From a virus (taxonomy: Duplodnaviria > Caudoviricetes), in IMG/VR virus record IMGVR_UViG_3300030207_000882, positions 1-31,209 of that record: 31,209 nt of DNA; one strand, 5' to 3'. A program made the position numbers and the translations under genes. Shown here piece after piece: positions 1 to 31,209 of this stretch. Positions within the stretch are counted from its first letter, which is position 1; the number at the start of each line of letters is the position of its first letter. Under the pieces are notes generated by a model. The model saw only the letters and a list, made by a program, of their open reading frames with translations. It ran no database searches and was not told where the DNA came from.

Positions 1-96
1 ACACTACTCGACAGTTGGTTTGATGTTAAGTCTAAGGAATTAGACGAGGCTGAGAAGAAACAGAAAAAAGATTTAATTACAGGCCAAAAAAAGTGA
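1..96 (+). CDS. 3' end of an upstream gene (partial), ...TLLDSWFDVKSKELDEAEKKQKKDLITGQKK*
   Basis: Frame 1 is open from position 1 to TGA at 94-96, which abuts the next gene. Translated by hand; not in the ORF track. Confidence 0.6.
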   Translation, partial: TLLDSWFDVKSKELDEAEKKQKKDLITGQKK

Positions 97-101
97 AGGT
101 T

Positions 102-968
102 ATGAAGGTAACCGTCTACGAAGTTGGCCCACGAGACGGGCTACAGGCGTTACCTCAAACAGTTCCTGTAGAACAACGTATAGAATTGATAAATTCACTA
201 TATGATGCTGGTTTGAAAGAAGTTGAAGAAGTCTCTTTTGTTCATCCTAAACTTTTACCTCAGATGGCGAATGCTGAACAAGTATTCACTGGGCGTGGCT
301 CAGCCTTAGTTTTGAACAAGCGTGGGTTTGACCGAGCGATGGCTGCTGGTGTTGAGAAGATAAACATCGTAATTAGCCCCTGTGAAAGGTTTTGCATAGA
401 TAACATGGGTAGAAGATACCAAGAATTGTTACTTTCGTATCGCACTTTCTTACATAATTACCCAAAAGACAAGGTTAGAGTGTATATTTCGATGGCTTTT
501 GGTAGTCCAACTAGCGGTGATTTCAGTAAAAGTCACCTAGACATGGTGGTACGTGACGCTAAGATGTTTGGAGATACTGTGGTGTTTGCTGATACAATCG
601 GTGTCGCTGCTAATGATGACATCGAGTATGTTGCTGACTTGGCTCTCAAGCACGATATGATTCCGGCTTTGCACTTACACCATCGAGATAGAGAAGACTT
701 GGCTCTTTCACTTGTCAGAACTGGGCTGTTTTCCGGCATCAAGGAGTTTGATGCGAGTATCGGGGGACTGGGAGGCTGTCCTTTTGCTGAGGGTAGTGGT
801 TCTAATCTCTCTACTGAAGTCTTACTTCGTCACATTGAGGCTTGGGGTTTTGAACATAGTGTAGACATGAAGGCTCTAAAGAAGGCCAGTGCTCTTGCAT
901 TTCAGTTAAAGTCTTATGAAGCAACATCATCCCCTGACTTATGGGCGCTTTCGACACTGCATGGCTAG
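102..968 (+). CDS. Hydroxymethylglutaryl-CoA lyase (DRE-TIM metallolyase), putative auxiliary metabolic gene
   Basis: Signature motifs YEVGPRDGLQ, SFVHPK, ADTIG, HLH metal ligands and DASIGGLGGCPFAEGSGSNLSTE are all present. Start at ATG 102 or GTG 93. Confidence 0.9.
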   Translation: MKVTVYEVGPRDGLQALPQTVPVEQRIELINSLYDAGLKEVEEVSFVHPKLLPQMANAEQVFTGRGSALVLNKRGFDRAMAAGVEKINIVISPCERFCIDNMGRRYQELLLSYRTFLHNYPKDKVRVYISMAFGSPTSGDFSKSHLDMVVRDAKMFGDTVVFADTIGVAANDDIEYVADLALKHDMIPALHLHHRDREDLALSLVRTGLFSGIKEFDASIGGLGGCPFAEGSGSNLSTEVLLRHIEAWGFEHSVDMKALKKASALAFQLKSYEATSSPDLWALSTLHG

Positions 969-2140
969 TGTTGAAAAATGAACGTGAACTTAGACAAATA
1001 GGTGAAGGTGGATTTAGAGCAGTGTATGAAGGTGATAATGAAAACGAAGTCATCAAAGTACCAAGGCAACAAACTTACCTAGGTGACCTATCTCACAATG
1101 CTTTGATGAATGCTTTTGCTCAACTCGGCTATCCAGTAGAGCCTGAGAAACTGCAAATCTTACCTCCTCATAGAGCGATTAATCCACATGGGGGTCCGGC
1201 TGGTCGTATGGCTATGGACCCTGTGACAGTAAGACCCTTTAACATTCTAGGTTATACTCAAAGAAGAGCAGATATTGCTGATAAAAACAAAATTGCAGAT
1301 ATGATGGATGAGCGAGAACGTGATATTGGTGATGATTTACGTGGTAAGCAAGGGCCTAATTTTTACGGAAGAACAGACTTGAGAGATTACACATCTCCCG
1401 CTGTATTTGGAATCCATGACATAAAACCTAGTAATTTGGGGGTGTTTGATGGTGAAATTAGAGCCCTTGATGCTCTTACTAGTAGACCTTTAAATTTAAT
1501 GGATTTGTACAACCTTTATCTTCCTGACCGTCTTGCTAAATTACCTGAGGCGGAGAGAAGAAGTCTAGTCAATCTGTTTACTGATAAATCTCAATTTCAA
1601 GACATAGCCGACTTTGACTTCAGTCGAGATGACGCTCTCTCTGTTGGTGAAAGGCAGAGAATGAAGGAGTCCGACCCCATAAAATTACGTGACCTTGGAT
1701 ATAGGATGGGACTTAGAGGAGGTGAATATGAAACTCCTATGGAAGCGGCTCATAGGGCTTATGCCGCTTATCTTCAGGATGTAAGGGCTATGCAGTTGGC
1801 TAATTCCATGGTAGAAGACCCTTATCAAACTAGATTAGAAGAGTTTGTTGACCCTAATGAAGGACCTAAGAGTCTAAGTTCGCTTGAGGAAAGGAGTAGA
1901 GCGATGCAAACAGGTGGTGCTAGAAGAGAGTTGGCTTTACAAAATACAGGAGATATGAGCAAAATAGGACCTACATTCCCGTATTATCCGGGCCTAGAAA
2001 CTTTATTCCCTGAGCCTCAGCCTGAGCCTAAGTCACTCAATGAGAAAATTGAAGATAGAAGGCGTAAAAGATTGCTTGACCAATACATCACCACAACACC
2101 CCCCTCTAAAAATGATGGTGGCCCAGCACCCGGTGCTTGA
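941..2140 (+). CDS. Ser/Thr protein kinase-like protein with a C-terminal extension
   Basis: Gly-rich loop IGEGGFRAVY, beta3 lysine VIKVP, catalytic loop HDIKPSNL and a DFG-equivalent LDA. N-terminal AFDTAWLVLK leader. Confidence 0.75.
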   Translation: MGAFDTAWLVLKNERELRQIGEGGFRAVYEGDNENEVIKVPRQQTYLGDLSHNALMNAFAQLGYPVEPEKLQILPPHRAINPHGGPAGRMAMDPVTVRPFNILGYTQRRADIADKNKIADMMDERERDIGDDLRGKQGPNFYGRTDLRDYTSPAVFGIHDIKPSNLGVFDGEIRALDALTSRPLNLMDLYNLYLPDRLAKLPEAERRSLVNLFTDKSQFQDIADFDFSRDDALSVGERQRMKESDPIKLRDLGYRMGLRGGEYETPMEAAHRAYAAYLQDVRAMQLANSMVEDPYQTRLEEFVDPNEGPKSLSSLEERSRAMQTGGARRELALQNTGDMSKIGPTFPYYPGLETLFPEPQPEPKSLNEKIEDRRRKRLLDQYITTTPPSKNDGGPAPGA

Positions 2141-2177
2141 GCGATGACTCTATATGAAGCGGCATCATCCCCCAAGT

Positions 2178-2576
2178 ATGAGCCGTGCATTCGATAGTGC
2201 ATTTGATATAATCAAGATGAATCATTTTGAAAGAGAATATGGCTATGAGTTTATATTAGATAGCATTTCAAAAGCGGTGCAAGACCCACGTGTAGAAAAA
2301 ATGCGTATGTTTGTTTTACAGAATATGGATAGCCCTGACCCTAAAATGAGAGCACAGGCTGAAAGAGTCTATGCTCAACTTACACAAATCATGAGTGGCG
2401 CTGGTGGTAAAATTTCAGCAGCAACTCCTCTAGGTGTTGACCCGTCTCCTCCTCCAAACCCAGCAGGTTTGATGAGCACTGCAAACCCACAAGGTGAAGC
2501 GCCAATGCCTACAAAACCAATGGCAAAAGCATTAGATGCGTTTTTCGATGCTGAGTTTATGAGAAAATCATTCTAA
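2178..2576 (+). CDS. Hypothetical protein, possible virion-internal protein
   Basis: ORF track gives 2154. ATG 2178 yields MSRAFDSAFDIIK, matching the shared leader, and TATATGA lies about 27 bp upstream. Confidence 0.6.
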   Translation: MSRAFDSAFDIIKMNHFEREYGYEFILDSISKAVQDPRVEKMRMFVLQNMDSPDPKMRAQAERVYAQLTQIMSGAGGKISAATPLGVDPSPPPNPAGLMSTANPQGEAPMPTKPMAKALDAFFDAEFMRKSF

Positions 2577-2586
2577 GGTGATGTGA

Positions 2587-3309
2587 TTGCCATTACCCGC
2601 TGCTCTACCCTTGCTTGGTAAGGTTGCTGGAGCAGCGATGACAGTAGGTAAAATTGGTGTTAAAGGCGCTAAGAAGGTAGCAACTGGTGCTAAGAATGTA
2701 GCAACTAAGGTAGATGATGTTGCACAAAATAAAAAGGTACAGAGAGTTGCTGCTGCTAAACAACAAATTGACCAACAAAGGCAACAGGCTCAGCAGCAAA
2801 AACAACAGCAGCAACAAAGAGCATCTGAAATGGCTAGGTCTAAAGCATCCACTGGGGATGGTGCTTTTGGTAAGGCTTGGGATGTTTTAACTAAAGATAG
2901 AAAATCACCTGAAGCCATGCGTCACAAGCGTGAGTACGATGCTGCGTACAATAAACGCCCTGACCAAATAAAATATCGTGAAGAGTTGAATCGTGAACGT
3001 AGAAGACGTGGGATTATGGGTAGTCATGACCACATGGATGTCAGTCATACTCAAGGCGGTAGACTAACATTAGAGCCTGAGCACTCCAACCGTGCTCGCC
3101 ACTTCAAAGACAAAGGGACTTTAAGAGTTGTAAAATCAATGAAAGATGATTTGGAGTTACTTCGCAATCTCATGCAGGGTCCTATGGATGAGCAAGACAA
3201 AAAAATTGCTGAGGCTGCTATGACAATGATAGAAGAACGTGAGGGAGAAGAAAAGGAAGACAAGAGTTTTACTAGACATTCTTTCGGTGGTAGTCACATG
3301 TTCCTATAA
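2587..3309 (+). CDS. Modular protein with a Q-rich N-terminus and an HNH-like (beta-beta-alpha-Me) nuclease module
   Basis: GGTGA RBS before the TTG start. The segment REELNRERRRR...MDVSHTQGGRLTLEPEHSNRARH resembles minimal phage HNH domains. Confidence 0.55.
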   Translation: MPLPAALPLLGKVAGAAMTVGKIGVKGAKKVATGAKNVATKVDDVAQNKKVQRVAAAKQQIDQQRQQAQQQKQQQQQRASEMARSKASTGDGAFGKAWDVLTKDRKSPEAMRHKREYDAAYNKRPDQIKYREELNRERRRRGIMGSHDHMDVSHTQGGRLTLEPEHSNRARHFKDKGTLRVVKSMKDDLELLRNLMQGPMDEQDKKIAEAAMTMIEEREGEEKEDKSFTRHSFGGSHMFL

Positions 3310-3420
3310 TATACGTATATACACGAGTGCAAAATTGTATAGGTTGTAAAATTATTATTATATTATACTGTATTTATTTTAATATATAGTAAAGACAAAT
3401 ATCTATACAACCTTTACAAC
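3309..3420. promoter_or_regulatory. Non-coding AT-rich element flanked by 16-bp inverted repeats; candidate replication origin or operator
   Basis: TTGTATAGGTTGTAAA (3335-3350) and TATACAACCTTTACAA (3404-3419) match 14/16 as an inverted pair. The 53-bp spacer is about 89% AT. A perfect palindrome ATATACGTATAT lies at 3309-3320. Confidence 0.6.
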
Positions 3421-3451
3421 TTAATCAGCAACGTTTATCACTACCTATCGA

Positions 3452-4045
3452 GTGCCATTACCAGTGACCGTTATGGATGAAGATGTACAACATGAAGCAG
3501 AAATACGCCTTCTTGGACTCATTCTAGCACAGTCAGCATTAGTTGGAGTTTCAATTGGAGTCTTTGATGCTGAAGTTTGGTTGAAAAATACTACCCCTTT
3601 ACTGAATGGATTGACTTACGCTATGAGTGCATTCTTTGTACAAGGAATTGCTTATTACATGTTCAAAGTATTCTTTGAGCGTGGAATGAGAGAGCGTGCT
3701 AGAGCCACACAAATTGACCGTGACCGTAATTACAAATATCGTTCAATGCAACAGAATTTTGATTCGAGGAGGGCTGAAATGGAAATGCGTATCCAAGAAG
3801 CACAGTTAGAGCGTGAACTACGTTGGATGGAGGCTAATCCGGGTCAGATGCCACCTTCATGGGGTGTACCGGGTGGCTCTCCTTCACTAATAGGAACTTA
3901 TGACCAAGAAAGAGTAGATGGTTCTCGTATTCCTACACATGAAGCAAAAAGTCCAGCACCATTGAGTTTAGGTGTCTCAGAAGAAGATATTCCTTTGAAG
4001 AAGGATGGAACACCTGACAAGCGTTATCAAAAGAAGAATGAGTGA
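3452..4045 (+). CDS. Membrane protein with 2 predicted TM helices and a coiled coil
   Basis: Hydrophobic LLGLILAQSALVGVSIGVF and LTYAMSAFFVQGIAYYMFKVFF, followed by an R/E/Q-rich helix and C-terminal KKDGTPDKRY. The start may be 3464 or 3473. Confidence 0.75.
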   Translation: MPLPVTVMDEDVQHEAEIRLLGLILAQSALVGVSIGVFDAEVWLKNTTPLLNGLTYAMSAFFVQGIAYYMFKVFFERGMRERARATQIDRDRNYKYRSMQQNFDSRRAEMEMRIQEAQLERELRWMEANPGQMPPSWGVPGGSPSLIGTYDQERVDGSRIPTHEAKSPAPLSLGVSEEDIPLKKDGTPDKRYQKKNE

Positions 4046-4054
4046 GGCATATGT

Positions 4055-4309
4055 ATGGGCCGCATCTTCAAAACGCCTTCTGATAACGCCACTGAGGAAA
4101 CTCTACGAGCCATTCACATAGCAAATACTGTAGACACAACCTATGAAAGGACATGGGGTTGGATTAAAACTATTATAGCGTCTATTATATCTGCTTTGAT
4201 TATTAGTGCTATAGAACTTTATAATCCCGAATACAGTCTTTGGGAATCTACAGTGGAGTGGTTTGTTCAGAAATTATATGACTTAGCCGAATGGCTAAAG
4301 TGGTGGTGA
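4055..4309 (+). CDS. Small membrane protein
   Basis: TM segment WIKTIIASIISALIISAI and a Trp-rich amphipathic C-terminus. Confidence 0.7.
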   Translation: MGRIFKTPSDNATEETLRAIHIANTVDTTYERTWGWIKTIIASIISALIISAIELYNPEYSLWESTVEWFVQKLYDLAEWLKWW

Positions 4310-4319
4310 AGGTGAGTTT

Positions 4320-5045
4320 ATGGTTGAACCTGCGGGGACAGCATTGGTTGGCGCTGCCGTGTGGGGTCAACATATTTTCAACTCATGGCGACCAAGACGA
4401 GTTGGAATCTACGGGGCTCCTAAAGTTGGAAAAACCACCTTAGACCGATATATGACCACCCCCGGTGAAATGGAAGCGATACCGGATGAAGAGCGCACTG
4501 AACATGGGCGAGTGCTTGGGTTAGTAGGTCCTTACAGGATGCCTAAACCAACTAGAAAGAGAATTGGTTGGAACGGGGAAAAACGGGTCGTTTACTCTTC
4601 TGATATAGGAGGTCAAGAAAGATTTTGGAATCTATGGATAGAAGATATGGTGACTAGAAAAGTAGAGGCTGTAGTCTACATGTTTGATGATAGAGCGTTT
4701 AAGGGTGGAGACGACGGACTTCAACAAATAGCGGGATTCAAATTTTTAGTTGATAGATTAATCAATAGAGATTATCGTTATCGTTCTTTACGTTCAAGAC
4801 TTCGAGGGCGTAAATATCATCCTAGAGTGGTCATGTTAGTCGCTAATAAGGCAGATAGGTTCTTTGATGAGACTGCTTCTAAATTATGGCATGATGGTAG
4901 AATAGGTGAGCATAAAATATTCGACCCATTTCGTGACGACTTAATTAGATTACAAAAAGCAGGTATTCCTACTAAACGCTCTTTCATGGCTACACGCATA
5001 GGATGGAATGTAGAAAAAACCATGTTAGCCTTACTCACCTCATGA
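4320..5045 (+). CDS. Ras-superfamily small GTPase (Arf/Rab-like)
   Basis: G1 GAPKVGKTT, G3 DIGGQERFWNLW, strand AVVYMFD, G4 LVANKAD, G5-like FMAT and terminal GWNVEKTM. GGTGA RBS. Confidence 0.85.
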   Translation: MVEPAGTALVGAAVWGQHIFNSWRPRRVGIYGAPKVGKTTLDRYMTTPGEMEAIPDEERTEHGRVLGLVGPYRMPKPTRKRIGWNGEKRVVYSSDIGGQERFWNLWIEDMVTRKVEAVVYMFDDRAFKGGDDGLQQIAGFKFLVDRLINRDYRYRSLRSRLRGRKYHPRVVMLVANKADRFFDETASKLWHDGRIGEHKIFDPFRDDLIRLQKAGIPTKRSFMATRIGWNVEKTMLALLTS

Positions 5046-5080
5046 TAGACCTTTTAGGAAGCCTTTTAATCAAATAGTAT

Positions 5081-5275
5081 ATGGTGACAAGCATGGGGAG
5101 GAACGTTGTCACCACTACTTTACACGCTGCTTCTTCTAAAACCAATAGTTTGCGTACCACTGTTCCCATGTGGGTAATCAATCAATTTGGTTTGAAAGCA
5201 GGTGACGATGTTAATTGGAAACTTCATCTCAAAGATGGTGAGATAGTGGTGATTATGTCTCCTGTGGAGGCGTGA
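5081..5275 (+). CDS. AbrB/MazE/SpoVT-family swapped-hairpin DNA-binding protein
   Basis: SLRTTVPMWVINQFGLKAGDDVNW matches the archaeal AbrB pattern SlxvTiPxxvxxxlgLkxGDxvxw. The start may be ATG 5093. Confidence 0.75.
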   Translation: MVTSMGRNVVTTTLHAASSKTNSLRTTVPMWVINQFGLKAGDDVNWKLHLKDGEIVVIMSPVEA

Positions 5276-6207
5276 AAATGTTTACTAGGCAACCTCAAGG
5301 TAACCTTAATACGGCACAAATTCCAACTTTAGCAATGCAGGGAAACGACCAACTCACACAGGCAGCATTGGCTGAGATGGTAGCCGCTCAACAGGGTATG
5401 CAAGAAGTCGCAGCATCTCAAAATATAGAAGTTCCAAAAGTCAATTTTTTCCCTAGTAGACACCCTGACCCGAGAAAGGCTAGAAGGCAAGACATCAAGC
5501 AAGCGTACAAACTATTACGACCTGCTAAACGTAGCCGTTTTTCTCCCTTGCGATGGTTTGGTAATAAATATCGCTATGACAAAGATACTGCTGTTTGTGT
5601 AGTAGATGGATGTAATGTTGCTGAGTTAATCAAACATGATAATCTATACATGCGTATTTGTGATGAAGATACAGGTAGAAGCCTATGGGAAATGTACTGG
5701 CAGAACCCAGTAACAGGTCAACCTGAGGCATTTATCGCACGTGATAAAGTAACAGGTGGTAAAAAAATGAGAGGTACTTATTGTCCTGAACACCTTCATC
5801 TTTATCACTTATTGACAAAATGGGAAGCAGAGGAAGAGAAGCAAAATGAAATGAATCCTAGTAGACTTCGTGACAAAGTGAAAAAGGGAGTCTCTATCGT
5901 TACTGTGCCTATTTCAGCAGTCAAACAAAAGGACCCTCAACCTGCTATGTTACAGAAATATGAGCCATTTTTTGCTGAATTAGAACGTGACTCAGGTAAA
6001 ACAAAAGGAATTAGTATTCTGAATTATAAGAATCCTGAAACTGGTGTAAATGACGTTACTATGGTTGTGTTTGATTTACGCATTTTCCAAAATGAATTGA
6101 ATCAAATGAACATACCTACTGCTGAGTTCCAAGCACTTTTGAGCCAACAGCAGAGTTTAATTCAGCAGCCAAACCTTGATGTTGAAGGAACCACTGGGCA
6201 GGGGTGA
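5272..6207 (+). CDS. Hypothetical protein with a probable split Zn finger
   Basis: CVVDGC ... YCPEH putative metal ligands; GTGA stop/start overlap with the neighbouring genes. Confidence 0.7.
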   Translation: MKMFTRQPQGNLNTAQIPTLAMQGNDQLTQAALAEMVAAQQGMQEVAASQNIEVPKVNFFPSRHPDPRKARRQDIKQAYKLLRPAKRSRFSPLRWFGNKYRYDKDTAVCVVDGCNVAELIKHDNLYMRICDEDTGRSLWEMYWQNPVTGQPEAFIARDKVTGGKKMRGTYCPEHLHLYHLLTKWEAEEEKQNEMNPSRLRDKVKKGVSIVTVPISAVKQKDPQPAMLQKYEPFFAELERDSGKTKGISILNYKNPETGVNDVTMVVFDLRIFQNELNQMNIPTAEFQALLSQQQSLIQQPNLDVEGTTGQG

Positions 6208-6872
6208 GCCGAATGTATCAGTTTAATCAATCTCAACCGTCTGTAGGGCTAAATCTATCAGCCACTGGTGCTCCAGCGATGAATGCCCAACAGCCTCAAT
6301 TTACTGGGCTAGGTGCTCCTCAACAAACTCAACAACCAAATCCGTTAATGGCTGGGATTCTACAAGGAGCAGGTGTGCAGCAACAATATAATCAGGCTCA
6401 ACAATATGCTCAGCAGCAACCCTTTAGACCACCTAGTGAAATGGAGTTGTTGAATGCTTTATTACAATCACAAAATCCTCTTCATCGTTTTATTTCATCA
6501 GGTGGTTTAGGCTCTTTGATAGAACTTTTAGCAACAGCAACCACTCTTTCTATGCTCACTGTTTTGAAGGATGCTAAGTTCATAATTAATGATGATGAAG
6601 GTGAGGCAAAAATTGACATGGCTTCTTTACCTGATAATCTCAAAACACTAAGTTCTGAAAATGTCTCTATGTTACTTAATAATCTAGTCAATAACAGCAC
6701 ACAGACTATTCAGGCTGCTGAGGCGCAAAGACAGCAAATATTAGCACTCTCTCAACAATCAATGATGGGTGACGCTCTTCAAGCAGCGTTGGCGGATGAA
6801 GGAACAATGCAGAAAATAGGCGGTGGTATTGGAAGTGTCGCTCGCTCTTTCATGGGTCTGCCTAAGCAGTAG
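6204..6872 (+). CDS. Hypothetical Q-rich protein with a hydrophobic helix
   Basis: Low-complexity Q/P N-terminus and GGLGSLIELLATATTLSMLTVL; translationally coupled to the upstream gene. Confidence 0.7.
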   Translation: MSRMYQFNQSQPSVGLNLSATGAPAMNAQQPQFTGLGAPQQTQQPNPLMAGILQGAGVQQQYNQAQQYAQQQPFRPPSEMELLNALLQSQNPLHRFISSGGLGSLIELLATATTLSMLTVLKDAKFIINDDEGEAKIDMASLPDNLKTLSSENVSMLLNNLVNNSTQTIQAAEAQRQQILALSQQSMMGDALQAALADEGTMQKIGGGIGSVARSFMGLPKQ

Positions 6873-6880
6873 GTGATAAT

Positions 6881-7132
6881 ATGGGGTTAAGTGACAGTAC
6901 AGATGACCTTTTTAGAGGATTCAATATGGCTAGCACACAAGTGTTAGCACCAAAACGCTCAGTAATTACAGACATGATAATGGTTCAATTCATCAGTATG
7001 ATTATCACTTTCACGTTAATTTTGTTTATCAAAGGCGGAGAATTACCAACTAGTTCTGTTTCAGTTTTCCTTGTTGGAATCATGATTGCTTTCATGGGTC
7101 TTGGTAGTGTTTATGGGCGTATCAGTAAGTGA
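6881..7132 (+). CDS. Small 2-TM membrane protein (holin-like topology)
   Basis: MIMVQFISMIITFTLILFI and VSVFLVGIMIAFMGLGSVY with a basic C-terminus; GGTGA RBS. Confidence 0.7.
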   Translation: MGLSDSTDDLFRGFNMASTQVLAPKRSVITDMIMVQFISMIITFTLILFIKGGELPTSSVSVFLVGIMIAFMGLGSVYGRISK

Positions 7133-7360
7133 CCACTTACCTAAAGGACACTGCATTGATGGAGAAAGTGCTTTGATTTTTACAAAGCATCCGCATTTTT
7201 TACAGACATCTAGTGCTTTGAAGAGAAAAACGCAGTCGTAGCATTCATTCATTCTTTTAATGTAAAGCGCTTTACTGACTCTGTTTTTTCTAAGTACATC
7301 TTTAGTGGTTTTTGCTATGTCAGAGGCTTGCTTAGGTACTCGCTTAAACCGTCTGAACAT
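7061..7360 (-). CDS. Small Cys-rich protein (DUF6171-like phage family)
   Basis: RMNECYDC...CKKCGCFVKIKA...CPLGKW pattern common in marine viruses. This is the only convincing minus-strand gene. Confidence 0.65.
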   Translation of the reverse strand: MFRRFKRVPKQASDIAKTTKDVLRKNRVSKALYIKRMNECYDCVFLFKALDVCKKCGCFVKIKALSPSMQCPLGKWSLTDTPINTTKTHESNHDSNKEN

Positions 7361-7421
7361 GAATCTCCGTAATGGTGTATCAAGAAAAGGGTTATGGGCG
7401 ATGCTGCTTTAGAAGGGAAAC

Positions 7422-8108
7422 ATGGGACCAGCGGAGCGTGTCACAAAACGTTCATGTCCGTTTTGTCAACATCCTAGCCGTGACGAATTAGAACAGGGTC
7501 TTTTACTGGGTGAAATATCTCCAAAACAACTAGATGAAGACATGGGTTGGCGATATAACACAACCGACAGGCACTATAGAAATCACATGGGACAGTTTCA
7601 CATGGGTGCTAATCCGCAGTGTAAAATTTGCACACACCCACAACGTGCTGAGTTTGAGCAAAGATACTTTGCAGATGGGTCAGAATCTGAGGTAATTGCT
7701 GTTGAACTTGGAATACGTGAAGAGTCAGTATATCATCACATGAAACATCATTTTCAACCGTTAGTTCAAAGAGCGGCAGTGTCTGAGGTCACAATGGTTG
7801 TAGGAGAGGAAATGAGTGCGCTTAGGTCAAATGTCGAATTACTCAACCATAAATTGTCAGAATTGCTCAGCGAGGGAAGTGTTCACGAAGACGGTTTTGT
7901 CAGGGATGCCGTGTCTCTGCATAAAGAAGTCAGAGAGTCAATAAAGGACTTGATGAAGATGCAAGAAAGTTGGGGACCTACTACTGAAAACGGTGAGGTG
8001 CATAACACAATTAACATTCTCAAAGTTGAACTCGGTAAGGAAAGCCCTGAATCTTGGGCAAGAATTAGAAAGAAATTGGTTGAACATGTAGAGGAGGAAG
8101 TATTATGA
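7422..8108 (+). CDS. Tandem Zn-finger/HTH DNA-binding protein, probable terminase small subunit
   Basis: Two repeats of CxxCxHPxR...HxxxH (CPFCQHPSR..HYRNH and CKICTHPQR..HMKHH), a coiled coil and a C-terminal beta strand HNTINILKV. Confidence 0.55.
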   Translation: MGPAERVTKRSCPFCQHPSRDELEQGLLLGEISPKQLDEDMGWRYNTTDRHYRNHMGQFHMGANPQCKICTHPQRAEFEQRYFADGSESEVIAVELGIREESVYHHMKHHFQPLVQRAAVSEVTMVVGEEMSALRSNVELLNHKLSELLSEGSVHEDGFVRDAVSLHKEVRESIKDLMKMQESWGPTTENGEVHNTINILKVELGKESPESWARIRKKLVEHVEEEVL

Positions 8109-8509
8109 TGGAAGTACCAGTTCCCGATTTACTTCAAATCAATCATCCGGGCTACTCCATAGTTATGAGTAGACCTACTCTTAGCGATGGTAACATCCTT
8201 CTTTTGGTGGACTTCGCAAAATGCCTTACTGAAAGGTTTGAGTTCTACGGTAAAATGACAATTTCATCACCGGATATATTTGAACTACTCAATCACTCAT
8301 TCAAACTTTTGTTAAACTCAGATGAGCCTGAGAAAGTAATACCCGTTAGACATCTCACCGCTAGACTACTAGAGGAGTTTGAGCATATGGTTGGTAATAT
8401 GTCACAAGCGTTTCCAATCAATCCAATCATAAAGAACGTTTACAATGACCTAAGTGAGTTATTATTTGAGGCTCTTGCTGAATTAAGTGGAGGTGATTAT
8501 TGTGACTGA
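8105..8509 (+). CDS. Hypothetical alpha-helical protein
   Basis: ATGA overlap with the upstream gene and a GAGGAGG RBS. Confidence 0.65.
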   Translation: MMEVPVPDLLQINHPGYSIVMSRPTLSDGNILLLVDFAKCLTERFEFYGKMTISSPDIFELLNHSFKLLLNSDEPEKVIPVRHLTARLLEEFEHMVGNMSQAFPINPIIKNVYNDLSELLFEALAELSGGDYCD

Positions 8510-9692
8510 GGGCATGATGGGGCGAACTTCTGATACCCGTATGTACTCACCTCGCTCGGAATCATCACACATGTTCCGTGCTAACCATGAAGATGAACGT
8601 ACACCAACTGGTAATGAAGACGCTAAAGACAAAGAGGCTAGAATGGATAGACGGCAGAAAAAGAAAGAAGCCGAAGAAAAAGAGGATAGAAAAATTCGCC
8701 ATATCAAAGTCCGTAGACATCACATGGGTCTTAACAAACCCGATGAGGCTGAAGAAGAAGGAGGTTTCAAACCTAGAGAATCTCCTAGCGAACCAACACC
8801 ACCACCGGGCTCCGGTGGATTCTTAACTAGCCTAGCAGCACAAGCAAAAGGTCCCGGTGCTGCCGGCGGTCAAATGATTCAGATGAGTGAGCCGATGGAG
8901 CACGCTTGGTCTGAGATTCTAAAGTCAAAGCGTAGGAGTGAAAAAAGACGTAAGAAAGAATTACGAGCGAAGTTTAGACCTTCCACTGGTAAATTCAAAC
9001 GCCCTCGTGGTGGTTATACTGGTCGCTCAGGCACGAGCGCTCGTGCTAAATTATTATCCCGTAATCTCCCCATGGGTCGCAAAACTGGTTTAATGCGCCC
9101 TCATTTGTCTGTTGAGATGTCACATCGTGGTATAGCAAGTAAACAACCCATGTCTCAAGCAGACCCTCAAGGTTACGGTCAGTTTAGAGGCTATCAAGAG
9201 CAGCAGAACATAATGGGTCAGATTAGACCTACTTCAGGTGCTAGACTACCAATGTCTCAAGTAGTTATGCCTCGTGCTCCTCGCCCACGTTTACACCCTG
9301 TTCGCACTCCTCCAATCCAGCCACCTCGACTTCGTCGCCCCCGATTAAACAGACCTAAAATGCCGGGTATGGTAACTATGAGTGAAGACCCTGTACCTGA
9401 AGGTGGTTTACTAAAGGCTAGGGGGCAGAATCCATACTTATTAGCGGAGGCTAGACAGGCCATCATTGCACTAAAGAAGTTAATGCGAGAGGTTAAGGAT
9501 AAAGATAGCAAAAAGAAAGGTAAGGGTACTCCTGATACTGCTGGTGCTGCTTCTAATCTTCCTAACTACCCAGCAAATAGCCCAAAGCAAACTACAAACC
9601 CTGAGGGTCCTACTGAAAGTGATACAGATGCTCGCCAGTTTGGTGTTGACCCTATAGGACATTATATTGGTCGAGGGGGAAATAGAGCGTGA
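8502..9692 (+). CDS. Basic, Arg/Pro-rich, disordered protein, possibly virion-internal or DNA-binding
   Basis: GGAGGTGA RBS favours GTG 8502. Contains HAWSEILK|S and GLLK|A motifs. Confidence 0.7.
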   Translation: MTEGMMGRTSDTRMYSPRSESSHMFRANHEDERTPTGNEDAKDKEARMDRRQKKKEAEEKEDRKIRHIKVRRHHMGLNKPDEAEEEGGFKPRESPSEPTPPPGSGGFLTSLAAQAKGPGAAGGQMIQMSEPMEHAWSEILKSKRRSEKRRKKELRAKFRPSTGKFKRPRGGYTGRSGTSARAKLLSRNLPMGRKTGLMRPHLSVEMSHRGIASKQPMSQADPQGYGQFRGYQEQQNIMGQIRPTSGARLPMSQVVMPRAPRPRLHPVRTPPIQPPRLRRPRLNRPKMPGMVTMSEDPVPEGGLLKARGQNPYLLAEARQAIIALKKLMREVKDKDSKKKGKGTPDTAGAASNLPNYPANSPKQTTNPEGPTESDTDARQFGVDPIGHYIGRGGNRA

Positions 9693-11980
9693 GAGCGGTC
9701 CTCGTCAAAAAAGCAATCGACATCCTGTTGAAGGGTGACGGTAACTATGCTTATTTTGGCGGAGTCCCTCATTTAATTTCCAACCCTCCTCCTGAGGCTT
9801 TTGGTCATAGTATACACAAAGACAAACCTATTGATGCTCCTTTATTTGCTCATTATGGAAACTCTCGGCCACACGAATCTGCTCATGCTGGTATGGGTGA
9901 ACTATTACCGGGTCAGTTTGTTAGAGGTAAGCACGGTAATTTAGCGTATCAGAGTGACGGATTCAATCATTATCACGGACATGATGGAGTTTGGCATCAT
10001 TTAGGTGAAGCCTTAGAGAGAGCAGGTATTACTGACCTAACTGCTGAAGACATGTTAAATGCGGCTATTTACAGATATAATCAAAATCACAAAGACGATA
10101 GCCGTCATCACCATTTACCTGAAGCAGATTCTCCTGAGTGGAGACAAATTAAAGCGGCTGCATATAACGCAAATATGACTCCTAGTGAGCGCCCTAATCG
10201 TAGTAATGACGGAGATTTCATCACCGCTTTTACAAACAGACCTAATCGTAAGGAAAAAATTGGTCATTTCGTAGAGAGTTACTCAGTTCCTTACTACAAT
10301 GAACTCAGAGAACTAGCGCAAAACTTAGGTCTTAACGATATACTCTCAACTGAATGGCTTACTAGAGGTCACATATCTATTGACGATTTACATCCTGCTG
10401 GTCGTAGATTAAGAGGCCGTGGAGGTGACATGATAGGCCCTGATGGTCAACTACCTGACTCTCACATATCTAACGCTCCGGGTGATGTAGCACATTCTCC
10501 GGCATTCAATAAAATACAATCATGGGAAGTAGCGCAGCATTTCCCTGATTTGATGCACTACAAATTGGCTACTCAGCGCTCAGGTAACCTAGAAACTAAG
10601 CGTAGTGCTCGTGGTCACATAAAAGAAGCAATGAAGCGAGCGGCAGAAAATCCCGATATTATTCCTGATGTTATGGTTCCCATTAACACTGCTCAGACAA
10701 GTGGTGGCACTAATTATTCCATGCAGCCCTTAGCATCTGTTTTACAAAATGAAGAGATGACTAAGAATCTACTTGATGAGTTAGGTAGTACCTCGGCGTT
10801 GACAGCGTTGTTTGGTAGACTAAAATCAGGAGGTACAAAAAGACCTAACTCAGGTGCTAGAATTTTCAACCATCTCCTAGATGCGTTTGGTGGTGACCCT
10901 GACGAAGAAGGTAATAGAAGTCGATACGACATGCTATTACAGCACTCTATACAAGGAGAGCACATTCCACTAGAGCCTGAGTTTATGTCAGGGGCAAATC
11001 AAAACAAGCACCCTACTAAAAACGGGAGCACTCACAAAAATGCTGCTCAATTATGGGCTAAAGCGTTGATGGGTGAACATGAGGAAGGACTAGACCCATT
11101 AAGAGAATACAGACCTGACCCTGAGATACTTTCTAGTTTAGGTGTAACAAGTGAAGGTATTCAACAAGAGCAAGTAGATGCTCGCCGTGCTGCTGTTGAA
11201 GGAATAGCAAATCTAATGGCAAGGGCTTTTGGTCACCAAGAGGAAAGACCGATGCCGACTAAAGAAGAATTACCAACATCAGGACTCGCATCACGTCAAG
11301 TCATGGGTTATCCTCAAGATTTAATTCCATCAATACCCGAGCATGTTCCTTTCACTGCTGATTTAGCAATGGCTCCATCAACACCTACTCCTGACCAAAA
11401 TCCAAGACCAACCGCTGCTCCTAGACCAGTCACAGAAACATTACCAACAGCAGCAGCGCCAGCGCCAGCGCCAGCGCAAGTAGGTGTAATGCCTAGAGGT
11501 CGTTTAACACCTAGACAACAACAGGCACGTGCAGCCGTTGGTGGATTTAGTGCTCCTGATTTACGTGCTTTTATGCAGCAAACTGGATTGGGCCCAGCAG
11601 CAGGTGCTGGCTCTGAGTTAACGCCACAGGAGCAGCAATTCCAGCAAACATTTGGTGACCCACGTCAGCGCTTACTTACTGAATACATGAAGGGTCAAGA
11701 CAGACTCTTGCCGGAGGCTGATAGATTGATGAAGGCTATGGAGAATATGCAGCGTGATGATGCTATGATGAATAGCGATGTCATGAAACATATACTAGTA
11801 CGCCCAGTCAATGTTGCTGATAACACTGGCATTCAATATCTTGCCAAGCAGGTGGGACTTACACCTACTGACGTGCGCTCAATAGCACATCAAATGGGTG
11901 ACTGGGATAGAATAGCAAAGAGACTGAATGTTAGTTCTGATGTTATCAAGGTCGTAAAACTTAGTGTAGGGGGTATCTAA
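9689..11980 (+). CDS. Large hypothetical protein (763 aa) with a His-rich N-terminal region and C-terminal HTH-like motif
   Basis: Long ORF with a VLVKK|A..LLK|G leader, a Pro/Ala linker and the C-terminal DWDRIAKRLNVSSDVIKVVK. Confidence 0.75.
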   Translation: MRAVLVKKAIDILLKGDGNYAYFGGVPHLISNPPPEAFGHSIHKDKPIDAPLFAHYGNSRPHESAHAGMGELLPGQFVRGKHGNLAYQSDGFNHYHGHDGVWHHLGEALERAGITDLTAEDMLNAAIYRYNQNHKDDSRHHHLPEADSPEWRQIKAAAYNANMTPSERPNRSNDGDFITAFTNRPNRKEKIGHFVESYSVPYYNELRELAQNLGLNDILSTEWLTRGHISIDDLHPAGRRLRGRGGDMIGPDGQLPDSHISNAPGDVAHSPAFNKIQSWEVAQHFPDLMHYKLATQRSGNLETKRSARGHIKEAMKRAAENPDIIPDVMVPINTAQTSGGTNYSMQPLASVLQNEEMTKNLLDELGSTSALTALFGRLKSGGTKRPNSGARIFNHLLDAFGGDPDEEGNRSRYDMLLQHSIQGEHIPLEPEFMSGANQNKHPTKNGSTHKNAAQLWAKALMGEHEEGLDPLREYRPDPEILSSLGVTSEGIQQEQVDARRAAVEGIANLMARAFGHQEERPMPTKEELPTSGLASRQVMGYPQDLIPSIPEHVPFTADLAMAPSTPTPDQNPRPTAAPRPVTETLPTAAAPAPAPAQVGVMPRGRLTPRQQQARAAVGGFSAPDLRAFMQQTGLGPAAGAGSELTPQEQQFQQTFGDPRQRLLTEYMKGQDRLLPEADRLMKAMENMQRDDAMMNSDVMKHILVRPVNVADNTGIQYLAKQVGLTPTDVRSIAHQMGDWDRIAKRLNVSSDVIKVVKLSVGGI

Positions 11981-12985
11981 ATGGGTGATGTCTTAGTGCG
12001 TAAGAGCATTTCTGTTCAACAACAAATCGGTCAGCCACCGAGTGTATTTCTTGACCCTTTTGCTAGTGGAAGCAAAGGAAATGCTCTGCCTTTAAGAAAT
12101 CCTACTGGATTAGAAAGAACACCTAGAGCGGCAGCGGGGGCCAAACAAGCAGGTGTTCAAGCAGCAGGGGATTTGGCTAGATTAAAAAGAACTTCTGCGA
12201 TACCGCTTACTGACCCGAATGACCCTAACTATGATGGTCAAGCATTAAGAGAGCAAAACAGGATAGATAGGGCAACAATGCAAGACCTAGTAGATAATGC
12301 TGCTCTTAGAAGTCTTCAAGAGCAAGTGGCTGTTAAGAACTTTCAAAGATTACAAAATTACGAAAAATATAACCCTAACCTAAGAGATAGAGCAGCGGAG
12401 CGTGCAGGTAAAGTTGGAGTCTTAGGTTCTACAGCAGGGAAAGTTCTAGGTGGAGCGCTCGGTCTACTAACTGGTGCTACAGCCTTATCTGATGCTAGTG
12501 CTGCTGGTCAAGATTTCACTACTGGCTTAATGGGAGCAGGTCTAACTGGGGCTAGCACTTATGCTCAAACTGCACCTACATTAGCACGATATGGTGCTAA
12601 GGCTGGTGGTAGAATAGGTAGTGCTAGTGTTATTGCTCCTCATAGAGCGATGAATCGAATGGATAACCAACCTACAATGTTAGCGAGGGGAATTGACAAT
12701 ATAAGAAATCGAGTTACTAAACCCGTAGCAGTGACACCTACAGTTGCTCAGCCTACAGTTACTCAGCCTACTGTGAATGTAGTACCCGGTACTGAAAAAG
12801 AGGGTACTGCTCAAACCACCATAACTGGTCAACCAGCGCCAGCGCCAGTGGCAGAGCCGACACAACCACCAGTAATGGTTCAACCGACACTTCAAGAGGC
12901 TATTAAAGAGTTTGGGCCGAAAACTCCCAGTGCTGCTCCTGAAGCGGGATTTGAGGCGGCCACAGAATCCAACTGGTGCTGCTAA
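11981..12985 (+). CDS. Ala/Gly-rich protein, possible ejection or pilot protein; probably continues to 13082 through a +1 frameshift
   Basis: GxxxG hydrophobic stretch KVLGGALGLLTGATAL and a VLVRK|S leader. The +1 frame stays open to TGA 13080-13082, which overlaps the terL start. Confidence 0.7.
   Translation: MGDVLVRKSISVQQQIGQPPSVFLDPFASGSKGNALPLRNPTGLERTPRAAAGAKQAGVQAAGDLARLKRTSAIPLTDPNDPNYDGQALREQNRIDRATMQDLVDNAALRSLQEQVAVKNFQRLQNYEKYNPNLRDRAAERAGKVGVLGSTAGKVLGGALGLLTGATALSDASAAGQDFTTGLMGAGLTGASTYAQTAPTLARYGAKAGGRIGSASVIAPHRAMNRMDNQPTMLARGIDNIRNRVTKPVAVTPTVAQPTVTQPTVNVVPGTEKEGTAQTTITGQPAPAPVAEPTQPPVMVQPTLQEAIKEFGPKTPSAAPEAGFEAATESNWCC
12737..12774 (+). repeat. 15-bp tandem repeat (about 2.5 copies) encoding PTV(A/T)Q
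   Basis: cctacagttgctcag cctacagttactcag cctactgt. Confidence 0.8.
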
Positions 12986-13078
12986 TCAACCAGCCGCTGA
13001 TTTGATGGGAATGGGTAGTATGGCTAGTCAATCGTCTGCTGGTCAGCAAAAATTACCTAAACAAGAGGAGGAAGAGCA

Positions 13079-14560
13079 GTGACGAAGTCTGAGCAGATGC
13101 AGAAACTAGTTATCGAGATGGATAACAAGATGTCTGAGCGGTCCTTCCAGTATTTCTTTGAGACAGTGCTTGGGTTTGATTATGCAGCACATCACAAACT
13201 TTGGGATAGAGGTCTGAAGGAAAACAAATACTACTGTGTCAAAGCGAGTCGTGACCACGGCAAATCTGTATTCTTCATGTCCTATGCTCTATGGATAGCA
13301 GCCTACAACCCCGGCACTCATATCATGATATTCTCTCACTCACTAGAACAGACACTTGAGCACATGCGTTTTATTCGTAACAACATAGAAGGCGCTGCTT
13401 GTCTGAGAGAGTTGAAGCCTTCAGGTAAACCTTGGAGAAAGACATACTTTGAGTTCACCAACGGCAGCCGTATCATGGCAAAGTCTGTTGGTGGAGGAAC
13501 TCGTGGATTCCACCCTGATGTTGTACTGTGTGACGATATTCTATGGGGTACAACTGGTAGTGAACTACAACGTGCTGCTGACTGGTTCTATGGTGTATTG
13601 CTTCCTGTACTGCACCACACAGGTCGCTTGATGATGGTAGGCACACCGTTCAGTTACAATGACTTGTATGCACAGTTAGAGAAGACTGAGACATTTACTG
13701 TAGAGACATACCCTGCTATCAATAGAGAGGGTGTCGCTTTATGGCCTGAAAGATGGAACCTAGAGGCTCTTGACCAAAGAAGAATGTCAATGCCAGCGAT
13801 TCAGTTTACACGTGAGTATCTGTGTGAGCCTATACACGATGTAGCGAGTATGTTCCCAATGGCGCTCCTTGAAAAAGCACGTGACCATAATCTGAAGATA
13901 CTCGATGTAGCGGATTCTGAATACGATGAGAATGGTGATAGAGTCGGTGTGCTCGGCCATCACTTCATTGGATGGGATACTGCGATTGCATCTGATAAGA
14001 ATGCTGACTACACCGCTATGACTGTTCTAAGAACATTACCTGATGAGGATGTAAAGCAAATCGTGGGTATAGTACATGAGCAGGGTATGGGTTCAGCAGC
14101 GCAGAAGCGTCAGATTATTTTACTCAACAACAAGTTCCAGCCTGACTTAATTGAACTAGAAGGTAACAACTTCCAGCGGATGTTTGCTATGGAACTTCAA
14201 GACATTCGCCAAGACATTCCTATTCGCACATTTATGACAACACGAACACGCAAAGAGAGTTTATTCATGTCTTTACTCATGGCATTTGAGCAAGGGCAAA
14301 TCAAAACTCCGTATGGTGATGAGCGCTCCAAGAGATTTACACACAAACTCGAAGAGGAGTTGACACGATTCGGAATGCAAAAGAATGGTCGCCTTGAGAG
14401 CGTGGGTGTACATGATGACTTGGCGATGTCACTAGCCCTAGCAAATTGGGCTACGAAAGAGTTCAGAGGAAGTGTGGTAATGTTAGATGATTACATGCCC
14501 GGTTTCGATGAATGGATTACTGGTAAACCTAGAAAAAATGATGGATGGATGGTCCCATGA
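13079..14560 (+). CDS. terL: Terminase large subunit
   Basis: Walker A ASRDHGKS, Walker B VVLCDD, coupling motif VGTP, RNase H-like nuclease GWDTAI and HDDLAMSLALA, plus WPERW and FTREYLCEP. Confidence 0.95.
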   Translation: MTKSEQMQKLVIEMDNKMSERSFQYFFETVLGFDYAAHHKLWDRGLKENKYYCVKASRDHGKSVFFMSYALWIAAYNPGTHIMIFSHSLEQTLEHMRFIRNNIEGAACLRELKPSGKPWRKTYFEFTNGSRIMAKSVGGGTRGFHPDVVLCDDILWGTTGSELQRAADWFYGVLLPVLHHTGRLMMVGTPFSYNDLYAQLEKTETFTVETYPAINREGVALWPERWNLEALDQRRMSMPAIQFTREYLCEPIHDVASMFPMALLEKARDHNLKILDVADSEYDENGDRVGVLGHHFIGWDTAIASDKNADYTAMTVLRTLPDEDVKQIVGIVHEQGMGSAAQKRQIILLNNKFQPDLIELEGNNFQRMFAMELQDIRQDIPIRTFMTTRTRKESLFMSLLMAFEQGQIKTPYGDERSKRFTHKLEEELTRFGMQKNGRLESVGVHDDLAMSLALANWATKEFRGSVVMLDDYMPGFDEWITGKPRKNDGWMVP

Positions 14561-15351
14561 AAGAAGAGAAAGTTGGAAAGAAGCCTAAGGGAATGGTATT
14601 AGTTATCTCAGTTGGTAAGCCTACAGGTAAGAAGCCTGAGCGTGAAGCCGACCCTGATACTAAGAAGAAGATGATTAGCGATTATGAGAAAGAAATTTTG
14701 GAGCAAATAAGAAGCAACAGAGGTCCAGCAAGACATGTTCCAACTCAATTATCAGCAGAAACACCAGCAGAAAGAAGGGCAATACCAAGACCTGTTAGTC
14801 AAATACCAGCCGTTGATAGAACTATGACGGTACAAGAAGCAAATGAGTTTAATTCAGCGATGGCTAACACACCTGAAGCAAGGATGAGGCATTTGCAGCA
14901 CATGGCTGAGGTGGAGGCTAGGAAGCGAGCAGAAGAAGAAGCAGATGCGGCGTATCAAGAGCCTCAAGGAGAAACCAATCCAAACAGAATGGCACTGAAG
15001 GCTATCTTGAAAGGAGAGCCAGTAAATTTCTGTACTTGCTGCTCACCTGCTGAAATCGCTTGGGCTATCACTAAAGCAAAGAAGAAGTCTAAACCATTTC
15101 ACGGTTACAATCCAAAGCGCCATCACAAAAAGGGGGGGTTAAACGCTGCTGGTCGAGCCAAGTTCAAGCGTGAGACTGGTGCAAATCTGAAACCACCTGT
15201 TACTACAAAACCGAGTAAATTGAAACCCGGCTCAAAAAGGGCTAAGCGTCGTAAGTCCTTCTGCGCTCGTATGAGCGGTAGTAAAGGTCCAACCAGTAAA
15301 GATGGTAAACTGACACCAAAAGGCGCTGCACTAAAGAGGTGGAATTGTTAA
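14557..15351 (+). CDS. Modular basic protein with a C-terminal DUF6321-like domain
   Basis: GGLNAAGRAKFKRETGANLKPPV...RRKSFCARMSG...ALKRWNC is typical of marine phage head-associated proteins. ATG 14557 overlaps the terL stop. Confidence 0.7.
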   Translation: MKEEKVGKKPKGMVLVISVGKPTGKKPEREADPDTKKKMISDYEKEILEQIRSNRGPARHVPTQLSAETPAERRAIPRPVSQIPAVDRTMTVQEANEFNSAMANTPEARMRHLQHMAEVEARKRAEEEADAAYQEPQGETNPNRMALKAILKGEPVNFCTCCSPAEIAWAITKAKKKSKPFHGYNPKRHHKKGGLNAAGRAKFKRETGANLKPPVTTKPSKLKPGSKRAKRRKSFCARMSGSKGPTSKDGKLTPKGAALKRWNC

Positions 15352-15524
15352 TGAATGACCCATTTGATATATGCTTTGATGATTTAAGAAAGAAACTATG
15401 CCCTGAGGGTAAAGCGGCTGCTAAGCGCAAGTTCAAGGTTTACCCTTCAGCCTACGCAAATGGCTGGGCTGTGCAATACTGTCGTGGTAAATTCCGTAAG
15501 AAAAAGGGAGGCAAAAAGAAGTGA
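15351..15524 (+). CDS. Small basic protein (DUF5872-like N-terminal half)
   Basis: AAAKRKFKVYPSAYANGWAVQYC motif; TAATG overlap with the upstream gene. Confidence 0.65.
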   Translation: MNDPFDICFDDLRKKLCPEGKAAAKRKFKVYPSAYANGWAVQYCRGKFRKKKGGKKK

Positions 15525-15745
15525 ACATAGCCCTTGACCTTGCATGGAGTATTATTAAAGCAAAAAAAGATGCTCCTAACTATCGAGATGCAACCCCTGC
15601 TGAAATGCGAAAGGGGAAAAACTGTGGTACATGTAAGGCATGGGATAATTCAGCAACTAAAGACCCATTAACAGGTTACTGTGAGTGGTTCGATTTTAAC
15701 TGTCACGCTCATCATATTTGTGACGCATGGGTGGGAAGAAAATGA
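15521..15745 (+). CDS. Small Cys-rich protein, HiPIP-like
   Basis: PNYR...NCGTCKAW...GYCEWF...ICDAW, preceded by the LDLAWSIIK|A leader. Confidence 0.55.
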   Translation: MNIALDLAWSIIKAKKDAPNYRDATPAEMRKGKNCGTCKAWDNSATKDPLTGYCEWFDFNCHAHHICDAWVGRK

Positions 15746-16425
15746 ATAGTGTTTTAGTTCGCAAGAATCTGAACCGATGGTTCAAGGAAAAGTGGGTTGA
15801 TGTAAGCCGTAAAGACAAAGATGGCAAGCATCCACCTTGCGGGAGAAGTAAAGCAAAAAAGGGTAGCAAAGGCTACCCAAAATGCCGACCAAGCGTAAAA
15901 GTTAGCAGTAAAACTCCTAAAACTAGTGGTGAAATGACCAGTGGGCAAAAACGTGCGGCTACTAAACGTAAGCGGTCTAAGCGACAGGGAGTTGGTGGTA
16001 AACCTACTATAGTTAAGGGTAGAGATATGTCTCACTGCAAATGTAACGACCCGAAAGGATTCTCTTGTAAGGCACATTGTCGAAGTAAAGAAATGAAGAA
16101 AAGTGTGTTGATAAAAGCACCACGTATACCTCGTAAAAAGGGTCAACCTGCTGGCTCAAAGAAACATTCTGATTTGTACACAGATGAAAACCCAAAAGGC
16201 ACTATACATGGTCTAGGTTTCAAGAATCCAGCAAAGGCTCGTCAATCAGTATCTAAAATTAAAAACAGCAGTCGTAGCCACGCTCACAAAACACAAGCGG
16301 CTATCGCTATGGAGCAAAGAGCACGAGAAATGGGTAAGAAGCAAGAAGCCGGTGTATACCGTAATTTTATCGAGCAGCAAAAAAAGAAAACCAAGCAAAT
16401 GAAAAAGATGGTGCTAGTTAAATAG
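15742..16425 (+). CDS. Basic multi-module protein
   Basis: Modules LNRWFKEKWVD..CGR..YPKCRP and SDLYTDENPKGTIHGLGFK..AMEQRA are separated by IVK|G and VLIK|A. ATGA overlap at 15742. Confidence 0.7.
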   Translation: MNSVLVRKNLNRWFKEKWVDVSRKDKDGKHPPCGRSKAKKGSKGYPKCRPSVKVSSKTPKTSGEMTSGQKRAATKRKRSKRQGVGGKPTIVKGRDMSHCKCNDPKGFSCKAHCRSKEMKKSVLIKAPRIPRKKGQPAGSKKHSDLYTDENPKGTIHGLGFKNPAKARQSVSKIKNSSRSHAHKTQAAIAMEQRAREMGKKQEAGVYRNFIEQQKKKTKQMKKMVLVK

Positions 16426-16447
16426 AGGTAACTTGTGAGGTAGAATT

Positions 16448-17674
16448 ATGTGGGCTTCAGCATTAATAGATGACGACTTCGTAGTGAAGGCTGTCCCTAA
16501 GTCTGAAGAAATTGTTGAGGCTATTCGTAAAACTTACAGATTTGCTCCCAACGGAGACGGATGGTTCAAATCTAAAATGAACTGTACTGCTGATGATTTA
16601 GTTAAGAGACTGCGTAAAGCACGTAGACATAATAAAAGTAGTAGTAATGATATAGATGCTATGATAGATGATATTCGCACAATCAAGTCAATAGAAACTG
16701 AGATGACAATTAAGAATTTATCTTGGTCTACAGACTTAGAGCATTGTATCAAAGGTTTAGGATTGTCTGATAGAGGCTTAAAACATCTACGACAATTTGG
16801 TGAGTCCCGCTCAATTTCCTTACAAAAAGCATGTTTACTTTGGGACAAGGCAGAAATAACTCTGAAAATGTTAGATGAACATGAAGATGTATGGGGTCAA
16901 GAAGAGCAACAGGCGTGGGCCTCCGCTATGCGTGATAGAAGTGATGCTCGTAAGATGTGGCGCACTGCTTTATTCCAATCTGATAAACTCTCTAAATCAC
17001 AGCAAAAACATTTGAATTACGTAAGTGAGCAATTACTAACTAAAGGACCCATGCACATAAAAGACCTTCAAACTGACATGAATGAAAATAATATGTTAAG
17101 CAAATCATTCACATCTAGTAAGTTTGCTTCACTTTTGAACATGTACGGTGAAGAATACGACATTATGAAAGGTAGTAAAAAAGGCACTTATGTTAGATTA
17201 TCTAACGAAGGTTTAGTTCTCAAAGATGTATGGTCTTATGGTGCTGGTTTCCTAGATGCAGATGGTTACATAACTATCACAGAAAGAGGAGAGCCACGAG
17301 CAGGTATGATTGCTACTGGTGAAAGAGGTCGTGTTCATTGTGAAGACCTTTACAAAACGATGGATTGTGGTGTCTTGCAGTTAGATAACAAAGTTCACAA
17401 AAACTCTAATCGTAGTCAACATAGACTTCAATTCTACTCTAAAGCAGACCTTCGTAAGTTCTTAGGTGGCGTTCTTCCACATCTAAAAATGAAAGATACA
17501 CAAGCAAAAGCCGTTCTTGCTTTCATTGATGAGAAGGACCCTGTGCGTAAGGAAGAGTTAAAGCGACTGGTACGTTACAAGAATTGGGAGGATGACGCTA
17601 AGAAGTCCTCTCAACTACTCTCTACATGGGGAGTTGATGCTGACACAATAGGTAAGTATGCGGAGGGACTATGA
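16448..17674 (+). CDS. LAGLIDADG endonuclease-domain protein with a long N-terminal extension
   Basis: YGAGFLDADGYITI, and FLGGVLPHLKMKDTQAKAVLAF typical of LAGLIDADG C-termini. Confidence 0.8.
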   Translation: MWASALIDDDFVVKAVPKSEEIVEAIRKTYRFAPNGDGWFKSKMNCTADDLVKRLRKARRHNKSSSNDIDAMIDDIRTIKSIETEMTIKNLSWSTDLEHCIKGLGLSDRGLKHLRQFGESRSISLQKACLLWDKAEITLKMLDEHEDVWGQEEQQAWASAMRDRSDARKMWRTALFQSDKLSKSQQKHLNYVSEQLLTKGPMHIKDLQTDMNENNMLSKSFTSSKFASLLNMYGEEYDIMKGSKKGTYVRLSNEGLVLKDVWSYGAGFLDADGYITITERGEPRAGMIATGERGRVHCEDLYKTMDCGVLQLDNKVHKNSNRSQHRLQFYSKADLRKFLGGVLPHLKMKDTQAKAVLAFIDEKDPVRKEELKRLVRYKNWEDDAKKSSQLLSTWGVDADTIGKYAEGL

Positions 17675-19383
17675 TGGCAGAAGAAAAGGGCCCAGTAAGT
17701 AGATTTTTGTCTGCTTTGGCTAGTCCATTTAGACGAAGAACTACTCCTCAACCTCAAATGCCATTGTATACTACAGGTATACAAGAGCCAGTATTAGCAC
17801 AAGGAATTACAATTCCTGCTCTTTATGCAGTAAGCCAAGAGAATCTAATTCTCCGTACTGTTCAGTCTAAACTAAGACAAGAAATTTTCAGACGGGGTTA
17901 TCATTGGGAAAAGAAGTTTAGAATGAAGTGTGTTGATTGCGAAGAGGAGTATCAACATGAAGTACAATCTTGTAAGTCATGTGGTGGTGAAGTACGCACT
18001 CCTGACCCTGAGCAAATAATCTATCCAAAGTGGCTCTTGAATCAAACTAACGCTATGGAGCAAACTTTCATGGAAGTGCTTGGTGAAATTGAGAATGACT
18101 TGAACATCGTGGATGATGCCTTTTTACTTCTCATCAAAGAATACTATGTTGACCCGGAGACAGGTGAAGTTGCCTTCTTCCGTGTAAAAGATATAGTTCG
18201 TGGTGACCCTATATTCATGCGTATTATCGCTGATAAGCGTGGTATTCGTGGTGGGCGATACAAGATTTGTCGCATTCATCGTGACCAAGTATCATACCCC
18301 GGTCAAGAGCCCGAGTGTACTATATGCGGTTCTCGTTTAGTAGACGCTCATTATGTCAATATGGCTGGAAGTGGCAAGAATCAGTATTTCACAAAAGGCG
18401 AAGTTATACACATCAGTAAGTACAATCCATCTAAGTTGTATGGTCGTGCTCCTGTCAACACTATGTGGAGACAGGCAATGAGTCTTACTGCAATGGATAA
18501 TTACATCTATACTGCTTATCAGAAAAGACGTACCCCTAAGGGTATTATTTCAGTAACAACTGATAATCTTGAGTCTATGAAATCTTTTTGGAAATCTGTT
18601 GATGAGAAGATGGAACGTGACCCTCATTATGTACCGAAAGTTGGTATTGAGTCGTCTTCAGGCCGTGGTGGTGTCAATTGGGTCAAATTCATGGATACCT
18701 TAGAGGAGATGCAGTACATTGCTGTGCGTGATGAAATACGAAATCGCATTGCTGCTTTTTATGGTGTCTCCTCTATCTTTATGATTGACAATGGTAAATC
18801 AGGCGGATTAAATAATGAAGGTCTACAAATATTGGTTACTAATCGTGCCGTTGAGTTTGGTCAGAAAGTGTACACTGAGAATCTGTTTCCTCGTATGTTA
18901 AAAGAAATGGATGTTACTGATTGGAAATTAACTCTGTATCCAAACGAAGAGGAAGATGAAATTACACGCTTACGTCGTGATGAGATGGAAGTTAATCTCG
19001 CTCAGCGCATGGCTATGCTTGGCTATAAACCTGAATTACTTGAAGAAGGAGATAGAGATATTCGTTTCGTCTATAGAAAACAAGAGCAGCAAGAGCAGCA
19101 AGCACAGCAACCTCAACAACAAATGATGATGCAGCCGGGTGGAGGAATACCACCTCAAATGATGCAAGGTGGTAGAATGCCACCTCAAATGATGCCGCCT
19201 TCTCAACCGGGTGGTGAGGGAATGGGTATACGCACTCCACGCTCACCAGCAAGACCACAAGCACGCTCTTCACCGGGAGCAGGTTCACCCGTAACTAGTG
19301 TGCAGCAAAGGGGACCAGCACCAACAATTTCGCAGCAGAATAGTAATGCTATGCTAAATTCAAGATTACCGAGAGGTCAGTAA
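17671..19383 (+). CDS. Portal protein with Zn-ribbon insertions
   Basis: Located between terL and the protease. DLNIVDDAFL, EVIHISKYNPSKLYGRAP and RNRIAAFYGVSSIF are HK97-like portal motifs. Q/P-rich tail. Confidence 0.88.
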   Translation: MMAEEKGPVSRFLSALASPFRRRTTPQPQMPLYTTGIQEPVLAQGITIPALYAVSQENLILRTVQSKLRQEIFRRGYHWEKKFRMKCVDCEEEYQHEVQSCKSCGGEVRTPDPEQIIYPKWLLNQTNAMEQTFMEVLGEIENDLNIVDDAFLLLIKEYYVDPETGEVAFFRVKDIVRGDPIFMRIIADKRGIRGGRYKICRIHRDQVSYPGQEPECTICGSRLVDAHYVNMAGSGKNQYFTKGEVIHISKYNPSKLYGRAPVNTMWRQAMSLTAMDNYIYTAYQKRRTPKGIISVTTDNLESMKSFWKSVDEKMERDPHYVPKVGIESSSGRGGVNWVKFMDTLEEMQYIAVRDEIRNRIAAFYGVSSIFMIDNGKSGGLNNEGLQILVTNRAVEFGQKVYTENLFPRMLKEMDVTDWKLTLYPNEEEDEITRLRRDEMEVNLAQRMAMLGYKPELLEEGDRDIRFVYRKQEQQEQQAQQPQQQMMMQPGGGIPPQMMQGGRMPPQMMPPSQPGGEGMGIRTPRSPARPQARSSPGAGSPVTSVQQRGPAPTISQQNSNAMLNSRLPRGQ

Positions 19384-19427
19384 CATTATTTAAGGCTGCA
19401 TTGATACGAATAACAAGAGGGGAGAGC

Positions 19428-19778
19428 ATGGACTTAAGGAAAATGGACCCAATGGCCCGTAAACTAGCAGTACACAGTAAGCAATTCGCTAAGGCTTTAG
19501 AAGATGGAAATGCTACAGATGCACAGACTCATATCAATGAAATTCTAAAGTTCGCTGGTTATTTATCAGAGGATTTACATTCCGCTATTGTAAAGGCTGA
19601 AAGAGAAACTGTTGAACTACAACAGTACAATATTATATCCAAGATGAATGTATCAGGTCAAAAGTTTGATACAAGTCAACGTTCAGATGTTTTACCCGGT
19701 ACTATTCTAGCCGCTAGAACACAAAGAGGTATGCGCCCTCATCAGGGTACTTTTGGTAGATTTATTCCTGACCAGTAG
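19428..19778 (+). CDS. Hypothetical head-module protein
   Basis: GGGGAG RBS before ATG 19428; contains AIVK|A. Confidence 0.65.
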   Translation: MDLRKMDPMARKLAVHSKQFAKALEDGNATDAQTHINEILKFAGYLSEDLHSAIVKAERETVELQQYNIISKMNVSGQKFDTSQRSDVLPGTILAARTQRGMRPHQGTFGRFIPDQ

Positions 19779-19786
19779 GTGTTAAC

Positions 19787-20116
19787 ATGAGTGAGGAAAC
19801 ATCCCCTACTGAAAAACTGATGAACACTTTGATTTCTAAAATGGAAAACATGGATAGTGATTTACAATCTCTAAAACATGAAAATGCTCTACTTAGAAAG
19901 CAATTGAATAATCCATCTTCTATGCTTCGTAAGGCTGGTTTTGTTTCATCAATTACACCACTTAATGAAAACGTAGAGGTTGATGCTTTCCGTGCTAATG
20001 ATGATGCCATCATTAAAGGACACGATAATTTCTCTAATTCTGAAATCCATCAAATGACATGGGATGAGATACATGAAATGGCTGAGCAAGCCAAAGGAAC
20101 TGAGGTGAATGCATGA
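19787..20116 (+). CDS. Small coiled-coil, scaffold-like protein
   Basis: Coiled coil, and C-terminal MTWDEIHEMA matching the protease-scaffold tail MSWEEVHQLA. Confidence 0.65.
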   Translation: MSEETSPTEKLMNTLISKMENMDSDLQSLKHENALLRKQLNNPSSMLRKAGFVSSITPLNENVEVDAFRANDDAIIKGHDNFSNSEIHQMTWDEIHEMAEQAKGTEVNA

Positions 20117-21093
20117 AACCAATTCCGTCGCCAGTAGGTAAAGACGCACTAGATATGCTTAGAAAGGCTGAACAACTTTTACAGAAAGCAGAAAAACTAG
20201 AAATGGTTGAACATGAGGGTAAGAAGGTTCCTCACTTTGCTGCTGACGGTAAGGGTACAAAGGACATGAAGGCTAAGGCTGACATGGCTACCAAAGACAA
20301 ATACTGCATGGAGAAATTCGGCAAGCAATACTCCGAGTGCTCTAAAGCGCAGAAAGCACAGTGCGATAGAGTTCATGGTAAGGTCGAAAAAGCCGAAGGT
20401 CATGAAGAAAAAATCGTTGCTTGTCTCAAGAAGAAAGGCGGTGCTGCCAGTCTTGAGGAATGCGCTAAAGCGTGTGGTATTTCTCCTAAAGAATGCAAGA
20501 AAGTCATTGCTGGTATGGATAACGTACAGACTTCAAAGCACGGTGACATTGTGTTGACTGACGGCCTAAGTGATGAAGAATTGGAAAAAGCAGGTTGTAT
20601 GCCCAGTCACAAAAAAGAAAAGAAAGGAAAGGTGAAGAAAGGATTCGATGCGGGCTCTCAACCCGGATTTACCACTTCTTATGATTCAAACCCTATGGGG
20701 GTAATGTTCCTTGCTGAGAGTGGCGGTCAAACTCGAAATGCTTACTACACAACTAATCAATATCCATACAATGCTGAGGATGTTGCGAACAAAGGGTCAA
20801 CTTCTGAATCATTCAACATGGAGTCAATCTCAGGTCAGATGAATCCTCATGATGGTGGTGGTGTGGATAGACAAGTAGAAAACGGAGTATTATCTAAAGC
20901 ACAGGCTGCTTTGGCTAAAGCAAAAGAAGATGTTTTGAAAGCAGTATGTCGCCAGTGCGGAGGCAATCAATTTTCAGGATGTAAACTAGGATTTGGTGAT
21001 GATTGTCCCGGTCTTGAAGGCACTACTGAAATCGGTGAAATGGTAGATGAGGAGCGTTACGACCCCAGTGAATACATGAGAACTCAGTATTGA
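20113..21093 (+). CDS. Lys/Cys-rich modular head-associated protein
   Basis: GAGGTGA RBS. Many K|A and K|G sites, a wHTH-like module (IVACLKKKGGAASLEECAKACGIS) and a CxxC near the C-terminus. Confidence 0.7.
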   Translation: MKPIPSPVGKDALDMLRKAEQLLQKAEKLEMVEHEGKKVPHFAADGKGTKDMKAKADMATKDKYCMEKFGKQYSECSKAQKAQCDRVHGKVEKAEGHEEKIVACLKKKGGAASLEECAKACGISPKECKKVIAGMDNVQTSKHGDIVLTDGLSDEELEKAGCMPSHKKEKKGKVKKGFDAGSQPGFTTSYDSNPMGVMFLAESGGQTRNAYYTTNQYPYNAEDVANKGSTSESFNMESISGQMNPHDGGGVDRQVENGVLSKAQAALAKAKEDVLKAVCRQCGGNQFSGCKLGFGDDCPGLEGTTEIGEMVDEERYDPSEYMRTQY

Positions 21094-21106
21094 TGGTGGT
21101 GAAGAT

Positions 21107-24100
21107 GTGCGAGAAGATGCTACTGACTGGTATCTAAGAGCACGTTCAGATTTACTCAAATCACTGCTCGACGGTTACGATTACCACAACTCTATTGCTA
21201 ATTACATCTTAGCAACTGAGAACTTAGAAAACCACGGCTATGAAATTATCAAAGGTCATAATGACTTTTTTTGTGACATGGTCGTAAAAGAAGAGGAGAA
21301 GTCTATTGAAGATATGATGGCTTCTGAAAGTCGTAAAGAGAGAAGGATAGGTCGAACAAAGAGAGCAGAGGCCGAGCGAGGTAGAATGACCGAAAGAGGT
21401 CGTGAGAGGGAGGAATCAAGACTTATCTTTTCGGGGTCGGGTGCTGAAACCATACCTAATCATCACTGGAAGGGGAGGTTTCCTGAATCGTCTATACATG
21501 ATTTTACTAGTCTTTGGCCCGATGCTCCTATGAAAGAAGACTCACTTTATTCAGATACTCACCGTTTCCAAAAAGAGCATCATCCTTTGTTAAATGTTAA
21601 TTCCGTTACTGGTTTACCAGCGTATATTGAAACTCTAAGAGATTTTTATTTACCCACTGAACCCGGTGCTCAATCAATGGCTGAGAGGGTAAAAAAACAT
21701 GAGTCAATGCATGAGAATCATTTTAGCAATAAAAGCAATCCTAGTGTTATTGGTATTAAAGATGACATGACGGGAGAAGTTACTCATCCTTTCAAAGGTC
21801 CTCTACACGATTCTCATTTACACGATTTTTACTTAGACAACCTTGAGACTTGGAAAAAAGACAATCAGGATTTAGTTAACTCAATCACTAATGAATACGA
21901 CAATCCCGCTGAACAAGATTTTGCTATAGCGCAAGCACACATGGATGATGCTATTAAGGGTTGGATGAATGAGGAACTAAATGATAATGGTCTAAGAACT
22001 TCATTAGGCTGGGGTGGTTACAATTTTGGTCTTGAGTTTCTTTCACCCTCTCAGAGAGAAAATGTTATCACTCATCTTATGGAGAAAGGGTCTAACTCAG
22101 AAGCAGCGCAGAAAATAAACATAGATGGTGGTAAGGGTAGGATTATTTCAGTGGGTCGTGTCAAAAGAAACTTGGCTCATAGATTCTCACCTGAGTTCTT
22201 TAGTGAAATGAGAAATATATTACACACATCTCAGAATCAAAGAAGTCATGTAGAAGGCTCTGATGATTTTCGTGATATAACTGACCATGATGCTGAATTA
22301 CTTTTCACTGCCTTACATGAGGCTGAACATGAAGCAGGTGGGACTATGGCTGATGCTATAATAGCAGCATTAAATGAAAAACACAGCCCTGAAGAGGGTG
22401 AACCTCCCCTTGATAATTTAAGAGCACTACGAAGTTTAGGTGAAGCAAAGTCTGCTTTAGATTCGCCGCAGGTAATCTCTAATTTGATGGATAGAAAAAT
22501 TCCTAGTAATTCTATAAATAAAGCAGCATTACTTCATCTACTAGGGTTAAAACAAACTAAGGATGGTTATGAAGCATCTGAAAAAGGTCATTTCGATGGA
22601 ACTAACAGACCTTTAGGAGTTAAGGATATAGAAGAACTTGATAGAATGATAGTTCAAGGTAGAGTTGGTTTAATTAGAGATAAACTGATTAGAAACGCTC
22701 AGGCTCATAGTCATCTTGGATTCAACGGTCCACATGAGGATGATATACCTGAAGATGAGGCTGATTTATGGATGAGAACGGAACATGGGCCTGTGGGCGT
22801 AGGGGCAATTTTCCATCTCCCTTACATTGGTGGTGGTAACGGAAGAAGTAGTCTATCAATGCTTGAAATGCTACACGACTGGATGCCTAAAGATGAAGAT
22901 GGTAATAGTCTGATTGGCTCTGTAACGCCCGACGGTAGAATAGTCATAAACCGTAAAAATACAGGACTCTTTGGCTCGGTGATTCCTGTTGACCGTACTG
23001 GTGCTTTTTCTAAAGAAATGAACCCACATGAAACACAGTCTTTTTGGGATGTGTCTGCTAAGAGAAAAGAGGGCGCTAGAGGTAGATTCAAGGTTAGGAA
23101 TACTAAAAATAATGAAATGGTCGGGCACTCTACTTTAGACCCTGAGGTCGCAAATATACTTGGGAGACTAACTTATGATGAGAGAGTAGATTTGATTGGC
23201 TCAGGTCGTACTAATCATCATTTAGGTTATCATACTTCTTTGGGCCATAATCCTATAATGTCAAGAGGAAAAATATTGGAGGGCACTGAGACTAGAATCC
23301 GTAACACTAGCCTTCACTCACACAACTTACACACTCGATTAGGTAGGAACTTCCCTCCTCACGCACCTGCTAAAACTAGGTGGTTGAAAGCGCAAGATAT
23401 TAAGAATCCTAAAAATAAAGATGCACGCACTCACATAGGAGATGCTAGAGTTTGGGATGCAACACATAAACTGTCAGGTAAAGGTGTGAGTGATTTACCT
23501 GAAAAGTCTAGCCCTGTATTTCAAGCAAAGTTAGAAAGTGCCTTAGATGAAGTTAATCATTTAGAAGACCAAGTGAGTATGTACGCTGGAGCAGAAGATG
23601 AAATGCCCGAAGGTCTAATGGAAGAACTAGTGGCCGCTAGGTCAAACTTACATAATCTTGAGGAGGTTGGTGGGACTACAATGGCTTCAGGTAGAGGGTT
23701 TACCTTTGGTCATGACCAGTTTGACATTAAAGGAGATGCCGATTTAGCAGCAATTACTCAAATGGCTATGATTCTAAAGCCAATTATGGAAAAAGCAGAC
23801 CCTGAGGCATTTGACCCTAGTGATAAGTTAAAGTTCCTTGCTAACTCATCACGTCTTTTTTATGATGCAAATAGAATGCTAATGATAGCACCACACAGTG
23901 CTCACGGTCTTACAACACATGGACCGGGGATAGACACAGAAAAAATACCATCTGCTAGCGCCACTGCATCCCAAATGATAGGAGACACAATAGTTCCTCA
24001 TCGTAATATGATGATAAGCACTATACAAAATGGTGTTGATATTACTAGAGATATGAGTGTTCAAGAAGTTATGACTGCTCTTGGTTTTGACCACGATGAA

Positions 24101-26545
24101 GATGATGGGCTATACACACTGGAGCGAGCAAGGTTACATGAGCAACACAAAGAACTCGCTCAGAAAATCATAGACAGTGTGCCTGAAGAGGGGGGTCTAC
24201 GTGCTCTAACGCATGGGTCATTACTTAGCACTGGGATGGGCTTTCACCCTAGAGGTCAAGATATTTCATTAGACCATGAACTTCATACTAACCACATGAC
24301 TGCTTTTGAAGAAGCCTATGATAATGAGCCAGTAGTTCAGCGCTACAAAGAGATGGCTAGAGAAAAAGCATCTACTGGTAGAGCATCCCAAAGAGGAAAA
24401 GAAACTAAAGGTTTGAATGATTGGTTCAAAACTAATTATCTCGGTAAGTTAGGTGTTATTCCTAGACTTATGAGCGGTCCTTACTCTAATGAGGCTGAAA
24501 AATATGGTCTAATGTATCATGACATGGGCAAGGTAGCAGATAAAAGTCATAATAAAAGCAAGGTCAAGAGTCTTATTCATAATGTAATTACGGTAGACCC
24601 TAATCTAGTTGATAGGAGTTTAATTGCTAATGAAACAATAGATGGTGAAATGACTAACATCACTAAATTAAACAGAAGAGGTGGTAGAGAAATACACCCT
24701 GCTACTTCTTTGAAAGGGGCAGCAGTTGGAGATTACTTCACATCAGGGCGTATGGAAATGGCTTATCCGATGTCACCTACAGTTGGTATAGAATGGAATG
24801 GCTCTGACTTTGTTGCTGGGACCAATGGAGCAAATCAACAAGTCTTACACTCAATCAGCGAACAATCACTAAATGATATACACGGTGAAGATTTAGTTCA
24901 GCAGGTTATGGCTTTACCCGGCGAATTTCAAAGAGGGCCGTTGTCTCAACAGCCAAATATTCTATTAGGAGGTAGGGCTGAAAGTGATGAGCCTACTGAC
25001 ATAGGTAAATCACTGATGGCTTTGATGGACCCTGATGCCTTGTTGAAAGGTGAAGATGGTAAGCCTTTACCGATTCTTCCAATGCATCGCATCTTTTCAA
25101 TCAAAGACTTTGAAGCGTTACGAGGCTTCAGTGGGGAATGGGTAGTTTCTATTCTTCCTGCTTCTGAGAGGTTTATAGTTCGTAAGAAGGGTAGTAGAAT
25201 CACAGCATATGATAAGCATGGTGATGTTGCTTTATCTCCTGAAGATAGAAAACAATTCAGGGCTTTGAATGACAAAAACTGGATGTTAGATGCAACTAAG
25301 AGTGATGATGAAATTCATATCGTAGACATAATTGAGTATGATGACTCTAATATCGCTGACATGACTGTTAGAGAGAGATTGAAAGTATTGAGGGGGCAAT
25401 TCGACAGTCATGAACATGTCATAGTTCCCGGTCCTCATAACTTACGTTTAACAGATACTGAGGGCTTGAATGAAGTTGTCGAGAGTTTGAAAGAGTCAGG
25501 AAAGAGGATGTTACTACGTGATGCAACTTCAACATACATGCGTGGTGAGCGCAGACACCCTAAGTGGTTTTTACTAAGACCTGATAAACAAGTGACTCTT
25601 ATCATTCTTGATGTTAGAGGTAAGGGGCCATTTACATATCGTTTAGGTGCTGGACCTTTAGATGCAGAAGGGTTTGGTAATAGAGGAGTAGAATACGAAG
25701 GGCAATCTTATCTTGACGTAGGTACTGTGAAGAGTCCTAAACCGTTTGAAGAAGGAGACTTCGTTAATGTCAAAGTATCAGGTGTAAAATCTAGGAATAA
25801 GAATGGTAAAACACTCTATGATGTTGCTACCTCTAGGATAGTATCAGAGGCGGAGGATGCACCAGCCTCACTTGAGACGCTTTCATTACTCACAAAATCA
25901 CATCCAGTGATACCAGTTCAGTTTTCACTAGATGTCAGTCACAATAAACTCACTCTATCATTCCCCGAAGTAGATGATGTGGTTTACAAAATGGAGAGAA
26001 ACTCTCATGGTATGTGGGCTCATTCCCCTTATTCTACATTGGCTGAGTTACAGAAAAATGAATACCCTATACTATTGGCTGAGAGCCTACGACCTTTATG
26101 GAATCAAGCAGCATCTCTGATGATTAAAGGTGCAACACCTGATGTAGAAAACAACGCTAGAAGCATGGCAGACCCTGAGCACCGTAAAGAATCTGAAAAA
26201 GAGTCTGCTGGAATTATAGATGAAGATGATGAAATGAACATTCTAAAACCAAATCAAATGGTAAAGACATTGACTCGTATTGCTGACCTAATGGATAAAC
26301 TAGCAAAGGAAAAAATGTCAGGTAGAACCAGTGCTCAAGGATTTGGCATAGACGTTGGAGACGGTACTGAGTCTCCTAGAGGGCCAACTTCATTGAATAG
26401 CGAACAGTCATTACCTGATTGGGATATGTTGAAGCGCCCAACAGAAGACCCGGAGGAAGAATACCCAGCAGTTCGTAGCAAGCGACTAAAACGCAAAAAT
26501 AGAGAGGAGTCTAACGTTTATGAAGCAGAATCGGAAAATGAGTAA
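21107..26545 (+). CDS. 1812-aa protein with a C-terminal degenerate ATP-dependent DNA ligase-like domain (NTase plus OB fold)
   Basis: WMLDA, IVDIIEYDDSNIADMTVRERLKVL and MLLRDATSTYMRGERRHPKWFLL echo ligase motifs III, IIIa, IV and V. The motif I Lys is absent. Confidence 0.75.
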   Translation: MREDATDWYLRARSDLLKSLLDGYDYHNSIANYILATENLENHGYEIIKGHNDFFCDMVVKEEEKSIEDMMASESRKERRIGRTKRAEAERGRMTERGREREESRLIFSGSGAETIPNHHWKGRFPESSIHDFTSLWPDAPMKEDSLYSDTHRFQKEHHPLLNVNSVTGLPAYIETLRDFYLPTEPGAQSMAERVKKHESMHENHFSNKSNPSVIGIKDDMTGEVTHPFKGPLHDSHLHDFYLDNLETWKKDNQDLVNSITNEYDNPAEQDFAIAQAHMDDAIKGWMNEELNDNGLRTSLGWGGYNFGLEFLSPSQRENVITHLMEKGSNSEAAQKINIDGGKGRIISVGRVKRNLAHRFSPEFFSEMRNILHTSQNQRSHVEGSDDFRDITDHDAELLFTALHEAEHEAGGTMADAIIAALNEKHSPEEGEPPLDNLRALRSLGEAKSALDSPQVISNLMDRKIPSNSINKAALLHLLGLKQTKDGYEASEKGHFDGTNRPLGVKDIEELDRMIVQGRVGLIRDKLIRNAQAHSHLGFNGPHEDDIPEDEADLWMRTEHGPVGVGAIFHLPYIGGGNGRSSLSMLEMLHDWMPKDEDGNSLIGSVTPDGRIVINRKNTGLFGSVIPVDRTGAFSKEMNPHETQSFWDVSAKRKEGARGRFKVRNTKNNEMVGHSTLDPEVANILGRLTYDERVDLIGSGRTNHHLGYHTSLGHNPIMSRGKILEGTETRIRNTSLHSHNLHTRLGRNFPPHAPAKTRWLKAQDIKNPKNKDARTHIGDARVWDATHKLSGKGVSDLPEKSSPVFQAKLESALDEVNHLEDQVSMYAGAEDEMPEGLMEELVAARSNLHNLEEVGGTTMASGRGFTFGHDQFDIKGDADLAAITQMAMILKPIMEKADPEAFDPSDKLKFLANSSRLFYDANRMLMIAPHSAHGLTTHGPGIDTEKIPSASATASQMIGDTIVPHRNMMISTIQNGVDITRDMSVQEVMTALGFDHDEDDGLYTLERARLHEQHKELAQKIIDSVPEEGGLRALTHGSLLSTGMGFHPRGQDISLDHELHTNHMTAFEEAYDNEPVVQRYKEMAREKASTGRASQRGKETKGLNDWFKTNYLGKLGVIPRLMSGPYSNEAEKYGLMYHDMGKVADKSHNKSKVKSLIHNVITVDPNLVDRSLIANETIDGEMTNITKLNRRGGREIHPATSLKGAAVGDYFTSGRMEMAYPMSPTVGIEWNGSDFVAGTNGANQQVLHSISEQSLNDIHGEDLVQQVMALPGEFQRGPLSQQPNILLGGRAESDEPTDIGKSLMALMDPDALLKGEDGKPLPILPMHRIFSIKDFEALRGFSGEWVVSILPASERFIVRKKGSRITAYDKHGDVALSPEDRKQFRALNDKNWMLDATKSDDEIHIVDIIEYDDSNIADMTVRERLKVLRGQFDSHEHVIVPGPHNLRLTDTEGLNEVVESLKESGKRMLLRDATSTYMRGERRHPKWFLLRPDKQVTLIILDVRGKGPFTYRLGAGPLDAEGFGNRGVEYEGQSYLDVGTVKSPKPFEEGDFVNVKVSGVKSRNKNGKTLYDVATSRIVSEAEDAPASLETLSLLTKSHPVIPVQFSLDVSHNKLTLSFPEVDDVVYKMERNSHGMWAHSPYSTLAELQKNEYPILLAESLRPLWNQAASLMIKGATPDVENNARSMADPEHRKESEKESAGIIDEDDEMNILKPNQMVKTLTRIADLMDKLAKEKMSGRTSAQGFGIDVGDGTESPRGPTSLNSEQSLPDWDMLKRPTEDPEEEYPAVRSKRLKRKNREESNVYEAESENE

Positions 26546-26589
26546 TGCCGCTTTATTAATATACCAAAAGCAAACAAGGAGGGGTTAGT

Positions 26590-27981
26590 GTGTTGCTCAG
26601 AACTCGACAAGACAGCATCTCTCTGCTCAAAGGGAGCAATGACCTCGTGGTCGCAGGATATGCTAGTGTCGAACTGGTTGACAAGCAGGGGGATTTGATA
26701 ACTCGGTCAGCCTTGAAAGATGCTTTCAAGAAATACATGGCAGACCCGAAGTATAGAAATGTGCAATTAGCGCACTCTAATATTCAGGTAGGAGAAGTCA
26801 TTCCACAATACACAGATAGTGAAGGGAGGTTATGGAAAAGCGAAGTTGACGATGCAGGAATGTTCGTCGTAGTTCAACTTAGGAATGACATCGAAAAGGC
26901 ACGAGAAGTGGCAGCAGAAGTCAGAAAGGGGAATTTAGCGGGATTCAGCATCGGAGGACAAGCATTCAAGCGAGTTCGGAAACATGATAATAGTCACGGC
27001 AATTATCAAGAAATTAGTAAACTAGAACTTCACGAAATCACTATCTGCGAAAAAGGAATAAACCCCGAAGCAACATTCAAAATCCTAAAAGAAGACAAAA
27101 ATATGGAGATGACTAAAATGAGCGACGATGTAATGGAGCAAATGAACAGCGTTCTTGAGCGCCTAGAAGGAAGATTGGATTCTATGGAAAAAGGTGAAAT
27201 GCCACCTCAACTCAAAGAAGCCATGAAGGACAAGAAAAAGGATGACAAGGATGAGGAAAAAATGGATAAAGGTATGGATAAGATGAAAGATGACAAAGAA
27301 GCCATGTATAACATGGAGAAAGACAAGGATGAAGACGACAAGAAAAAATCCGAGTATTCTGACGTTATCTCTGCTGAGTACCTAGACTGGATGGAAAACA
27401 CTTTGAAATCCGCTGGCGTAGATACAGATGGTGCAAGACAGCACTTTGACGGTATCAGCAAGGCAAACCTTGGTTCCACACCTGAATCTATTGGAGACGG
27501 TGCAGACTACTTTGCAGGTCAAGTAAAGGGCCGTGCTCAAGAAGGTGGTAGCCCATCTACTAACGCACTACAACGTGCTGGTCTAATGTCAGGTGGTGCT
27601 GAAGTCAACAAAGGTGACTTTGTAACATCTGTAGACCCAGCATCACTAGAATACGCATACGAAGTCTTCAAGGCAGCAAAGCAAGAAGAAGAACTTCGCA
27701 AGGGTATGGAAGTCAACTTCGAGTCACGCTACGCTCAAGAGCGCAGTGTTGAACTCGAAAAGGCTGCTGCTCAATCATTTGATGCTCGTGGCCCACTGGA
27801 TGAAATCATGAAGTCACTGAGTGCTCTTAACGAGAGAATTGACAACATTGGTTCAGTAGAATCTACAACAATCGCAAAATCTGCTTCCCCTGCTATCGAG
27901 GTCCCATCAACGGCTGACCTAGGTAACATGTCTTGGGAAGAAGTTCACCAACTCGCTGGAGGATTATTCCGAGACGAGTGA
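26590..27981 (+). CDS. HK97-family prohead protease fused to a C-terminal scaffold
   Basis: VVAGYASVELVDKQGDLI, catalytic His (LAHS), Ser (GFSIGG) and EITICEKGINPEA, followed by a charged coiled-coil C-terminal half. Confidence 0.92.
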   Translation: MLLRTRQDSISLLKGSNDLVVAGYASVELVDKQGDLITRSALKDAFKKYMADPKYRNVQLAHSNIQVGEVIPQYTDSEGRLWKSEVDDAGMFVVVQLRNDIEKAREVAAEVRKGNLAGFSIGGQAFKRVRKHDNSHGNYQEISKLELHEITICEKGINPEATFKILKEDKNMEMTKMSDDVMEQMNSVLERLEGRLDSMEKGEMPPQLKEAMKDKKKDDKDEEKMDKGMDKMKDDKEAMYNMEKDKDEDDKKKSEYSDVISAEYLDWMENTLKSAGVDTDGARQHFDGISKANLGSTPESIGDGADYFAGQVKGRAQEGGSPSTNALQRAGLMSGGAEVNKGDFVTSVDPASLEYAYEVFKAAKQEEELRKGMEVNFESRYAQERSVELEKAAAQSFDARGPLDEIMKSLSALNERIDNIGSVESTTIAKSASPAIEVPSTADLGNMSWEEVHQLAGGLFRDE

Positions 27982-28002
27982 AACTCAAAGAATTAAGTAA
28001 AT

Positions 28003-28012
28003 AGGAGATGAA
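28003..28012 (+). promoter_or_regulatory. RBS AGGAGATGAA shared by three structural genes (also at 29217-29226 and 30027-30036)
   Basis: An identical 10-mer is followed by a 5-nt A-rich spacer and ATGGCA before 28018, 29232 and 30042. Confidence 0.7.
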
Positions 28013-28017
28013 GAAAA

Positions 28018-29193
28018 ATGGCACGAAATTACGTAAGAACAGTCACTGACATGGAGAGGTACTACTACGGAGCAGGTAACGCAATGGGTTACTCTTACTC
28101 CGGCAGCGAGTTACTCAAAGCAGACAGCCCTATGTTGTCTACCACAGCAGGAACATACCAAGCAATCTATGGTCGCAAAGTATGGTCACAATTAAACCAA
28201 GAATTTAACGCATTCTCAATCCTTCCAAAGCGCCCATGGGACCGCAGCGGATGGAGAGTTATCACTGAGAAGCCTAACAGCGGTGTAGTACACGGTGGAA
28301 TTGCAGAGAACGGTACACTACCTGAAACTGTTAAGCCTGTGTTCCAGCACGTTGCTGCAAAACCAAAGACCATCGCTCACTCATTCGATGTAAGCGAAGT
28401 TGCAGTCTTCCTTGCTGACAAGGATGACGGACTAGGCGACATGCGCTCAGTCCTCAAAGAGGAAATGGGTAAGCACCACGCTGAAATGGTCAACAAGATG
28501 CTTTTAACAGACTCTGAGACTGTTGCAGGTAACAACTTTGAATCACTAGACAGAGTCACCGGAAATGACGGTGGAGCATCCGGTGGACTAACTTCTATGG
28601 AGACTGGTTCTTCAGCAGGAACAGACCACTGTGGAGCAACTGACCTTGACATATACAGCATTGACCGAAGTGCAAACTCTTGGTCTAACGCTGTCGTAAA
28701 CTGTGGTGCTGACAGAGCATCCGGTAGTCGACGCACTATGTCACTAGACCAACTAGACGATGTATTCCAGCGAATGTGGGAACTTGGTGGTAACCCTAAG
28801 GTTATCCTAACTGGATATGACACTCTAATGAGACTTCAGCAATTGCTACAGGCTCAGCAAAGGTTCATGGAAGAAAAGAGAGTTACACCTACCTACAACG
28901 GTGTTAAGGGTGTACCGGGTATTGAAGCAGGTTTCATTGTAGCAACCTACAACGGTGTCCCAATCATCCCTTCCAAAGACGTAGAAAAGGATGGTCTAAG
29001 CAGGATGTACTTCCTAGACACTGACTACCTATACTTCTCTACAGCAATACCAACTCAATACTTTGAGTCGGGAATCGAAACTGGCGACCCATTCGCAATC
29101 AACAGACTAGGTCAGGAAGGACTCTTCAGAACAATGGGAGAGGTATGGACTACCTTCTTCCGAGCACAAGGGAGTATTCGTGACCTAAAGTGA
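28018..29193 (+). CDS. Major capsid protein (HK97 fold)
   Basis: Follows the protease, 391 aa, strongly biased codon usage. GGIAENGTLP, KPKTIAHSFDVS and TYNGVPIIPS are capsid-like motifs. Confidence 0.9.
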   Translation: MARNYVRTVTDMERYYYGAGNAMGYSYSGSELLKADSPMLSTTAGTYQAIYGRKVWSQLNQEFNAFSILPKRPWDRSGWRVITEKPNSGVVHGGIAENGTLPETVKPVFQHVAAKPKTIAHSFDVSEVAVFLADKDDGLGDMRSVLKEEMGKHHAEMVNKMLLTDSETVAGNNFESLDRVTGNDGGASGGLTSMETGSSAGTDHCGATDLDIYSIDRSANSWSNAVVNCGADRASGSRRTMSLDQLDDVFQRMWELGGNPKVILTGYDTLMRLQQLLQAQQRFMEEKRVTPTYNGVKGVPGIEAGFIVATYNGVPIIPSKDVEKDGLSRMYFLDTDYLYFSTAIPTQYFESGIETGDPFAINRLGQEGLFRTMGEVWTTFFRAQGSIRDLK

Positions 29194-29231
29194 GGTCTTT
29201 TGGAGATAATAAAATTAGGAGATGAAAAAAT

Positions 29232-29627
29232 ATGGCAGCAGAATTAATAGCAACAGCAGCAGGTGGCTCTCTAACAGCAGCAGTAACTGGAGCATGGGAA
29301 CTAAGAGCAGGTTCACAGGACACAACTGAATACTTGGCTCGTGGTGGAACTTACCCCGGTAACATTGACGCATTCAACGCTCTACAAACAGATGCAGCGA
29401 ATGGATATGACCCAGCACCAAAGATGGCAATTCTAACTCTAGCAAACATTGCTGACTCTAACACAGTAACTCTAAGTGGAGGAATTGACGCAATTACAGG
29501 TGTCTTTATGACTACTTTCACAGCGAACAATGGTCAAACCGCTGGACTTTCATTCAGTGGTAAAGTCATTACTTTGGAAGCAACAGGCTCAGTTACCAGT
29601 GGTCAAGTTCTAGTGTTTTACTCTTGA
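29232..29627 (+). CDS. Small beta-rich structural protein, capsid decoration candidate
   Basis: Directly after the MCP with the same RBS and codon bias; A/G/T-rich. Confidence 0.65.
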   Translation: MAAELIATAAGGSLTAAVTGAWELRAGSQDTTEYLARGGTYPGNIDAFNALQTDAANGYDPAPKMAILTLANIADSNTVTLSGGIDAITGVFMTTFTANNGQTAGLSFSGKVITLEATGSVTSGQVLVFYS

Positions 29628-29637
29628 GGTGCTTAAC

Positions 29638-30042
29638 GTGCCTATAGTAACATACATTGGTCGCTCTCACGTAAGAAGAGCAACTGATAGTAGGATGAAG
29701 GACTGGGAGCAAAACAGGCCAGTTGAAGTAACTTCAGCATGGCTTGACCATTATGGTGCTAGACTAGGTGAGGAAGATTTCAGAATTGAAGGTTGGACTC
29801 CTGAAAGCGCTGAAGAGCGAAGTGTTGACAAAGGCGGAGACGGTATACCTGATGAAGGTTGGAGTCGCAAAGAAATCAGCAAATGGCTTGCAGCATATAA
29901 TATTAAACCAAGAGGTTACGCTACTAAGACTCAATTACTTGAGTTAGTTGCTACTGTAATGAGCCCTGATGGGGTAGCAGAAACAGAAGAACTTGTAGCA
30001 GAATCTCAAGAAGAAGAAACTCAAGAAGGAGATGAAGAATAA
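29638..30042 (+). CDS. Protein with a HeH/LEM/Rho-N-like helical domain
   Basis: PDEGWSRKEISKWLAAYNIK..ATKTQLLELV; GAGGTG RBS favours GTG 29638. Confidence 0.6.
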   Translation: MPIVTYIGRSHVRRATDSRMKDWEQNRPVEVTSAWLDHYGARLGEEDFRIEGWTPESAEERSVDKGGDGIPDEGWSRKEISKWLAAYNIKPRGYATKTQLLELVATVMSPDGVAETEELVAESQEEETQEGDEE

Positions 30043-30359
30043 TGGCAGTAAGCATAGATAATAGACCGACTTATTTTGGTGATAGAATGATAGTAACAGG
30101 AACTTTTGGAGCAGGTGACACATCTATTTCATTAGGTGACATACTGGCTGAAATTGATGCAGTGATTGTAAACTTTGATGCAGCACAAATCTTTAAGCAC
30201 CAAGATGTAGATATTGCAGGTGGAACTTCATATGCAGCAGTTGACGGTTCAGCAACAGATGTTGCTACCTTTAATGGCACTACAATTACAATTGAGCCAC
30301 CACTAGCAGGTCAAACTACTAACAGTGGTACTTTCTTAGTCTTTGGTCGCCGCTCTTGA
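30042..30359 (+). CDS. Small structural protein
   Basis: AGGAGATGAA RBS and beta-rich composition. Confidence 0.65.
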   Translation: MAVSIDNRPTYFGDRMIVTGTFGAGDTSISLGDILAEIDAVIVNFDAAQIFKHQDVDIAGGTSYAAVDGSATDVATFNGTTITIEPPLAGQTTNSGTFLVFGRRS

Positions 30360-30369
30360 GGTGACTTAA

Positions 30370-30543
30370 ATGGCTAAGTCAGTATCAATTCTAGGGCCTT
30401 TTCCGCCCGGTGACTTTGCTGATGCTACACAAAGAGCAGCAATAGAAACCGCTATCAGCGATGCTATTGCTTCAAACACGTGCGTCACGGCTGACCCACA
30501 TGTAGTGCTAGGAAACATCTATATCATCGTCACAACCAGTTGA
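30370..30543 (+). CDS. 57-aa small protein (MAKSVSILGPFPPGDF...NIYIIVTTS), missing from the ORF track
   Basis: GAGGTGA RBS, and the ORF fills the gap exactly. Confidence 0.7.
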   Translation: MAKSVSILGPFPPGDFADATQRAAIETAISDAIASNTCVTADPHVVLGNIYIIVTTS

Positions 30544-30558
30544 GAGTGGTGATTATGA

Positions 30559-30858
30559 ATGGGTTTAGACATTTCCACCATTGACTTTGAGGACATTAGT
30601 CGTTTTCAGAAGCAGAACCTACGTGCAGACGTAAGCATAGACCAGTCTGCTTTTGTTGACCCTGAGAATCCTTTGAAAGGCATCACCAAAGAGCAGCGTA
30701 ATCGCAATAGCGAGGCTGCTGACGTGCTCAACATAGGCTCCGGTACACGCTGTAAGCATTGTGGAATGCTTCACTTCTTATGGCGTGAGACATGTGGTGC
30801 TTGTAGCAAACCAATGGAATATAATCTAGCGACTAGAAGTGAGGAGGCAAGAGAGTAA
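30559..30858 (+). CDS. Zn-ribbon protein
   Basis: CKHCG...CGAC; GGTGA RBS. Confidence 0.7.
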   Translation: MGLDISTIDFEDISRFQKQNLRADVSIDQSAFVDPENPLKGITKEQRNRNSEAADVLNIGSGTRCKHCGMLHFLWRETCGACSKPMEYNLATRSEEARE

Positions 30859-31209
30859 TGCCTAGAGTATACAGTCCCGGTGAAGGCGAGACACGCCCTC
30901 TTGACCCTACGGCGATTGTATACACTACACCTCAAAAGGTGGCAGATTTCTTAGGTATTGGACCGCAAGAACCAGTGGTCACATCAGCAGACTCAGTATC
31001 AGATGGGGTCTTCATTACTGGTGAAGATTACCGTAGATGTGGTGCTGAAGTAGATGATACAATTCTAATCTACAGTGATGCTAATCCTCTCGGTGTTGAA
31101 AAGACCATCACTGGTATTAGTAATGGCGGTAGCAATGGTGTCAAATTAGAGTTTACAGGGTCTTTCACACATACTGACTTTGAGGCTGCTGATAACACAT
31201 ACATGCAAA
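30858..31209 (+). CDS. Head-tail adaptor-like protein (partial, runs off the window)
   Basis: TAATG overlap. MPRVYSPGEGETRPLDPTAIVYTTPQKVADFLGI carries the YxTxxxVxxxL start typical of gp6/gp15-like adaptors. Confidence 0.55.
   Translation, partial: MPRVYSPGEGETRPLDPTAIVYTTPQKVADFLGIGPQEPVVTSADSVSDGVFITGEDYRRCGAEVDDTILIYSDANPLGVEKTITGISNGGSNGVKLEFTGSFTHTDFEAADNTYMQ

Follow-up and report, generated by a model that had tools for sequence, protein, structure and literature searches.

We know of no holin system that includes a GTPase, and the pR1SE plasmid-vesicle system, an archaeal mobile element and not a tailed virus, reportedly has small GTPases linked to membrane trafficking. In the ArvA-ArvB-ArvC (OapABC) system of Euryarchaeota, the GTPase ArvA drives vesicle formation, and its zinc-protein partner has been proposed as a GAP (PMC10927574). 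An N-terminal amphipathic helix is a defining feature of the Arf family (bioRxiv 10.1101/2024.02.28.582541). Mobile regions of Asgard archaea carry Arf GTPases, according to the portions of PMC11529989 available to us; like the block described here these are archaeal mobile elements with trafficking-linked small GTPases, although they are not tailed viruses, and those portions report no partner genes in common with it. For archaeal tailed viruses the exit machinery has been called “completely uncharacterized” (PMC10791045). Magroviruses, which are among the most abundant viruses of the ocean, have a head-tail module closest to that of haloviruses and genomes of ∼100 kb (PMC5434244).

We analysed a 31,209-nt stretch of viral DNA (the window; IMG/VR record IMGVR_UViG_3300030207_000882) that is a 29% fragment, yet holds the whole of a block of genes around a small GTPase. 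TerL, portal, protease, and MCP genes are present, complete relatives measure 96–108 kb, and the MCP is 34% identical to that of HVTV-1/HCTV-1, as expected of a magrovirus; its hosts are likely the Poseidoniales marine archaea, following the description in PMC5434244. The features of the block, here lettered A to H, are as follows, with clade I denoting the window's own clade and “core” the genes shared by all five clades discussed below.

3310..3451, no strand: AT-rich intergenic stretch of 142 nt, 24% G+C; in clade I probably the block's promoter
3452..4045, + strand: A, predicted two-transmembrane (2-TM) protein whose cytoplasmic part is charged and coiled-coil-like and whose tail is basic (KKDGxPD); core
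4055..4309, + strand: B, predicted single-TM protein, in 80/80 clade-I loci; core
4320..5045, + strand: C, small GTPase, Arf-like but divergent, extended by 26 residues at the N-terminus and carrying a basic insertion; core
5081..5275, + strand: D, AbrB/MazE-like regulator (PF04014, E 7e-6); clade-specific insertion
5272..6207, + strand: E, soluble protein with a Cys/His site in two parts that likely binds zinc; assigned to no known family or fold; core
6204..6872, + strand: F, protein with a Q/G-rich N-terminus and a conserved helical core, in 80/80 loci; candidate scaffold; core
6881..7132, + strand: G, small, holin-sized predicted 2-TM protein; clades I, III, and V
7061..7360, − strand: H, convergent DUF6171 gene (PF19668, E 4e-8); variable insertion outside the module

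A preliminary description of the window had proposed a contiguous, partly coupled run of seven genes, and all seven ORFs, A to G, are indeed found on the + strand over 3452–7132, with gaps in order of 9, 10, 35, −4, −4, and 8 nt, two of them overlaps. It had placed all clear TM proteins of the window in this run; among 36 window ORFs only A, B, and G clearly reach a Kyte-Doolittle 19-mer cut-off of at least 1.5, with F borderline at 1.51. The AW/VLVK leader, which it held to be missing from these genes, matched 0 of A–G and five other window ORFs when searched with a regex that approximates this motif, undefined in that description. The AT-rich stretch stands as the left boundary, and for the window's clade we take it to be the probable promoter of the block. 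Over the upstream 150 nt, median G+C is 31% in 75 relatives (18–44%), compared to 43% for the loci; a TATA-like TTTAW occurs at −40..−18 in 26/60 distinct upstream regions of the block, upstream of D in 17/56, and upstream of B, C, E, F, and G in just 0–7 of 65–70. A sigma-70 scan (13 vs 11.8) and a terminator scan were at chance level. The convergent gene suggested as right boundary serves as such in the window, where H overlaps G by 72 nt, but not across relatives: H is present in only 50/80, and in 25 of the 30 relatives that lack it the next + strand gene starts 30–54 nt after G, so this boundary is not general.

Gene order is preserved in 80/80 close viral loci of clade I, and the GTPase is found in 8/8 terminase-anchored records that are at least 90% complete. 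Clade-I synteny alone is little proof of a unit, since the downstream genes I and K also occur in 80/80 of these loci (and L in 79). The core of A, B, C, E, and F recurs, however, in four further and more distant clades, with GTPase identities of 31–40%. The block lies before gene I and terminase in clades I and III, between the capsid and likely neck/tail genes in clade II, beside a thermosome-like gene in clade IV, and after glycosyltransferases in clade V; A-B-C-E-F remain together while all flanks differ across clades II, IV, and V, and core genes that adjoin each other in clade I are separated by median gaps of 1–9 nt. In the tailed clades, the block lies within the morphogenesis region or opens it. 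Judged by gene content and order, the block has been passed down as one piece in five distant lineages, a strong result for the proposed co-conservation, and the conserved unit is by the same comparison a five-gene core (six with G) and not the seven genes first suggested. The AbrB-like label of D is sound (26.4 bits against PF04014, above the curated cut-off of 24.7), but the gene is restricted to the window's clade, where it was found in 74/80 loci by tblastn and in 80/80 by an HMM built from the same loci; it was detected in 0 of the 80, 13, 4, and 9 loci of clades II, III, IV, and V, respectively.

By its motifs and predicted fold, C is a Ras-superfamily small GTPase, as it was first labelled. 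It has G1 (G32-T39), T60, G3 (D95IGGQ99), W106, and G4 (N176KAD), and the NKxD and switch-II Trp are present in 140/140 distinct sequences from clades I–IV. For its model (pLDDT 70), VIA Z was 8.8–7, and the top Foldseek rows were all Rab/Ras/Rho-type, with E from 3.5e-5 and TM-scores of just ∼0.3–0.4. Single-sequence searches of Pfam, PHROGs, and PDB were blank or weak, and the Arf link was reached only with a deep profile, which had Asgard ArfR 8OUN as its best PDB match (E 8e-9) and 15/30 members of which matched Pfam Arf; similarity ranking favours Arf, while fold ranking ties it with Rag, G-alpha, and Rab/Ras. Like members of the Arf family (Asgard ArfR 8OUN/8OUM and 8OUK/8OUL; Arl8), C has G1, G3, and G4, a DxGG followed by the switch-II Trp, and an N-terminal extension of apparently amphipathic character; unlike them, it is ∼50 residues longer with insertions, has no Trp before the G3 Asp and a variable catalytic Gln, and is encoded by a virus together with orphan partners of its own. 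The full Arf signature, which we take to be wDxGGQxxxRxxW and which can be seen when C is aligned with 8OUN and Arl8, is found in none of the 140 sequences: the final Trp is present in 140/140, the leading Trp in 0/140, the Gln in 94/140, and the Arg in 12/140, all of clade III. C thus appears to be a divergent Arf-like protein bearing only part of this signature. At its N-terminus, the 11-mer hydrophobic moment is 0.55–0.69 in the four clades tested, compared to 0.39–0.43 for shuffles (sd ∼0.10); the 18-residue moment is above shuffles in clades II–IV and at shuffle level in the window's clade (0.29 vs 0.27). The model renders residues 9–14 as a strand at low confidence, N-terminal confidence being 50–63. 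The basic insertion has a net charge of +9 in the window, +9 to +10 in clades I, III, and IV, and +2 in clade II. C tops the 13 tallied genes in conservation, with a median identity of 75%.

Among the predicted membrane proteins, A is present in 78/80 clade-I loci, both misses being truncated. Of the two TM segments first described, one is seen in the window protein at a cut-off of at least 1.5; at a cut-off of at least 1.3, orthologues show two in 45/67 of clade I, 59/59 of II, 11/11 of III, and 1/2 of IV. By hhalign, A is related to clade III (P 91) and clade IV (P 96), with clade II not significant, and clade V was reached by HMM (E ∼1e-15); the KKDGxPD tail occurs in 58/77 clade-I sequences and in none of clades II–IV. 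No Pfam family was found for the window protein, nor any consistent family. B has one hydrophobic segment in 63/68 sequences, hhalign P of 77 to clade III and 44 to clade IV (II not significant), and equal size and position in all five clades. G occurs in 80/80 clade-I, 12/13 clade-III, and 7/9 clade-V loci, with two segments in 67/67 and 11/11 sequences; searches of clades II and IV did not recover it. Neither B, G, nor the block as a whole matches a holin or endolysin family in Pfam or PHROGs; since holins are diverse, this is compatible with a holin-like role for B or G.

None of the partners matched a known unrelated function. E, present in 80/80 clade-I loci, has the split zinc-finger arrangement recognized earlier, C109...C171-x2-H174, whose parts are 62 residues apart and which is invariant in 71/71 clade-I sequences; zinc binding is likely. 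Clades IV and V retain only part of this Cys/His set. For E, hhalign P was 100 against clades III and IV and 76 against clade II. Its model (pLDDT 78) gave a best VIA Z of 5.4, no PDB match at E≤0.001, and no usable ESM Atlas match; one unnamed viral model matched (E 9e-5). Several weak winged-helix rows for residues 223–300 (Z 3.4–4.0; Foldseek E>1.9) are within the chance range. We also considered E as an ArfGAP, presumably recognizable by a C4 zinc finger whose last ligand is followed five residues later by an arginine, and rejected this: that position is His in 71/71 clade-I and 12/12 clade-III sequences, clade II having Arg or Met there, and E has no ArfGap Pfam match and no significant fold match of any kind. 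Some clade-II members show C-x2-H-x4-R spacing. F is held together by hhalign across clades (I–III P 99, II–III P 88, II–IV P 96) and has no PDB or consistent Pfam match.

The earlier idea of a GTP-switched membrane machine is supported in part, by co-conservation and a C protein with apparently membrane-binding, Arf-type anatomy, although not with seven genes. The block is probably a membrane-acting, GTP-switched unit; that exit is its job we propose with rather less confidence. From the gene content, co-inheritance, G motifs, and Ras-superfamily fold described above, we infer how a late, GTP-switched machine could remodel or open the host membrane for progeny exit, a reading we favour tentatively. 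A, B, and where present G would embed themselves in the cytoplasmic membrane and designate a site there. GTP-bound C would free its putative N-terminal amphipathic helix, as Arf proteins do by an interswitch toggle, and dock at that site, aided by the basic insertion. E, always the next core gene, might act as an activating or exchange factor that times the C cycle; help in trans is plausible because C lacks a conserved catalytic Gln. F may oligomerize into a coat or scaffold, upon which the membrane would be bent or breached; D would regulate transcription only, and in the window's clade only. Like a holin-endolysin cassette, the block has small TM proteins (B and G) in a late region; unlike one, it has no family match of either kind. 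Some findings sit less well with this reading: in the window's clade the 18-residue moment of C is at shuffle level, and the model has a strand near the N-terminus at low confidence; G, the most holin-like gene, is missing from clades II and IV as searched, and neither the C nor the E profile matched HVTV-1, HCTV-1 (both lytic haloviruses), or vir335 (0/3), so tailed archaeal viruses are able to lyse without the module. If exit is nonetheless its job, the mechanism of lysis or budding would be unlike holins, pyramids, or ESCRT. The six-gene, 3.7-kb block is a concrete exit candidate, open to expression and assay with no need to culture the host. Arf-type switches have been treated as hallmarks of eukaryotes and Asgard archaea, and a deeply diversified viral Arf-like family would bear on the spread of such switches and their role before endomembranes. 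We are doubtful of the broadest form of the proposal, in which the block supplies the exit machine so far missing for marine archaeal viruses, an Arf-type, GTP-timed membrane-opening complex that brings a regulator and scaffold of its own, common to tailed magroviruses and to a second, probably tailless lineage in the same hosts.

That lineage is clade IV, ∼110-kb elements in which no HK97 capsid or T4-like terminase was detected, and which encode an FtsK/HerA-like ATPase alongside a conserved run of unknown genes. Conserved proteins of 214, 294, and 314 aa are encoded beside the ATPase; the clade's candidate capsid proteins had no PDB sequence match, and the Atlas gave one unnamed viral cluster. 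These elements would suit an alternative that we consider unlikely, namely that the block remodels vesicles or envelope during infection, as ArvA does, and does not lyse the cell, whether it sheds vesicles, takes receptors away (superinfection exclusion), prevents division, or provides membrane for tailless particles. Absence of the module from the related haloviruses suggests a host-specific need and fits here too, but exclusion genes are usually variable, and the high conservation of C argues against that particular role. ArvABC resembles the viral block in that its archaeal GTPase, for which membrane remodelling is demonstrated, bears an N-terminal amphipathic helix, as C may do, and in that its operon encodes a zinc protein downstream (PMC10927574); the viral block adds two to three predicted integral membrane proteins and F. 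Against a direct counterpart, ArvB (PF09846, DUF2073/OapB) was matched in 0/1 in the record, with the control matched in Haloferax and Methanosarcina, and the ArvC zinc ribbon (DUF2072) in 0 of 23 E proteins at E≤1.

We likewise think it unlikely that the block forms a site of replication or assembly anchored in the membrane by A, B, and G, with viral DNA retained by E and the A tail and the site turned on and off by C. The basic tail and insertion, the likely zinc site and winged-helix rows of E, and the presence of the module in elements without a detected HK97 capsid are consistent with such a site, but the tail is confined to clade I among clades I–IV, the insertion loses most of its charge in clade II, the winged-helix rows do not exceed chance, and in tailed clades the block lies among late structural genes. 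That the genes are mere neighbours in a conserved late region, the GTPase acting alone, e.g. in translation or signalling, is improbable: I, K, and L are about equally syntenic in clade I and clade-II A and B are not significantly similar to their clade-I counterparts, but the core stays united and closely spaced while its flanks change.

None of the papers found in our searches describes the module. A tblastn search with two GTPases against 50,697 phage records gave no match, and a second homologue search had only close relatives among the matches listed. P0129 had matches in metagenome contigs and none in viral contigs. A GTDB scan with clade-I-specific patterns retrieved three short contigs, from bins of three unrelated taxa and all in viral gene order, which we read as misbinned viral DNA and not as a cellular origin of the block.

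Seven plus-strand ORFs at 3452-7132 of the window are all present as the preliminary description had them, with intergenic gaps of -4 to 35 nt, and encode a predicted two-TM protein (A), a predicted one-TM protein (B), a GTPase (C), a regulator-like protein whose AbrB character is borne out by an AbrB/MazE domain (D), a protein with a split Cys/His site (E), a Q/G-rich protein (F), and a small predicted two-TM protein (G). They hold a real, deeply conserved, and apparently undescribed viral module around an Arf-like GTPase, for which any function is a prediction. The idea that the window's clear TM proteins all lie in this block is right for A, B, and G, with F borderline (19-residue hydropathy of 1.5 or more, among 36 window ORFs). 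Of the boundaries first drawn, the AT-rich upstream gap (24% G+C) holds, but the convergent DUF6171 gene occurs in only 50 of 80 relatives (best 80 of 146), and in 25 of 30 relatives without it the next plus-strand gene begins within 54 nt of G. In the window, G and this convergent gene overlap tail-to-tail by 72 nt (7061-7132). Upstream TATA-like words are seen for A in 26 of 60 distinct relatives and also for D in 17 of 56, unlike B, C, E, F, and G (0-7 of 65-70), so that D may have its own promoter.

Within the window's own clade (clade I, sampled as the best 80 of 146 relatives of C), the order A-G is kept in all 80 loci, as the synteny check had called for. tblastn finds B, E, F, and G in all 80, A in 78 (the two others being truncated loci), and D in 74, the latter rising to 80/80 with an HMM built from those same loci. 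With the terminase as an independent anchor (65 records searched among the best 80 of 175 terminase loci), the GTPase is present in 37 of 65 records and in 8 of 8 that are at least 90% complete; in the 28 negative records no more than 8.2 kb of sequence lies upstream of the terminase, as compared to a GTPase-terminase distance of 7.8-10.7 kb in 21 positives, against which three negatives are borderline. Because the downstream flanking genes I and K are likewise in 80/80 loci (best 80 of 146), clade I alone is no proof of a unit. Three copies of the viral block (L081, L082, and L083) sit on short contigs in GTDB bins assigned to Maricaulis, Parvibaculum, and a Promethearchaeati archaeon; these are likely misbinned viral DNA, and could pass wrongly for an Asgard GTPase.

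Against 1.84 billion representatives, a profile search produced 83 matches, some of them full-length GTPases 31-40% identical to C, and gene neighbourhoods were compared for four of these (clades II-V). Clade III (13 loci) has the order A-B-C-E-F-G, with HMM matches to A in 12 loci, B in 10, E in 13, F in 13, G in 12, and D in none. Clade V has A-B-[acidic 256-260 aa]-C-E-F-G; in nine of its 11 loci, mostly short (two short fragments were excluded), HMMs match A in 6, B in 5, C in 9, E in 8, F in 7, G in 7, and D in none. The additional clade V gene has a very acidic tail (L189:9229-9999, L198:9217-9999), and Pfam returns nothing for the L198 copy. Clade IV has A-B-C-E-F (4 loci, 2 distinct sequence sets). 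For clade II (best 80 of 140 loci), the clade-I HMMs match C only, and ORFs of fitting size and place are found for A in 77, B in 78, E in 75, and F in 73, the misses falling at contig ends except in L123. Profile-profile comparison relates clade II E to clades I and IV (P 76-93) and F to III and IV (P 88-96; P 35 against I), but gives only P 0.2-13 for A and B against other clades, so that their orthology is judged by position, size, and topology. What argues most for a functional unit is that the block moves intact while its flanks change: in clades I and III it precedes gene I; in clade II it has capsid genes on one side and likely neck/tail genes on the other; in clade V it comes after glycosyltransferases; and in clade IV its neighbour is a gene that we take, from its motifs, to be thermosome-like. 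The proposed seven-gene unit thus survives in its A-B-C-E-F part, which recurs across clades, while G is found in three of five and D in one; on comparative sequence grounds, a five-gene core A-B-C-E-F (six with G) is the better description of the predicted unit. More distant GTPases of the C family also exist (P0157, P0160, P0202, and P0203; 22-32% identity), and in clade III a terminase match (G003:C1:42397-43965) contains two stops (1 TAG, 1 TAA), reflecting a split gene, a frameshift, or an intron.

C has intact G1, G3, and G4 motifs, and NKxD plus a Trp seven residues after DxxG in all 140 distinct sequences of clades I-IV; the Trp that opens the Arf signature is found in none of them. 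Its catalytic Gln is kept in 59/71, 30/54, 5/13, and 0/2 sequences (clades I, II, III, and IV). The predicted model (pLDDT 70) gives weak yet consistent matches to Rab/Ras-type structures, with Rag, Arl8, G-alpha, and Asgard ArfR tied at Z 7.3-8.8 upon structural re-ranking. Among solved structures, 8OUN (E 8e-9) is the best match of a deep profile; artefactual P-loop repeats come next, ahead of Arl8, 8OUM, Rab33B, and Arl3. The Asgard ArfR preprint cites 8OUN twice. Among 30 family members, Pfam at E<=0.1 matches Arf in 15 and Roc in 19, and the automatic JGI label for some relatives is already "GTPase SAR1 family protein". The N-terminal extension has amphipathic character across 11 residues (hydrophobic moment 0.55-0.69 vs 0.39-0.43 for shuffles, sd about 0.10), falling to shuffle level over 18 residues in the window's clade, all among related rather than independent sequences. 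C appears Arf-like by anatomy, and should not be classed as an Arf family member.

For A, B, F, and G, searches of Pfam and PHROGs point to no consistent family; a short segment at the C-terminal end of F looks amphipathic by eye in most clades. The E model is of fair confidence (pLDDT 78) and matches no solved fold, only one unnamed viral model (E 9e-5). Clades I-III retain the split Cys/His site of E, which is degraded in IV and V. Identification of E as ArvC (DUF2072) or an ArfGAP was rejected, with neither family match nor motif.

Gene content, co-inheritance, motifs, and fold are documented here; for the mechanism, we tentatively favour a late, GTP-switched membrane-remodelling machine serving virus exit, in which membrane binding, the roles of the partners, timing, and exit itself are all predicted. 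An ArvA-like vesicle or envelope role, after the euryarchaeal vesiculation operon (PMC10927574), and a membrane-anchored site of replication or assembly both seem rather unlikely. That the block genes have no common function, as clade I taken alone would allow, is improbable given the changing flanks. A search of freely accessible literature found no paper linking magroviruses with a GTPase or reporting an Arf-like GTPase encoded by archaeal viruses, though annotation tables in supplements may label the gene; the main texts of PMC11706807 and PMC10160649 contain no instance of "GTP".

The window record (31 kb, estimated 29% complete) encodes terminase, portal, prohead protease, and major capsid genes, the last product 34% identical to its counterparts in haloviruses HVTV-1 and HCTV-1; near-complete relatives are 96-108 kb. 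It fits the magrovirus description in PMC5434244, from which we infer a Poseidoniales host. Gene I (7422-8108), with two Cys/His repeats, a weak HTH match, and a helical tail, lies upstream of the terminase in 80/80 clade-I (best 80 of 146) and 12/13 clade-III loci; we guess that it is the small terminase subunit. An HMG-CoA lyase-like gene (93-968; PF00682, E 2e-17), in 27 of 80 related loci, is a candidate auxiliary metabolic gene, and a 1812-aa ORF between portal and protease (21107-26545) has no Pfam or PHROG match.

Neither the C nor the E profile matches HVTV-1, HCTV-1, or vir335; two positive controls were recovered. Clade IV includes two records of another kind:

G001 (loci L180-L186): 110 kb, estimated 79% complete
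G002 (loci L177, L187, and L188): 46 kb, estimated 33% complete

Neither incomplete record matches the window's capsid protein or the T4-like terminase family phrog_38. PolB, primase, and resolvase were found in G001 (37 scanned of 89 ORFs of at least 150 aa), together with an FtsK/HerA-like ATPase of 238 aa; its top PHROG bears the label "terminase large subunit", but the match covers only 170/555 positions. G001 and G002 share this ATPase as well as a block of unknown genes (best three 49-85% identity, including a 214-aa stretch 85% identical), and one gene of the block has a relative in clade V. With PolB, a thermosome-like gene, and resolvase, and with neither an HK97 capsid nor a T4-like terminase detected, the two records resemble the unexplained "group D" of PMC5434244, which has PolB, thermosome, and resolvase but lacks a morphogenetic block. 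As judged from these incomplete sequences, they may be tailless viruses, in which case the module would follow the host, not the virion type. The minus strand at L184:11303-19933 encodes a 2876-aa protein with guanylate kinase, NUDIX, glutaredoxin, DUF7831, and DUF5824 domains.

Follow-up and report, generated by a model that had tools for sequence, protein, structure and literature searches.

The gene at 4320..5045 of an uncultured tailed-virus genome was described in an earlier note as a virus-encoded, Arf/Rab-like and eukaryote-like small GTPase. This raises the questions of what kind of GTPase the gene encodes, where its relatives are found, and what a tailed archaeal-type virus would use it for. 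The window analyzed in this study is the whole stretch of 31,209 nucleotides of IMG/VR record IMGVR_UViG_3300030207_000882, which is linear and 29% complete. Pfam and PHROG scans of the window identified terminase (TerL), portal, prohead protease and capsid genes, as in a tailed-virus fragment. In a search of 50,697 phage records, the best capsid matches were haloviruses HVTV-1 and HCTV-1 at 34% identity, with no magrovirus record among the matches listed.

Magroviruses have a halovirus-like capsid, a genome of about 100 kb, a chaperonin and an HMG-CoA lyase, and a PolB/clamp loader/primase arm opposite the structural arm (PMC5434244, in part; PMC10768690). A complete relative of 107 kb (G085), with a GTPase 87% and a capsid protein 92% identical to those of the window, has PolB, clamp loader, primase and chaperonin genes on one arm and structural genes on the other. 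An HMG-CoA-lyase-like gene is present at 93-968 of the window (PF00682, E 1.8e-17). The window is a magrovirus-type genome, as this gene, the capsid and the layout of G085 all fit. The Marine Group II (Poseidoniales) host of magroviruses is taken from the same two reports (PMC5434244, in part; PMC10768690).

The GTPase gene and its viral relatives

The GTPase gene (gene C, 4320..5045, plus strand, as are all cassette features below) encodes 241 amino acids with a net charge of +14. It begins with ATG, with GGTGA 10 nt upstream, and its coordinates are exactly those given in the earlier note. All five G motifs can be read in the translation. G1 is the P-loop GAPKVGKTT (residues 32-40, 4413..4439). 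The candidate G2 residue is Thr60 of switch I (4497..4499, in ERT), which is invariant in alignment A1 and matched by Thr in all 18 rows of alignment A4 by eye; its region is of low confidence in the AlphaFold2 model. G3 and switch II read DIGGQERFWNLW (4602..4637), where DIGGQ (residues 95-99, nt 4602-4616) is followed by ERFWNLW. G4, the motif of guanine specificity, is NKAD (residues 176-179, 4845..4856; ANKAD in context). G5 is MAT (residues 223-225, 4986..4994), with SA or SS in distant subgroups, and is followed by GWNV (MAT-RIGWNV) and the last helix, with no C-terminal tail.

The viral GTPase contains two insertions, a basic loop and a helical insert after G4. The first is the basic-aromatic segment NRDYRYRSLRSRLRGRKYHP before strand 5 (residues 148-168, 4761..4823), in which P168 is invariant. 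This insertion is common to all subgroups, its charge being +7 in the window protein and +2, +9 and +8 in single members of the other three subgroups, and it may contribute electrostatic contacts with lipid or nucleic acid. The Thr-to-Asp interswitch spacing is 35 residues here, 24 in the P0144 subgroup and 19 in Asgard ArfR L197.

Close relatives comprised 472 proteins and 146 viral stretches; the best 80 of these 146, at 70-92% identity, were designated the near subgroup. A profile search of 1.84 billion representatives returned 86 matches, including subgroups at 30-42% identity. The distant loci were of P0144 type (80 of 140), P0127 type (4) and P0126 type (13). In total, 140 distinct proteins were drawn from 177 loci (80 near and 97 distant). 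G1 (G-x4-GK[TS]), G3 (DxxG) and G4 (NKxD) were each present in 140/140, and a G5-like motif was present throughout by a loose pattern. Thus, the statement that all G boxes are intact is confirmed, and these motifs stand out as the invariant columns in the family and persist in relatives of only 30% identity. D95, G98 and W106 of switch II are likewise invariant. Position 99, described earlier as a retained catalytic Gln, is indeed Gln in the window protein but is not a family trait, being Q in 94, E in 29, D in 14 and H in 3 of the 140.

The gene is under purifying selection, with a median dN/dS of 0.040 over 20 independent pairs, the lowest of five cassette genes (0.077-0.122 in the four neighbours). 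A single copy was present in 14 of 17 records picked by their capsid gene, including all four that are at least 90% complete; this sample lies outside magrovirus group C and other orders. The three misses were fragments with 1.7, 16 and 7 kb between the capsid gene and the upstream end of the contig, and the gene was missed because these contigs end short of the 21-24 kb capsid-to-GTPase distance. Gene C almost certainly encodes a working GTPase.

Outside this family the searches were largely negative. No longer relative (486-2000 aa) scored among 8000 candidates in a weak search, and tblastn of the window protein or of P0144 against the phage collection gave no match at E<=1. Loci for the most distant members (P0130, P0157 and P0201) were not found among viral contigs. 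P0157 and P0162 are very divergent members with extra insertions, and P0157 has a CxC-x2-C...CGC cluster after G4. The JGI auto-annotation labels several relatives as "GTPase SAR1 family protein."

The gene was also found at 72-83% identity on three short genome contigs in Maricaulis, Parvibaculum and Promethearchaeati MAGs. These magrovirus-type contigs (L179, L180 and L181) thus fall in one Asgard and two alphaproteobacterial bins. L181 (JABLTJ010000060.1) has a full viral neighbourhood around the GTPase, and genomes G002 and G003 contain three copies on three contigs and two copies, respectively. For these reasons, the three contigs point to viral contigs that were binned with the MAGs and are not evidence of a host.

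Placement among small GTPases

Searches with the single window sequence were close to silent. Pfam gave no match at E<=0.05 (Roc appeared at 0.05 in another scan), PHROG gave none at E<=0.01, the NCBIfam small_GTP model gave E 0.0014, far below cut-off, and the best PDB sequence match was of Arl8 type at E 0.79. A language-model search placed viral "putative GTPase domain" clusters at the top and, at lower ranks, bacterial clusters whose share of members with the Arf Pfam ranges from a minority to a majority. With a virus-only profile, the best GTPase match was 8OUN (GerdArfR1) at E 2.9e-6.

The AlphaFold2 model (pLDDT 66.5, pTM 0.71; P-loop and switch I below 50) predicts a small G domain with an N-terminal helix. 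G1-G5 and this predicted fold place the protein among the Ras-superfamily (TRAFAC) small GTPases. The Foldseek comparison proposed earlier supported the class, as 500 of 500 counted matches at E<=0.001 were small GTPases, but its E-value order put Rab, Rho and Ras first. These E-values span only about tenfold over 50 rows, and full structural alignments were preferred to that order. Against 48,161 representatives, Arf6 scored Z 13.9, SRbeta 13.4, the Asgard Rag protein LokiRag and Sar1 13.3, G-alpha and Arl2 12.9, and the first Rab 11.2. When the top 1000 Foldseek matches were re-aligned (VIA), Arl8b scored Z 14.6 (rmsd 2.8 over 161 residues), Arl1 14.5, Arf1 14.0, HodArfR1 and GerdArfR1 13.3, and the best Rab 11.9. 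The matches at Z 13-14.6 cover 156-170 residues. The modelled viral GTPase is thus built like the Arf side, because structure ranks Arf, Arl, Sar1, SRbeta and Rag proteins above every Rab. Rag GTPases are within 1.3 Z of the best Arf-family match.

Profile-profile scores were highest for the bacterial P0204 family (121), followed by ArfR (104), Asgard Rab-like proteins (95), an expanded Asgard family (91) and ArvA (70). The tree contained 75 rows, of which 19 were viral, with long branches and no eukaryotic, MglA, Roc or Rag rows; its labels ArfR, RasL and ArfL are our own, assigned from Pfam scores of a few members and from motifs. The viral rows fell on one side of a branch (98/96), and ArvA, ArfR, ArfL and RasL were united by another (98/90). 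AU tests on a 36-row subset rejected a grouping of the virus with RasL (p-AU 0.0215). Virus with ArfR was borderline (p-AU 0.0497, with long branches and no eukaryotic rows), and virus with ArvA was not rejected (p-AU 0.47), the two being separate in the best tree. On these sequences the viral GTPases appear as a separate lineage that is not nested in the Asgard ArfR or Rab-like groups.

The earlier reading therefore stands in part. A virus-encoded small GTPase in a tailed archaeal-type virus is supported by motifs, fold and conservation together, and the grouping with ordinary prokaryotic P-loop families named as its refutation was not seen. From "Arf/Rab-like," the Arf half is kept for the predicted fold and the Rab half is dropped, with Rab Z scores 2-3 lower and the Rab-like clade rejected. 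The view of switch II as an Arf/Rab blend fails for the same reasons and because none of the 140 relatives has a Cys in the last five residues, as Rab or RasL types, whose C-terminal tail ends in a Cys prenylation motif, would. Compared with the Arf switch II, DxxGQxxxRxxW, the D, G and W are fixed in the viral family, the Gln varies as given above, and Arg or Lys at the place of the Arg is restricted to the 13 P0126-type proteins, with Trp in its place in two subgroups. "Eukaryote-like" as a statement of origin is not upheld either. The viral proteins form their own long branch, and their nearest detected relatives are divergent prokaryotic proteins, in a tree without eukaryotic rows. Within that tree, nothing appears to point to capture from eukaryotes or Asgard archaea.

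The N-terminus, which reads ALVGAAVWGQHIFNSW, is predicted to form a helix (residues 4-25, 4329..4394; residues 4-23 in the AlphaFold2 model, pLDDT about 50). Residues 4-14 are small and apolar, and residues 15-25 (WGQHIFNSWRP) are amphipathic, with an 11-residue hydrophobic moment of 0.55 compared with 0.52-0.62 in five Asgard ArfR N-termini. The best 18-residue moment exceeded shuffles in 0/70 near, 23/54 P0144, 2/13 P0126 and 0/2 P0127 proteins. A hydrophobic helix, as described earlier, is kept in every subgroup, but its amphipathic character in the window protein is limited to the distal half. Anchoring of the SRbeta type is not supported. The highest Kyte-Doolittle mean over 19 residues is 0.86, below what a transmembrane anchor would need, no transmembrane segment was called in the window GTPase, and a hydrophobic call anywhere (threshold 1.5) was made in only 10 of 140 relatives. 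The Gly2 of a myristoylation signal is absent as well, with Val2 here and Gly at position 2 in 2/140 relatives; two crystallised Asgard ArfR proteins likewise have no such signal.

Several known systems can be compared with the viral GTPase. First, the Arf family (Arl8, Arl1, Arf1/Arf6, Sar1, SRbeta and Asgard ArfR) contains its best structural matches; the Asgard ArfR structures are HodArfR1 (8OUK) and GerdArfR1 (8OUM/8OUN) (bioRxiv 10.1101/2024.02.28.582541, in part). The viral GTPase shares with this family the N-terminal helix, a DxxG..x5..W switch II, an ANK-type G4 and the absence of a C-terminal tail. However, the viral protein is only 13-17% identical to the Arf family and differs in its long interswitch, two insertions, missing Gly2, variable Gln position and, in two subgroups, the Trp replacing the switch II Arg. 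It also has its own gene block and sits outside ArfR in the tree.

Secondly, the archaeal small GTPase ArvA/OapA likewise has an N-terminal helix, and its gene is linked to two others downstream, including one for a zinc protein (PMC10927574, in part). ArvA and the viral GTPase have a similar G1 context (GIYGAP.VGKTTL). However, the likeness is confined to the first 62 profile columns, which align at 32%, and the viral locus has two upstream membrane genes and no OapB or OapC. An ArvA control locus (L207) showed PF09846 and PF09845, whereas viral genes D and E showed no Pfam match.

Third, the bacterial Arf-like family with the highest profile score (P0204 and 20 relatives; P0201 and P0205) and the expanded Asgard family are on the viral side of the tree, with weak support and long branches. 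They differ from the viral GTPase in having DxPG in G3 and, by inspection, no neighbours like genes A, B, D and E. In P0204-type loci a conserved orphan of 180-200 aa follows the GTPase (L182:1489-2821, L183:6001-7292, L185:1505-3596 and L186:151-2273), and an orphan of 250-270 aa precedes it in L185, L186 and, partially, L184. Two of these neighbouring orphans had no Pfam match, and an IS-like element, a relaxase-like gene and a kinase-like gene were also seen by inspection. In the expanded Asgard family (L193, L198-L203 and L213), which may correspond to Rup3, a basic insertion occupies the position of the viral one. In L193 and L198-L203 the GTPase adjoins, by inspection, ferredoxin/oxidoreductase-like genes and a Cys-rich protein.

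Lastly, giant eukaryotic viruses also carry small GTPases, mostly named Rab, Ras or Ran among the BFVD matches listed, and a mobile region of Atabeyarchaeia carries Arf-like GTPases (PMC11529989, in part). Compared with these, which are so named or cluster with Asgard and eukaryotic Arf proteins, the tailed-virus lineage is distinct and has its own partners.

The gene cassette around the GTPase

The earlier note did not recognize that the GTPase is one part of a conserved cassette. Gene A (3452..4045) encodes a membrane protein with 1-2 hydrophobic segments and a charged helical tail, and gene B (4055..4309) an 84-aa membrane protein with one hydrophobic segment and a Trp-rich C-terminus; neither matched a family. 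Downstream of gene C are gene D (5272..6207), a soluble orphan with a predicted metal site, gene E (6204..6872), a Gln-rich helical orphan with a conserved S/Q-EN motif, and gene F (6881..7132), an 83-aa protein with two hydrophobic segments. Gene F is restricted to the near and P0126 subgroups (80/80 and 12/13 loci; 0/84 others). Of 177 loci examined, 154 had flanks of at least 1.3 kb upstream and 2.3 kb downstream, and all 154 (74 near, 65 P0144, 4 P0127 and 11 P0126) showed the order A-B-C-D-E on one strand, using profiles built partly from each subgroup's own members. Median gaps are -4 to 13 nt at most junctions.

The near subgroup differs between genes C and D. A promoter-like GACC...CCTTTT motif follows the GTPase stop (5048..5067) in 48/80 near loci, compared with 1/80 in a coding control and none in the 97 distant loci. 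A small regulator of AbrB/MazE fold (5081..5275; PF04014, E 6.8e-6) is present in 80/80 near and 0/97 distant loci.

Gene D is the most faithful companion of the GTPase and, alone among the partners, is clearly homologous across the four subgroups (hhalign probabilities 99.9, 99.9 and 90). For gene A the probabilities were 94 in P0126, 96 in P0127 and 0.9 in P0144. Those for gene B were 77, 24 (weak) and 0.7, and for gene E 99, 37 and 35 (the last two weak). The P0144 genes A and B are therefore not supported as homologues of the window's A and B, and an HMM from near-subgroup sequences alone missed A, B and E in P0144. The upstream P0144 pair are nevertheless still membrane proteins, so that each of the four subgroups has a pair of membrane genes upstream of the GTPase.

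The putative metal ligands of gene D are C109 (57/57), C112 or C114, C171 (57/57) and H174 (56/57). Its model has a pLDDT of 81 and no Foldseek match at E<=0.001 (best VIA Z 4.3; best Atlas match 0.78), and no ArfGAP was among the fold matches listed. ArfGAPs combine a C4 zinc finger with an Arg finger. At the place matching that Arg finger, gene D has Arg in 13/57 and His in 39/57 sequences. Gene D is a candidate regulator or effector of the GTPase.

In the P0144 subgroup (L083) the block is flanked by the major capsid gene and the tail genes, and is therefore in a morphogenesis operon. In G085, 15 of 106 ORFs (at least 55 aa, within stretches) have a hydrophobic segment. With six further short ORFs set aside as antisense, only A, B, E and F are both shorter than 250 aa and oriented like the genes around them. 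A PHROG scan of 94 of these 106 ORFs listed no lysis family. A late-promoter motif shared upstream of gene A and the structural genes was looked for and not found. An RNA search of 3400-8200 listed no holder. The intergenic stretch upstream of gene A (3310-3451) is AT-rich here and in most near relatives, and is a candidate promoter or origin.

Several other genes of the window were noted. The HMG-CoA-lyase-like gene was seen in 22/80 near loci, within the flank fetched. A 228-aa protein with two CxxC...H zinc-finger/HTH-like repeats (7422-8108), kept in 80/80 near and 12/13 P0126 loci and with no family match at cut-off, is a candidate small terminase subunit. Between the terminase region and the portal, a 408-aa protein (16448-17674) has a weakly endonuclease-like C-terminal part (phrog_5046, E 1.2e-8). 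An 1812-aa protein with no Pfam or PHROG match (21107-26545) lies between the portal region and the protease, and its last 500 residues resemble an ATP-dependent DNA ligase by eye; part of the magrovirus paper's supplement mentions a ligase in the structural module. In addition, an "AFDxAWxxxK"-like peptide opens runs of unrelated genes (window 941-2576; L168:195-2423; L177:614-4205; L334:3033-8361), which suggests a shared N-terminal targeting or packaging tag.

Proposed role and alternatives

The GTPase probably acts at a membrane together with its cassette partners. We tentatively propose that it is a late GTP/GDP switch on the host membrane that would time virion exit. GTP binding would expose the N-terminal helix, which with the basic insertion would bind the inner face of the host membrane. 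The docked GTPase would then act on membrane proteins A and B (and F), either assembling or releasing them, and these would breach or deform the membrane, letting new virions out. The Cys/His protein D may be a GAP or effector that supplies catalysis in trans, because position 99 can be occupied by Q, E, D or H, and the gene E product may be a scaffold or exchange factor.

The membrane part of this proposal is favoured by a predicted fold nearest the membrane-binding Arf, Arl and Sar1 proteins, the N-terminal helix in every subgroup and the lack of a C-terminal Cys. In cells, a GTPase that has an N-terminal helix and acts on an archaeal membrane is already known in ArvA (PMC10927574, in part). 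The egress part is drawn from neighbourhood and exclusion and is itself tentative. It is suggested by the fixed block, the single copy in 14 of 17 capsid-picked records, the morphogenesis position in P0144 and, in G085, the lack of other short membrane ORFs in the local gene direction and of a listed lysis family among the ORFs scanned. The players of tailed archaeal virus egress are described as uncharacterised in the part of a review considered here (PMC10791045). Like the holin-antiholin lysis cassettes of tailed phages, the block combines small membrane proteins with a late-operon setting and is a candidate exit device, but it has no holin or endolysin family match. The holin scheme given in that part of the review (PMC10791045) does not include a nucleotide switch that acts as timer.

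Several results count against this proposal. First, an Arf-type interswitch toggle is doubtful in the viral GTPase, as its interswitch is far longer than that of ArfR and the P-loop and switch I are modelled below pLDDT 50. Secondly, the AbrB-like gene and the promoter-like motif split A-B-C from D-E in the near subgroup. Third, no GTPase relative was found in the phage collection (E<=1) for the lytic haloviruses with the most similar capsid, and therefore the cassette cannot be the group's general lysis route. Also against it are the low hhalign probabilities of A and B and the weak one of E in P0144, the 18-residue moment, which exceeds shuffles in no near-subgroup protein, and the six antisense ORFs with hydrophobic segments in G085. 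That magroviruses as such leave the cell by a GTPase-timed membrane-breach machine, with its own viral GAP or effector and gated small membrane proteins, seems somewhat unlikely.

The same membrane anatomy could serve other ends. The block may remodel the host envelope, through superinfection exclusion, a block of division or traffic, or vesicle release like that of ArvA-ArvB-ArvC, which we consider rather unlikely. In the ArvA system the genes after that of the N-helix GTPase encode a partner and a zinc-ribbon protein (PMC10927574, in part), and both the alignment of the first 62 columns and the p-AU of 0.47 are consistent with a relationship. However, the whole-profile score of ArvA was among the lowest, and D and E match neither OapB nor OapC. 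Accessory host-takeover functions are usually patchy among viruses, whereas the GTPase is present in all four near-complete genomes.

A membrane-tethered site of virion assembly or packaging, anchored by A and B and switched by the GTPase with no breach of the membrane, is unlikely. The head-tail operon position in P0144 fits such a site, as do the Gln-rich, scaffold-like D and E and the strongly basic GTPase (+10 to +14). However, it would leave G085 with no other small membrane protein for exit, and the haloviruses with a similar head module have no detectable GTPase relative.

A switch directed at nucleic acid or the ribosome, acting with zinc protein D and the AbrB-like regulator in early-to-late control, translation or packaging, is quite improbable. 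The high net charge and Arg-rich insertion, the conservation of D across all subgroups, and the AbrB gene and second promoter-like motif of the near subgroup are compatible with it. The membrane genes would then be mere operon neighbours, but two of them precede the GTPase in every subgroup, the N-terminal helix is kept in all, and the predicted fold is closer to Arf (Z 13.9) than to translation-factor GTPases (Z 11.6). Finally, an ordinary prokaryotic P-loop protein, a decayed host gene or chance motifs, suggested by the lack of a family match for the single sequence, can be dismissed as highly improbable because the conservation pattern (motifs kept to 30% identity, low dN/dS) and the small-GTPase fold contradict it.

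The literature searched contained no description of this system. No paper was found that links magroviruses and GTPases; a search for Poseidoniales viruses and GTPases gave only papers on Asgard archaea, and one for phage-encoded Arf-like small GTPases gave only unrelated work. "GTP" is absent from the main texts of PMC11706807, PMC10160649, PMC5434244, PMC5332604 and PMC12999244, and "GTPase" from that of PMC8651126. "GTP" is also absent from the supplements of PMC11706807, PMC10160649 and PMC5434244 as far as these were covered, the annotation tables of PMC11706807 probably falling outside that coverage. The viral GTPase branch and its membrane cassette are thus apparently auto-annotated by JGI and undescribed in this literature.

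Gene C is real and conserved, and belongs to a viral branch of Arf-like GTPases that is new and comes with a membrane cassette of its own. Magroviruses infect archaea that rank among the most abundant groups of the surface ocean (PMC5434244, in part). Their compact block of a switch and membrane proteins comprises five or six genes that can be expressed and assayed without host culture. Close to the Arf side, the branch gives the Ras superfamily a deep and purely viral lineage, whose orphan partner, gene D, has no fold match, and it bears on how membrane-binding GTPases diversified in prokaryotes. If the proposal is true, GTPase-timed exit would be a new type of lysis clock for tailed viruses and the first candidate exit mechanism for tailed archaeal viruses, and an Arf-like membrane module would have evolved outside eukaryotes and Asgard archaea.
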